Source: an uncultured Rhodobacterales bacterium (GTDB lineage Bacteria > Pseudomonadota > Alphaproteobacteria > Rhodobacterales > Rhodobacteraceae). From it: DNA of 53,966 nucleotides. The stretch covers positions 1 to 53,966 of the forward strand of contig CAYTUW010000001.1 of NCBI GenBank assembly GCA_964441435.1, in the 5' to 3' direction. A program made the position numbers and the translations under genes. The notes under the pieces are model-generated. The model did no database searches and was not told the DNA's origin. It saw only the letters and a program-made list of their open reading frames with translations. Positions 1 to 53,966 of this stretch are shown here, piece after piece. Position 1 is the first letter of the stretch. The number at the start of each line of letters is the position of its first letter.

Positions 1-1305
1 GTTGCCATGAATTTCATTGCCGGCCCCGTTGCCAGAGGCCCAATCATTGCCGCTGCCTGCGAACATGTCTTCGATTACGGTGCCAACCGCCACGGCGACA
101 TTGCCAATCAGGCCACCAACATCGGAAAAGCTGCCCTGCCGGATATCAATACGGTCATCGGTCGTATTATTGGTTAGATCCAGCGTATCTGTTCCGCCGT
201 GATCAAACAGGGTGAGCGAAATAGGGTTGAACTCCTTGACCCCGAGGTCCGGGCCGCCGTTGGCCGCATCAAAATAAACACCAAGGCTGTTGTTCAGCGT
301 AGTGTTGTTCCCATAAACCGTATCGCCATCGGTTGCGGTGCCCGCTGCCGCCGCGCCATACACATTCTGTATCGCCATGATATCGGCCAGCATGGGGGTG
401 ATAACATAAGCGAAATCAGCATCAGTGTTGGTATTTTCGTCCTGCGCAAAATAGGACATAACAGACTGCTGCCAACTATCGTTGGTAAAGGTGTTGTGAA
501 TGTCGTAGGTTGCGTTCCCGTTATAGGTGCCCTGATGGCCCAGTCCCAGCGCATGGCCGATTTCATGCAGGTAGGTCTGAAATCCGTAACCGCCGATTTC
601 GCCATCAGAAACATCAGACCAGTTATCCGGAATATTCACAGTGGCCTGGGTGATATACCCGCCGGAATAACTCCAGGATGCGTAGGCCCCGGAATTATCG
701 CTGTCCTCAAATGTGATATCCGCAATGCCGCTGGTCACGCTGAAGGTAAGATCCGCAACCATCGACCACCCTTCAAGCGCCCAGAGGGCCAACTTCTGCG
801 CACCCGCTGAAATTGCATTGATATTGACAGTCAGCGCATTGCTGAAACGTGTATCGAACTGAACGCTGGTGTAGTCGTAGGCCGCATCATATCCAGATTG
901 CAAAAAATCAGCCAGATCTTGCGTTGTGCCTTCGGTGACGTGTTCAACATGTAGCCGATATTCCCCGGTTCCGAGAAGTTGCGCATCAGCTTCGATATAG
1001 AAGGTGCCACTTTCTGTGGCGGTAAACCGCAAATGCGACGTGGCAGAACCAGCCAAATTGCTACCGTCAATGGCAATTTCCTGGCCGATTGAATTGTAAA
1101 GTCGCATATAGGGATCGCCCAGTTCCCCTAAAGAGAGCCCCCCGAGGATTCGGATGTTGTACGATTCACCCGCAACAAGACTGATCGCGACCCAGTCCTC
1201 ATCCAAGACGCTGGATATCTCTCCCCAGAAAGCATCCCAAGGCTGCATTACATAGGCTGTAGAGGCGTTTTCAGCGGCATCCGCTGTTTCAGTGATAACT
1301 GTCAT
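1..1305 (-). CDS. Serralysin-family (metzincin, M10B-like) secreted zinc metalloprotease with an N-terminal PPC-like beta domain and the start of C-terminal RTX repeats; 3' end cut by the window edge
   Basis: Hand translation of the minus strand from ATG 1305-1303 is open to base 1 (435 codons). It is missing from the ORF track because it has no stop in the window. Zinc motif HEIGHALGLGH at nt 535-567, Met-turn SVMSY shortly after, and glycine-rich nonapeptides GSGNDWASGNGAGNEIHGN at nt 1-57. Confidence 0.85.
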   Translation of the reverse strand, partial: MTVITETADAAENASTAYVMQPWDAFWGEISSVLDEDWVAISLVAGESYNIRILGGLSLGELGDPYMRLYNSIGQEIAIDGSNLAGSATSHLRFTATESGTFYIEADAQLLGTGEYRLHVEHVTEGTTQDLADFLQSGYDAAYDYTSVQFDTRFSNALTVNINAISAGAQKLALWALEGWSMVADLTFSVTSGIADITFEDSDNSGAYASWSYSGGYITQATVNIPDNWSDVSDGEIGGYGFQTYLHEIGHALGLGHQGTYNGNATYDIHNTFTNDSWQQSVMSYFAQDENTNTDADFAYVITPMLADIMAIQNVYGAAAAGTATDGDTVYGNNTTLNNSLGVYFDAANGGPDLGVKEFNPISLTLFDHGGTDTLDLTNNTTDDRIDIRQGSFSDVGGLIGNVAVAVGTVIEDMFAGSGNDWASGNGAGNEIHGN

Positions 1306-1333
1306 AATTAGTAGCCTGACAAATACTCATTCT

Positions 1334-1768
1334 CTAATTCACGATAGGTAAAGGTGTGTTTCGCACCAATCCTTGTGCAAATTGATTATAAATTTGCGGC
1401 GACAGTGTGGCATCCCGGACAGCGAATGCAGTTACAGGCCCCGATCGAAGCGGGGCTTCAGGCAAGCCCCAGTCGAGCCGTGCTTCGATCACCCGGCTGT
1501 TCATTTCCAGCACAACCGGACGAATGGTTAATGGATCACCCTGTGTAAAACCTGACAGATCGTCATGAACCACGGCGGCGGGATATGTCTCCTCGATCGC
1601 GGCCCGGATAGCCGCGCAAATCAGATCGCGGTGATAGTCGACTGCGGAACAATCAAGCACGATGCCGGTCTCATTCGCCGTTCCGCCCGAAGCCATGAAA
1701 AGCACGGCGATGAAACCAAGCGTTGCCGATTTTATCATGCCGACCAACCCTAGTGTTTTCGCAATCAT
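1334..1768 (-). CDS. Hypothetical small secreted protein (signal-peptide-like MIKSATLGFIAVLFMASGGTA)
   Basis: ORF 1334..1810. An internal Met at 1768 or 1738 is preferred because it removes the overlap with the upstream gene and exposes a hydrophobic signal-like segment. No recognisable family. Confidence 0.45.
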   Translation of the reverse strand: MIAKTLGLVGMIKSATLGFIAVLFMASGGTANETGIVLDCSAVDYHRDLICAAIRAAIEETYPAAVVHDDLSGFTQGDPLTIRPVVLEMNSRVIEARLDWGLPEAPLRSGPVTAFAVRDATLSPQIYNQFAQGLVRNTPLPIVN

Positions 1769-1790
1769 CGTTCGGATCGGTCCGCTACCC

Positions 1791-2450
1791 TTACAGATGG
1801 CGGCAGTCACTGTTCCATCGGGCTAGACCTGCCGCGTTAAAGGAACTCAGGTTATCATAGATTTCATAGTCCGCATGATAAAACTTGCGCAGCTCATCCC
1901 GCATATCATCGGGGACGACATCCGCTCCGCTGACTATGTTGCTTTTGTTCAGAAATGGCAGCTGCGCCTCAAGTCCGAGGCACCGCAAGACCTGTTCAAA
2001 GCCATTGGGCAGATCCTCAAATCGGATAAGGCAGTGCATTGCGATTTGACCAGAATCATCTTCGAAGCGCGCCCGCTGTAAGTGCCGATTCCCGTTGGGG
2101 CGGGTAATGTTCCAGTCATTATTCTGCCAGAACTCCCTGAAACTCATCCCTGGCGGCAATGGTGCCTGCACATCGTTCCCGGAGCGATATCTGAACCAGG
2201 AAGCAATCCAGTCTATCGGGTCACGCAGCACCCCAAACCTGAAGTACGTTACAGGGTCATTCCCGGCGGCGCTGAACAATGGTTGATATTCCCTAAGCGC
2301 ATCACGATAGGCAATGTGTTTGCGGGCTGGCGTTCCATTGTGCCTTATTTCGCAATGGTGCTGAAGGGCGGCCTCGATCGAGGTAGACGCCGCCTTGGTG
2401 TTGCTGATGAAGATAAACCGGTTTCGCAGACTGATAAGCATATTCACCAC
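1791..2450 (-). CDS. Sulfotransferase family protein (PAPS-dependent type)
   Basis: N-terminal FIFISNTKAASTSIE resembles the 5'-PSB loop (PKxGxTS type). VLRDPIDWIASWFRY resembles the 3'-PB RDPxxRxxS motif. Size of 219 aa is typical. Confidence 0.65.
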   Translation of the reverse strand: MVNMLISLRNRFIFISNTKAASTSIEAALQHHCEIRHNGTPARKHIAYRDALREYQPLFSAAGNDPVTYFRFGVLRDPIDWIASWFRYRSGNDVQAPLPPGMSFREFWQNNDWNITRPNGNRHLQRARFEDDSGQIAMHCLIRFEDLPNGFEQVLRCLGLEAQLPFLNKSNIVSGADVVPDDMRDELRKFYHADYEIYDNLSSFNAAGLARWNSDCRHL

Positions 2451-5400
2451 GCCTTTGCGTCTGATTTCACGCCTGCCTTTGGTAGCTCATCGTCAAGATG
2501 CAGTATCCGCCGCACCTCAGGGATATCCTGCCAGTGGGCCGAATGCTTCTGATCAAACGGGGGCGCACCGCCAGACCGGATCTGGCGAAGGTATTGGCGA
2601 TATTCCTCTGCATTGTTGAAATGCTGACCCCGGCGCACCTCCTCCTCCGCTTTTGTTCGATATTCGGCCGTGTATTTGAAATGTGCAAAAATCATCTCTT
2701 CCGTGGCAGTCCGGGCATTGGCCATATAGTGAAAACCGGCCGAAGGTTGCATTTCTGGCCGGTAGTTCAGGACTGCAATTTTCTGGGCGACAAAAGACTC
2801 CGGGCGGCTTTCCGGTATCATCCGGTGACGCAAGGCGCTGGTAAATGTCTCATCACTGGAAAAAGGGCCCCTGGACCATGGCAGATGCACCCAGGGCACC
2901 CGATCGGCAAAAGGAGCGCCATCAAAAGGCGTATTGTCAGAGAAATGGGCAGCATCCGTTTCGCCATTCGGATACATATCTAGCATCCGCACCCGTACAG
3001 CGTTGATTCCTCTGTTCTGTATTTGGACCAGGTGGTCCGGCAGGGCACGCTCAGGCCATCCTCGATAGACGAGGAATTCGTCCGCATCCGCAACCACGGA
3101 CCACTTTCCCCGGCGAAAGTGACCAAGCAACATCTGCTGCCATATCACGCCATAGTTTGATTTTCGATACTCTGTTTCAGCGGAAAACACGGCGACGTCC
3201 GGCTCTCGTTCCAGTATCTCAAGCGTTCCATCATCCGATCCGTTATCGGCAACAATGAACCCATCCACCCCCATGGCCCGGTAATGAGAAAGAAAGTGGC
3301 GCAGCATGAATTTTTCATTCCTCATGCAGGAAATTACAACGACCGGCAGATCGGCGACGGTGCGTAGGGTTTGTTCGCTGCTCACCAACGTCAACGCATT
3401 GGTATCAGTTCCCAGCACTGCGGGTGACTCCGTCGGCCAGATCATCATCGGGTGTAATCGGTCAGAGGTCAGGTTCTTCAACGCCGCTGCATGTCCTTTC
3501 GGGCTGTCCATATGGATCAGTTTTGTCGGGCTGCTGCGACCTGCTTCAAATCCGTTCACCCATGCGGGGACGGCCGTGCCTCTGGGATTGTTCCGCCGCT
3601 TGATCAGAACTGTATAATCTTCATCCGCTGGATAGATGCCCTGCGTTTCCAGTAATTCCCCGATGATTTTATCCTCTAGAAAAGACCGGCTAAGGATTTC
3701 ATGGCCGCCATAGCCCCTTACCGCATTCAGCACACCGGACATCGCACGGCGTGACAGGCTGTAACCTGATCCACCGTCAGCATAGGAAAGGAACGCGGAT
3801 GAGGCATCCAACTGGTGCCGCGCCCGATCCGTAGACGATTTTCTACAATGCCAGCCCCGGTCAAAAATACCTGATACGGAGCCAAGGATTCGGCCATAGT
3901 AGTCGAACTTGCGATAACTCTGGCTGTGGAAATAAAGTTCGGCATTCAGAAAACAATCATCGTCAACCTTCAGCAAGTAGGAATGTGTGGTATTCTCATA
4001 AACCCACTTAATTGCCGCCAGCGTTTTTTGCGGAAGCCCTTCGTAATCGTCAGGAACATCCAGGCAGACGACATCCTGAGGCAGGCCGCCATGCGTTTCT
4101 CCAGACCCGACAAAAATTACGTAAGGGATGCCCATATCCCGCAATGATTTCAGCCAGCTTCTGCGTAAAGCAGAAACCTGCGAGGAAAGGTTCGCACGGC
4201 ATGATGTCACCACCACGATGGTGTCAAACAAGCGCGCCTCTGGCGACAGTTTCTCGTCTGTGCATTGGGGGGAATCATTGCGGGATATTGATGGAAAGGT
4301 CGCTAGAGCAGATCTTGCCAACCGCAACGCTTCTCCCGACAGGGTGGCGCTGACATTTTCCAGTTTGCACAGCGCGTTAACCACTCCCGGTTCAGCGTAC
4401 TGGCACCCGCGCAATGTTCCATAGCGCCAGTCCAGTTCCGGCACGCCGGTGCCATTCTCTGGTGCCAAAAACCCCGGCAGCACCGACACAGATTGTTCCG
4501 CCGCAGCAAGGTGCCCCGAGCGCAACAATTCCGTAAACATCGTCAAAAGCAACGTCAGGCCCAGGCTGCGGCTTTCGATCGGCGCCAGGCATTGCAGCTT
4601 TTCAAGCAGTGGGGAGGGAACCATGAGTTTTCTGTGACCCGCCGCAGATGCCTTCAACACCTCGAGGATCTGACGACTGCATTCCAGCTGAAGCGGGTAA
4701 TGGGGGGATTTCGATGAAGAATTGTACATCTCATGCAGCTTCTTCTGCAGCAGATCCGCAGCGACCGTACCGCCTTTCTGCAAAAAGCCTGACGCGGCAG
4801 CCGCGCGGACGGCACCATCGGTAAGATTATCGCTATATTCATGTTGCCAGATGTCCTGCGCCCGCAACAATCGCTCTGTGCCATATGCCCCAAGCGAGCA
4901 AAGACCCTGCAGAGCACTGCGCTCTTCGTCCCGGTCTTCGTCGTGCCGCGCCTCTTCCAGGTGCTCAAACAGACGCCGGAACTGATCAAGCAGCGGATCA
5001 TTCAGATTCTGCGGCTTCGTTCTATCGCGGAGCGCAGCCCAGAATGAAGGTTGCAACGCACAGGCCCGCAACAACATCGGTCGGGCCGCATCAATAATAT
5101 CCGGCGGCAGAACGCCCTGAGCTTCTATAACAGCAGCGGCGGCGGTGGTCAGTTGCAGACAGGATATACGCCCCCATTGCGGGGCGGCCTCTCGCTGCAA
5201 GTAACCTGCAAATTCATGGATTACCCGCCCGATGTGTTCCGCATCATGGCTGGTGTGGTTTTCCAATACGGTGCGGATGAAATATGCAACACATGCTGTT
5301 TCCACCCACCCACCGGCATCATCCCGTTTCATATGGTGGAGCAGATCAGCACCCCCCTGCAAATCCCCCGCTATCAGCCTGAATGGCAGTGCCGTGGAAC

Positions 5401-6541
5401 GGCTCCAGTCATTGTTGGCAACGTCCCAAACCAAAGGCTGATTGCCGTCTCTGAGGATATCAGCAAGGTCATCAGCTCGTCCGCGCAAACAAAACTCACC
5501 TGCCAGTTGTGTTAGGAATGCTCGCGTCTGTAGATGGTCGAGCTGCATATCTGCGATAACATTGCGCACCCCTTCCGCAGGATCATACCCCGGGTTCATC
5601 CGGCCCCACTTTTCATAGGTGATACGCGCCAGAAGCGGGCGGTCAGCTTTTGGTGGTGTTGCCACCTGCCCTGCCGGTTCAAGAAACGCACGCAGACCCA
5701 GCTGGTCGGCGAGCCGACGTGCTGCGTCCTGCGCATCGGGCGACAGATCAGGCAACAACCTGGCATATCGCACATGTTCCAATAAGGGCACAACATCGGA
5801 CGCAGCCCGTTCCTGCAACATATAGGGCAGCTTCCGGTCGATTTCGGACAAGATTCGGCGCCGCGTCAAAACAAATGCCGCATGCTGCCGGCCGTCGCTG
5901 GATACGAGCTGAACGGAAACCCCATCGTGCTGGGTTTGTTCCGACATCCAGACACGTCCCGGCAAACGAACAGACATGCCCAATTCACGTTGGCCGGTAT
6001 CAAACTGGCGTTGCAGGTCGGGCAGCGGGTAAGGTTGTGAAACCAGACCGGGAACATGAAAGGTCAGGGTTTCGGCGTTTCGGTGGTGAACTGCACCTTC
6101 GATACGAAAATCAATCGGCCCCACATATCCGATCCGGGGTTTGCCGACATACGGGCCGGTGGGAGCCCGCCCGATGCGCGCAGATTCTTGCAACACACCG
6201 CCGCTGAACTGTACGAACCGGATTTTCGCCCTGCCAGGGTATCCACGGAAAATGCGCCGCAGCTTTGTTCCGTTCAGGGAAACCGTGATCCAGAACGGTC
6301 TGAAAACGACAGATATTGAAAGAACACCGGGCGCATTGGCAGCGGGAACCAGACGTTCGGTTTGCCAGGCACCATTCACTTTCTGGTTGAACCGCGCCAC
6401 CCGATCAACCGGATCAATCGTAAGCGCAAACAGAATGTCGTTTTGCAATGCATCGTAAAACCGGACCGTGGCGTGATTTGACCGCGTCAGATCAGCATCA
6501 CAGCGGAAGGTGCCAAACCAACCCGATGAAAATGACAACAT
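2444..6541 (-). CDS. 1365-aa multidomain glycosyltransferase: galectin-like N-terminal region, long helical middle, GT31-like (Galactosyl_T) domain, C-terminal GT2-like (Glyco_tranf_2_4 type) domain
   Basis: Uninterrupted 4.1-kb ORF. GT31-type motifs: VVVTSCRANLSSQVSALRRSW, DDYEGLPQKTLAAIKW, YLLKVDDDCFLN, YADGGSGYSLS (residues ~773-935, nt ~3617-4225). C-terminal VVVISCMRNEKFMLRHFLSHY...VADNGSDDGT...ADADEF (nt ~2672-3349). Confidence 0.8.
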   Translation of the reverse strand: MLSFSSGWFGTFRCDADLTRSNHATVRFYDALQNDILFALTIDPVDRVARFNQKVNGAWQTERLVPAANAPGVLSISVVFRPFWITVSLNGTKLRRIFRGYPGRAKIRFVQFSGGVLQESARIGRAPTGPYVGKPRIGYVGPIDFRIEGAVHHRNAETLTFHVPGLVSQPYPLPDLQRQFDTGQRELGMSVRLPGRVWMSEQTQHDGVSVQLVSSDGRQHAAFVLTRRRILSEIDRKLPYMLQERAASDVVPLLEHVRYARLLPDLSPDAQDAARRLADQLGLRAFLEPAGQVATPPKADRPLLARITYEKWGRMNPGYDPAEGVRNVIADMQLDHLQTRAFLTQLAGEFCLRGRADDLADILRDGNQPLVWDVANNDWSRSTALPFRLIAGDLQGGADLLHHMKRDDAGGWVETACVAYFIRTVLENHTSHDAEHIGRVIHEFAGYLQREAAPQWGRISCLQLTTAAAAVIEAQGVLPPDIIDAARPMLLRACALQPSFWAALRDRTKPQNLNDPLLDQFRRLFEHLEEARHDEDRDEERSALQGLCSLGAYGTERLLRAQDIWQHEYSDNLTDGAVRAAAASGFLQKGGTVAADLLQKKLHEMYNSSSKSPHYPLQLECSRQILEVLKASAAGHRKLMVPSPLLEKLQCLAPIESRSLGLTLLLTMFTELLRSGHLAAAEQSVSVLPGFLAPENGTGVPELDWRYGTLRGCQYAEPGVVNALCKLENVSATLSGEALRLARSALATFPSISRNDSPQCTDEKLSPEARLFDTIVVVTSCRANLSSQVSALRRSWLKSLRDMGIPYVIFVGSGETHGGLPQDVVCLDVPDDYEGLPQKTLAAIKWVYENTTHSYLLKVDDDCFLNAELYFHSQSYRKFDYYGRILGSVSGIFDRGWHCRKSSTDRARHQLDASSAFLSYADGGSGYSLSRRAMSGVLNAVRGYGGHEILSRSFLEDKIIGELLETQGIYPADEDYTVLIKRRNNPRGTAVPAWVNGFEAGRSSPTKLIHMDSPKGHAAALKNLTSDRLHPMMIWPTESPAVLGTDTNALTLVSSEQTLRTVADLPVVVISCMRNEKFMLRHFLSHYRAMGVDGFIVADNGSDDGTLEILEREPDVAVFSAETEYRKSNYGVIWQQMLLGHFRRGKWSVVADADEFLVYRGWPERALPDHLVQIQNRGINAVRVRMLDMYPNGETDAAHFSDNTPFDGAPFADRVPWVHLPWSRGPFSSDETFTSALRHRMIPESRPESFVAQKIAVLNYRPEMQPSAGFHYMANARTATEEMIFAHFKYTAEYRTKAEEEVRRGQHFNNAEEYRQYLRQIRSGGAPPFDQKHSAHWQDIPEVRRILHLDDELPKAGVKSDAKAW

Positions 6542-6591
6542 TGGAAACTACCCTTGTTCCCGCACATTATGAAGGATGCGTACCCGGACGG

Positions 6592-8412
6592 CTATTTCTT
6601 CTTACCCGTCGTATTTAATCCTACTTTTTGCAGGAAATCTTCTGACATTTCCTCCGTTGCTATCGACGTGTCGTTGAAGCCGTACCACCAGAACAGAATG
6701 CGCACTTGCAGGCAGAGCAGTATCCTGGTCAATTCGCTCGTGCCCGGTGCCTGAAACATTTCCCAGACGCCCCGTAGCATCAGCATCAGCCGCAAGCGAT
6801 TTTCAAGTAGCCCCCTCGAATCGAGTGATCTGCCAAGGTAGTTTTTCAGCAACCAGGGGTAGGATGTTGCGCTTTGGTCTTGTGCGGATTGCCTTGCCGT
6901 TGTCAGCGGATATTCAACCAGAAGGCCAGGCAAACCACGTGCGGCCAGAGCATAGCAGTAGGCTGCATTTTCAATATGGCCCCACCCTGGCCCAGCCGGC
7001 ACCTTTTCCAGCAGGTCGCGGCGGAAAAGCTTGCCCGATAGCGTGGGGTCCAGGGATGACAAGCCGTCCGCTTTGATCAGATGCACATCCTCCGATCCAT
7101 CAGAAACGTCCCGATGGCAAACACCCACTCCAAATTGGGCACCTTTTTCTTCTAACTGCCCTGCCAGGCGCGCAAATCCATCGGGATCGGGACGATCCCC
7201 GGCATTGATGAAAGCCACATATCGGCCCTCCGTCACTCTGATCGCCTTTTGCTGAGCCAGGGCCATGTCAAGCGGACCCGCCACGGAAATTACCGATTTG
7301 ATGCGATAGTCCGGGTGCTTTTCAATCGGCGTGGGGCTGATAATCACAGTTTCAAAATCAGGCAGATGCTGACGCGCGATTGCTGAAAGCGTTTTTTCAA
7401 GAGCTTCCTCGTTACCGGTTGCATACAGGATGAAACTGATCGGGGCGGGATTGCTGACTGATACCCCCCAGATCGCCGGGATAAAGGGGTCCTTGCCCGG
7501 GTTGAACGACAGCCCGTGGCGCAGGAAATAGTCACGGCAAGCGCGGTGGAACCGATGTTTTCGGTGTAAATCCTGAAGGGCAATATCCCGTTCATAGAGC
7601 AGCCTGCCAACCGATCGTTCAAATGCCTCGAATGCGTGCGAAAGACGTGGTGCTGCCTGGGAGTCGTCCTGTTGAAGCACCTGCCTTACCTGATCAAGCA
7701 CCTGAATTTGTTCGAAAACACGTTCGCCTCCGTCCGCGGTAATTTGTCCGGGTCTGCTACGTTGCCAACAGTAGAGTGGTTTTTGCACCCGCGCTATTCG
7801 CAGAGAGCGGCGTGCCAGTTTCAGAAATAAGACAAGGTCTTCGTAGGCCAGGTCTTCCTCAAATCTGACATCAGCGATCAGGCTTCTGCGGTAAAGCTTG
7901 TTCCAGGCGCTCGGCCAGTGGTCAATGACCTGGAGCCAGCTTTCAAACAAGATAAGTTCAACCTGTTCGCTCTGTTCATATTCCGGTTGGGAATGGAGAG
8001 CACTGTGACGGGTCACATGCGTATCTTCCATATCCATATATTCAAGCTCTACCGGACAACAGGCCCAGTCCGCCCCGGTTTCAACCAATGCGCTGCGCAG
8101 CGTCGATAGATAATCAACATGCACACGGTCATCTGAATCAACAAAGGCGACAAATTCGCCACGAGCCTGATCAAGGGCGATGTTCCGGGCTGAGGATAAC
8201 CCTCGGTTTTCCGTCTGGATCACGCGAAACCTGTCATCACGCGCCGCAACCCCCTGCGCGATCAGCGCACCATCGTCGGTAGAACCATCATCCACAACAA
8301 TCGCTTCGAAATCTTCAAAGGCCTGATCCTGTAAACTGCTCAGGCACCGCAAAATCCAGTCTGCAGTATTGTACATTGGCACAATCACTGAAATTTCCGG
8401 TGTCGCAGTCAT
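6592..8412 (-). CDS. Two-domain family 2 glycosyltransferase
   Basis: N-terminal ISVIVPMYNTADWILRCLSSLQDQAFEDFEAIVVDDGSTDDG and DSDD are classic GT2 features. A second GT2-like start, ISFILYATGNEEALEKTLSAIARQHLPDFETVII, lies near residue 335. Confidence 0.85.
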   Translation of the reverse strand: MTATPEISVIVPMYNTADWILRCLSSLQDQAFEDFEAIVVDDGSTDDGALIAQGVAARDDRFRVIQTENRGLSSARNIALDQARGEFVAFVDSDDRVHVDYLSTLRSALVETGADWACCPVELEYMDMEDTHVTRHSALHSQPEYEQSEQVELILFESWLQVIDHWPSAWNKLYRRSLIADVRFEEDLAYEDLVLFLKLARRSLRIARVQKPLYCWQRSRPGQITADGGERVFEQIQVLDQVRQVLQQDDSQAAPRLSHAFEAFERSVGRLLYERDIALQDLHRKHRFHRACRDYFLRHGLSFNPGKDPFIPAIWGVSVSNPAPISFILYATGNEEALEKTLSAIARQHLPDFETVIISPTPIEKHPDYRIKSVISVAGPLDMALAQQKAIRVTEGRYVAFINAGDRPDPDGFARLAGQLEEKGAQFGVGVCHRDVSDGSEDVHLIKADGLSSLDPTLSGKLFRRDLLEKVPAGPGWGHIENAAYCYALAARGLPGLLVEYPLTTARQSAQDQSATSYPWLLKNYLGRSLDSRGLLENRLRLMLMLRGVWEMFQAPGTSELTRILLCLQVRILFWWYGFNDTSIATEEMSEDFLQKVGLNTTGKKK

Positions 8413-8415
8413 GGC

Positions 8416-9918
8416 TCAGTCATGACTCGTCAAAGCACGGCGAGCTCGGGATGGGGCGGTCAGCTCTTCATAATGTCGGACCAACGCCTGAACATGTACT
8501 TCCGGTGTTGGCGGTGTCATGGCACCCTGCCAATATGCCGTCATGTCGGGGTCGGTTTGCGTGATCCACTTCAACCGCGCCAGAAGGGAAGCTGAGCTGC
8601 CTGCCTTGAAACGCCAGTCTTTATCACCAGACAATTCCTGCGCACCACCGCGATCGCTGGTCAATAAGGCGATCTTGCGGGCATGCATTTCAATCGCAAC
8701 CTGGGGGAGGTTATCTTCCCAGAGGACAGGCACGATCCCAAGTGTGACAGGTTGCAGAATATCATCCAGCATATCCGGTGAATAACCATCATGGTACACT
8801 ACGGATCCGAACTTTTCACGCAGCGCATGGATACGCCCCATGGTGTTCGGATCAGTGGCAGCGGCGGCTATAGCGATATTGAAACGTCCGGCCATCGAGT
8901 TGGGAAGCGCCTCAAGCGCATCCAGCAAGAAGAAGAAGCCCTTATCTTTTCGCATGTATCCCAGATAGCCGATTGTTATACGGCCATCCGGCCCGACCAG
9001 TGGTTTGGGTTTGATGGTGGCTGCGAATTTCCTTGCATGATCTGAACCGATGTATTCAGTCTTCGTTTTCTGGGTGTTGATGCCATATTGGTGGGCGATC
9101 TCTTCGACACGGCGGGAAACGCAGAGCACCCGGTCAACATGCAGGTTGATGCCCGAGATCATGGCCGTCCGGCGCCGTAAAAACCGTTTGGGGTCGGATG
9201 GGTGTACATGTTTAGGTGGTGCCCGGAACCGATGTAGAAAATGCCGACTTCGCCACACCCGAAGCGCAACCCTGAAGATTTGCGAAAACAGCGGTGACTG
9301 TGGCACAAGACCAGCCAGTTTCAACTTATATGCAAGCGCATGCGCCAACCGCAGGCTGGTCGGGCTTGGCTGCGGACCGATACAAGATTCACAATCCCGC
9401 CCCGCCTTGAAATCACTACAATGGGCGCGCTCTTGTTTCCACAAATTAACCTGGGGACATATCGGATAATAATTGTGCAGCGATAACAATACCTTGGTGT
9501 CGGGAAAATGACTGCTGAGTTCCAGAACTGACGCGGGCAACCCTTCGAGGTTGTTAAAATGCACAATATCGAACGGCCCGTTTCGGTGCAAAAAATCAAA
9601 AAATACCTTCTGCGTTTGTTCATGTGTCAGCTGGGCATCGCTGCCAAAGGAATGGTGCGCCGGGGCCAGCAGGCCCGAATTGACGATCTCAAAGCGGCGG
9701 TCCTGATCCTGGTCAGACCCATGTCGCAGCTTTTCCCACCGTGGCCGCCGCGAAAGGAAATCATAGGAAATGCCTGCAGAGATAAAATAGGGATCTATCC
9801 CCTTTGTCCGTCGCATGGCATCCATAAGATTGCGCTGATAGACCGTGACGCCGCCACCGCGCCGTTCACTATCGCGGTAATCAACCCAGTTATAGTAAAG
9901 AACACGTAAAGGACGCAT
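8416..9918 (-). CDS. GT-B fold glycosyltransferase (GT4-like)
   Basis: ORF 8416..9957. Start at ATG 9918 (MRPLRVLYYNW) is preferred because it clears the upstream Trm112 gene. C-terminal half has a GT4-like pattern (GIVPVLWEDNLPQVAIEMHARKIALLTSDRGGAQEL). Confidence 0.7.
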   Translation of the reverse strand: MRPLRVLYYNWVDYRDSERRGGGVTVYQRNLMDAMRRTKGIDPYFISAGISYDFLSRRPRWEKLRHGSDQDQDRRFEIVNSGLLAPAHHSFGSDAQLTHEQTQKVFFDFLHRNGPFDIVHFNNLEGLPASVLELSSHFPDTKVLLSLHNYYPICPQVNLWKQERAHCSDFKAGRDCESCIGPQPSPTSLRLAHALAYKLKLAGLVPQSPLFSQIFRVALRVWRSRHFLHRFRAPPKHVHPSDPKRFLRRRTAMISGINLHVDRVLCVSRRVEEIAHQYGINTQKTKTEYIGSDHARKFAATIKPKPLVGPDGRITIGYLGYMRKDKGFFFLLDALEALPNSMAGRFNIAIAAAATDPNTMGRIHALREKFGSVVYHDGYSPDMLDDILQPVTLGIVPVLWEDNLPQVAIEMHARKIALLTSDRGGAQELSGDKDWRFKAGSSASLLARLKWITQTDPDMTAYWQGAMTPPTPEVHVQALVRHYEELTAPSRARRALTSHD

Positions 9919-9931
9919 CAGTCGCGTTGAG

Positions 9932-10120
9932 CTATCCAAGTTTACGCGCCTCATCAATCAACATCATGGGAATCCCGTCACGGATCGGAAAGGCAAGCCT
10001 GGCGCGGTCACTGACAAGTTCCTGCGCTTCCGCGTCGTAGCGCAGATTAGCCAGTGTTTGTGGGCAAACCAGGATTTCCAGCATCTTTGGGTCAAATGGC
10101 GTATCGTTCTCACTACTCAT
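9932..10120 (-). CDS. Trm112 family protein (UPF0434/YcaR-like)
   Basis: 62 aa, with LEILVCP...L......L.......[12 protein letters not shown] typical of the family. Confidence 0.85.
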
Positions 10121-10749
10121 TGCATTACCTCATCTGTGGACCCACCGCGCAACGCATACTGCACAAGTGCAAACAACATTTCCCGTCGGTGCGCCAAAGC
10201 CGACGCTTCAAGCAGTGCCTGTTTGTCCTCTGCGCTTAGCGGGCACATCATGGAAAGAGAGTTTATCAGGAGCTCATCTTCGGCATCCTTCAACCGGTCC
10301 CAGTCCGTCGAAAGTTCCTCCGCCTCAAGGTAGCGGCGCAAGATCGACAGGAATGCATCGCGGTCAAATCCCTTGTCGTGTTCGGGGCGCCCGAGATCGC
10401 CGTGGAATTTTTGCCAGCCAACCTGCGCTCGCCGATACGGTGTAAAGCCTGATATTTCCTCTGAAATCTCAAAGCGGCTCACACCGGTCAGTGTGATCAT
10501 GTAGCGGCCGTCTTCCGTTTCGGTGAAGGACGTTAGCCGCCCCGCGCAGCCGACGCGCCTTAACTCATCACCGTTCTTCACGGGCTGAACGATTCCAATG
10601 AGCCGTTGCGACGATTTAAGCGCATCTTCCAGAAGCGCCAGGTAGCGCGGCTCAAACACATGCAAAGGTAGGCGCGCGCGCGGCAGAAGGATTGCTCCCG
10701 ACAATGGGAACAGTGGCACTATATCCGGCAGGTCGGCGACCGAGAACAT
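10117..10749 (-). CDS. LON peptidase N-terminal (substrate-binding) domain protein
   Basis: [33 protein letters not shown] matches the Lon N-domain signature. ATGA-type overlap with the downstream Trm112 gene. Confidence 0.85.
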
Positions 10750-10777
10750 GAAATCAGTCTAACCGCGTGGTTAGCCG

Positions 10778-11686
10778 TTAGGCAAATATCATTGACGATA
10801 GTTTGCGTCGCCCGTTCAGCGCCACCGGGTCCTCTGGTTTTAATGCCTCAAAGATCGTGAACAGCTGCACTTTGGCCGCGCCGTCGTTCCACTCGCGATC
10901 ACGGCGGAACAAATCCAGAAGTTCAGCTACTGCCGCCTCAATATCCCCATTTGCGTGAAGTGCTGTAGCCAGATCGAACCGGGCCTGATGATTATCCGGT
11001 TCCGCCTCTACCTGCGTACGCAATTCGGCTACCGGACCGGCATCTGAAGCCTGCCGTGCCAGTTCAAGTTGTGCTGCTGCCGCTTCGACTTCGGTTGATG
11101 TGGAAATCTCAGCTGGTACGCCATTCAAAATGGCCTCCGCCTGGTCGATGTCGCCTGTTGCCAGGTGCGCCCGGATCAATCCACCATATGCCGGGGCATT
11201 GTTCGGCTCCTCCCCGAGGATTGCCGCGAAGGTCTGGGCCGCGTCCGCAGCCGCCCCTTCGGTGAGCATTTCCTCGGCAGCGGCAATGGCTTCTGACAGG
11301 CCACCATCGTCACCAGACAGCGCCGTCACCTTATCAACAAAGGCCTTGATCTCAGAGGGCGGAAGAGCACCCTGAAACCCATCAACCGGCTGTCCCTGCC
11401 AGAAAGCATAGACCGTAGGGATTGACTGGACGCGCAACTGACCCGCAATACCCTGATTGCGGTCAACGTCGATCTTGACCATTCGAACCTTGCCCTTGGC
11501 TTCGGCTACCGCTGCCTCCAGTGCCGGGCCAAGCGTCTTGCATGGCCCGCACCATTCCGCCCAGAAATCGACGATCACCGGAACCTGCTGGCTCATTTCA
11601 ATGACGTCCGCCATAAAGGACGCTTCATCTCCGTCCTTGATCAGCCCATCTTCGGGAGTGGTGTTTTCTGCGCCAAGTTCCAGCAT
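10778..11686 (-). CDS. Thioredoxin-domain plus TPR co-chaperone (YbbN/CnoX-like)
   Basis: WCGPC active site (DFWAEWCGPCKTL) followed by an Ala-rich helical repeat region. ATG 11686 (MLELGAE) preferred over the longer ORF start at 11758. Confidence 0.85.
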   Translation of the reverse strand: MLELGAENTTPEDGLIKDGDEASFMADVIEMSQQVPVIVDFWAEWCGPCKTLGPALEAAVAEAKGKVRMVKIDVDRNQGIAGQLRVQSIPTVYAFWQGQPVDGFQGALPPSEIKAFVDKVTALSGDDGGLSEAIAAAEEMLTEGAAADAAQTFAAILGEEPNNAPAYGGLIRAHLATGDIDQAEAILNGVPAEISTSTEVEAAAAQLELARQASDAGPVAELRTQVEAEPDNHQARFDLATALHANGDIEAAVAELLDLFRRDREWNDGAAKVQLFTIFEALKPEDPVALNGRRKLSSMIFA

Positions 11687-11852
11687 GCGTTCGTTCCCGG
11701 TTGGTTTCGGATCGGAGCTTAAATGGCGTGAAACCCGTCTCTGTTCAAGGGGCATCATTAGTTAATGACCGGTTACGCGCGCGATCCCTTCGGTAGAGCA
11801 ACACTAATGAATTCACGTCCAGTTTTCGGCAGCAAAGCGGAGTTCTGCCCAG

Positions 11853-13265
11853 ATGACCAATACACCAATTCATGCCCTTCCATGTATCGAACCTTCTCAG
11901 GCTCAGAAACATGTCACTCACAACGAAGCCCTTCGACAGCTTGATGTCCTGACACAGCTTTCTGTTGATTCACGCACTGAAACGGCACCACCCGCGACGC
12001 CCGGCATCGGGGATCGCTATATTGTGGCGGCCCCCGCCACCGATGCGTTTGCAGGGCATGAGAACGACATCGCTGTTTATGAAGAAACAGGCTGGCGGTT
12101 TGTCACGCCACAGGAAGGCTGGACAGCGGTTGACAGGTCTCTGGGTGGACTACTCGTTTTTGGATCAGGCGGCTGGGTCGGACTGCAGCCGCCCGACCTT
12201 AACAACCTTGCTGCGGTCGGCATCAACACGACCGCCGATAGCGCCGGGCGACTGGCCGTTGCGGCTGATCGTAGCGTTTTCACCCATGACGGCGCCGACC
12301 ATCAGGTCGTCGTCAACAAATCATCGGCCACCGACACCGCAAGTCTGCTGTTTCAGAACAACTGGATCGGTCATGCGGAAATGGGACTGGCGGGAGAGAC
12401 GAATTTTTCAATCAAGGTCAGCGCGGACGGAACCAACTGGAACACGACCATGGTGGCTGATGCGGCAACCGGAACGGTGTCTTTCCCTAATGGGGGTGTA
12501 AGACGGGTGATGCCATCGGACACGACATGGTACGTCGATCCAATCGCAGGGTCGGACTCAAACGACGGGCTTTCCCCTGGTACCGGGGCGTTTGCTACAA
12601 TTCAGAAGGCCGTGGATACCATCATGACCATAGACGCGGGCGGGAATACCGCCACCATTCAACTGGCGGATGGGAATTACCCCCTGTCACAGCCCGTCGT
12701 GATCAACCAGGCCGTCCTCGGGGCATCGGCATTCAATATCACGGGTAATATTGCAAACCCTGATCAGGTCACCATCTCATCCCCTGAAGCCGTCTTTGAC
12801 ATGAAACAGACCGCCGTCACGGTCACGGGGGTTACCCTGTCGACAAGCGGCACAAACGAAAGCTGCTTTGAGCTTTGGGACAATTCTTTTCTATACTTTG
12901 GCAATCTACGGTTTGGAACGGCAACCCGGTCGCATGTTTACATCATTAATTCCACCGCCGTTGCCATTGCTGACTATGAAATCATCGACGGGGCGAAACG
13001 GCATTTTCAACTTGATCATCAGGGGTCTTTGCGCGCCTATGGCTATACGGTGACGTTAACAGGCACCCCGGCATTTCCTATTGGGTTCGTCGCGGCAAGC
13101 AACGCCTCAAGCGTCGGGATTTCAGGGATCACCTTCGCCGGAGCAGCGACCGGGCGCCGGTATGCGATCTACGGGGTCGCAATCGTGAATACAGGCGGGT
13201 CGGGCACGTCTTATTTCCCCGGCGATGTAAATGGCGTGACCGGCAGCAACGGAACCTATGCCTGA
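11853..13265 (+). CDS. DUF2793-domain protein with C-terminal right-handed beta-helix (tail-fibre/tail-spike-like)
   Basis: N-terminus LPCIEPSQAQKHVTHNEALRQLDVLTQLSV...GDRYIV matches my memory of DUF2793. Later WYVDPIAGSDSNDGLSPGTGAFATIQKAVD is the usual start of pectate-lyase-type beta-helix domains. Confidence 0.7.
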   Translation: MTNTPIHALPCIEPSQAQKHVTHNEALRQLDVLTQLSVDSRTETAPPATPGIGDRYIVAAPATDAFAGHENDIAVYEETGWRFVTPQEGWTAVDRSLGGLLVFGSGGWVGLQPPDLNNLAAVGINTTADSAGRLAVAADRSVFTHDGADHQVVVNKSSATDTASLLFQNNWIGHAEMGLAGETNFSIKVSADGTNWNTTMVADAATGTVSFPNGGVRRVMPSDTTWYVDPIAGSDSNDGLSPGTGAFATIQKAVDTIMTIDAGGNTATIQLADGNYPLSQPVVINQAVLGASAFNITGNIANPDQVTISSPEAVFDMKQTAVTVTGVTLSTSGTNESCFELWDNSFLYFGNLRFGTATRSHVYIINSTAVAIADYEIIDGAKRHFQLDHQGSLRAYGYTVTLTGTPAFPIGFVAASNASSVGISGITFAGAATGRRYAIYGVAIVNTGGSGTSYFPGDVNGVTGSNGTYA

Positions 13266-13546
13266 AGCGGAAGGCACCCGGTCAGCCCGGCCGGAAGAAC
13301 AAGCAGCGCCCCGGCCTCATACAGCCGGGGCCCGGCATCCGGTATTTCCGTTGACAGGGTGATTGTAACGCTCCCTCTAGCGAGGACGGAAAAATCCGCA
13401 GGCAGGCGGCTCAGGAAGTCTTCGGACGGAAACATGACGACGGCGGCTGGCGCTGCATCTGAAACATACATCACCCCTGTCATCACAGCGATCCAGCCGG
13501 CCAGTACAGCCGGAAGTATGCTCAGACATTTAATAATCGTGGACAT
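13256..13546 (-). CDS. Hypothetical small membrane-anchored protein
   Basis: 96-aa ORF with one N-terminal hydrophobic helix. Overlaps the stop of the upstream gene by 17 nt, consistent with an operon. No family recognised. Confidence 0.4.
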   Translation of the reverse strand: MSTIIKCLSILPAVLAGWIAVMTGVMYVSDAAPAAVVMFPSEDFLSRLPADFSVLARGSVTITLSTEIPDAGPRLYEAGALLVLPAGLTGCLPLQA

Positions 13547-14576
13547 GTTCTAATGCGCCGTCCTCAAGCGCCCGCAAACGTGTGGCAAGTTCGGTCACCT
13601 TGACCAGAACGAGGCTGCGAATATCCCCGTAGCCCTGCCGTTCAAACGCATGAACCGCGTCATCAATGGCCTTGGTGCCGATCACCGTGAACAGAATATC
13701 ATCATTCCCGGCAATTTCCACAAACTCGGCGCCTGCTTTGGCCATATCAGCCAACAGGTGTGTGAGTTCGCGGTAGCGCGGGGTTTCGATTTCCATACCC
13801 TCAGGGCGCGTCCCGACCACAGTAACGCCATCAAGTGCGGAAAGCTCACCCGCGCTGAGCCCACGCACAACCATCCGCAGCGTCAGCGCATCCGGCCCGA
13901 TACTTTCGACCGCTGCCGCTATAACATCGGCATAGGAAGCCTTTACCGAATACTCCACACCCAGGGCGAAGCGACGTTCCCGATCACGGAAACCGCCGGA
14001 GTTTGCCGTTTCCAGTTCCCCGACATCACGGCGAAAATCCCACTGATGCCATGGCACCTGCCGAAGGAAAGCTGCATAGTCCCGGGCCTGCCGGGCAGAG
14101 AGATCGTCAAGCGGCGCGCGGGCGCTGCCCCTGATCCAGGTTGCCACGCGGCCCAGCGTTTCCTCATAGGCCGCTTTGGCCAATAGCTCCGCCGTGAAAC
14201 TGACACCAATCACGTAGACCATCTGTTTGGTCGGCCAATCGAACCCGCCGTGGTCCCCGACAGTTTCCGACAAGGCACAGAGCGATGACCAGAACCCGCC
14301 GATGGATTTCAGATAGCCGAATTCATGCGGGTCATTGGTACTTATAACCTCTGCGTAGTCATCATAGGCGTGCACGATATGCCATTCCGGGTAGGTCATC
14401 AGGGTGCGCCCCTCCGCCCGATGATGGGTTTCGGGCAGGATCGCGGCGTAGTCATTCGCCTGTATATCGCTGCGACAGGCAAGCTCGACATAGCCAACAG
14501 GTGCGAGCAGGCCGATCGCCAGCAAGAGGAGCAGCAGAACCAGCCGCTTCACCCATCGGAATAGCCAGCGGATCAT
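13530..14576 (-). CDS. Hypothetical N-terminally membrane-anchored protein (~348 aa)
   Basis: Long ORF with TM segment LVLLLLLLAIGLLAPVGYV. ATG 14576 forms an ATGA overlap with the stop of the upstream DUF4383-like gene. Confidence 0.6.
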   Translation of the reverse strand: MIRWLFRWVKRLVLLLLLLAIGLLAPVGYVELACRSDIQANDYAAILPETHHRAEGRTLMTYPEWHIVHAYDDYAEVISTNDPHEFGYLKSIGGFWSSLCALSETVGDHGGFDWPTKQMVYVIGVSFTAELLAKAAYEETLGRVATWIRGSARAPLDDLSARQARDYAAFLRQVPWHQWDFRRDVGELETANSGGFRDRERRFALGVEYSVKASYADVIAAAVESIGPDALTLRMVVRGLSAGELSALDGVTVVGTRPEGMEIETPRYRELTHLLADMAKAGAEFVEIAGNDDILFTVIGTKAIDDAVHAFERQGYGDIRSLVLVKVTELATRLRALEDGALEHVHDY

Positions 14577-14980
14577 GCCGGGCGGCCCCATTTGAGCCCC
14601 GCAAAGAGCGCAACACCGCCAAGCGCGATATGCGGCAGGTTCGCCAGCACGCGGAACATGGTAAAGGACATGCCCGCCGAAGGGTTGGTAAAGATACCAA
14701 GATCCAGATAGCCCCAGCCGGTAAAGAAGCCAAAGACCCCGTCAGCCAGGTAGAGCGCCCCGAAGATCACAAGGAAAATCTTCGCCGCGCGGTGGCTGAT
14801 AAGCCCTGCGGCCAAAGCCCAAAGTGCAGAAGCCAAGTGCAGTGAGTCATCGTATATATCCAGCGCGAAAATGCCGAAGGCGAGCCCGTTTTCATCCGTG
14901 AGGCCGGGAATGTAATTCAGCGCCGCCGCGACAAGCAGAGCCACGAAATAGCCGATGGCGATTTTTTGCAGAATGCTCAT
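14573..14980 (-). CDS. Small integral membrane protein, DUF4383-like
   Basis: About four hydrophobic helices. The pattern NYIPGL...FALDIYDDSLHL...GF resembles DUF4383. ATG 14980 forms an ATGA overlap with the stop of the FAD oxidase gene. Confidence 0.6.
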   Translation of the reverse strand: MSILQKIAIGYFVALLVAAALNYIPGLTDENGLAFGIFALDIYDDSLHLASALWALAAGLISHRAAKIFLVIFGALYLADGVFGFFTGWGYLDLGIFTNPSAGMSFTMFRVLANLPHIALGGVALFAGLKWGRPA

Positions 14981-16464
14981 AGGGCCTCCAGATAGCTGTC
15001 CCACAGGTTGTTGCGGAAGGTGAGCGCCGGGTCGATCCGGCGTTTGAGTGCCGCGAATTCACGCGCCCGCGGATAAGCGCGGGTCAGTTGATCGAGCCGC
15101 GCATGGGGACGGTAAGGCAGGTAATAGGTGCCGCCGATGTCGATGATGCGTTCGATCAGCTCTTCGGTCATCCTGGCCATGTCTGCCTCCCCGCGTCTGG
15201 TCATTTCCTGACTGAAGGACATGACGGCAGCAATCCGCGGCACGGATGCATAGGCGAGCATGCTGTCGGGATCAGAGTCGATGAAACGCAGAGTCACATT
15301 GAGGAATTCCTGATAGGAAGCCGGGATCACTTCTCGACAGGCCGTAAGAAAATCGGGGAAGCGATCAGGTGACACGAAATATTCGTGCAGGATATCTGTC
15401 CGCTGCGGGTCACGATCATCAAGGGTCACCACGGGTTCGTTGATCAGGCTGTTGCGCGTGACTTCGCCCCCGCCAAGGGACGGCCCGACTACGGTTTCAT
15501 TCCACCAGCGAAACCGCTTCATCCGTTCGTTGCCAAGCTGCCAGCGATAGACACGCGCGGCAGCGTCGGACATGAACCCCGATCCCGATGCGGCGGGAAG
15601 ATCGGATTGATTGGCGACCGGGCGGTAGGTGATCATCAAGGCTTCACGGAAGAAATGCGCCCGATCGACGTTGAGCCGCCCATAGGCCATGTTAACCGCC
15701 CGGTCATTCACCGCCTCAACAAATCGGGTGCCATATTCTTCTGCCGGGAACTGCTCAAAATGTGGCTCTAATCTTAGGTTATCAGCCGCTTCGACCTCCA
15801 TTTCGATGATCGCGCCAATGAGCCCATAGCCACCCATTGCGGCGTTAAACAACTCTGAATTTTCGTTCCGTGAACAGCGGACCAGGTCGCCATCCGGCAA
15901 CACCATCCGAAGGCTTGTCACCGTCGCCCCCATGGGGCCAAGCTTCACGGGCCAGCCATGGGCATTCACCGAAAACGTCGCGGCGATGCCGAAATCATTA
16001 TTCGACTGCATGACCTTTGGTGACATGCCCAGCGGATCAAGTGCCTTGATCACTGCGTCCCAGCGCAAGCCCGCATGAGCGCGAAAGCTACGAGTCGCGG
16101 TGTCAGGTTCGATAAACCCCGTTTCAAACGTCACCGCATGCCCATCGCGCGGGATGGCCTGTCCACCCATGGAATGACGCGCCGCACCAATGCTGAAGGG
16201 GCGGCCATCGGCCTCGGCGTCACGGATTTCCGCCCGGATCACGTCCACAAATTCGGCACCAGGATCCTGGCGCATGACGATATGTTTGTGGATCGGTGTT
16301 TCCGAAAGACCACTTGCATCGTTGAGCGTGCCTGGCCCACCGCTGGGCATCAGAGAGGTTGTGCCGTCAAAACCCGGATTCGCGCTTTGGAAATACCTGG
16401 CCCCGGCGACCCCAAGTGCCGCCCCGCTGCCAAGCAAAATGGCACGTCGTGTAAATCTGGCCAT
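14977..16464 (-). CDS. FAD-binding (FAD_binding_4/PCMH-type) oxidoreductase with twin-arginine signal
   Basis: MARFTRRAILLGSGAALGVAGA is Tat-like. ARHSMGGQA and the C-terminal LKRRIDPALTFRNNLW are typical of FAD-linked oxidases. Confidence 0.8.
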   Translation of the reverse strand: MARFTRRAILLGSGAALGVAGARYFQSANPGFDGTTSLMPSGGPGTLNDASGLSETPIHKHIVMRQDPGAEFVDVIRAEIRDAEADGRPFSIGAARHSMGGQAIPRDGHAVTFETGFIEPDTATRSFRAHAGLRWDAVIKALDPLGMSPKVMQSNNDFGIAATFSVNAHGWPVKLGPMGATVTSLRMVLPDGDLVRCSRNENSELFNAAMGGYGLIGAIIEMEVEAADNLRLEPHFEQFPAEEYGTRFVEAVNDRAVNMAYGRLNVDRAHFFREALMITYRPVANQSDLPAASGSGFMSDAAARVYRWQLGNERMKRFRWWNETVVGPSLGGGEVTRNSLINEPVVTLDDRDPQRTDILHEYFVSPDRFPDFLTACREVIPASYQEFLNVTLRFIDSDPDSMLAYASVPRIAAVMSFSQEMTRRGEADMARMTEELIERIIDIGGTYYLPYRPHARLDQLTRAYPRAREFAALKRRIDPALTFRNNLWDSYLEAL

Positions 16465-16486
16465 GACCCCTACCAATCAGTGTCTA

Positions 16487-17275
16487 TTACAGGTCAAAAG
16501 TGGCAAAAACAGGGGCGTGATCGCTTGGTTTTTCCCAGCCACGCGCATGACGCAAAACGCGCGAAGAATGCCCGGCATTCGCAATGTCCGGGGTTGCCCA
16601 GATATGATCTAGGCGCCGCCCCTTATCCGCCGCATCCCAATCCCGCGCGCGGTAGGACCACCAGCTGTAAAGCTGACCCTCGGGGATATCGTTGCGCGTT
16701 ACATCCGTCCATTTTCCCGCAGCCATGACATCGGCAAAATGCTCCACTTCGATCGGAGTGTGGCTGACCACTTTCAACAGCTTCTTATGGTCCCAGACAT
16801 CATCCTCTCGCGGCGCGATGTTAAGGTCCCCCACAAGGATTGATTTCTGCGGATTATCAGCATGGAACATGTCCCGCATTTCCGTGAGATAATCGAGCTT
16901 CTGCCCAAATTTTTCATTTACCTCGCGGTCTGGTACATCGCCGCCAGCGGGAACATAATAGTTGTTAATGACAACGCCATTGTCCAGTTTTGCCGCAATA
17001 TGGCGTGCATGGCCCAGATCGGCGTGATCATGGCTTGCCACTTCGGTTATCGGCAGGCGCGACAGGATCGCCACGCCGTTGTATCCCTTCTGCCCACGCG
17101 CAACCATGTGGGTGTAGCCAAGTGCTGCAAAGCTTTCAGTCGGGATCTTCTCCACCGGACTTTTGCATTCCTGCAGGCACAGCACGTCTGGTGCTTCTTC
17201 CTGCATGAGCTTCAGGACAATCGGTTCGCGCAGGCGGACCGAGTTAATATTCCAGGTGGCGAGCGTGAATGCCAT
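16487..17275 (-). CDS. xthA: Exodeoxyribonuclease III
   Basis: MAFTLATWNINSVRLR...LCLQE...SDHAPV are hallmarks. The ORF track extends 76 codons further upstream; ATG 17275 gives the canonical ~262 aa. Confidence 0.9.
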   Translation of the reverse strand: MAFTLATWNINSVRLREPIVLKLMQEEAPDVLCLQECKSPVEKIPTESFAALGYTHMVARGQKGYNGVAILSRLPITEVASHDHADLGHARHIAAKLDNGVVINNYYVPAGGDVPDREVNEKFGQKLDYLTEMRDMFHADNPQKSILVGDLNIAPREDDVWDHKKLLKVVSHTPIEVEHFADVMAAGKWTDVTRNDIPEGQLYSWWSYRARDWDAADKGRRLDHIWATPDIANAGHSSRVLRHARGWEKPSDHAPVFATFDL

Positions 17276-17325
17276 GTGAGTTTCCTTTGATTGCAAGGAC
17301 CATATGGGGGCGCAGTCTGGCCGCA

Positions 17326-18297
17326 CTAGTTCAGGAATTCCATACCTTTCAGTGCGTCGATCAAAACCTCCTGAAATGCTGCGGGCGCTTCGATCTGTGG
17401 AATATGACCCACGCCACTCATTCTTGTCAGCCTGGCGTTGGGAATAAGCGTCGTAAGTTCTTGCCCCTGGGCGAGTGGCGTTATCGTATCCATATCGCCC
17501 CAAATGATCGAAACAGGTAATGTTAGAGACTGATATTGCGCCTTATCCATGCTGATTGCGTCACGGGGATAGGCGAGCAGAGCAGGCAGCCAATTTGCGA
17601 TCGCTTGAGTCGTTCCCTCTCGGATCATCGGGCGGTTTAGCAGGGCCGCACGATCATCGGTTGCGGCCGCTTTGACATGGATCATCGCTGCGAGGAGCCT
17701 GCGCATCATCATTGGGTTGGTGACGGTTGCAGCTACGCCTGCCTCGCGCAGCAGGCGTGGGCGAAGCGGCACAGGAAGGGCCTTTGACGGATCAAGATGC
17801 AACCCAATCGCACCATCCACGATGACAAGGCCAGCATAAGCCGTTTGATTGCGCAACACCGCCTCTACCCCCGGTCCCGCGCCAAAAGAGTGGGCGATCA
17901 GGATCGGTTGTTCATTGAAAGTTGCAACCAGCGCATTCAGCCGCTGCGCAGAGGCCACACGCGAATAATCGCCGTCCCCCGCCCGATCTGAATAACCAAA
18001 TGGTGGCATGTCAAAGGCAACAGCGTGAAATCCGGCATTGCCCAGCGCATCCAGCGTTTCGACCCACAGGCCGGACCACGCCGCAGTGCCATGCGCCAGG
18101 AGCAGCAATGGGCCGTCCTCAGGCCCGCGTTCGATGACAAAGATCCGGCCCATTTCGGTTTCGATCAATCTGCCATCCGCAGGCAGCACCGCCGCCAGTG
18201 GCATCACTTCGCGCTGACTTGCCGAGATGCGGGCAATGATCGGCAGCGATACAATAACAATAACTATCAGAAGAATAAGGCGTTTTACCCATTTCAT
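17326..18297 (-). CDS. Alpha/beta-fold hydrolase with N-terminal membrane anchor
   Basis: LLLAHGTAAWSG, the nucleophile elbow HSFGAG and the C-terminal GHIPQIE are typical. Start at ATG 18297 (MKWVKRLILLIVIV). Confidence 0.8.
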   Translation of the reverse strand: MKWVKRLILLIVIVIVSLPIIARISASQREVMPLAAVLPADGRLIETEMGRIFVIERGPEDGPLLLLAHGTAAWSGLWVETLDALGNAGFHAVAFDMPPFGYSDRAGDGDYSRVASAQRLNALVATFNEQPILIAHSFGAGPGVEAVLRNQTAYAGLVIVDGAIGLHLDPSKALPVPLRPRLLREAGVAATVTNPMMMRRLLAAMIHVKAAATDDRAALLNRPMIREGTTQAIANWLPALLAYPRDAISMDKAQYQSLTLPVSIIWGDMDTITPLAQGQELTTLIPNARLTRMSGVGHIPQIEAPAAFQEVLIDALKGMEFLN

Positions 18298-18361
18298 ACA
18301 CATAAGATAGCCGCGCAGGAATCGGTTTGCCAAGGCGCAAAAATCTCGCCAATGTCCGCCC

Positions 18362-19600
18362 ATGCTACTTTTACGCACGAACCGGAATTATCGGCTGCTC
18401 TTTTCCGCGTCATCGGTCAGCAATCTTGGCGACGGGATATCCGCCCTGGCGTTTCCATGGCTTGCTACTCTGTTGTCGCGTGATCCTTTTGCGGTTGCGC
18501 TGGTGGCGATGGCGACTCGCTTGCCGTGGTTTCTGTTTTCTCTGCCTGTTGGGGTCTGGACCGATCGCTTTGACCGCCAGCGTCTGATGGTGCAGGCCGA
18601 TCTGTTCCGGCTGGGGCTGACCTTTGGGGTGATTGCCCTGATTTTTTCCGCCCCTTCTCTACCGGTTGAAGGGGGGCATGACCACCTGATCTGGCTGCTG
18701 GCCGGGGCAGCGTTCCTGTTGGGTGTGGCAGAGGTGTTCCGGGACAATGCCGCGCAAACCATGTTGCCATCCGTCGTAGATAAGGGCGATCTGGAATCCG
18801 CAAACGGCCAGATGTGGAGCGCCGAACAGGTGATGGGCGCCTTTGTCGGCCCGCCACTGGCGGGCGTGTTGATCGCCTATGCGGTGCCGACCCCTTTCAT
18901 GTTTGACGCGCTCTGTTTCGGGGTTTCTGCCTGGCTGTTGTGGTGTATCGCCCTGACCAAATCCGCGCCAGCACCAGCGCGGCGCAGTTTCTGGACGGAA
19001 ATGGGCGAGGGATTGCGTTGGCTCTGGCAGGCGCGGGAAATTCGCCAACTTGCCATTCTGTTGGGCATATTGAACGCCCTATATACTCTAACGCTGACGA
19101 TTCTGGTTCTTTTTGCACAAGATGTGCTTCATCTTGGTGCCTTCTGGTACGGCGTTTTGCTTACCTCTGGTGCCGTTGGCGGCGTGCTGGGTGGGCTAGT
19201 ATGTCCGCGGATCGCGGCGCGGATTGGCAATCGGTTGAGCCTGCTTTTGTCGCTTGTTCTGATTGCGATCCCGGAGCTTGCGATCTGGATGGCGCATGAT
19301 GCGTTTGTGGTGGCTCTGGCGCTCGGCACCTCAATGTTCGGTGCCATTTTGTGGAATGTCGTGACGGTGTCCTACCGTCAGCGGATGATCCCCGATGCAT
19401 TGCTCGGCCGGGTGAATTCGATCTACCGCTTCTTTGGCTGGGGTATGATGCCGCTTGGGGCGCTGGCAGGTGGCCTGGTGGTCAGCCTGGCAGAACCAGG
19501 CATAGGCCGTGAAGCTGCGCTTCGCCTGCCCTTCCTGCTGGCCGGGTTAGGTGTGCTGCTGTTGTTGTTCTATTCCACTGTCCGGCTACGGTTGAGATAA
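18362..19600 (+). CDS. MFS transporter
   Basis: 412 aa with about 12 hydrophobic segments and the loop motif GVWTDRFDRQR after TM2. Confidence 0.85.
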   Translation: MLLLRTNRNYRLLFSASSVSNLGDGISALAFPWLATLLSRDPFAVALVAMATRLPWFLFSLPVGVWTDRFDRQRLMVQADLFRLGLTFGVIALIFSAPSLPVEGGHDHLIWLLAGAAFLLGVAEVFRDNAAQTMLPSVVDKGDLESANGQMWSAEQVMGAFVGPPLAGVLIAYAVPTPFMFDALCFGVSAWLLWCIALTKSAPAPARRSFWTEMGEGLRWLWQAREIRQLAILLGILNALYTLTLTILVLFAQDVLHLGAFWYGVLLTSGAVGGVLGGLVCPRIAARIGNRLSLLLSLVLIAIPELAIWMAHDAFVVALALGTSMFGAILWNVVTVSYRQRMIPDALLGRVNSIYRFFGWGMMPLGALAGGLVVSLAEPGIGREAALRLPFLLAGLGVLLLLFYSTVRLRLR

Positions 19601-19681
19601 GGCGTTTGAAACGCCTTCAACGCGATTTCAAATCGCGTCAAAGGGCATTGAATGCCCTTAAAAGCCGCTTTCAAGCGGCTT
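19599..19681. repeat. Four tandem perfect palindromes (9-bp arms) with starts exactly 21 nt apart
   Basis: Read directly: AAGGCGTTT-g-AAACGCCTT (19599-19617), ACGCGATTT-c-AAATCGCGT (19620-19638), AAGGGCATT-g-AATGCCCTT (19641-19659), AAGCCGCTT-tc-AAGCGGCTT (19662-19681). Confidence 0.9.
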
Positions 19682-19700
19682 CTACAATGGCCACCGCAAC

Positions 19701-19728
19701 AAAAAAGACCCGGGCAAAAGCCCGGGTC
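19701..19728 (-). terminator. Rho-independent terminator of the response regulator gene
   Basis: GACCCGGGC-aaaa-GCCCGGGTC is a perfect 9-bp stem (19707-19728). On the minus strand it is followed by T6 (plus-strand A6, 19701-19706). Confidence 0.75.
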
Positions 19729-19777
19729 AGTCCAACAGGGAGGATGATGCCGTAACCCGGGCATCGGCGGGATTCTC

Positions 19778-20464
19778 TTAGCTTACCAATTTATAACCGC
19801 CGGATTCGGTCACAAGAAGGCGCGCATTTGACGGATCTGGTTCTATTTTTTGCCGAAGCCGGTAAATATGTGTCTCCAGCGTATGCGTTGTGACGCCTGC
19901 ATTGTAGCCCCAGACCTCATGCAGCAGCACATCACGCGCCACCACGCCATCCGTGGATCGGTAGAGGAATTTGAGGATATTCGTCTCTTTTTCCGTCAGG
20001 CGGATTTTCCGGTCCTCTTCATCCACCAGCATCTTCATCGCTGGTTTGAAGGTGTAGTGACCAAGCTGGAATACCGCATCCTCGGATTGTTCGTGCTGGC
20101 GCAGCTGCGCGCGGATTCGCGCCAGAAGCACCGGGAACTTGAACGGTTTGGTTACGTAATCATTGGCACCAGCATCAAGGCCAAGGATCGTATCAGCGTC
20201 TGAATCATGGCCTGTCAGCATCAGGATCGGGCATTTGACGCCCTGTTTGCGCAGCAAGCGGCACAATTCACGCCCATCGGTGTCGGGCAGACCCACATCA
20301 AGGATCACGAGGTCATAGATCGCCTGTTTGGCTTTCTCCATGGCCTCGGCGCCATCGCCTGCCTCAAACACATCAAAGTCCTCTGTGATGACAAGCTGCT
20401 CTGACAAAGCTTCACGCAGGTCATCGTCATCATCCACAAGGAGTATCTTTTTCAGGTTTGACAT
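19778..20464 (-). CDS. OmpR/PhoB-family response regulator (receiver plus winged helix); no histidine kinase adjacent
   Basis: ILLVDDDDDL...DLVILDVGLPDTDG...KPF is a receiver domain. C-terminal LTEKETNILKFL...THIYRLRQKI...GGYKL is a wHTH. ATG 20464 (MSNLKK) preferred. Confidence 0.9.
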   Translation of the reverse strand: MSNLKKILLVDDDDDLREALSEQLVITEDFDVFEAGDGAEAMEKAKQAIYDLVILDVGLPDTDGRELCRLLRKQGVKCPILMLTGHDSDADTILGLDAGANDYVTKPFKFPVLLARIRAQLRQHEQSEDAVFQLGHYTFKPAMKMLVDEEDRKIRLTEKETNILKFLYRSTDGVVARDVLLHEVWGYNAGVTTHTLETHIYRLRQKIEPDPSNARLLVTESGGYKLVS

Positions 20465-20631
20465 CCTGGTCATCCTTTTCACTGTCTGACCTAGACCTGT
20501 ATACGAAGTGGCGCTCTGACAAGATTGCCGCAGTAATTTTCACGCGGACGTGTCCAAATCGCGGAAAATGTTTCAATTTGCTTCATCTCGGCCTACATGA
20601 GGGGTCGCTGACTGTAACATGACAGGCCCCA

Positions 20632-21723
20632 TTGATGAGCCTCCTGCCCACGCTTCCTGAACGACTCGCCCGTGCCCGGGCCGATCTGCGCATGGGTGGC
20701 GGCGTGGTGATCTGTGGCGGCGGTCCGGGTCTGCTGGTCATTGCGGTGGAAACTCTGCGTAAAGATCGGCTTGCCGCACTGCGCGACATGGGCGCGGTCA
20801 CGCTTGTGTTGACAGCCAGGCGTGCCGAAACACTCAAGATTGCCGCTTATGACGGTGACATTGCCCGCCTGCCGGTGACGGGGGACGCATCGCTTGACTG
20901 GATCAGGGCAATGGCGGATCCGGCCGATGACCTGCGTGTTCCAATGAAGGGGCCGCTGCGGGCGGAACGGGGGGGGGAGGCCGATCTGCATCGCGCTGCA
21001 ATTCACCTGGCGAAGGATGCCCAGCTGTTGCCTGCGGTCCTGGCTGTGACGGTTGACGACACAACACAGTTTGCCCGCCAGCACGATCTGACCCGCCTTG
21101 ATCCTGAAGCGCTAGAGCAAATGATCAGGGATGGTGTCACCTTAACCCCGGTGGTTCATGCGCGCCTGCCTCTAACCGTGTCTAATGCTGGGAAACTTCA
21201 TGTTTTTCGCCCCGCTGATGGGTCTGTCGAACATTACGCGGTAGAGATCGGAACACCTGACCGCAACGCGCCTGTTCTGACCCGTTTGCATTCTGCCTGC
21301 TTTACCGGGGATGTGATCGGATCGCTGAAATGTGACTGTGGGCCGCAACTGCGGGCGGCGCTGGCCCAGATGGGGGCCGAAGGATCCGGGGTTTTGCTGT
21401 ACCTCAACCAGGAAGGGCGCGGAATCGGCCTTGCCAATAAGATGCGCGCCTACAGCCTTCAGAACGAAGGGTTTGACACGGTAGAGGCCAATCATCGACT
21501 TGGTTTTGAGGATGATGAGCGTGATTTCCGCATCGGGGCCGAAATTCTGCGAACGCTTGGCTTTGACACCGTTCGGCTGATGACCAACAACCCGGCAAAG
21601 GTAGCACGGATGCAGGACATGGGGCTTGCCGTGTCCGAACGTGTGCCGCTTAAGGTCGGCAAGACCCCGGAAAACGAGGCCTACCTTGCCACGAAGGCGG
21701 CGAAATCCGGTCATCTGTTGTGA
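20632..21723 (+). CDS. ribA: GTP cyclohydrolase II with ~150-aa N-terminal extension
   Basis: LTRLHSACFTGDVIGSLKCDCGPQL...YLNQEGRGIGLANKMRAY.LQ..G.DTVEAN..LGF..D.RD match the RibA core. Confidence 0.9.
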   Translation: MMSLLPTLPERLARARADLRMGGGVVICGGGPGLLVIAVETLRKDRLAALRDMGAVTLVLTARRAETLKIAAYDGDIARLPVTGDASLDWIRAMADPADDLRVPMKGPLRAERGGEADLHRAAIHLAKDAQLLPAVLAVTVDDTTQFARQHDLTRLDPEALEQMIRDGVTLTPVVHARLPLTVSNAGKLHVFRPADGSVEHYAVEIGTPDRNAPVLTRLHSACFTGDVIGSLKCDCGPQLRAALAQMGAEGSGVLLYLNQEGRGIGLANKMRAYSLQNEGFDTVEANHRLGFEDDERDFRIGAEILRTLGFDTVRLMTNNPAKVARMQDMGLAVSERVPLKVGKTPENEAYLATKAAKSGHLL

Positions 21724-22235
21724 CGCCGAATGACCTTGTCCTCACGCCGCGCGGGGTGCGGTTTCAGGGTCTATTGCTGCCTGCTGCCTATGGGCGGGGT
21801 GGCATTTCGCAGATGAAACGCGAAGGCGACGGCGCCACACCCACCGGGGTTCATCACATTGTTGGCGTGCTCTATCGGCCGGATCGAACCGCACGGCCCA
21901 TTACCGTTCTGCCCTGCCGGCCGATTGGCCCGAATGACATCTGGTCCGATGATGTGACCGACCCTGCCTATAACCAGCTGCTGACCCGGCGCGCCCACCC
22001 TTTCCGCCACGAAAGGCTGCGAAGGGCTGATCCGCTTTATGATCTGGTGCTCGTCACAGATTGGAACTGGCCCCGCGCGCGGCCAGGACGCGGGTCCGCC
22101 ATTTTCATCCATCAGTGGCGCCGCAAAGGATGCGCGACCGACGGCTGTATCGCCTTTGATCGCAGCACATTGCGCTGGGTCTCTGAACGGCTGATCCCAG
22201 GATCACGGCTGATTGTGCCAGCCTATTCCGGATAG
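21720..22235 (+). CDS. L,D-transpeptidase (YkuD) catalytic-domain family protein
   Basis: GSAIFIHQWRRKGCATDGCIAF shows the His...Cys catalytic pattern. Start overlaps the ribA stop. Confidence 0.7.
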   Translation: MTPNDLVLTPRGVRFQGLLLPAAYGRGGISQMKREGDGATPTGVHHIVGVLYRPDRTARPITVLPCRPIGPNDIWSDDVTDPAYNQLLTRRAHPFRHERLRRADPLYDLVLVTDWNWPRARPGRGSAIFIHQWRRKGCATDGCIAFDRSTLRWVSERLIPGSRLIVPAYSG

Positions 22236-22618
22236 CGACGCTGGGCGCGGGCTTCCCCCAGGGGGTCGCCATTTTGTGACGCGCGGGCCGTCGCACGCCA
22301 TTCATAGGTATGGGCACCATTGGGCGGACAGGGGCTTTTGTAGCGGAACGCACCCGAAGGCACCGTGCCGTTCCCCGTCATTTCAACAATGCCACCACCA
22401 TGCCGGTAGTGCGGCACATCAAGATCCTTAAGCGTGAACGCAACAAATCGGGTTCCCTCAGGCAGGCCGCTGACCTGAAACTCCGGATTATCCACCCGGT
22501 TGGGACTGCCCGAGGTGCACAGCGGAATGTCCCCCCATTCGAAGCTCAGCTCAAACGCCGCCGCCGCCATGGGCAGGGCGGCAAGGGGAATCGCCAAAAG
22601 TAATTTTCTGAGACGCAT
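22223..22618 (-). CDS. YbhB/YbcL (PEBP) family protein with signal peptide
   Basis: MRLRKLLLAIPLAALPMAAAA is a signal peptide. LKDLDVPHYRHGGG and PPNGAHTYEW resemble bacterial PEBP motifs. ATG 22618 preferred. Confidence 0.75.
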   Translation of the reverse strand: MRLRKLLLAIPLAALPMAAAAFELSFEWGDIPLCTSGSPNRVDNPEFQVSGLPEGTRFVAFTLKDLDVPHYRHGGGIVEMTGNGTVPSGAFRYKSPCPPNGAHTYEWRATARASQNGDPLGEARAQRRYPE

Positions 22619-22643
22619 GTTATTCCTTTCTAAAATATTCCCG

Positions 22644-23300
22644 TCACGTCCGGGTGTTTCTTTCGCCAAATATGGCAGAGCCAACTCTAACATGGGTTGC
22701 GCCCAATGCGACGGCGCGTTCAAAATCCCCGCTCATCCCCATCGACAGGCCGGAAACGCCATTACGTTCGGCAATCTTCGCCAGCAGGGCAAAATGCAAC
22801 GAGGGTTCCTCTGCCACCGGGGGGATGCACATCAGGCCAGCAATCGGCAGGTCGAGCGCGCGGCAATCGGTGATGAAGGCGTCCGCCTCTCCGGGCAGAA
22901 CACCGGATTTCTGCTCTTCCTCCCCGGTGTTGACCTGAATGAACAGGTCGGGGCAATGGCCAAGCTCCTGCGCGAGCCGGGCAAGGGTTTTGGCAAGCTT
23001 GGGCCGATCAAGGGAATGGATCGCCTCAAACAGGCCCATCGCCTGCCGGGCCTTGTTGGTTTGCAGCGGGCCAAGCAGATGGACTGCAACATCAGGGAAC
23101 TGATCCCGGAAGTCAGGCCATTTTCCGGCCGCCTCCTGCACCATGTTTTCCCCAAACAGGCGGTGGCCTTCATCCAGCACAGCCGCCACGCGGTCATCGG
23201 GCTGGCGTTTGGACACAGCAATCAGCCGCACATCGGCCGGATCGCGCCCGGCATCTGTTGCGGCGGTTTCAATACGGGTGGTGATGTCAGAAAGGGACAT
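22644..23300 (-). CDS. yggS: YggS-family pyridoxal-phosphate homeostasis protein
   Basis: LIAVSKRQP (PLP lysine), HLLGPLQTNKA, MGMSGDFE.A...GAT.VR.GSAIFG. Confidence 0.9.
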   Translation of the reverse strand: MSLSDITTRIETAATDAGRDPADVRLIAVSKRQPDDRVAAVLDEGHRLFGENMVQEAAGKWPDFRDQFPDVAVHLLGPLQTNKARQAMGLFEAIHSLDRPKLAKTLARLAQELGHCPDLFIQVNTGEEEQKSGVLPGEADAFITDCRALDLPIAGLMCIPPVAEEPSLHFALLAKIAERNGVSGLSMGMSGDFERAVALGATHVRVGSAIFGERNTRT

Positions 23301-23403
23301 AGGCGGGCCTTTGGTTCATTTGCCCCAGACAAACACCAATGCCGCCCAAAAGAAAAGGGCAGGCGCGATGCCTGCCCTTCCCTATCAGATGATGTCTTCT
23401 AAC

Positions 23404-24315
23404 TTAGAAGGACATCGCCAGGCCGAGCGACCACTGGTCGAAACCGGCGGAGTCGTCGCCATAGCCGAACTGAACAGCCATGCCGCCCAGGTCGTAGTTT
23501 ACAGCAACACCGAAGCCGTCTGCACCACCGTCAAATTCGCCGTAGTTGGCGGAAACGGTCAGCGGGCCGGAGGAGTAACCAACACCGATACCGGTGTGGT
23601 CAGCAGTGGTGTCATAGTCGGAGTAGTTCAGGATCGCGCGGAAACCGCCAGCGAACTGTGCGTCCAGAGAGATACCGGTCACATTGTTCACATCGTTGTC
23701 CTGATAACCAAGGCCGATGCCCAGATCTACGCCGCCAAGTGCTGCGCTATACTTAAGACCGATACCCCAGGTATCGCCAGCAGCAGCTGCGTTGGTGTCG
23801 TCCAGCTCAACGGAGATTGCTACGCCGAAATCACCAAAGGTGTTGTCATAGCGCAGGATCTGACCGTCGGTCGCACCGTCAAGGCCGGAGTTGCCGTTGA
23901 AACCAGCGTGGGTGGTGTGGTCATCCGCGATTGCGGAACCAATGCCAACCTCGGTCAGTGCCCAGTCGAACGCACCGTCGGTGTCGCCCATGGTGACGGT
24001 ACCGAAGTTGCCGGAGACGAACACGGAGTGTTCTTCAACCGCACCGGTGCCACCGCTGGAGATGCCGTCGCCGCCGCCATCATCGTGGCTGTCGTCGCCG
24101 ATTTCATCAAGGTCGATGGTTGCGCCAAAGGTCAGGCCGTTGTCAGTTTCACCGGACAGGGTGAATTTAACGTCCAGGTCGTGGTGGAACTGCATGGCAG
24201 GCATGCCGGAACCGTCAACAATACCAATCTCGGCGGAGCCGGACAGGCTTACTTCTGCAGCAGCGACGCCAGCGGTGGCGACGAGTGCAGTCGTTGCAAA
24301 GAGAACTTTTTTCAT
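23404..24315 (-). CDS. Outer-membrane general porin (Rhodobacter-type)
   Basis: Signal peptide MKKVLFATTALVATAGVAAA, Gly/Asp-rich amphipathic beta pattern, and a C-terminal ...LGLAMSF ending in Phe. Confidence 0.85.
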   Translation of the reverse strand: MKKVLFATTALVATAGVAAAEVSLSGSAEIGIVDGSGMPAMQFHHDLDVKFTLSGETDNGLTFGATIDLDEIGDDSHDDGGGDGISSGGTGAVEEHSVFVSGNFGTVTMGDTDGAFDWALTEVGIGSAIADDHTTHAGFNGNSGLDGATDGQILRYDNTFGDFGVAISVELDDTNAAAAGDTWGIGLKYSAALGGVDLGIGLGYQDNDVNNVTGISLDAQFAGGFRAILNYSDYDTTADHTGIGVGYSSGPLTVSANYGEFDGGADGFGVAVNYDLGGMAVQFGYGDDSAGFDQWSLGLAMSF

Positions 24316-24579
24316 CTCGTTTTCCCTCAGTTAATCAAAGGTGCACCTCAATTCAGGGGAATCCGAATTGAGTATGGTGTTCTCTCGCCTTTTTTGGCTG
24401 GCCATTCAAGCGAGTCGCCCAGGCCAAACCCAAACACGCAACAGATGGTGCAGCTTTGCCACAGTGGGGTGCAGCCCCCTGTCCGGCACTTTGCCGATCG
24501 GGCGGCCCGGCTGGAAAACCCTTGCCCGTGCCACAGGGCTTATGTAGTAGGGAAAAACAAGCAAAAGCGGGGCGGTTCC

Positions 24580-25137
24580 ATGTTTAATTCCAGACCATTT
24601 CAGCGGATCGTTGCCGGTTTGGGGTTGATCGCGCTGACGGCCTGCGGCGCCCTGAACAGCGGCAGCATTGGATCGGGGGGCGGTGGTTCCTCCGGGTCGG
24701 GGTCACTTGGGTCACTTGGCGGTGGTGGTGGCGAATCGCCCGCAGACCGTGACCCGCGTCTGCAACGCCGGGATAACCCGGCAGGCGAACACACCACGAT
24801 CTGGGATCTGTTCGGCAATCAGGAAGACCCCAATGTCACCATCGACGTTAACAAATACATCTGGAATGCATCGCTCCAGGTGCTGAACTTTCTGCCGATT
24901 CAGGCGGCGGACCCGTTTTCGGGCGTTATTGTAACCGGATATGGCACGCCACCCGGCGGCGGACGCAGCTATCGCGCCACGATTTACATCACAGATCCGG
25001 CGCTGGACGCGCGATCGCTGAACATTGCGATGCAGACACGCGGCGGCGCGACAGTGGATGCTGATACGATTCGCGCGATTGAGGATGCGATTTTGACCCG
25101 CGCGCGTCAGCTACGGATCGCGGACGATAACCTGTAG
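24580..25137 (+). CDS. DUF3576-like lipoprotein
   Basis: In-frame ATG 24580 within the spurious 664-aa ORF. Lipobox LTAC, a Gly/Ser linker, then a conserved-looking domain (IWNASLQVLNFLPI...DPFSGVIVTGYG). Confidence 0.7.
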   Translation: MFNSRPFQRIVAGLGLIALTACGALNSGSIGSGGGGSSGSGSLGSLGGGGGESPADRDPRLQRRDNPAGEHTTIWDLFGNQEDPNVTIDVNKYIWNASLQVLNFLPIQAADPFSGVIVTGYGTPPGGGRSYRATIYITDPALDARSLNIAMQTRGGATVDADTIRAIEDAILTRARQLRIADDNL

Positions 25138-25164
25138 ACCCGCGCGAGCAATCAAATTAAGACC

Positions 25165-25191
25165 ACGCCGGGCCCTATTGCCCGGCGTTTT
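25165..25191 (+). terminator. Rho-independent terminator upstream of leuS
   Basis: ACGCCGGGC-cctatt-GCCCGGCGT followed by TTTT. Confidence 0.7.
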
Positions 25192-25210
25192 CACGTGAAG
25201 GACCAGAACG

Positions 25211-27772
25211 ATGGCAGGTTACGAAGCCGCGAAACTCGAACCGAAATGGCAGGCCGCCTGGGAAGAGGCGGGCGTTTTCCGCGCTGAACGCGACCCGGAC
25301 CGTGAAAAATACTACGTGCTGGAAATGTTCCCTTACCCGTCGGGCCGCATCCATATGGGCCATGTCCGGAACTACACGATGGGCGATGTGGTGGCGCGTT
25401 ACAAAATGGCGTCGGGGTTTTCGGTGCTGCATCCGATGGGTTGGGATGCCTTTGGTCTGGCCGCCGAAAACGCCGCGATGGACAAAGGCGTGCATCCCGC
25501 CGACTGGACCTATCAGAACATCGCCGACATGAAGGCGCAGCTGAAACCGCTGGGCTTTTCGCTCGACTGGTCGCGTGAGGTCGCAACCTGTCATCCGGGC
25601 TACTACCAGCATCAGCAGGCAATGTTCATCGACTTTATGGAGAAGGGTCTGGTTTACCGCAAAGAGGCGGTGGTCAACTGGGATCCGGTCGATATGACCG
25701 TGCTTGCCAATGAACAGGTGATCGACGGCAAGGGCTGGCGCTCCGGCGCAGAGGTGGAGCGCAAGGCGCTGACGCAGTGGTTTTTCAAGATCAGTGACTA
25801 TTCCGAGGAATTGCTTGCGGCGATTGACACCCTCGACAACTGGCCGCCCAAGGTCAAGCTGATGCAGCAGAACTGGATCGGCAAATCGCGCGGGCTGGAA
25901 TTCGGATTTGATATGGTGACACCCGCTGCCGGATTTGACCGGATTGAGGTTTACACAACCCGCCCCGATACGCTGATGGGGGCGTCTTTCGTTGGGATTT
26001 CGCCGGATCATCCGTTGGCGCGCGCGCTGGAGGCGGAAAATGCTGACCTCGCCGCCTTCAACGCCGACTGCCGCAAGATGGACACCACAGAAGCGGCCAT
26101 GGAAAAAGCCGAAAAGAAAGGCTTCGATACCGGGCTCCGCGTTCGCCATCCGCTTGATCCGGAATGGGAACTCCCCGTCTGGATCGCCAATTTCATCCTG
26201 ATGGATTACGGCACCGGGGCGATTTTTGCCTGTCCGGCGCACGACCAGCGCGACCTCGATTTCTGCCGTAAATACGACCTGCCGGTGATTGACACCTTCT
26301 TTGCGCTCGACAATGACACCCCGGTTGGGGACATTGCCTTTGTTCCACCAAAAACCGAGCCTGTGACATGGGTTAACCATTTTGCCGGGCTGGATGTCGC
26401 CACAGGAGAGGATGCAATCGAAGCCACGGTCGATTTCGCTGAAAAGGCAGGCTGGGGCAAAGGGAAGGTTCAGTATCGCCTGCGCGATTGGGGGCTGTCG
26501 CGTCAACGATACTGGGGCTGCCCGATCCCGGTTGTGCATTGTGAGGCCTGCGGCGTTGTGCCTGAAAAGAAGGAAAACCTGCCGGTTGAATTGCCGTCCG
26601 ACGTGACCTTCGAAACGCCTGGCAACCCGCTCGACCGTCACCCGACATGGCGTGATGTGCCCTGCCCGTCCTGTGGTGCGCCCGCAAAGCGCGAAACCGA
26701 CACGATGGATACATTTGTCGATTCAAGCTGGTATTTCGCGCGGTTTACGGCACCGCGTGCTGACACGCCAACAAACATGGATGATGTCAGCTACTGGATG
26801 AATGTCGACCAGTATATCGGCGGGGTGGAACATGCGATCCTGCATCTGCTTTATTCCCGTTTCTTCGCCCGTGCGATGGCGATCTGCGGTCACATGCCTG
26901 AAACTGCCATTGAACCGTTTGACGCGCTGTTCACACAAGGCATGGTGACGCACGCGATCTATCGCAGCGAACGCGCCGATGGCCGCCCGGTCTTTCATTA
27001 CCCCGAAGAGGTGGAACTGAAAGACGGTAAGGCTTTCCTTAGGGATGGCGGGAAAGAAGTAACCATCGTCCCCTCTGCCAAAATGTCGAAATCGAAAAAC
27101 AACGTGGTTGATCCGCTCGAAATCATCCGCGATTTCGGCGCCGATACCGCACGCTGGTTCGTGATGAGCGACTCGCCACCTGAGCGTGATGTCGAATGGA
27201 CCGCCGCAGGGGCGGAAGCCGCGCATAAACATCTGTCTCGTGTCTGGATGCTCTGTGACCGCATCGAAAGGCTTCCGGACGGGGAAAACGGCGCTGAGGA
27301 TGAAAAACTCCTGCGCGCCATGCACCGTGCAATCCATGACGTGACCGTTGGGATTGACAGTTTTGCCTTCAATACCTCTGTGGCGAAACTTTACGCCTTC
27401 ACCAATGATATCAACAAATCCGATGCGGGCGGCACGGTTAAGAAACTGGCGATCAAGACACTTGCCCAGCTCATGTCGCCGATGACTCCGCATCTGGCCG
27501 AGGATATCTGGGCCCATCAGGGCGGCGAGGGCTTGGTCGTCAACGCGCCCTGGCCCAAGGCGGATGCGGCTTATCTGGTTGACGATACCGTGACCCTGCC
27601 GATCCAGATCAATGGCAAACGCAAAAGCGAAATCACCGTTGCCAAGGATCTGCCAAAGGAAGAGGTTGAAAAACTGGCGCTTGCCGATGATGCTGTGAAG
27701 CGTGCGCTTGATGGTGGCGCGCCGAAAAAGCTGATTGTTGTGCCGGGGCGCATTGTGAATGTCGTTATCTGA
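25211..27772 (+). CDS. leuS: Leucine--tRNA ligase
   Basis: 853 aa with [14 protein letters not shown] (HIGH region) and KMSKSKNN (KMSKS); full-length LeuS architecture. Confidence 0.97.
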
Positions 27773-28247
27773 CCGCCGGATCTTTCTGACCTCCCTCGCC
27801 GCGCTTGCGGGCTGTGGGTTTACGCCGGTCTACGGGCCGGGCGGCGGCGGACTTGCATTTTATGGGCAAGTCGCCATCACCACACCGAATGATCGCAATG
27901 AATTCAACCTGGTGCGCCAGCTGGAACAGCGGTTGGGCCGCAATACGGGCGGGGCTTATGCCCTATCGTATGAGCTAAACCTGGTTGAAGACGAACTTGG
28001 TATTCTGCCCGACCAGACCATAACCCGCTATAATGTTTTGGGGCAGGCGAATTTCACGGTGATCCGTGTTGCCACCGATGAGGTCGTGACATCTGGCAAA
28101 GTCCAGAGTTTCACCAGCTATGCCGCGACCGGCACCACCGTAAGCACGCTGACCGCCGAAGGCGATGCCTATGCACGGTTGATGGTGATCCTTGCTGATC
28201 AGATCGTGACACGGCTGATGGCGACGGCGGACGCCTTTCAGGCATGA
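27759..28247 (+). CDS. lptE: LPS-assembly lipoprotein LptE
   Basis: Lipobox LAGC with GFTPVYG. Conserved position between leuS and holA. Overlaps the leuS stop. Confidence 0.75.
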
Positions 28248-29269
28248 AGCTTTCGGGTCGTGATGCCGCACGTTATTTCGCGCGCCCCGATCCCGCCAAA
28301 ACCGCGCTTTTGCTATATGGTGGCGACGCGATGCGGGTATCCCTTCGGCGTGAAGAGGTTATTTCCGCACTGGTCGGCCCGGAGGGGGAGGCCGAAATGC
28401 GCCTCACGCGGCTGCCCGCTGCCGATCTGCGCAAGGATAGCGCCGCGCTGTTGGATGGGGTCAAGGCACAAGGTTTTTTTCCTGGCGCACGGGTGGTTTT
28501 TGTTGATGGGGCAACCGACGGGCTGACGGATGTGTTTTCGGCGGCGCTTGCGGACTGGCAGGAAGGTGACGCGCAGATCGTGGTGACGGCGGGGTCGCTT
28601 AATGCCCGCTCAAAACTTCGCAAGCTGTTTGAAACGCACAGAAACTCCTATGCAATCGGTATATACGACGACCCGCCCAGCCGCGAAGAAATCGCGGCAA
28701 CGCTGGCGAAATCCGGTGTGTCCGAACCTGACCGCGACGCAATGAGCGCAATCGAAGCACTGGCGCGCACGCTTGACCCAGGTGACTTTCGCCAGACCAT
28801 TGAAAAGCTTGGCCTTTACAAGCTGAACGATCCCAGCCCTATATCCGTGGCGGAGGTGGAGGCCGTCGCCCCCCTATCCACCGAAGCCGCCCTTGATGAT
28901 GTACTGAACATCGTGGCCGAAGCTCAAAGTGATCAGATCGGCCCGGTGATGGCGCGCCTCAAAAGTCAGGGGATGCAACCGGTAAGCCTGTGCATCGGGG
29001 CAATGCGACACTTTCGGGCGCTGCATGTGGCGGCATCTGATCCCGGCGGGCCGGGGGCGGGGATGAACAGGTTGCGCCCACCGGTCTACGGGCCGCGGCG
29101 CGACCGGATGCAGCGGCAGGCACAGCAATGGGGGCTGCGGCGGCTTGAACAGGCGATAGCGATGTTGACGGAAACGGATCTGCAACTGCGCTCCGCCAGC
29201 CGCGCACCCGCGATGGCCGCCATGGAACGCACATTGGTGCGCCTTGCGATGCTTGGCCGCGCGCGTTGA
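28244..29269 (+). CDS. holA: DNA polymerase III subunit delta
   Basis: Size, position after leuS-lptE, ATGA overlap with lptE, and an N-terminal pattern (LLYGGD...) consistent with HolA. Confidence 0.8.
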   Translation: MKLSGRDAARYFARPDPAKTALLLYGGDAMRVSLRREEVISALVGPEGEAEMRLTRLPAADLRKDSAALLDGVKAQGFFPGARVVFVDGATDGLTDVFSAALADWQEGDAQIVVTAGSLNARSKLRKLFETHRNSYAIGIYDDPPSREEIAATLAKSGVSEPDRDAMSAIEALARTLDPGDFRQTIEKLGLYKLNDPSPISVAEVEAVAPLSTEAALDDVLNIVAEAQSDQIGPVMARLKSQGMQPVSLCIGAMRHFRALHVAASDPGGPGAGMNRLRPPVYGPRRDRMQRQAQQWGLRRLEQAIAMLTETDLQLRSASRAPAMAAMERTLVRLAMLGRAR

Positions 29270-29376
29270 GGCTCTATTACACGCCAAATTCGCCTCATTC
29301 CCTAAATCTAACCATCGAATTTGGTGCGATTTGACCGTTCATCAACCCACCCGGAGCTCTTCGCGATGAAAGCCCG

Positions 29377-30540
29377 TCAGGGCTTGAAAAGCGCCGCCTG
29401 ACGCCCGGCATGGCGCCCGGTCGCAAGGCAGGCGGTCATCAGGTAGCCGCCCGTAGGTGCCTCCCAATCCAGCATCTCGCCCGCGCAATAAACACCCGGT
29501 CTATCCTTAAGCATCAGCCCCTCATCCAGCGCATCAAACCGTATACCTCCGGCGGTCGATATCGCCTCATCCAGAGGGCGCGGCCCGGTATGTGCTACTC
29601 GCAACCCTTTGATTTGTTGCGTTAACACTTCCGGAAACTTCGACAGGGCCGGGGTGAACTCCCTCAGCAGCGCGATCTTCTCTGCTGACATGCCGGCCTT
29701 GCGCAAATGGTTGCTGACACTCTGCTTGCCACGCGGGCGGGACAGACGTTCCGCCAGTTTCTCCGCAGGTGTATCCGGCATCAGATCGAGCACCAGATCG
29801 GCCCCTTCACGCATTGCGCGCGACACGGCATAGATCCCGCCCCCTTCGATCCCGCGTTCGGAAATCACGAATTCCCCGCGCGAGGTTACATCGCTCGCCG
29901 TCAGCAACACACCCTTCACCGGTCGCCCAAAAAAGCGCTGCATATGCGTCGACCAGTTGACCTGAAACCCCATATTGGCAGGTTTGAATGGCGCAAACGC
30001 CGCCTTCGGCATCATCCCTGCCCAGGCGCCATCCGATCCCAGCCGCGCCCAGCTTGCGCCACCCATGGCCTGCACGCAGACATTTGGGCGGAGTGTCACG
30101 TCGCCTTCTGGCGTAGCAAATTGGAAACCACCTTCCATCCCCACCAACCGCCAGCGGGTCCGCAACTCCACACCCAGGCTGTCAAGCCTGCTGAGCCAGG
30201 CCCGCAGCAGTGGTGAGGCTTTCATTGCCTTCGGAAATACGCGACCGGTGGAGCCGGTAAACACCTCCTGGCCCAGCCCTTCGGCCCAGCGCCAAACCTC
30301 CTCCGGGCCAAAGGCCGCAACGATCTTTCGCAGTCTTTCAGGAGCATCCGAATACTGCGCTAAAAACACCTCAAGCGGTTCGTCCTTGGTGAGGTTCAAC
30401 CCACTTTTCCCGGCCATCAGCAGTTTTCGCGCAGGGGAAGGTTTTCCTTCCGCCACCACCACCTGACGCCCGGCACGCGCCAGTTCCTCTGCCGCCATCA
30501 GCCCGGCAGGACCAGCGCCAATGACCAACGCGTCGATCAT
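29377..30540 (-). CDS. HI0933/BaiN-like flavoprotein (TIGR03862-type)
   Basis: DALVIGAGPAGLMAAEELARAG dinucleotide fold, KLLMAGKSGLNLT, and C-terminal YCAGEMLDWEAPTGGY. Confidence 0.85.
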   Translation of the reverse strand: MIDALVIGAGPAGLMAAEELARAGRQVVVAEGKPSPARKLLMAGKSGLNLTKDEPLEVFLAQYSDAPERLRKIVAAFGPEEVWRWAEGLGQEVFTGSTGRVFPKAMKASPLLRAWLSRLDSLGVELRTRWRLVGMEGGFQFATPEGDVTLRPNVCVQAMGGASWARLGSDGAWAGMMPKAAFAPFKPANMGFQVNWSTHMQRFFGRPVKGVLLTASDVTSRGEFVISERGIEGGGIYAVSRAMREGADLVLDLMPDTPAEKLAERLSRPRGKQSVSNHLRKAGMSAEKIALLREFTPALSKFPEVLTQQIKGLRVAHTGPRPLDEAISTAGGIRFDALDEGLMLKDRPGVYCAGEMLDWEAPTGGYLMTACLATGRHAGRQAALFKP

Positions 30541-31877
30541 GGCTTTGGCGGCTCGCCTTTGAATTCCACGACACGATGCGGATAGGGAATTTGAATATCG
30601 TTCTCTTTCAGTGCGTTCCAGATCAGGAACAACACGTCAGAGGTGTATTTATTGTCCCCGTCGTCTATCCCGTTGACCCAGAATTCCACCGCGAAATCAA
30701 TGCCGCTGTCGCCAAATCCACGCAGCTCACAATCTGGCGGATAGGGTTTCTTGAGCACATCCTTATGCGTCGCCACGGCCTTTTCAACGATGTCAGGCAC
30801 CTGATTGATATCCGTGTCATAGCTCACTGAAAACGCCGCCTCGTAACGGTTGGCGGACCCGGCGTCGGAATAGTTTACCACCCGCGTTGTGATGAAATCC
30901 TCATTCGGGACAACAATCCAGCGCCCATCATAGGTTTCAAGGATCGTGGCGCGCGCGGTCATGCGGACGATGGTGCCGGCCTCCCCGCCGTCAAGTTCGA
31001 CATAGTCACCAACAGTTGCCTGCCCTTCGAGCAACAGAATGACACCGGAAATGAAGTTCGATGCGATTTTCTGAAGGCCGAAGCCAAGGCCGACACCAAT
31101 CGCGCCCCCCAGAACCGCAAGCGTCGAAAGGTTGATCCCCATGATGTTCAGCAGCAGCAGAAAGGCGATGCCGAAAATCGTGATCTCTGCCGCCTTTGCC
31201 GCTAGCTGGCGGGTGGCGGGGCGCAGTTCCTGTTGTTGCTGGATGTAGCCATGGCTTTGTTCGTTTGACCAGCGGCCCAGCCAGAACAGCAGCGCCCCTG
31301 CAATCAGCCCGCGCACCAAGGACATGACCGAAAAACTGATATTGCCAAGCTGGATGATCGTATCGCTGAGGTAGGCCGTCACCAGCGGCAGCGCCCCAAC
31401 GGCATAGAGTGCCATGGCAGGAACCAGCACATAGCGGCCAAGCAGTTTCAGGAACGGATCCTTGACGATGTCGCGGACTAGTGCGCGCGCCGCCAGGAAC
31501 AGGAACACGCGTTTTCCAAAGGCGATGACCGCACCAGATCCAAAGATGGATCGCGTGACCTCTTCCCCAATGGCGGTGAAGGCATAGGCCAACAGCGGCA
31601 GCAGAAGGGGCAGGAAAACCAGAACAAACCGGCGCAGGCGCGCGATGACGTGTTCCTGTTCCTGTGGCGGCGTCATAATCCGGTTCAGGACAGGCGACAG
31701 GCGGCGCGATGCGAACCATGCCAGCACGAAGGCGACGACAAGCAGCGCAAACTGTGACCAGGCCGCCGGGCTTAGCAGCCAGGATTGTACGATCCCCCAG
31801 CCCTCGCCCAGCCAGCCCAGCGCCGTGTCCATGATTGTTGTTTCACTGTCCATGCCACCCATCCTTGCACACACCAA
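30537..31877 (-). CDS. Mechanosensitive (MscS-family) ion channel
   Basis: Multiple N-terminal TM helices followed by GDYVELDGGEAGTIVRMTARATILETYDGRWIVVPNEDF. Confidence 0.85.
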   Translation of the reverse strand: MVCARMGGMDSETTIMDTALGWLGEGWGIVQSWLLSPAAWSQFALLVVAFVLAWFASRRLSPVLNRIMTPPQEQEHVIARLRRFVLVFLPLLLPLLAYAFTAIGEEVTRSIFGSGAVIAFGKRVFLFLAARALVRDIVKDPFLKLLGRYVLVPAMALYAVGALPLVTAYLSDTIIQLGNISFSVMSLVRGLIAGALLFWLGRWSNEQSHGYIQQQQELRPATRQLAAKAAEITIFGIAFLLLLNIMGINLSTLAVLGGAIGVGLGFGLQKIASNFISGVILLLEGQATVGDYVELDGGEAGTIVRMTARATILETYDGRWIVVPNEDFITTRVVNYSDAGSANRYEAAFSVSYDTDINQVPDIVEKAVATHKDVLKKPYPPDCELRGFGDSGIDFAVEFWVNGIDDGDNKYTSDVLFLIWNALKENDIQIPYPHRVVEFKGEPPKP

Positions 31878-31932
31878 TACCTGAGCGGATGCTCTGGCAT
31901 GAATGAGGGGTCTGAGACAAGGGAGAGGGTGT

Positions 31933-32565
31933 TCAGCGCGGCGATTCCGGTCTGGCGTAAGCCATCCCTTTGATCCCCGCGATATGGTCTGCCTTCGCCG
32001 ATAACGCGTCCGCGGCCAGTTCGCGGGCGCTGTCCATCAGCCCTTCGGGGGCAACAATCCGATCGATGAGACCCCAGGCCAGCGCTTCCTGCGCGTCAAT
32101 CTTCTGCCCGGCCATCAGGATCATCTTTGCCCGCGCCGGACCAACCAGCGCCGCAAGTCGTTGCGGGTCAGAGGGCTGCGGCAGAAACCCCAGTTTCATC
32201 ACCGGATAGAAAAACCGCGCGCCTGGCACGGCAATACGCACATCGCAGGCCAGCGCCATACCAAAGGCACCGCCCGCCAACGAACCATTGAGTGCCGCAA
32301 TCGTCAGGCACGGCAGGTTCGCAATCGCGCCTGACAGACGTTCCCACAGGGGTGAGGTTGCAAGCCCTTTTGGTGCTTCGTCCAGGTCTGCACCGGCGGA
32401 AAAAACATTCCCGGCCCCGGTCAGGACCAGCACCTTTGCCTGCCCATTGGCGGCTTCGGCGATTTCCGCCAGCCCTGTCAGCATGTCCCCGGTGAGCGCG
32501 TTCGCCTTATCAGGCCGTGTGATTGTCGCGGTCCAAAAGGCACCGTCTTTGGCAAGGTCGATCAT
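31933..32565 (-). CDS. Enoyl-CoA hydratase/isomerase (crotonase) family protein
   Basis: VLVLTGAGNVFSAGADLDE and NGSLAGGAFGMALACD. Confidence 0.85.
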   Translation of the reverse strand: MIDLAKDGAFWTATITRPDKANALTGDMLTGLAEIAEAANGQAKVLVLTGAGNVFSAGADLDEAPKGLATSPLWERLSGAIANLPCLTIAALNGSLAGGAFGMALACDVRIAVPGARFFYPVMKLGFLPQPSDPQRLAALVGPARAKMILMAGQKIDAQEALAWGLIDRIVAPEGLMDSARELAADALSAKADHIAGIKGMAYARPESPR

Positions 32566-33314
32566 GTCAGCCCGACCCGTTGGCGAATGGGTTCTTCCCG
32601 CAGCGATATTTCTTCGCCCAGGAATTCATCCGCATCGGGTGAACACATCCACAGGATCGCTTTGGCGGGCCAGTCAGCAGGGATATGCTCGACCCAATCG
32701 AGCTGGCTGACAGGATTGATGCCTGAGGCCTTGATTTCCCGCTGCATCTGCGTTGCCACGGTTCCCGGCGAAAGACCCATCACGCGGATGCCCCTGCCGC
32801 CCGCTTCCTTGTGGGCGCATTTCGTCAGCATCGCCGCCCCTGCCTTTGAGGTGCAGTAATGGCTCCAGCCTTCCAGTGCGTTGTGGGCCGCGCCGGAACT
32901 GATGGTGATGATGGTGCCCTGCCCCGCGTCGAGCATCCCTGGCAGCGCCGCACGCATACCGTAGTAGACCCCCTTGAGGTTGATATCCATGACCTGGCCC
33001 CAGTCCGCAGGGTCAGACTCTGCCAGAATGGATATCGGTTCCACCACACCTGCGTTGTTGATCAGGATATCAAGCCCGCCAAAATGATCCCCTGCCTTGC
33101 GCACCGCAGCCTCGACCTGATCAAATCGGCTGACATCGCCGGTGACCGCATAGGCCCGTTCCCCGATTTCGCCGGCGATCCGCATGATATCCCCGCCACT
33201 GCGCGCCATCAGCACAACATTGGCGCCCGCTGCGGCAAATTCCCGCGCTGTTGATTCACCAATGCCCCGGCTGGCGCCTGTGATCAGTACGGTTTTGTTC
33301 TGAAACTCTGTCAT
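32562..33314 (-). CDS. SDR-family oxidoreductase
   Basis: TGASRGIGES, NNAG, S...YxxxK (YCTSK). Confidence 0.9.
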   Translation of the reverse strand: MTEFQNKTVLITGASRGIGESTAREFAAAGANVVLMARSGGDIMRIAGEIGERAYAVTGDVSRFDQVEAAVRKAGDHFGGLDILINNAGVVEPISILAESDPADWGQVMDINLKGVYYGMRAALPGMLDAGQGTIITISSGAAHNALEGWSHYCTSKAGAAMLTKCAHKEAGGRGIRVMGLSPGTVATQMQREIKASGINPVSQLDWVEHIPADWPAKAILWMCSPDADEFLGEEISLREEPIRQRVGLT

Positions 33315-33422
33315 TCCTGTTCTCCAGCCGTAATATCGTCATAAAGGTATGGAACCTCTGCCCTTGACCGCTTGCCTGTCTGGGCAGACATTACACAAGA
33401 GCTATTCATAAAGAGGTCCGAG

Positions 33423-34931
33423 ATGACTCGACACATATCACTTGGCGGCATGATCGCCGCAACAAGTATTTCTTTTACCGGGGCCGCCTGGGCAGATGTT
33501 TCCGCGCAATCGGTGTGGGAGGACTGGAAAGCCTATATGGAAGGCACCGGATATGCCGTCAGCGGAACGGAATCCACCGAGGGCAATGTGCTGACGATTT
33601 CAGACCTTACCGCGACCTTTGACATCCCCGAAGGCGACGGCGAAGTGGTCGTTGACCTGCATACCATCGCCCTGACCGAAAACAACGATGGCAGCGTCAC
33701 CGTTGCGATGCCGCCCGAATATCAGATGCTTATCTCTTCGGGGGGCGATGATTTTGTACTGGGGCTGAATTTTGCCCAATCCGGCATGACCATTGTTGCC
33801 ACGGGTGACGACGCAGAAACCGCTTATGACTTTCTGGCACCGGAAATGGTGATCACCATGACCGAGTTGAAAGGCGACGGGCGGGATATTCCCGGCACGC
33901 TGAACGGCGTTATCAGCGGCTATCAGGGGCAGTTTCTGAAAACTGACGGTGATCTTACGTCGATGACCGGCACCGGGTCGGTCAATGCGGTCAGTGTCGA
34001 TCTGGAAATCAATGACCCTGTTGAAGAGGCACAGTTCGACCTCAACATGGGAATGGCCGATCTTGCGGTGACCTTTGCCGGTGCCCTGCCTGCGGATTAC
34101 GACCCGATCAATATGGCGGCGAATTTTGCGGCGGGACTTGATTTTTCCGGCACCTATGAAATTGGCAAAACCACGTTCGACCTGAAGGGGGCTGGTGACG
34201 GCGAAACCTTTTCCGTCGTTGGTACATCTGATTCCGCCAGTGTCGATTTTGCCATGAACAATCAGGCGTTCCTGCTTTCCGAACTGGCCAAAGGGGTCGA
34301 CGTGACGATCAGCGGGAGTTCGATCCCGCTGCCGGAAATCAATATCAGCGCGGCGGAATATGGCCTTAACTTTCTGATGCCAACCTCCCCCGCCGAAGAA
34401 CCGGGGGAACTGGCCCTTGGGCTGCGGCTTGTCGATCTTGCGGTTTCAGACATGATCTGGGGAATGTTTGATCCGGGTTCCGTTCTGCCACGCGATCCGG
34501 CCACTCTGATACTCGATCTGACGGGGCAGGCAAAACTGTTTGCGAACCTCTTCGACCCCGAACAGATGGAAGATGCAGCCATGACGGGCGCACCGGGGGA
34601 ATTGCATCAGCTTTCGCTCAATGACCTGACACTTCGCTTTGCCGGGGTTGATGCGACTGGCGCAGGGGCGTTCACCTTCGATAACGAAGACCTGGCCACC
34701 TATGATGGTTTGCCCCGCCCCGAAGGGCAGGCAGAATTTGAAATCAACGGTGCTAACGGGTTGCTCGACAATATCGTCGCAATGGGATTCCTGCCCGAAA
34801 ATGAGGCCATGGGCTTCCGCATGATGATGGGCCTGTTTGCCGTGCCGGGCGAGGGCGAGGATTCGCTGACCTCTAAGGTGGAAATCAACGCCGAGGGGCA
34901 TTTGCTCGTCAACGGGCAACGGCTGAAATAA
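33423..34931 (+). CDS. DUF2125-like periplasmic protein
   Basis: Signal peptide, then VWEDWKAYMEGTGY..., Asp/Gly/Thr-rich, ~500 aa. ATG 33423 preferred over the TTG at 33372. Confidence 0.6.
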   Translation: MTRHISLGGMIAATSISFTGAAWADVSAQSVWEDWKAYMEGTGYAVSGTESTEGNVLTISDLTATFDIPEGDGEVVVDLHTIALTENNDGSVTVAMPPEYQMLISSGGDDFVLGLNFAQSGMTIVATGDDAETAYDFLAPEMVITMTELKGDGRDIPGTLNGVISGYQGQFLKTDGDLTSMTGTGSVNAVSVDLEINDPVEEAQFDLNMGMADLAVTFAGALPADYDPINMAANFAAGLDFSGTYEIGKTTFDLKGAGDGETFSVVGTSDSASVDFAMNNQAFLLSELAKGVDVTISGSSIPLPEINISAAEYGLNFLMPTSPAEEPGELALGLRLVDLAVSDMIWGMFDPGSVLPRDPATLILDLTGQAKLFANLFDPEQMEDAAMTGAPGELHQLSLNDLTLRFAGVDATGAGAFTFDNEDLATYDGLPRPEGQAEFEINGANGLLDNIVAMGFLPENEAMGFRMMMGLFAVPGEGEDSLTSKVEINAEGHLLVNGQRLK

Positions 34932-34950
34932 GCCAAAACAAACCAATAAA

Positions 34951-34978
34951 AGCCGCCCCATTTGCGGGCGGCTTTTTT
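34951..34978 (+). terminator. Rho-independent terminator
   Basis: AGCCGCCC-catttgc-GGGCGGCT followed by TTTTTT. Confidence 0.8.
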
Positions 34979-35042
34979 CGTGGGGTTGCCGGAAACCACC
35001 CGGGCAATTAGGTCTGCGGGTGTCAACAGAAACGGAGACCGC

Positions 35043-36389
35043 ATGAAACACCTGTCAGATATCGCAGAGGCGATGCTTTCCGCCGCTCGTTCGGCAGGCG
35101 CGGATGAGGCTGACGCCATGGTGCTGACGGCGCAATCTTTATCGATAGATGTTCGCAACGGCACTCTGCAACAGGCGGAACGCTCTGAGGGAACCGAAAT
35201 CGGTTTGCGGGTTCTGGTCGGGCGTCGTCAGGCGGTGATCTCAACATCCGATATACGTCTTTCCGGGTTTCACGATCTGGCAGAGCGCGCCGTCGCCATC
35301 GCCTCCGATGCGCCAGAGGATCCCTTCTCAGGGCTGGCCTCTGTTGATCAGCTTGCCCTTGAAGTGGATGCGGCGGCGCTGGAACTATCCGATCCGGCAG
35401 ATGATCCCGATCCGGCGATCTTTCAGAAACATGCGGGCGAGGCGGAACAGGCCGCGCGCGGCGTTCCCGAAGTGACACAGGTTGACAGCAGCTCTGCCGG
35501 GTTCAGTCGGCATCGCATTCACCTGGCCGCAAGTAACGGGTTTCACGGAGGTTATGAACGCTCGGGCTATTTTACCTCTTGTGTGGCCATTTCCGGAAAC
35601 GGCACAGAGATGGAGCGTGATTACGATCACGATAGCCGCGTCTTTCGGACCGATCTGCGATCCCCGGCAGACATCGGCCGTATCGCGGGCGAGCGCGCTG
35701 TCGCGCGCAGCGGGGCGCGCCGCCCTGAAACCGGCAACTATCCTGTCCTGTTTGATGAACGTGTTTCATCCAGCCTGATCGGACATTTGCTTTCTGCAAT
35801 CAACGGTGTGGCAATCACCCGTGGCGCGTCCTGGCTGAAAGATGCCATGGAACAATCGGTTTTACCCGGTGACGTTACGCTTACACATGAACCGCTGCGG
35901 CCACGAATTGCTGGGTCCCGCCCCTTCGATGCTGAGGGGCTGCCGTCACGCCGTTTCGACCTTGTGAAGGATGGGATACTCAAAAACTGGGTGCTTGACC
36001 TGTCGGCAGCGCGAAAGCTTGGTATGGCCAGCACAGCACAGGCCAGCCGGTCTGTCGCTGCAATACCACAGCCCAGCGCCGGGAATGTCACCCTGGCCGG
36101 GGAGAGGCCCAAAACCCGGACAGAACTGCTGTCAGAGATGAACACCGGCCTTCTGGTGACCTCGCTGATCGGATCCACGATCAGCCCGACAACAGGAGAT
36201 TATTCCAGAGGCGCATCCGGTTTCTGGGTCGAAAACGGCGAAATCCAGTATCCGGTGCATGAATGCACAGTCGCGGGAAACCTGCGTCAGATGCTGGGGA
36301 ATGTTATGCTTGCCGACGATGCGCGGCAACATCGTTCACATGTTGTGCCGTCCCTCCTGGTGGAAAGGATGACCCTTGCAGGGAAGTGA
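35043..36389 (+). CDS. pmbA: TldD/PmbA-family metalloprotease
   Basis: 448 aa from ATG 35043. Family-typical C-terminus (GDYSRGASGFWVENGEI.YPV...T.AGN). Confidence 0.85.
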   Translation: MKHLSDIAEAMLSAARSAGADEADAMVLTAQSLSIDVRNGTLQQAERSEGTEIGLRVLVGRRQAVISTSDIRLSGFHDLAERAVAIASDAPEDPFSGLASVDQLALEVDAAALELSDPADDPDPAIFQKHAGEAEQAARGVPEVTQVDSSSAGFSRHRIHLAASNGFHGGYERSGYFTSCVAISGNGTEMERDYDHDSRVFRTDLRSPADIGRIAGERAVARSGARRPETGNYPVLFDERVSSSLIGHLLSAINGVAITRGASWLKDAMEQSVLPGDVTLTHEPLRPRIAGSRPFDAEGLPSRRFDLVKDGILKNWVLDLSAARKLGMASTAQASRSVAAIPQPSAGNVTLAGERPKTRTELLSEMNTGLLVTSLIGSTISPTTGDYSRGASGFWVENGEIQYPVHECTVAGNLRQMLGNVMLADDARQHRSHVVPSLLVERMTLAGK

Positions 36390-37155
36390 TCTTGACCTGA
36401 TATCCGACGCAGCAAGACACAGCGGAGAGATTGCGCTGCGCCATTGGGGAAAATCCCCTGAGGTCTGGGAAAAATCAGGTAACGCAGGCCCGGTGACAGA
36501 GGCCGATCTGGCCATCGACCGGATGTTGTCTGCGGAATTGCTGTCGGCCCGGCCCACTTATGGGTGGTTGTCCGAAGAAACCCAGGATGATCGGGCCCGT
36601 CTTGGCTCTGATCGACAGTTCATTGTCGATCCGATTGATGGAACCCGCGCCTTTATCGCCGGGGAAAAGACGTTTTCTCACTCCATCGCGGTTGCCTGCG
36701 ACGGTCGCATATGTGCGGGCGCGGTGTTTCTGCCTGCGCTGGATCTGATGTTCACTGCCGAAGCCGATAAGGCGGCCTGTCTGAACGGTGTTCCTATCAC
36801 CGCGACAGATGTCCCCATCGACGGGGCCTCCGTGTTGAGCGCCCGGGCGGGTTTTAATCCCGATCACTGGCGAAATGCCGAGGTTCCACCGATCAAGCGC
36901 AGTTTCCGCACCTCGCTTGCCTATCGGCTTTGCCTGGTGGCGCAGGGGCGGTTCGATGCCATGCTGACCCTACGGAATACATGGGAATGGGATGTCGCTG
37001 CCGGCAGTCTGATCGCACAAGCCGCCGGCGCAACAGTAACTGACGCTGCCGGACGGACACCGAGATTCAACAACCACGATCCACATCTTGCGGGCATGCT
37101 GGCGGCGGGGCCAACCGTTCATAGCGCGCTGGTCAATCAACTAAAGCCGCGCTGA
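36376..37155 (+). CDS. Inositol monophosphatase family protein (CysQ-like)
   Basis: WLSEE, VDPIDGTRAF, WEWDVAAG motifs. Confidence 0.85.
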   Translation: MQGSDLDLISDAARHSGEIALRHWGKSPEVWEKSGNAGPVTEADLAIDRMLSAELLSARPTYGWLSEETQDDRARLGSDRQFIVDPIDGTRAFIAGEKTFSHSIAVACDGRICAGAVFLPALDLMFTAEADKAACLNGVPITATDVPIDGASVLSARAGFNPDHWRNAEVPPIKRSFRTSLAYRLCLVAQGRFDAMLTLRNTWEWDVAAGSLIAQAAGATVTDAAGRTPRFNNHDPHLAGMLAAGPTVHSALVNQLKPR

Positions 37156-37260
37156 CTACTTCTTCTTGGTGCTGTCTTTGGTTCCGACCGGGGTCCCTTC
37201 GGGCAGCTCTTTTGCGCTTGGAGTTGCCGGTGGTGGGGTACCCTTTTTCTTGTCAGTCAT
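37156..37260 (-). CDS. Candidate 34-aa lysine-rich small protein (below the ORF-track size cutoff)
   Basis: Hand translation gives MTDKKKGTPPPATPSAKELPEGTPVGTKDSTKKK*. GGGAG lies 7 nt upstream of the ATG (minus-strand AGAGGGAGTAAACAGATG). Confidence 0.35.
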   Translation of the reverse strand: MTDKKKGTPPPATPSAKELPEGTPVGTKDSTKKK

Positions 37261-37395
37261 CTGTTTACTCCCTCTGTTATTGATATCATATCCTCCCACA
37301 TTCGGTCCAAAACACTGGCGGATCAACCCCTGCGACCTCTTTCAAGTGCCCCCGTATTCAAGTAGTGTCGCCTCAAATAACATTAGCCGGAGTAA

Positions 37396-37641
37396 ATGAT
37401 GACGCAGCGCCTGCATCTTGTTTTTGGCGGGGAATTGATCGACCCGACCAAAAATGCCTTCAAGGATGTGAATGACATCCATGTCGTCGGCTTGTTCCCC
37501 GACTATGATAGCGCCTATAATGCCTGGAAGGCAGAAGCGCAGCGCACGGTCGACAATGCTCATATGCGTTATTTTATCGCCCATATCCACAGGCTCCGGG
37601 ACGAAGAATCCGCCGCTTCGGCCACCGAAGAACTCGGATAG
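37396..37641 (+). CDS. DUF4170-like protein
   Basis: LHLVFGGEL.D......F.D......VG.FPDY..A...WK..AQ.TVDNAHMRYFI.HIHRL. Confidence 0.75.
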   Translation: MMTQRLHLVFGGELIDPTKNAFKDVNDIHVVGLFPDYDSAYNAWKAEAQRTVDNAHMRYFIAHIHRLRDEESAASATEELG

Positions 37642-37653
37642 ACCCGGGCGGCA

Positions 37654-38886
37654 ATGTCACGCGCCTTCAGCCTGTCCCTTTACCTGACCCTGGCGCGGCG
37701 TCAGCGGACGCTATCGCAGGATCTGGTCGAGGATAAACGCCCCGAAGGGGTCCTGGTCTGGTGCCATGCCCATAACAGCGATCAGGCGGCGGCGTTTGCC
37801 GAACTCGCGACGGCGCTGGAAATGGAGCTTGCCCGGTTTCACATGTTGCTGACCGCCGGCGCAGCCGGTGTCCTTGATGCGTTGCGAACAGATTGCCCTG
37901 ATTACCTTTCACTGCGCCTTTTGGCCGGGGATGATCCGCGTGTAGCGGCACATTGGCGGCCCGATGTGGTGGTCTGGACGGTCACCGCAAGCCATCCGGC
38001 GATTACCGCTAACCTCGATTCCATGAAGATCCCCCAGTTCCTTGCTGATGCCCGCGCAGAGTTGCCGACCCGCCCGCTTAACCAAAAGATACCCGGGCTG
38101 CGCCGGGCATTGCTAAGCTGCTTTGATAAAATCCTGACTGTGGACGATCAGGCGACAAAGCGGCTGAACGAATTTGATCTTGGGCCGGACCGGGTGGAAA
38201 CCAATGGTTTGCTTCTGCAGGGTGCTGCCGTACCCGCCTGTAACGAGGCCGAACTTGCCGAATTGGGCCGCGTCCTGGCAGCGCGCCCGGTCTGGCTCGC
38301 CGCAGAGGTTTACCTGTCAGAGGTCAGCGCCCTGCTTGATGCACATCAGATTGCCCTTGGTGCGTCACATCGGTTGTTGCTGATCGTGGTGCCTAAACGA
38401 TCAGAAGATGGCCCGGAAATGATGCGTATATTTGATGACGCGGGATTTTCCGTTTCGTCGCGCAGCGCAGACGCCGAACCCGAACCTGGCATCCAGATTT
38501 ACGTGGCCGATACCGAAGGTGAGCTGGGCCTCTGGCTGCGCCTCTCACCCGTTTCTTTCATCGGAGGGAGTTTCGCGGGCCTTGAAACAGCCGATCCCTT
38601 TGCCGCAGCCGCGCTTGGGTCCGCGGTTGTCTTTGGTCACGAGCCGGGCAGTCATCTCCCGCATTTTCGTCGCCTGGTGAATGCAGGTGCAGCTGTACAA
38701 GTAAGCTCCGGTCACGCACTGGGTAATGAAATAGAAAGATTGCTGTCCCCGGACAAAGCAGCCAGCCTGTCGCATCGGGCCTGGGAAGAGATTTCAACAG
38801 GCGCCCCCGCCCTCGACCGCATTTCGGATCTGGTTCGTTCGGAACTTGACCAACAAGCCGAAAGGCACCCCGATGCAACCGCCTAG
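37654..38886 (+). CDS. waaA: 3-deoxy-D-manno-octulosonic acid (Kdo) transferase
   Basis: ~410 aa GT-B-like protein immediately upstream of, and overlapping, lpxK. RPEGVLVWCHA sits at the usual N-terminal position. The motifs are somewhat divergent. Confidence 0.7.
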   Translation: MSRAFSLSLYLTLARRQRTLSQDLVEDKRPEGVLVWCHAHNSDQAAAFAELATALEMELARFHMLLTAGAAGVLDALRTDCPDYLSLRLLAGDDPRVAAHWRPDVVVWTVTASHPAITANLDSMKIPQFLADARAELPTRPLNQKIPGLRRALLSCFDKILTVDDQATKRLNEFDLGPDRVETNGLLLQGAAVPACNEAELAELGRVLAARPVWLAAEVYLSEVSALLDAHQIALGASHRLLLIVVPKRSEDGPEMMRIFDDAGFSVSSRSADAEPEPGIQIYVADTEGELGLWLRLSPVSFIGGSFAGLETADPFAAAALGSAVVFGHEPGSHLPHFRRLVNAGAAVQVSSGHALGNEIERLLSPDKAASLSHRAWEEISTGAPALDRISDLVRSELDQQAERHPDATA

Positions 38887-39841
38887 GTTCTGGTATCGCC
38901 CCGCTGGCCTGATTGCCCGCCTTCTGTTCCCGCTCGGCTGGCTCTTCGGGCAGGCCACCGCCATAAGGCAGCGCCGCGCTGTACATGCTTTCCGGTCCGG
39001 CGTACCGGTCGTCTGTATCGGCAACCTCAATGTTGGCGGGACCGGGAAAACCCCAACCGTCATTGCACTGACGGAACATCTGGGCGCGGGAACACATGTG
39101 GTCAGCCGGGGGTATGGCGGTTCCCTGAAAGGGCCGGTTCAGGTTGACGAGCGCACCCATGATGCCTCCGACGTTGGTGATGAGCCTCTATTGCTGTCCT
39201 CTTTCGCACCTGTCTGGGTAGCTGATCGACGCCGCAATGGCATGCAGGAGGCCGCACATGGTGCCCGCTATCTGCTGCTGGACGATGGGTTTCAGGATCC
39301 ATCCGTTGAAAAAGACATCTCGGTTGTCGTTGTTGATGCTGCGCGTGGGTTTGGCAACGGGCACTGCCTGCCCGCCGGACCTTTGCGGGAACCAGTGGCC
39401 ACCGGCCTGGCCCGTGCTGATCTGCTGCTGACCATCGGGGAAAAGGCTGCACAGGATAGTTTCGCAGACCGATGGCCCGCCGCATCCGGGTTACCGCGTC
39501 TACGCGGCGAACTGGTGCCGCTCGAAACCGGAATGGACTGGGATGGGCTTGCCGTATTTGCGTTTGCCGGGATTGCAGACCCGGCGAAGTTCTTCGCAAC
39601 CCTGCGTCGGCTTGGTGCGAATTTGAAACATGGCGAACCGCTGGCCGATCATCAGCCTCTGACTGAAGCCCTGCTTAATCGGCTGTACAGGGATGCAACA
39701 ACTGCGGGCGCACAGCTTGTGACCACCGAAAAGGATGCGGTACGCTTACCGCCGGAATGGCGCCGCAAAGTATTGGCGCTTCCGGTGCGGCTAAAGGTTA
39801 AGGACTGGGGGCCGTTTGATCGGTTGCTCAATCGCCTTTGA
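38873..39841 (+). CDS. lpxK: Tetraacyldisaccharide 4'-kinase
   Basis: PVVCIGNLNVGGTGKTP (P-loop), VSRGYGG, LLDDGFQ. Confidence 0.9.
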   Translation: MQPPRFWYRPAGLIARLLFPLGWLFGQATAIRQRRAVHAFRSGVPVVCIGNLNVGGTGKTPTVIALTEHLGAGTHVVSRGYGGSLKGPVQVDERTHDASDVGDEPLLLSSFAPVWVADRRRNGMQEAAHGARYLLLDDGFQDPSVEKDISVVVVDAARGFGNGHCLPAGPLREPVATGLARADLLLTIGEKAAQDSFADRWPAASGLPRLRGELVPLETGMDWDGLAVFAFAGIADPAKFFATLRRLGANLKHGEPLADHQPLTEALLNRLYRDATTAGAQLVTTEKDAVRLPPEWRRKVLALPVRLKVKDWGPFDRLLNRL

Positions 39842-40961
39842 CGCCTGCCCTGATGTCATCCCCATGTTCATCAAGCGCCGGCGAGGGGCGATTCAGAACG
39901 ATTTCAGCATCTGAATAACGGATCGGGGTGCGCACGGTCGGCACCCCATCAATGTCCTGCCGCATGCCCCGTGCAACTACCTGCGGGTCGGCAAAAACCT
40001 CCTGCATGCTGTTGATCGGGCCAGCGGGGATTCCCTGCTCCTCACACGCGGCCAAGAGCTCCGCTTTCGTCCATGTTAGGGTCTGTTTTGTCAGAAGGCT
40101 GGTCATCTCATCCCGGTTGGAAAGACGATCAGCATTGGTCTTGAACTTTGGATCATCAGCCATCCAGCCCTGCCCCAGCATTTTACACAATCGCTGATAC
40201 TGTGGGTCGTTCCCGGTAGCGATGATCAGCCAGCCGTCCATGCAGTCAAACACCTGATAAGGCGTCAGATTCTGGTGTGCATTTCCGATGCGTTCGGGGG
40301 CGACCCCGGTTGTCAGATAATTCATTCCCTGGTTGGCACAGATCGCCACGGCGCAATCAAGCAGGGACATGTCGATATGCTGCCCCTTGCCGGTGTCATC
40401 CCGTTGGCGCAGTGCCGCCAATATGCCGATCACACCGTAAAGCCCGGTAAAAATGTCTGTGACAGCAACGCCAACCTTTTGTGGTTGTCCATCGGGCGCG
40501 CCGGTGATCGACATAAGGCCGGACATGCCTTGAATAATGTAATCATAACCGGCCCGATGGGCATAAGGTCCATCCTGGCCAAAGCCTGTGATAGAACAAT
40601 AAATCAGCCGTGGGTTAGTCTGGCGCAGGCTTTCGTAATCCAGCCCATATTTCTTTAGCCCACCCACTTTGAAGTTCTCAATCAGAACATCTGCCTCTCC
40701 GATGAGATCACGGATAAATGCCTGTCCCTCTTTGGTTTTCAGGTCAACCGCAACGGATCGTTTGCCCCGATTGCAGGCATGAAAATATGAGGCAGAGCCA
40801 TCCCGCTCCACAAAAGGTGGCCCCCATTGTCGGGTGTCATCGCCGCCAGGGCTTTCGACTTTGATGACATCGGCGCCGAGGTCAGCAAGCGTCTGGCCCG
40901 CCCAGGGGCCGGCCAGCACCCGTGCAAGCTCAACCACCTTCAGGCCGTGCAGCGGTGGCAT
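39828..40961 (-). CDS. CaiB/BaiF family III CoA-transferase
   Basis: L.GLKVVELARVLAGPWAGQTLADLGADVIKVE and GYDYIIQGMSGLMS. Confidence 0.9.
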   Translation of the reverse strand: MPPLHGLKVVELARVLAGPWAGQTLADLGADVIKVESPGGDDTRQWGPPFVERDGSASYFHACNRGKRSVAVDLKTKEGQAFIRDLIGEADVLIENFKVGGLKKYGLDYESLRQTNPRLIYCSITGFGQDGPYAHRAGYDYIIQGMSGLMSITGAPDGQPQKVGVAVTDIFTGLYGVIGILAALRQRDDTGKGQHIDMSLLDCAVAICANQGMNYLTTGVAPERIGNAHQNLTPYQVFDCMDGWLIIATGNDPQYQRLCKMLGQGWMADDPKFKTNADRLSNRDEMTSLLTKQTLTWTKAELLAACEEQGIPAGPINSMQEVFADPQVVARGMRQDIDGVPTVRTPIRYSDAEIVLNRPSPALDEHGDDIRAGVKGD

Positions 40962-41632
40962 CAGCCGCCAAGCTTTTCATCAAGCAGGGCTGACATATCC
41001 TGATACCCCATATTTGCATATTTCGTGCCGTCGATCACAAAGCTAGGGGTGGAATCGATATCGTCTGCCTCGGCATTTTGCTGGTAAACCGCAACCATGG
41101 CCTGCGCCATATCGCCGTCAGACAGGCAGGCATCTAGTTCCTCATTGGAAATGCCGGCGGTGCGACCAATCGCCCGCAAATTTTCAACAATCTGAACTTC
41201 GGATTGATCACGCGAAATCCATTCCGGCTGCCGTTCGTAAAGCATATCCGCGATACCAAAATAACGCATCTCACCACCGCAACGGGCGACCATGGCTGCC
41301 CAAAGACCAAATTTGTCGAAATATACCTCGCGGTAGATAAAGCGCACCTTTCCAGTGTCGATGTAGTCAGCCTTCAGACTGCCAAAAACATTTTCGTGGA
41401 AACTGCGGCAATGCGGGCAGGTGAAAGAGGCGTATTCAATCATTGTGATCGGCGCGTCAGCAGCACCCATCGACATTTCAATCACGCGTGACGTATCAAT
41501 TTCAGCCGCTTCCTGTGCGTTTACCTCTCCGATGACAGGGCCAAGCCGGGGTGCATCCGTCCGCCCCCACAACCAGGCGCCGCCGCCAGCCAGGGCAAGC
41601 ACACCCGCACCGATGAAAAACCGTCTATCCAT
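40961..41632 (-). CDS. DsbA-family thiol:disulfide oxidoreductase
   Basis: Signal/TM at the N-terminus, active site FTCPHC, thioredoxin-fold length. Confidence 0.85.
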   Translation of the reverse strand: MDRRFFIGAGVLALAGGGAWLWGRTDAPRLGPVIGEVNAQEAAEIDTSRVIEMSMGAADAPITMIEYASFTCPHCRSFHENVFGSLKADYIDTGKVRFIYREVYFDKFGLWAAMVARCGGEMRYFGIADMLYERQPEWISRDQSEVQIVENLRAIGRTAGISNEELDACLSDGDMAQAMVAVYQQNAEADDIDSTPSFVIDGTKYANMGYQDMSALLDEKLGG

Positions 41633-41647
41633 TATTTATGCCTCTTT

Positions 41648-42154
41648 TCAGGAACTGTTCTTCGATATGACATTCTGGCCGAGCTGTTCAAGTGCCTTGC
41701 GCAGACGATCGTCTGTAACATCGCTGGCGAGCTGTTGTGCTTTGGGCCCCGGTTCTGGCAAGGAACTGTGTCTATTCCGGTTAAATTCGGCTTTCGGTTC
41801 GAAAAATCCACCGGATCCCGTCTGAGTGATACGTACAGCTGAAATCGCTGTATACCCGTAGCAACTGTTCACACGATCGCGGATTGTTTCTGTCTGCATC
41901 TGCAGCAACGGTGCCTGCGCACCGGTCGCCATTATGGTCAGCTTCGCGCCAAGCCCGTTACGGCCATATCCGATTTTCACCGGGCAGGTGACGCGCGCAA
42001 TATCCTCGCCGACGATCTCTGCCCAATGGGTCAGCAGCCGTGATACCGCAAAACCTCGCGCTTTCCCCGCCTCACCGATTCGCTTTTGCAGCAGAACAGA
42101 GGCACGCGAAAACCCGCGCCTTTGCCGTGCCGATGATGCCTGTTCATTTGCCAT
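41648..42154 (-). CDS. DUF721 (DciA-like) protein
   Basis: W.EIVGEDIARVTCPVKI......GAKLTI...GAQAP.LQMQTE.I..RVN. Divergent from mutY, as in many alphaproteobacteria. Confidence 0.75.
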   Translation of the reverse strand: MANEQASSARQRRGFSRASVLLQKRIGEAGKARGFAVSRLLTHWAEIVGEDIARVTCPVKIGYGRNGLGAKLTIMATGAQAPLLQMQTETIRDRVNSCYGYTAISAVRITQTGSGGFFEPKAEFNRNRHSSLPEPGPKAQQLASDVTDDRLRKALEQLGQNVISKNSS

Positions 42155-42218
42155 TCACAAGCTATTCTAGAGCGAAGCCCAGCAGGTGCCAGCAAATTTC
42201 TTAAGAGGCGTGTAACCT

Positions 42219-43280
42219 TTGTGTGAATGCGGATTCAGCAGCAATTTGCTTGAGTGGTACGACCTGAACGCGCGGGTTTTGCCATGGCGCATTGGCCCGA
42301 AGGGGCGGGCACCCGGGCCACGCCCCGACCCCTATCATATCTGGCTGTCAGAAATCATGCTGCAACAGACAACCGTTGTCGCTGTCAAATCGTATTTTGA
42401 GCGGTTCCTGTATCGCTGGCCGACGGTCTCGGCGCTGGCAGAAGCGGCGGATGATGATGTCATGGCTGAATGGGCGGGGCTTGGCTATTATGCCCGCGCC
42501 AGAAACCTGTTGAAATGCGCCCGTTTGGTGGTTGCCGAACACGGCGGGATATTCCCGGAAACACGCGAAGAATTACTGAAACTGCCTGGAATAGGGCCAT
42601 ATACCGCCGCTGCAATCGCGGCGATCGCCTTTGATCTCGCCGAAACGGTTGTTGATGGAAATGTCGAACGCGTTATGGCGCGTTTCCATGGTATCAAAAC
42701 CCCCTTGCCAGACGCAAAACCGACGCTGACAGAATACGCTGCCGTGCATACTCCGAAAACCCGGCCCGGCGATTATGCGCAGGCAGTCATGGATCTTGGG
42801 GCCACCATATGCACGCCCAAAGCGCCATCCTGCGCGCGATGCCCTGTCCGGGACCAATGCGTGGCACGACAGGGTGGCGCCCCTGAATCCTATCCGTTCA
42901 AACGGCCAAAACCAGCCAAGCCGACACGATTTGGCATCGCCTATGTCGCCCGGCGGTCGGATGGGGCCTGGTTGTTGGAGCGACGGCCGGAAAAAGGGCT
43001 ACTCGGCGGGATGCTTGGTTGGCCCGGCGCACCCTGGGGAACAACAGCGACAGAACAGCCACCATTGCAGGCTGACTGGCACAGCCTGACCGGCGAAGTC
43101 CGCCATACCTTCACCCATTTTCACCTGCGCCTGACCGTCCAGGTGGCGCAAGTTTTACTGGATTCCGAGCCCAAACATGGGTTTTTTCTACCCGACAGCG
43201 AATTCCGACCTTCCGCCCTACCTACCGTCATGCGCAAGGTTCTGGATCACACCCGTAGCGAAAATTCTGTTATTCCGTGA
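42219..43280 (+). CDS. mutY: A/G-specific adenine DNA glycosylase
   Basis: LPWR...DPY.IWLSEIMLQQT, GLGYYARARNL, LPGIGPYTAAAI, and the Fe-S cluster CxxxxxxCxxCPxxxxC. Confidence 0.9.
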   Translation: MCECGFSSNLLEWYDLNARVLPWRIGPKGRAPGPRPDPYHIWLSEIMLQQTTVVAVKSYFERFLYRWPTVSALAEAADDDVMAEWAGLGYYARARNLLKCARLVVAEHGGIFPETREELLKLPGIGPYTAAAIAAIAFDLAETVVDGNVERVMARFHGIKTPLPDAKPTLTEYAAVHTPKTRPGDYAQAVMDLGATICTPKAPSCARCPVRDQCVARQGGAPESYPFKRPKPAKPTRFGIAYVARRSDGAWLLERRPEKGLLGGMLGWPGAPWGTTATEQPPLQADWHSLTGEVRHTFTHFHLRLTVQVAQVLLDSEPKHGFFLPDSEFRPSALPTVMRKVLDHTRSENSVIP

Positions 43281-43298
43281 CCTGAGGAGGTTTCACCA

Positions 43299-44429
43299 GT
43301 GTCCGATAACCAGGTTGAAAAACTGCGTAACGCCCTGCCTTTCTGGCTTTCTCTGATTATGGTGCCGCTCGCGCTTGTCGGAGCGTTCAAAGGGGGGTGG
43401 ACCGTATTTCTACTGCCGCTTTCGAGCTGGGTGATGTTTTCGGTTCTTGACGCCTTTACCGGGCGGAACGAAGAAAATATCGACCCTAATACAGGCGAAA
43501 ATCAACTGTTCTGGTACCGCCTAATAACATTGGTCTGGTTCCCTCTGCAGTTCCTGGTCCTGTTTGGTCTGATCTGGTTCGTCACCCAAAGCACGCATCT
43601 CGCAGCCTGGGAAAAACTGGCCCTGTTCTTTGGCGTCGGCATCATGTCAGGAACCGTTGGAATCAACTACAGCCATGAGCTGATGCACCAAAAGAACCGG
43701 GTAGAGCGTTGGCTCGGCGATCTGTTGTTGTCGATGGTGCTTTATAGCCATTTCCGCAGTGAACATTTGTTGGTCCACCACCGTTACGTCGGCACCCCGC
43801 GCGACCCTGTCACGGCGCGCTATAATGAAGGGTTTCACCGCTTCTTTCCACGCGTTCTGATGCAATCTCTGAGATCAAGCTGGCGCGCAGAATGCGACAT
43901 GCGCGGGCGAAGGGGGCTTGGCCCGTTTCATCGCAGCAATCCGTTTTGGCGGTATCTGCTGTTGCAGGGGGGGATGATCCTGCTGGCGGCCATCCTGGGC
44001 GGCGCAGCAGGGGTCGCCCTGTTCCTGATACAGGCTTTCACAGCAATCTGGCAGCTTGAGCTGGTCAATTACATCGAACATTACGGGCTGACCCGCAAAC
44101 ATCTGGGCAACGGGAAATACGAACATGTGCTGCCCCGCCACAGTTGGAATGCATCCCATAAGGCGTCCAACTGGCTGCTGATCAACCTGCAACGCCATTC
44201 TGATCATCACTACAAGCCTGACCGCAGGTTTCCTCTGTTGCAAAACTACGCCTCTGAGGAGGCCCCGCAACTGCCCTTTGGCTATCCTGTGATGACAGCG
44301 GCGGCGATGATCCCACCACTATGGCGGCGTATCATGAATCCGAAGGTCCGCGCCTGGCGTAAACAGCACTACCCGGAGATCACGGATTGGGCGCCTTACA
44401 AGGCTGGCACCAATCCACCACCGCGCTAG
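43299..44429 (+). CDS. alkB: Alkane 1-monooxygenase (AlkB-type membrane di-iron hydroxylase)
   Basis: HELMH, EHLLVHH, NYIEHYGL and LQRHSDHH histidine boxes. GTG start with GAGGAGG 8 nt upstream. Confidence 0.85.
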   Translation: MSDNQVEKLRNALPFWLSLIMVPLALVGAFKGGWTVFLLPLSSWVMFSVLDAFTGRNEENIDPNTGENQLFWYRLITLVWFPLQFLVLFGLIWFVTQSTHLAAWEKLALFFGVGIMSGTVGINYSHELMHQKNRVERWLGDLLLSMVLYSHFRSEHLLVHHRYVGTPRDPVTARYNEGFHRFFPRVLMQSLRSSWRAECDMRGRRGLGPFHRSNPFWRYLLLQGGMILLAAILGGAAGVALFLIQAFTAIWQLELVNYIEHYGLTRKHLGNGKYEHVLPRHSWNASHKASNWLLINLQRHSDHHYKPDRRFPLLQNYASEEAPQLPFGYPVMTAAAMIPPLWRRIMNPKVRAWRKQHYPEITDWAPYKAGTNPPPR

Positions 44430-44480
44430 CAACGAAAAGGGCCCCAAGGGGCCCTGGATCGTTTCAATTTGGTGCGGGGT

Positions 44481-44714
44481 TTACGGAGGAGGACCCGCCG
44501 TACCGCTGTCGGAACCACCGCCAAGCAGCACCAACCCGCCGATGACCAGAGCACCAACCAGCAAACCGGAACCGGAACCAATGCTGCGCCGCGTTTGTGT
44601 TTCATAGAGAGGCTCACCCTCAACTGCGGGTGCGGTTTGCCCACCGGCAAAAGCGGATGTCGCTGCGCAAAGCGCCAAGGCCGATGCGGCAAGAGTTTTT
44701 GTCGCGTATTTCAT
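44481..44714 (-). CDS. Small secreted/anchored Gly-rich protein (77 aa)
   Basis: Signal peptide LALCAATSAFA, then a Gly/Ser-rich hydrophobic C-terminal segment. Lies directly downstream of the YjbF-like gene. Confidence 0.5.
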   Translation of the reverse strand: MKYATKTLAASALALCAATSAFAGGQTAPAVEGEPLYETQTRRSIGSGSGLLVGALVIGGLVLLGGGSDSGTAGPPP

Positions 44715-44811
44715 AGAAATACCTCCAAGTGAATTACGCTGGCATTAAACCTTCCACAGGGTGCTGATGTCAACGGTGCCGCGGTGTGTCGCTGATTCTG
44801 TGGCGCTTTGG

Positions 44812-45522
44812 CTACGATTTGATATGAAAGATATCGACATAGCCAACCCGATCGCTGATCCACTGGCGGGAACGGATCGGCCGGTTTTGACCGGGCAAGC
44901 GCCAGTAGGAATTCAACCGTTCCTGGCCGTTCCCTATGCAGGTTTCGTCGAATCTGACGACAGATATGGCACGTTCTGCGATGGTAAACCGTTCCGTCCC
45001 GGCGGGGCGAAGCTGGCATGTCAGGCGCAGGGTTTCCAGTTGGGAGACGGAATTCAGATATCTGAAACTCTTGTCATAGCGCCCCTGCCCCGCGGCAAGC
45101 GCGCCCAGTACAGGCCCGGGCGTACTGGCAAAAAGATCGCCAGTAATCCCACGTGTTGAAACAATGACGCCGCCGCGCAGGGTTATGGCGATTTGGTCCT
45201 CGGTCCAGAAGGTCTGAAACCCATTGTTGGCCATAACTTCCGTCAGCATCGTCCAAGCCTGGCGCGTTTCGACAACCGCCACGATTGTCGGCGTGGTGAG
45301 CGCGTCAACCTGTTCGCTGGTAAAGGCGGTTGCAATGTCAAACCGGCCGGGTTGGGCGGCAGCGCTGCCGGTATTTTCCGGTGCTTTGACAGCCGCGCGA
45401 ATAGCGCTGGTGAGATCCCCAACAACAGAACCAGTTTCAGTTCCACCGGAGTTGCCACCGCTACATGCCGAAAAACCAATAAGCAGGACGAACATTATCG
45501 TTATCTTGAGGGCACTGGTCAT
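44812..45522 (-). CDS. YjbF/GfcB-family lipoprotein
   Basis: Lipobox FSAC. ITLRGGVIVSTRGITGDL and ...NSYWRLPGQNRPIRSRQWISD resemble YjbF family blocks. Overlaps the YjbH stop by 4 nt. Confidence 0.7.
   Translation of the reverse strand: MTSALKITIMFVLLIGFSACSGGNSGGTETGSVVGDLTSAIRAAVKAPENTGSAAAQPGRFDIATAFTSEQVDALTTPTIVAVVETRQAWTMLTEVMANNGFQTFWTEDQIAITLRGGVIVSTRGITGDLFASTPGPVLGALAAGQGRYDKSFRYLNSVSQLETLRLTCQLRPAGTERFTIAERAISVVRFDETCIGNGQERLNSYWRLPGQNRPIRSRQWISDRVGYVDIFHIKS

Positions 45523-53966: not shown

Follow-up and report, generated by a model that had tools for sequence, protein, structure and literature searches.

Gene Content of the Block

The first 9918 positions of the window (the whole 53,966-bp contig analyzed, whose end falls within the RTX repeats of a protease gene) probably correspond to the glycosyltransferase/sulfotransferase half of a chromosomal, low-GC island for a sulfated polysaccharide exported through a KpsMTE system, with the protease and its small neighbor forming a separate module. 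The ORFs, translations, and Pfam domains confirmed the six co-directional minus-strand genes of the original prediction at the coordinates given below, separated by a 3-nt gap, a 50-nt gap, a 7-nt overlap, and a 28-nt gap; and the profile search of each protein matched glycosyltransferase, sulfotransferase, and protease domains, with the small ORF matching no Pfam family. The GC content of the block was 0.525–0.557 versus about 0.54–0.61 for most of the remaining window, and the GC3 was also lower, which values fit an acquired island. The block is chromosomal, with Lon-N/thioredoxin genes and, in the closest relative (L091), ubiH as flanking genes.

The Pfam and NCBIfam profiles revealed no exporter, priming-transferase, or sugar-nucleotide gene within 1–9918. 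The predicted absence of a priming enzyme holds for the block but not for the window, where a Bac_transf priming phosphoglycosyltransferase is encoded at 47759–48376, as are YjbF/YjbH exopolysaccharide proteins at 44812–47642. Since the contig stops inside the protease gene, the genes missing to the left of the block carry no weight as evidence.

Glycosyltransferases and Sulfotransferase

The first gene of the block (8416..9918, minus strand) encodes a 500-aa GT4-like (GT-B) glycosyltransferase with matches to Pfam Glyco_transf_4, Glyco_trans_1_4, and Glycos_transf_1. The longest ORF spans 8416–9957, but the start at 9918 is favored by the homolog alignment A1, in which four cysteines (C154, C167, C176, and C179) are invariant. 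With 162 matching stretches of 45–53% identity confirmed in Rhodobacterales genomes, this gene is the most conserved marker of the locus. The next gene (6592..8412, minus strand) encodes a 606-aa double GT2 enzyme, in which Glycos_transf_2 matched two stretches (E = 1.5e-39); the protein shares homology with the N-terminal region of the giant glycosyltransferases of ~2000 aa in related loci, and this gene and the following one formed a fusion in 27 ORFs and stood apart in 30.

That following gene (2444..6541, minus strand) encodes a multidomain glycosyltransferase of 1365 aa (Galactosyl_T, E = 1e-10; Glyco_tranf_2_4, E = 1e-24), composed of a galectin-like N-terminal domain, a middle region of ~600 aa with no matches, a GT31-like domain, and a GT-A domain; homologs with 29–38% identity were found on 5 plasmids and in about 60 genome loci. 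The galectin-like carbohydrate-binding domain (6152..6484, minus strand; residues ~20–130) was recognized with the family profile A3, which in an hmmsearch of the PDB matched galectin-9, -1, -8, and -3 (E = 8e-13 to 1e-6) at profile positions ~21–135; the window copy retains N52, W59, and E62, while the H39 and R43 of the family are missing. The catalytic domain of the GT31-like (beta-1,3-galactosyltransferase) type (3629..4078, minus strand; Galactosyl_T, E = 1.1e-10, residues 822–971) contains a DDD motif, gave weak PDB matches to B3GALT6 and B3GALT5, and has K858 and D860-D861-D862 invariant in the family alignment A3; in the GT-A domain, whose core is of the Glyco_tranf_2_4 type (3038..3322, minus strand; PF13704, E = 1.4e-24, residues 1074–1168), A1151, D1152, D1154, and E1155 are invariant. 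Galactosyltransferases that join a galectin domain to a GT31 domain are known from plants and animals, as in Arabidopsis GALT1. The 1365-aa protein likewise combines a galectin-like and a GT31-type catalytic domain in one polypeptide, but is bacterial and cytoplasmic, and has the ~600-aa spacer and a second, GT-A domain; two of the sugar-binding triad residues are missing from the window copy. The literature that we searched contained no description of a galectin-like N-terminal domain on an enzyme of this type.

The sulfotransferase (1791..2450, minus strand; 216–219 aa) matched Pfam Sulfotransfer_2 with 32.8 bits against a cut-off of 22 and contains the PAPS-binding motifs SNTKAASTS (5'-PSB) and RDPIDWIAS (3'-PB). 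The first 7 nt of its gene overlap the 3' end of the 1365-aa gene; with the ATG at 2441 as the start, the two genes would instead be 2 nt apart. Homologs of this window-type sulfotransferase adjoin the giant glycosyltransferase in 16 of the 79 genome loci described below and on a Palleronia plasmid, and only one of these 17 loci also has the protease; the sulfotransferase goes with the giant glycosyltransferase rather than with the protease.

Related Loci and Export Genes

We gathered 79 related genome loci with the GT4-like protein and counted the neighbors within 10 kb. The C-terminal half of the fusion glycosyltransferase was present in 60, the double GT2 in 56, and a sulfotransferase in 66; all three kps-type genes were found in 47, with kpsMTE absent within that distance in about 30. 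The protease was present in 5 of the 79, most loci having the glycosyltransferase trio and sulfotransferases without it. By tblastn, near full-length homologs of the 1365-aa protein were located on five Roseobacteraceae plasmids (34–38% identity over 75–98% of the query), where the GT4-like proteins were 47–51% and the other two members of the trio 33–40% identical to those of the window. On four of the five, the trio adjoins genes annotated as a sulfotransferase, an ABC ATPase, a "sugar transporter"—a KpsE/BexC/CtrB-family protein (E = 5e-68)—and an ABC permease, and three of those four also carry rfbCBDA; on the fifth, from Palleronia, about 15 kb separates the exporter genes from the trio. 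In the Rhodobacterales, the glycosyltransferase trio is conserved and usually has a sulfotransferase and a KpsM/KpsT/KpsE-type exporter as neighbors, in many cases together with a rhamnose operon, an arrangement that forms the core of the roseobacter "biofilm plasmid" locus; glf likewise occurs in related loci. The original prediction that the locus lacks export genes is correct for positions 1–9918, but the relatives carry kpsMTE-type genes beside the same glycosyltransferases and so contradict it for the locus as a whole.

As to the continuation past the contig end, the Logan contigs L085–L090, 99.6% identical to the window, run on beyond position 1, and in them the protease stop codon is followed after 30 nt by a convergent RTX gene; P0123, a propeller-like RTX protein of 832 aa, is a near-exact match to that RTX fragment and represents its full form. 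In L091, whose protease is 81% and RTX protein 70–73% identical, the order is sulfotransferase → protease → ← RTX ← kpsT ← kpsE → kpsM ← GlfT1-like GT2 ← ubiH, with profile matches for kpsE (TIGR01010, E = 2e-60) and kpsM (E = 2e-20). A second locus (L101), with a protease 47% identical and different upstream glycosyltransferases, has the order small gene → protease → (248-aa gene) ← RTX832-family gene ← kpsT ← kpsE → kpsM ← GT2. Because the protease is cut at the contig end and kpsTEM lies behind the same RTX gene in L091, the seeming lack of export genes is most likely a contig-end artifact; and by synteny with the relatives we infer that kpsMTE would adjoin the block in the organism of the window as well. 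The N-domain of the RTX832 family occurred within 10 kb in 14 of the 79 loci, from at least 9 genera, versus a chance expectation of <1 locus (a rough estimate that assumes 1–2 copies in a genome of ~4.5 Mb and a 20-kb span around each locus).

The Protease Module

The truncated protease gene (1..1305, minus strand) encodes the N-terminal 435 of 663 aa of a PPC-serralysin-RTX metalloprotease (Pfam PPC and Peptidase_M10_C; NCBIfam Zn_serralysin, E = 6e-51; a weak match to SapA, E = 1e-35, far under the cut-off). The full-length protein P0002 (663 aa), 100% identical across the window portion, has no signal peptide, HEIGHALGLGH at 247, SVMSY at 281, 11 GGxGxD repeats, and the C-terminus DFDFV, by which hallmarks the enzyme is predicted to be a type I secretion substrate. 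The preceding gene (1334..1768, or 1334–1810, minus strand) encodes a small exported protein of 144 aa as called, about 120 aa when mature, whose codon score in frame beats those of the shifted frames. The protein has 31 remote homologs; the family alignment A2 shows invariant C40, C51, W100, and P111, together with Sec-type signal peptides ending in A|MS; the AF2 model (pLDDT 86) has an alpha/beta fold whose matches, to PelC, TolB-N, and LptE alone, were all weak.

A gene of the small family lies 23–167 nt 5' of a homologous protease in L001, L051, L093, L096, L099, L100, and L101, giving a total of eight independent pairs, and all those with sufficient flanking DNA adjoin polysaccharide genes. 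The predicted link between secreted RTX/serralysin proteins and a sulfated-glycan locus is real in genomic terms, and recurrent. In L091, the small gene is absent and a 279-nt gap precedes the protease. Judged from sequence, the small gene and the protease would form a separate, self-contained module that recurs inside kps-type loci; in the literature searched, neither that recurrence, nor that of the propeller-like RTX family, nor a small protein family 5' of PPC-serralysin genes has been reported.

Serralysin operons with an adjoining periplasmic inhibitor are known, as in aprA-aprI of Pseudomonas and prtA-inh of Serratia and Dickeya. The present pair likewise consists of a type-I-secreted zinc metalloprotease and an adjoining small gene, whose Sec-exported product has about 110–120 mature residues and a cysteine pair. 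It differs in that the small gene is 5' of the protease, the protease has an N-terminal PPC domain, type I secretion genes are not adjoining, and the small protein resembles Inh/AprI in neither sequence nor fold, with no Inh Pfam match and a modeled alpha/beta fold instead of an eight-stranded beta-barrel. By analogy, the small protein may be a partner of the protease in the periplasm, or its inhibitor.

Proposed Mechanism and Alternatives

In the mechanism that we propose, chain synthesis would take place in the cytoplasm, where the GT4-like, double GT2, and galectin-GT31-GT-A enzymes would extend a lipid acceptor whose priming enzyme has its gene elsewhere; the Sulfotransfer_2 enzyme, with its translation coupled to that of the last glycosyltransferase, would sulfate the glycan from PAPS; and the finished chain would exit via KpsMTE, whose genes would lie about 2.5 kb past the contig end, behind the convergent propeller-like RTX gene, if the synteny with L091 is maintained. 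The small protein would be exported by Sec and the signal-less protease by type I secretion. Outside the cell, the RTX proteins may act on or within a calcium-binding layer of the sulfated glycan, serving as components of the matrix or surface, together with a protease for processing, and not as substrates, while the small protein may guard the periplasm by binding the protease, as do AprI/Inh though with another fold.

The cytoplasmic modification of the type-I-secreted protease by the glycosyltransferases and sulfotransferase, with no polysaccharide exported, is by comparison very improbable. No terminator-like site was found between the sulfotransferase and the small gene/protease, so that the protease genes may be co-transcribed with the glycan genes; and this tight co-directional layout, the 12 N-x-S/T sequons and many tyrosines of the protease, and the RaxST/RaxX precedent of cytoplasmic peptide sulfation (see below) are consistent with modification. 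Nevertheless, the same glycosyltransferases adjoin kpsMTE in most related loci and on four of the five plasmids, the exporter in L091 sits behind the neighboring RTX gene, the protease is a rare neighbor both of the trio and of the window-type sulfotransferase and is preceded by the 279-nt gap in L091, and its homologs are also found in unrelated housekeeping contexts. Moreover, GT41 (HMW1C/NGT), heptosyltransferase (TibC/Aah), and oligosaccharyltransferase were undetected with Pfam and NCBIfam; as none of the glycosyltransferase families that are known to act on secreted proteins is represented here, that part of the prediction is unsupported.

As regards the product, synthesis of an LPS O-antigen through a Wzm/Wzt-type ABC route with ligation by WaaL, instead of a capsule or free exopolysaccharide, appears unlikely. 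The ABC ATPase of the relative scored best against the Wzt/RfbE galactan and TagH models, the rhamnose operon and glf of related loci are typical of O-antigen loci, the block has no priming enzyme—as in WecA-dependent O-antigen loci—and waaA, lpxK, and lptE share its contig; but the ABC genes of the relatives enclose a gene for a KpsE/BexC/CtrB-family protein, the permease scored best as KpsM, and Michael et al. (2016; PMC5030684) grouped the plasmid ATPase with KpsT-type group F exporters and tied the plasmid to biofilm. The product would be sulfated, and a capsule rather than an O-antigen. Somewhat less improbable, though still doubtful, is a juxtaposition without function, in which the protease module and the propeller-like RTX genes are passengers in variable surface-polysaccharide islands and plasmids, RTX genes being numerous in roseobacters. 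The RTX proteins near the related loci are indeed mixed—proteases, a haem-peroxidase-RTX fusion, lectin-RTX, and unknown types—and vary in position and orientation; and the housekeeping contexts of protease homologs, the missing small gene in L091, and the lower GC of the block agree with such passengers. Against that reading, the order protease, convergent RTX832, kpsT, kpsE, kpsM, GT2 is kept between proteases only 47% identical and despite different upstream glycosyltransferases, with but one extra gene after the protease in L101; the RTX832 N-domain occurs well beyond its roughly estimated chance frequency; and the small-gene/protease pairs with enough flank all adjoin polysaccharide genes.

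Comparison With Known Systems

Type-I-secreted calcium-binding proteins belong to exopolysaccharide loci in S. meliloti (ExpE1, with ExpD1/D2) and R. leguminosarum (PlyA/PlyB and Rap, with PrsDE), while Caulobacter has the RsaA S-layer on O-antigen and the SapA protease; these RTX-type proteins bind or act upon the glycan extracellularly. The present locus is likewise an alphaproteobacterial surface-glycan locus linked to RTX-type secreted proteins, but here a protease and a propeller-like RTX protein make up the cargo, with no glycanase domain found, and type I secretion genes adjoin in only two of the loci examined (L004 and L040). In Xanthomonas, RaxX is exported by type I secretion. As in the HMW1C/NGT, TibC/Aah, and RaxST systems—in the last of which RaxX undergoes tyrosine sulfation in the cytoplasm (PMC4892823)—the enzymes here are encoded beside a secreted protein; they nevertheless belong to the GT4-like, GT2, GT31-like, GT-A, and Sulfotransfer_2 families and go with a polysaccharide exporter, not with the protease.

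The core of the roseobacter RepA-I biofilm plasmids is a rhamnose operon plus a KpsMT-type exporter (Michael et al., 2016; PMC5030684), which paper names no sulfotransferases, glycosyltransferases, or RTX proteins. The three glycosyltransferases are homologous to those of the window, with a sulfotransferase and kpsT/kpsE/kpsM-type genes beside them on four of the five plasmids; the window locus, in contrast, is chromosomal, shows no rhamnose operon, has its GT4 gene upstream of and co-directional with the other glycosyltransferase genes—these being convergent on the plasmids—and would have its glycosyltransferase/sulfotransferase genes separated from the predicted exporter by the protease module and the propeller-like RTX gene. 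Finally, Vibrio sp. KMM 8419 forms a sulfated capsule from kpsDMET, sulfotransferases, rml, and yjbFGH (PMC11641403). With that system and the ABC-transporter-dependent group 2/3 kps loci of E. coli, the present one shares cytoplasmic multidomain glycosyltransferases without Wzx/Wzy, KpsM/T/E-type export (in the relatives), sulfotransferases in the locus, and yjbF/yjbH-like genes in the genome; it differs in that we identified no KpsD, KpsC, or KpsS homologs and saw no PAPS-synthesis genes near the locus, and in its other glycosyltransferase families and embedded secreted RTX proteins.

The gene block at the contig end

Reading of the ORFs bore out the layout of the original prediction, in that six co-directional minus-strand ORFs run from position 9918 (9957 in the longest ORF) to the start of the window, with successive junctions that include gaps of 3 and 50 nt, an overlap of 7 nt, and a gap of 28 nt. 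Searches with Pfam and NCBIfam assigned a GT4-like enzyme of the GT-B type to the gene at 8416–9918 (−), two GT2 stretches to the gene at 6592–8412 (−), and the domains Galactosyl_T (GT31) and Glyco_tranf_2_4 to the 1365-aa fusion protein encoded at 2444–6541 (−), the three glycosyltransferase genes containing at least five GT domains among them. The gene at 1791–2450 (−) matched Sulfotransfer_2 (PF03567) over the whole protein, with 32.8 bits versus a cut-off of 22, and the sequence shows the PAPS-binding motifs TKAASTS (5'-PSB) and RDPIDWIAS (3'-PB); this HMM match and these motifs are those of a PAPS-dependent carbohydrate sulfotransferase, which enzyme would be NodH-like in function. The small ORF at 1334–1768 (−) belongs to no Pfam or NCBIfam family, and the protease gene at 1–1305 (−) encodes PPC and Peptidase_M10_C domains together with the zinc motif HEIGHALGLGH and the Met-turn SVMSY. 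The GC content of the block is 0.525–0.557, as against about 0.54–0.61 in most of the remaining window, and the GC3 is likewise lower; to the right lies an ordinary chromosome, with a Lon-N domain protein, a thioredoxin-TPR protein, leuS, lptE, waaA, and lpxK.

With the same two databases we found no gene for an exporter, a priming enzyme, or sugar-nucleotide synthesis within 1–9918. The weight of that absence is nevertheless limited, because the window is the whole contig of 53,966 bp and breaks off within the protease gene, and because the same contig holds a second polysaccharide-related group some 35 kb from the block: a YjbF/GfcB-like gene (44812–45522), a YjbH-like gene (45519–47642), both encoding exopolysaccharide proteins, and a Bac_transf priming phosphoglycosyltransferase of 205 aa (47759–48376), all on the minus strand.

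Two genes away from the block, a 470-aa DUF2793 protein (11853–13265, +) weakly matches a Leptospira surface-protein family. Close to its glycosyltransferase locus, the Tropicibacter plasmid encodes a "tail fiber domain" protein, which has no detectable homology to the DUF2793 protein of the window. At its right-hand end (53886–53962, −) the contig carries a tRNA-Arg (CCT).

Glycosyltransferase loci in related bacteria

By tblastn against plasmids, near-full-length homologs of the 1365-aa protein were found on five Roseobacteraceae plasmids at 34–38% identity (47–50% in the C-terminal half), the corresponding values being 47–51% for the GT4-like enzyme and 33–40% for the double GT2; and tblastn plus locus scans gave more than 55 ORFs homologous to the 1365-aa protein in the Rhodobacterales. 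On these identities, the trio of glycosyltransferases is orthologous to that of the plasmid-borne loci. On four of the five plasmids the trio adjoins a sulfotransferase, an ABC ATPase, a "sugar transporter", and an ABC permease, and on three of those four rfbCBDA as well; on the fifth, that of Palleronia, some 15 kb separates the trio from the exporter genes. The "sugar transporter" is a member of the KpsE/BexC/CtrB family (E=5e-68), and the best score of the permease was with KpsM. The Palleronia locus also has kdsA/kdsB annotated; KpsC, KpsS, and KpsD are unannotated in the plasmid loci inspected.

A genome scan with the alignment of the GT4-like family returned 162 stretches encoding a relative, almost all from Rhodobacterales, and 79 of these loci were fetched with 10-kb flanks and scored for gene presence by tblastn of reference proteins. 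Within 10 kb, the C-terminal half of the fusion was present in 60 of the 79 loci, the double GT2 in 56, a sulfotransferase of any type in 66, and all three exporter genes in 47. The canonical order in relatives is rfbACDB, a small GT2, kpsM, kpsE, kpsT, the sulfotransferase, and the GT4, followed by a convergent giant glycosyltransferase of about 2000 aa, which protein arises from the fusion, frequent in relatives, of the double GT2 to the 1365-aa type. The block and the related loci tabulated yielded neither Wzx nor Wzy; we thus have cytoplasmic, often multidomain glycosyltransferases without Wzx/Wzy, as in a KpsMTE-type locus.

The rhamnose operon and a KpsMT-type exporter constitute the core of the RepA-I "biofilm plasmids", which roseobacters need for attachment (Michael et al., 2016; PMC5030684), and in a marine Vibrio a structurally characterised sulfated capsule is produced from kpsDMET, sulfotransferases, an rml operon, and yjbFGH (PMC11641403). 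Because the trio adjoins KpsMT-type exporters in relatives, and in view of these published plasmid and Vibrio loci, the glycosyltransferase/sulfotransferase block probably belongs to an already known type of polysaccharide locus. That the product might be an O-antigen and not a capsule we consider a minor rival, and an improbable one.

Several features of the related loci deserve description. Five of them, from Tropicimonas and Aliiruegeria (L029, L041, L045, L057, and L068), contain two tandem GT4-like paralogs and then a co-directional double GT2 and fusion, these being the only relatives seen to share the gene order of the window; in L029 and L041 an RTX gene comes directly after the fusion. 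In 30 related loci, the giant glycosyltransferase has next to its start a conserved hypothetical protein of about 250 aa, "h255" (e.g., 6260–7027 in L001 and 17055–17831 in L003), which is absent from the window. The GT4-like family has the invariant cysteines C154, C167, C176, and C179 in a conserved insertion (PICPQVNLW...C.DF..G..C..C), which may be a metal site. In the Tranquillimonas rosea locus (L040, 5321–8312), the place just upstream of the sulfotransferase and GT4, which kpsMTE takes in other loci, is filled by an HlyB-type ABC protein and an HlyD-type adaptor that share 40% identity with their counterparts on the Sulfitobacter W027 plasmid. A type I system as the exporter of the locus was rejected, since HlyB/HlyD-type genes are adjacent in two loci only.

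A galectin-like domain in the fusion glycosyltransferase

The profile of the 1365-aa family matched galectins (E=8e-13) over residues ~20–130, corresponding to 6152–6484 (−) in the window; the window copy alone had no Pfam galectin match. Of the conserved H-N-R / W-E-R residues that bind sugar in galectins, that copy retains N52, W59, and E62, but the H and R of the family are replaced by A39 and D43, so that the triad for sugar binding has lost two members, while the GT31-like and GT-A catalytic domains retain their acidic motifs. The galectin-like domain here lies at the N-terminus of a bacterial cytoplasmic glycosyltransferase. Such a domain joined to a GT31 domain occurs in plant and animal enzymes; we know of no bacterial example of this joining. 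The galectin–GT31–GT-A enzyme is an unusual architecture for a bacterial polymerase, and may interest those working on sulfated-polysaccharide production.

The sequence beyond the contig end

A protein search retrieved the full-length protease of 663 aa (P0002), 100% identical to the window protease over the part present in the window, along with a relative at 81% identity (P0003). Logan contigs that encode P0002 match the window at 99.6% identity and extend past position 1, where the protease stop codon is followed, after 30 nt, by a convergent RTX gene that runs off the contig; a full version of that fragment, matching nearly residue for residue, is the 832-aa propeller-like protein P0123, which sits on a contig of 11,834 bp. 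In L091, the closest relative, the order is sulfotransferase, protease, a convergent RTX gene (product 70–73% identical to P0123), kpsT, kpsE (TIGR01010, E=2e-60), kpsM (E=2e-20), a GlfT1-like GT2, and ubiH. In L101, from a third lineage, the small gene is followed by the protease, one 248-aa gene, a convergent gene of the RTX832 family (that of P0123), kpsT, kpsE, kpsM, and a GT2; the protease there is only 47% identical to that of the window, and the upstream glycosyltransferases differ. By synteny, the export genes of the organism of the window would be located about 2.5 kb past the contig end. Polysaccharide export genes in the flanking DNA, which the original prediction itself named as refuting it, are present behind the RTX gene in L091 and L101, and for the organism of the window would follow through synteny with these relatives. 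The contig break falls in the RTX repeats, and the lesson is that missing export genes at a contig end, above all at one broken in such repeats, are no evidence.

The protease and the small protein

P0002 begins with MTVITETADA and has an N-terminal PPC domain, the zinc motif at residue 247, the Met-turn at 281, 11 GGxGxD repeats, and the C-terminal DFDFV, with Pfam matches to Peptidase_M10_C and HemolysinCabind. Because it has no signal peptide and combines the zinc motif, the Met-turn, the GGxGxD repeats, and the DFDFV end, this protein, with its serralysin (M10B) hallmarks, is a predicted type I secretion substrate. The full-length protease scored 229 bits, below the NCBIfam Zn_serralysin cut-off of 500; it is a divergent serralysin branch with an additional N-terminal PPC domain.

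For the small protein, an exhaustive HMMER search yielded 31 remote homologs of 103–165 aa, in whose alignment C40, C51, W100, and P111 are invariant. The family has Sec-type signal peptides ending in A|MS, one of them hidden upstream of a truncated gene call, and none of 28 members matched Pfam. A spurious ORF was rejected on the coding signal and the conserved family, and a lipoprotein because the invariant cysteine lies ~15 residues past the predicted signal-peptide cleavage site and not in a lipobox. AlphaFold (AF2) with the alignment predicted an alpha/beta protein of two helices and five strands (pLDDT 86), for which the best Foldseek matches were weak (PelC, the TolB N-domain, and LptE; TM ~0.5, E about 0.02), with no serralysin inhibitor among them.

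The decisive evidence comes from gene neighbourhoods. A family member lies 23–167 nt upstream of a protease homolog, on the same strand, in seven other loci (L093, L096, L099, and L100, and, by HMM, L001, L051, and L101), so that, with the window, there are eight independent pairs, the paired proteases being about 28–47% identical to that of the window. All the pairs with enough flanking DNA adjoin polysaccharide genes: in L001 the pair is on the kps plasmid of Tropicibacter oceani, in L051 in a glycosyltransferase locus of a Cypionkella MAG, in L099 beside two sulfotransferases and an epimerase, in L100 beside an epimerase, and in L101 in a glf/kps locus. Two protease homologs without the small gene are in housekeeping contexts. 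L091 also lacks that gene, having a 279-nt gap (808–1087) without a convincing ORF as against 1334–1790 in the window. We read the small gene and the protease as a self-contained module, for which a candidate promoter lies at 1413–1385. Two related strains or species whose proteases are 81% identical share the same metagenomes, one having the small gene and the other not. The neighbour of the Thalassococcus protease, a 158-aa hypothetical protein, is not homologous to the small protein.

The pairs aprA–aprI and prtA–inh consist of a protease and its periplasmic inhibitor. The small protein resembles Inh/AprI in its predicted periplasmic location (Sec signal, invariant Cys pair) and in a gene adjoining that of the protease, whereas, having neither an Inh sequence match nor, in the model, the eight-stranded beta-barrel, it would stand outside that family. 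By analogy, we tentatively propose that it might bind or inhibit the protease in the periplasm, a role to which we give slightly less than an even chance; if true, the family would bring a new fold to protease-inhibitor biology.

RTX proteins and the glycan locus

In 31 of the 79 loci an RTX-repeat protein is encoded within 10 kb; these proteins are of mixed kinds, namely proteases, one fusion to a haem peroxidase, one to a lectin, and unknown types. In P0123, the N-domain outside the RTX repeats contains about seven repeats of ~52 residues, a relative giving a weak lactonase-propeller match, and homologs of this N-domain (28–33% identical) adjoin the glycosyltransferase cluster in 14 of the 79 loci, in at least nine genera; in three Roseovarius loci such an RTX gene lies next to, and convergent with, the window-type sulfotransferase, which layout is that of the window minus the protease module. 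In PDB sequence searches, neither the N-domain of P0123 nor the sulfotransferase nor the GT4-like profile gave an informative match, and a metagenome scan with P0123 gave a single hit, to RTX repeats. Five genome loci and two plasmids have a window-type protease within 10 kb, and a third plasmid has one at another place. By our own rough estimate, chance would put the propeller-like RTX family in fewer than one locus and the protease in about one. As for the window-type sulfotransferase, it goes with the giant glycosyltransferase, the protease being present in one of the 17 related loci with that sulfotransferase. The linkage between RTX genes and the glycan locus is real, and follows the exporter more than any given set of glycosyltransferases; that the genes stand together in the window by pure coincidence we think unlikely.

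The original prediction also raised modification of the protease by the enzymes of the block. Pfam and NCBIfam scans of all six proteins found no GT41 NGT/HMW1C, BAHT heptosyltransferase, or PglB/PglL, and only GT4-like, GT2, GT31, and GT-A families; both the absence of a protein-glycosylation family and the distribution of the enzymes speak against a glycosylated or sulfated protease, which we hold to be very improbable. The interpretation as a whole is thus partly supported: the claims of a missing exporter and of protein modification most likely do not hold, whereas the genomic link of secreted RTX/protease genes to a sulfated-glycan locus does, and recurs in relatives. Leads worth following are the galectin-like domain, the pairing of small protein and protease as a conserved module, and the propeller-like RTX family embedded in these loci.

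In the mechanism that is best supported, the trio would build the polysaccharide in the cytoplasm, where the sulfotransferase would decorate the chain, and KpsMTE would export it; the protease and the propeller-like RTX protein would exit by a type I system encoded elsewhere and fold with calcium outside the cell, where we infer that the RTX proteins act on or within a sulfated, calcium-binding glycan layer. Parallels exist in rhizobia, where ExpE1 and PlyA/B are associated with exopolysaccharides, and in Caulobacter, where RsaA and SapA go with the O-antigen. A bolder reading would make the RTX proteins (the calcium-binding PPC-serralysin and the propeller-like protein) working parts of the capsule and not passengers, retained on or assembled with the polyanionic sulfated glycan as a protease-remodelled surface layer or biofilm matrix, and would at the same time make the small protein the founder of a class of periplasmic serralysin inhibitors that is new and unrelated in structure; both parts together we regard as a rather doubtful conjecture.

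Polysaccharide loci of this type are needed for the "swim-or-stick" behaviour of roseobacters (PMC5030684). These bacteria are major colonisers of marine surfaces; should the link prove functional, it would offer a testable model in which a sulfated capsule and abundant RTX exoproteins jointly build the roseobacter surface or biofilm matrix. In Shimia abyssi (L060, 7351–9825), an animal-haem-peroxidase domain (An_peroxidase, E=3.5e-113) is fused to RTX repeats, the gene lying directly upstream of the GT4-like gene.

Follow-up and report, generated by a model that had tools for sequence, protein, structure and literature searches.

The window analysed here, i.e. the whole stretch of DNA of 53,966 nucleotides (54 kb), contains a junction at which a transporter gene converges with a regulator gene and its small RNA. 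On the plus strand, the ORF list places an MFS transporter gene (MFS_3/EntS-like, 412 aa) at 18362–19600, which matches Pfam MFS_3 (1.9e-33) and MFS_1 (2.3e-25) and whose homologues align through to residues 410–412. On the minus strand, an OmpR-type response regulator gene (19778–20482; Pfam Response_reg and Trans_reg_C) encodes a protein with 88–92% identity across many Rhodobacteraceae genera. The regulator homologues are 228 aa long, and the true start is therefore probably about 18 nt inside the annotated ORF. This gene is the host of SorX (singlet-oxygen resistance RNA X), a 3′-UTR-derived sRNA located at 19702–19773 on the minus strand. The match to Rfam RF02784 covers model positions 1–73 of 73 and reaches 74.7 bits, above the gathering score of 46.6 (E = 1.5e-16 for the whole window). 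Further, SorX begins 5 nt past the regulator stop codon on the same strand, which is the 3′ UTR placement, and we assign it to the SorX family. The biology of SorX and its source gene RSP_0847, an OmpR-type regulator of Rhodobacter sphaeroides, has been described (PMC9438474). Between the MFS stop codon (ending at 19600) and the 3′ end of SorX (19702) sits an array of four short palindromes.

The strong hairpin of this locus belongs to SorX, and the annotation is corrected accordingly. At 19707–19728 on the minus strand, GACCCGGGC-uuuu-GCCCGGGUC is followed by UUUUUU and forms the intrinsic terminator shared by SorX and the regulator mRNA (nine pairs, eight of them GC, in the minus-strand terminator scan; −19.5 kcal/mol). 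An earlier note made from the letters of the window had described it as a fifth hairpin and a conventional terminator that follows the array. The hairpin is real; its T-run, however, lies on the minus strand, and it is not a plus-strand terminator placed after the units. The four palindromes lie beyond the SorX 3′ end and are not part of SorX. The SorX hairpin was the only terminator-like site found between 19300 and 20000, so the MFS gene has no canonical plus-strand terminator of its own. For this reason, the argument that the four units need an explanation beyond termination fails, as the terminator on which it relied serves the opposite strand. A search of the same interval (19300–20000) for a sigma-70-like promoter found none.

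The array itself was resolved by reading the sequence and by a palindrome scan, and both agree with the earlier description of four perfect palindromes in 21-nt phasing. Unit 1 (U1, 19599–19617) reads AAGGCGTTT-g-AAACGCCTT, unit 2 (U2, 19620–19638) ACGCGATTT-c-AAATCGCGT, unit 3 (U3, 19641–19659) AAGGGCATT-g-AATGCCCTT and unit 4 (U4, 19662–19681) AAGCCGCTT-tc-AAGCGGCTT; none is assigned to a strand. Each consists of 9+9 bp in 19–20 nt, and the units stand head to tail with starts exactly 21 nt apart and with CA, CA and AA as spacers. The MFS stop codon TAA occupies 19598–19600, so U1 begins at its second base and thus inside the stop codon, as had been noticed. Downstream of U4 follows a non-palindromic tail of 19 nt (CTACAATGGCCACCGCAAC, 19682–19700, likewise without strand). 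The 21-nt spacing had also been equated with two helical turns. The spacing is exact, but it follows from a 19-nt unit plus a 2-nt spacer, and no test ties the period to helical phasing.

The units differ in sequence and agree in pairing. Their cores are all unlike (GGCG, CGCGA, GGGCA and GCCGC), yet 36 of the 36 stem pairs are Watson–Crick, with neither a G-U pair nor a mismatch. Five of the nine stem positions vary from unit to unit, in each case on both sides and never on one side only, which bears out the observation that the cores vary while the arms remain matched. The frame that never varies comprises A1, G3, T8, T9 and their complements, i.e. eight of the 18 arm positions. The proposed pattern A[AC]SSSSWTT fits only U1 and U3; it fails in U2, where position 6 is A, and in U4, where position 7 is C. 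By our own count from the sequence, the units are about 57–67% identical in register, and the loop bases run G, C, G and (T)C from U1 to U4. TRF (minimum score 30) reports no tandem repeat in 19599–19681, which sets the array apart from tandem repeats and satellites. Because the cores differ while all arm pairs are complementary, the property common to the units is the hairpin and not a shared sequence motif.

This pattern bears directly on the proposal that the units are phased duplex sites for a dimeric protein, comparable to operators or iterons, which would bind along one helix face (21 bp being about two turns) and, for example, block convergent RNA polymerases or organise the locus. Such arrays share with the present one the regular 21-bp spacing of dyad-symmetric units, and the invariant eight of 18 arm positions could be read as a recognition frame. 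Operators and iterons, however, repeat one recognition sequence, whereas the half-site cores here differ at five of nine positions and each is self-complementary, which recognition of a duplex does not need and which points to intrastrand pairing. The period is trivial given unit and spacer, no further match to the motif was found in the window, and relatives with both flanking genes lack the array. A by-eye check for parS, the CtrA box (TTAA-N7-TTAA), GANTC and IHF sites gave no convincing match. We regard phased sites for one dimeric DNA-binding protein, as the earlier note had suggested, as very unlikely.

As RNA, each unit is predicted to fold into an 8-bp stem with a 3–4-nt loop, at −8.8 (U1), −8.4 (U2), −9.8 (U3) and −11.7 kcal/mol (U4), and the region has folding z-scores of −6.6 on the plus and −6.2 on the minus strand. 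Like intrinsic, bidirectional or tandem terminators, the units have GC-rich stems with A's on the 5′ and T's on the 3′ side and lie where two genes converge, just past a stop codon. Unlike these terminators, they have T-runs of only 1–4 nt and weak stems (−8 to −12 kcal/mol), stand four in a row, and none passes the terminator scan. Canonical terminators with a hairpin and a T-run are used elsewhere in the window (e.g. 34976–34948, 50865–50838 and 48910–48885), and the units thus represent a different kind of hairpin. The 3′ tails of the units are UUC, UC, UUAAAA and UUCU on the plus strand and UUUU (following U4), UUUG, UUG and UUAUCU on the minus strand, where they are slightly more terminator-like. 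The more U-rich minus-strand tails would suit back-up terminators of the regulator–SorX transcript that catch escaped polymerases before these enter the MFS gene in antisense. We consider this improbable, because no unit has the T-run that the scan demands, relatives manage without the units, and the SorX terminator with its nine pairs, U6 and −19.5 kcal/mol is strong, so that little read-through is expected.

Arrays of this type are rare. At least three adjacent perfect palindromes with stems of at least 7 bp occur twice in 1.6 Mb (the window plus relatives), the present array included, and not at all in shuffled sequence; allowing one mismatch in the vectorised palindrome scan left this result unchanged. 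The window holds 10 distinct perfect palindromes with stems of at least 8 bp and loops of at most 5 nt, five of which fall in this region. Beyond the array, the window scan at stems of at least 8 bp returned no adjacent pair or larger array. The other three-unit array (L063, 20271–20340) was rejected as an analogue, as it folds into one nested long palindrome in which unit 1 pairs with unit 3.

Comparison with relatives indicates that the array is a lineage-specific addition to a conserved arrangement. The convergent MFS and SorX genes are retained at 16 related Rhodobacteraceae loci, all of which lack the array. In these relatives, the distance from the MFS stop codon to the SorX 3′ end is −5 to 50 nt, and from the stop codon to the SorX core 26–81 nt, compared with 133 nt here. 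Judged by these loci, many Rhodobacteraceae genera have kept the convergent layout, in which the terminator is shared or overlapping. At three of the loci (L056, L074 and L083), TAA is directly joined to the A-run of the SorX terminator, giving the junction TAA-AAAAAGACCC, and the boundaries of the insert were deduced from comparison with them. Since the relatives keep the layout without the array, the array together with its 19-nt tail (19601–19700) is, on this comparison, an insertion of about 100 nt specific to one lineage, and it added a separation between stop codon and SorX that was not present ancestrally. An origin as a MITE-like insertion was rejected, as the left end GGCGTTTG and the right end CCACCGCAAC do not form inverted repeats, and the target site shows at most a trivial duplication of AA.

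The earlier note had made its interest depend in part on conservation in close relatives. Beyond a near-identical strain, the nearest relatives available have MFS proteins with 55–68% identity, and their loci do not conserve the region and lack the array. A search with the MFS protein, combining a scan of genome contigs and a search of 5.8 billion proteins, returned no homologues between 98% and 68% identity, and the regulator, at 88–92% identity in many genera, is too conserved to fill this gap. Two metagenomic strains that are themselves near-identical carry the array in identical form, and the source organism is present in SRR24874947 and SRR15635846. Between the window and the second strain (L082), 26 of 2251 nt differ, none of them in 19582–19933; zero changes in the 100-nt insert carry no weight, as only about 1–2 are expected. 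The other response regulator–SorX loci examined have no such arrays. Absence from all relatives up to 68% MFS identity implies that the array is dispensable for the locus.

The array could also belong to a dispersed family of small palindromic repeats, REP/BIME-like or otherwise, in the source genome, as one cluster among many whose copies would be spread by a RAYT or similar enzyme. The likeness to the REP/BIME elements of E. coli, Pseudomonas and others is clear in placement, as both are extragenic hairpin palindromes clustered head to tail at 3′ ends or between convergent genes. Besides this REP-typical site, the alternation of the loop bases would suit units set in alternating orientation, and an AAG...CTT frame is common to all units. 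Similar single units also occur at other junctions in relatives: Ruegeria (L019/L026) has AAGCCGCTTCGAAGCGGCTT, and L073 has AAGGCCGTTTCAAACGGCCTT. However, REP/BIME elements form a dispersed multi-copy family of imperfect palindromes of about 35 nt with a conserved head (e.g. GTAG) that is linked to RAYT transposases of the IS200/IS605-like Y1 type, whereas the present units are perfect 19–20-mers without a GTAG-type head and differ from one another where REP families share sequence.

Searches for further copies point the same way. In the 54-kb window, no second copy of any unit was found within four mismatches, and 1.6 Mb of relatives yielded near copies of U4 only (two mismatches), at the one orthologous Ruegeria site. 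No other adjacent pair or larger array of perfect palindromes accompanies the four units in the window, and a Pfam scan of 45 ORFs in these 54 kb of the source genome detected no transposase or RAYT domain. A blastn search of the array against plasmids gave matches only at E of at least 1, and Rfam at E ≤ 10 returned no family for the units. When metagenomes were scanned for two occurrences of the 21-nt frame ANGSSNNTTNAANNSSCNT, an unrelated homogeneous satellite dominated among the matches listed, which makes the scan uninformative for heterogeneous arrays; the same frame pattern in viral contigs gave two matches, both non-palindromic. The idea of a REP/BIME family, raised in the earlier note, thus finds no support in 54 kb of the source genome and 1.6 Mb of relatives, and membership in a dispersed family is unlikely, although a low-copy family may lie elsewhere in the source genome. 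The best reading of the likeness is that the array may resemble REP/BIME elements in function, not in family, and that a block to 3′ exonucleases at the RNA level is the role they would share.

Thirty-six pairs free of G-U and mismatch are not predicted by selection on one RNA strand alone; they are in keeping with a process at the DNA level, with an element of very young age or with a constraint that acts on both strands. A DNA-level process is offered by replication error, in which a short terminator-like hairpin would have been duplicated in tandem at the gene junction and intra-strand template switching would then repeatedly have copied arm onto arm, so that the units diverged and yet stayed perfect with no function needed. 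Template switching is known to create and perfect hairpins (PMC8794818; PMC5941160; PMC8604942). Inverted repeats made in this way have perfect arms, multi-base differences that are fully compensated and loop bases that look inverted (PMC8794818; PMC5941160). Here, the complete pairing without G-U intermediates or one-sided changes is the signature of arm homogenisation rather than of stepwise compensation, and the alternation of the loop as G, C, G and (T)C is as expected from spacer inversion. The units also have frame and length in common (A1, G3, TT/AA by the loop, 19–20 nt, 2-nt spacers), all other genera lack the array, and no search returned a homologue.

Several points stand against such a neutral origin. 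TRF sees no tandem repeat, identity between units is low, and four events at exact 2-nt spacers are much to ask of chance. Similar arrays are nearly absent in 1.6 Mb of relatives, so that duplication with template switching cannot be a common process. The metagenomic 21-nt palindromic satellite (AAGGCCCTT-W-AAGGGCCTT-AT) is homogeneous, and its variant units are mostly uncompensated, which indicates that the perfecting of palindromes is not automatic. Template switching itself is a mutational mechanism and not a functional class. An origin by duplication and template switching is possible, and we hold it to be nearly as likely as a role of the array as an RNA barrier.

That barrier role is our favoured explanation, and a tentative one. 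We suggest that the array consists of short stem-loops stacked in the MFS 3′ UTR and independent of one another, inserted in one lineage at the junction of the MFS gene with SorX and the OmpR-type regulator, which would serve as a spacer and barrier between the two convergent transcripts. In the transcript, the array would make up the opening ~83 nt of the MFS 3′ UTR. After the ribosome departs from UAA, the units would fold in turn into their short hairpins, without acting as canonical terminators. The resulting structural barrier could halt 3′→5′ exonucleases short of the MFS coding region. In E. coli, REP/BIME hairpins located at 3′ ends make the mRNA upstream of them more stable, and REPs near a stop codon are reported to interfere with translation termination. 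As a spacer or roadblock of ~100 nt, the array would also put distance between the MFS 3′ end and the SorX terminator, which in relatives is shared or overlapped by the two transcripts. Finally, perfect palindromes yield the same hairpins on both strands, and the array would then act in both directions, i.e. also on read-through from SorX. The hairpins of the array are weak beside the SorX terminator (−19.5 kcal/mol), which counts against a barrier. Because the array is a one-lineage insertion without detectable relatives, the barrier role is one that we infer, and the same holds for transcription through the array, for the folding of the hairpins in vivo and for any influence on RNA stability or termination. 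As it stands, the array is a single-lineage curiosity with a predicted function.

We give only a small chance to a more elaborate version that joins origin and function. In this version, the array would be a locally born, structure-only element, in which a hairpin multiplied in place and was kept perfect by arm-to-arm template switching. It would have been retained as an insulator that protects SorX from convergent MFS antisense and the MFS mRNA from SorX-directed duplex cleavage. If this were true, the array would be a bidirectional RNA insulator that arose de novo and whose units have shape and geometry (9+1+9+2 = 21 nt) in common, not sequence. More generally, if the favoured barrier is active, a bacterium would have built a multi-hairpin insulator from scratch, at a single locus, between a protein-coding mRNA and a regulatory sRNA that converges on it. 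The array would then also offer a clear example from nature of hairpins evolving under structure-only constraint or template-switch homogenisation.

In line with the favoured explanation, smaller hairpin groups exist at comparable sites. Clusters of two hairpins were observed at convergent junctions in other Rhodobacteraceae, and one of them (L057) likewise begins in a TAA stop codon.

Four perfect palindromes with 9-nt arms, apparent both on reading the sequence and in a palindrome scan, occupy positions 19599-19681: U1 (19599-19617, AAGGCGTTT-g-AAACGCCTT), U2 (19620-19638, ACGCGATTT-c-AAATCGCGT), U3 (19641-19659, AAGGGCATT-g-AATGCCCTT) and U4 (19662-19681, AAGCCGCTT-tc-AAGCGGCTT). Unit starts recur every 21 nt, with spacers of CA, CA and AA. 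The ORF of the preceding MFS gene (18362-19600, plus strand; MFS_3/MFS_1 domains by Pfam) ends in TAA at 19598-19600, so that the second base of this stop is also the first base of U1. The palindromes, their phasing and their start in the MFS stop are as an earlier note described them; the IUPAC pattern it proposed for all four units matches U1 and U3 only. When the units are aligned arm to arm, 36/36 cells are Watson-Crick and G-U pairs are absent; five of the nine stem positions are altered on both sides among the units and none on one side only, within an invariant frame of A1, G3, T8, T9 and their complements. As RNA, each unit is predicted to form a hairpin with 8 bp in the stem and 3-4 nt in the loop (-8.4 to -11.7 kcal/mol), and the fold of the 196-nt region is much more stable than that of its shuffles (z = -6.6 and -6.2 for the two strands). 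The 54-kb window holds 10 distinct perfect palindromes with stems of at least 8 and loops of at most 5, half of which (5/10) fall within the junction between the MFS gene and the sRNA SorX. Arrays of at least three adjacent perfect palindromes occur twice in 1.6 Mb (window and relatives) and not at all in shuffled sequence, and both counts are unchanged when one mismatch is allowed. The clustering at this junction is far beyond chance.

In the terminator scan, the T-run of the hairpin that follows the array (19707-19728) falls on the minus strand (GACCCGGGCTTTTGCCCGGGTC TTTTTTGTTG), and a full-length Rfam match to SorX covers 19773-19702 on that strand (74.7 bits, gathering score 46.6; E = 1.5e-16, whole window searched). 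The hairpin is the 3' end of SorX and a true member of that established family. The earlier note, in which SorX went unrecognised, had taken it for a conventional plus-strand terminator; it serves the opposite strand as the SorX terminator. An OmpR-type response regulator gene (19778-20482, minus strand; Response_reg and Trans_reg_C) precedes SorX, which begins 5 nt past its stop. In Rhodobacter sphaeroides, SorX is cut from the mRNA 3' end of the OmpR-type regulator RSP_0847 (PMC9438474), and the layout in the window is exactly like that arrangement. Because SorX and the regulator lie on the minus strand, the MFS and regulator genes are convergent. The MFS gene is without a canonical terminator of its own, and none of U1-U4 qualified as one in the terminator scan (0/4); canonical hairpin-plus-T-run terminators are present elsewhere in the window. 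A bidirectional-looking example at 34948-34976 (minus strand; AAAAGCCGCCC-gcaaatg-GGGCGGCTTTT) has outer arms (AAAAGCCGC / GCGGCTT) identical to U4 and its flank (ttAAAAGCCGC...GCGGCTT), probably a coincidence between GC-rich terminator stems.

The window derives from a lineage of Rhodobacteraceae (Paracoccaceae) that is thinly sampled. Genome matches to the MFS protein reach 62-67% identity at best (Halocynthiibacter, Thalassobius, Octadecabacter), and a large protein collection contains one relative at 98%, with the next at 68% (Cochlodiniinecator). The array recurs identically in two short Logan contigs, L001 (SRR24874947) and L082 (SRR15635846). The window and L082 differ at 26/2251 positions, with no difference in 19582-19933; because the 100-nt insert that contains the array would be expected to show only 1-2 differences, its identity in L082 is uninformative on selection. 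The differences from this 98%-identical strain cluster strongly in the MFS gene (6/16 nt at 18967-18982, 9/40 nt at 19483-19522 and 4/28 nt at 19554-19581), a pattern that resembles short tracts of recombination or of multi-nucleotide mutation more than point mutations that arose independently.

The convergent order of the MFS gene and the SorX-regulator pair is kept in 16 relatives from many genera, including Jannaschia, Roseicyclus, Nioella, Alterinioella, Gymnodinialimonas and Cochlodiniinecator. The distance from the MFS stop to the conserved SorX core (CAACAGGGAGG, plus strand) is 26-81 nt in these relatives and 133 nt in the window. In the comparison loci L056, L074 and L083, an A-run and SorX terminator hairpin nearly identical to the window's follow directly after the TAA; the remainder in the window is 19601-19700, that is, the four units and a 19-nt tail (CTACAATGGCCACCGCAAC). 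By subtraction, this stretch is a lineage-specific insertion into a junction with an ancestrally shared or overlapping terminator. The gap from stop to SorX terminator is 0-50 nt, or the two overlap, in L030, L049, L050, L054, L056, L057, L060, L065, L066, L068, L069, L074, L075, L080 and L083, and the terminator A-run sits inside the MFS coding-sequence end in L049, L050 and L068; it follows that the two transcripts must either overlap or have a single bidirectional terminator in common. No hairpin array was seen at regulator-SorX loci beside other genes. Conservation of the array, for which the earlier note had looked to close relatives, does not extend beyond near-identical strains among the junctions compared. 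Flanked by the Exo_endo_phos and MFS genes, the window also carries an alpha/beta-hydrolase gene (17326-18378, minus strand) that is missing from this place in both Cochlodiniinecator (L083) and L084, a second change at the locus that is specific to the lineage.

No further copy of any unit with up to 4 mismatches was found in the 54-kb window, no tandem repeat was detected at the array by TRF, no Rfam family was found for U1-U4, and blastn gave no plasmid matches to the array. U4 alone has near copies in 1.6 Mb of relatives (AAGCCGCTTCGAAGCGGCTT; one orthologous site, two Ruegeria loci). A REP-like, possibly low-copy, family of the unsampled genome is unlikely, given that the window holds no second unit copy and the relatives only this one Ruegeria site. 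Pfam scanning of 45 window ORFs revealed no transposase; these are ordinary chromosomal genes, including LeuRS, LptE, LpxK, KdtA, MutY and DciA, with RNase HII, polysaccharide genes and a CcrM-like methylase among the others. The CcrM-type N6-adenine methylase gene (48963-50075, minus strand; N6_N4_Mtase and RAMA domains) is ordinary chromosomal context, as is a tRNA gene (53889-53962, minus strand) right at the window end. On the evidence so far, the array is confined to one locus in one lineage.

The common property of U1-U4 is self-pairing, not sequence, which argues for intrastrand hairpins and against a dimeric protein reading duplex DNA; a protein-binding array on the duplex is thus highly improbable. 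In the most economical reading, a stack of RNA stem-loops would open the MFS 3' UTR and block 3' exonucleases, and it would also serve as a spacer of ~100 nt and a roadblock that separates the MFS transcript from the SorX/regulator transcript converging on it. The same hairpins arise on both strands because the palindromes are perfect. Minus-strand unit tails (UUUU, UUUG, UUG, UUAUCU) are slightly richer in U than their plus-strand counterparts, and read-through from SorX could therefore be caught by the array as well; the same bias is what speaks for back-up terminators of the minus-strand transcript, a reading that we consider improbable. From the sequence and predicted folds, we adopt the RNA barrier tentatively, at somewhat less than an even chance. 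A serious rival is a neutral origin at the DNA level, by local duplication and template-switch homogenisation of the arms, a mechanism known from published work to generate hairpins and to make them perfect (PMC8794818, PMC5941160). The complete lack of G-U pairs and one-sided changes, taken with loop bases that alternate G, C, G, (T)C, fits this origin and the RNA barrier equally well; we give the neutral origin somewhat lower odds than the barrier.

In its proposed function, the array would be similar to REP/BIME clusters. It differs from REP in lacking dispersed copies and shared sequence, from intrinsic terminators in lacking a U-run, from satellites in lacking unit identity and from operator arrays in lacking repeated half-sites. 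A MITE was also considered and rejected, the insert having neither terminal inverted repeats nor a target-site duplication. We infer that, in its behaviour, the array comes closest to a BIME-type cluster or to a group of non-canonical terminator hairpins. It belongs with extragenic 3'-end hairpin clusters, a known kind, among which its sequence-unrelated, perfect and equal-sized units confined to one locus are new. The pattern is striking and statistically real, yet unconserved past near-identical strains and without relatives, and its role is the one we infer.

The only other three-unit array in the 1.6 Mb (L063:20271-20340, Paracoccaceae MAG) is flanked by a fatty-acid desaturase gene and, converging on it, a class I aminoacyl-tRNA synthetase gene. 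Its perfect palindromes (AATTTTTC-gacgc-GAAAAATT, CGGAAAAC-gacac-GTTTTCCG and CGGAATTT-gtgtc-AAATTCCG) fold as one nested long palindrome, and the loops of units 2 and 3 are reverse complements of each other. Two-hairpin clusters are found at convergent junctions in relatives (L006, L017, L019, L057, L073), which is what two facing terminators would give. In Jannaschia pagri (L057:5172-5220), the first hairpin of the pair starts within the TAA stop (TAAGACATTTC...), and in a Pelagimonas MAG (L073:6860-6904) a single nucleotide separates the end of the cluster from a minus-strand stop; in both loci, the first hairpin starts in a stop codon or no more than 2 nt from one. Fusion of hairpins to TAA stops may thus recur across this family (Rhodobacteraceae).

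A metagenome-contig search for two phased units was uninformative on the family question because the matches listed were dominated by an unrelated, abundant and homogeneous 21-nt satellite. Its palindromic unit (AAGGCCCTT-W-AAGGGCCTT-AT, W = T/A) is repeated more than 20 times per array, at L123:620-860, L111:720-1650, L151, L090:2670-2794 and in at least ~110 other metagenome contigs (sets Ga0115006, Ga0209713, Ga0136655, PJEL01 and SXGQ01). Variant satellite units are mostly uncompensated, and the contigs, at ~48-50% GC, are only modestly dense in coding sequence and carry long ORFs that match nothing in Pfam.
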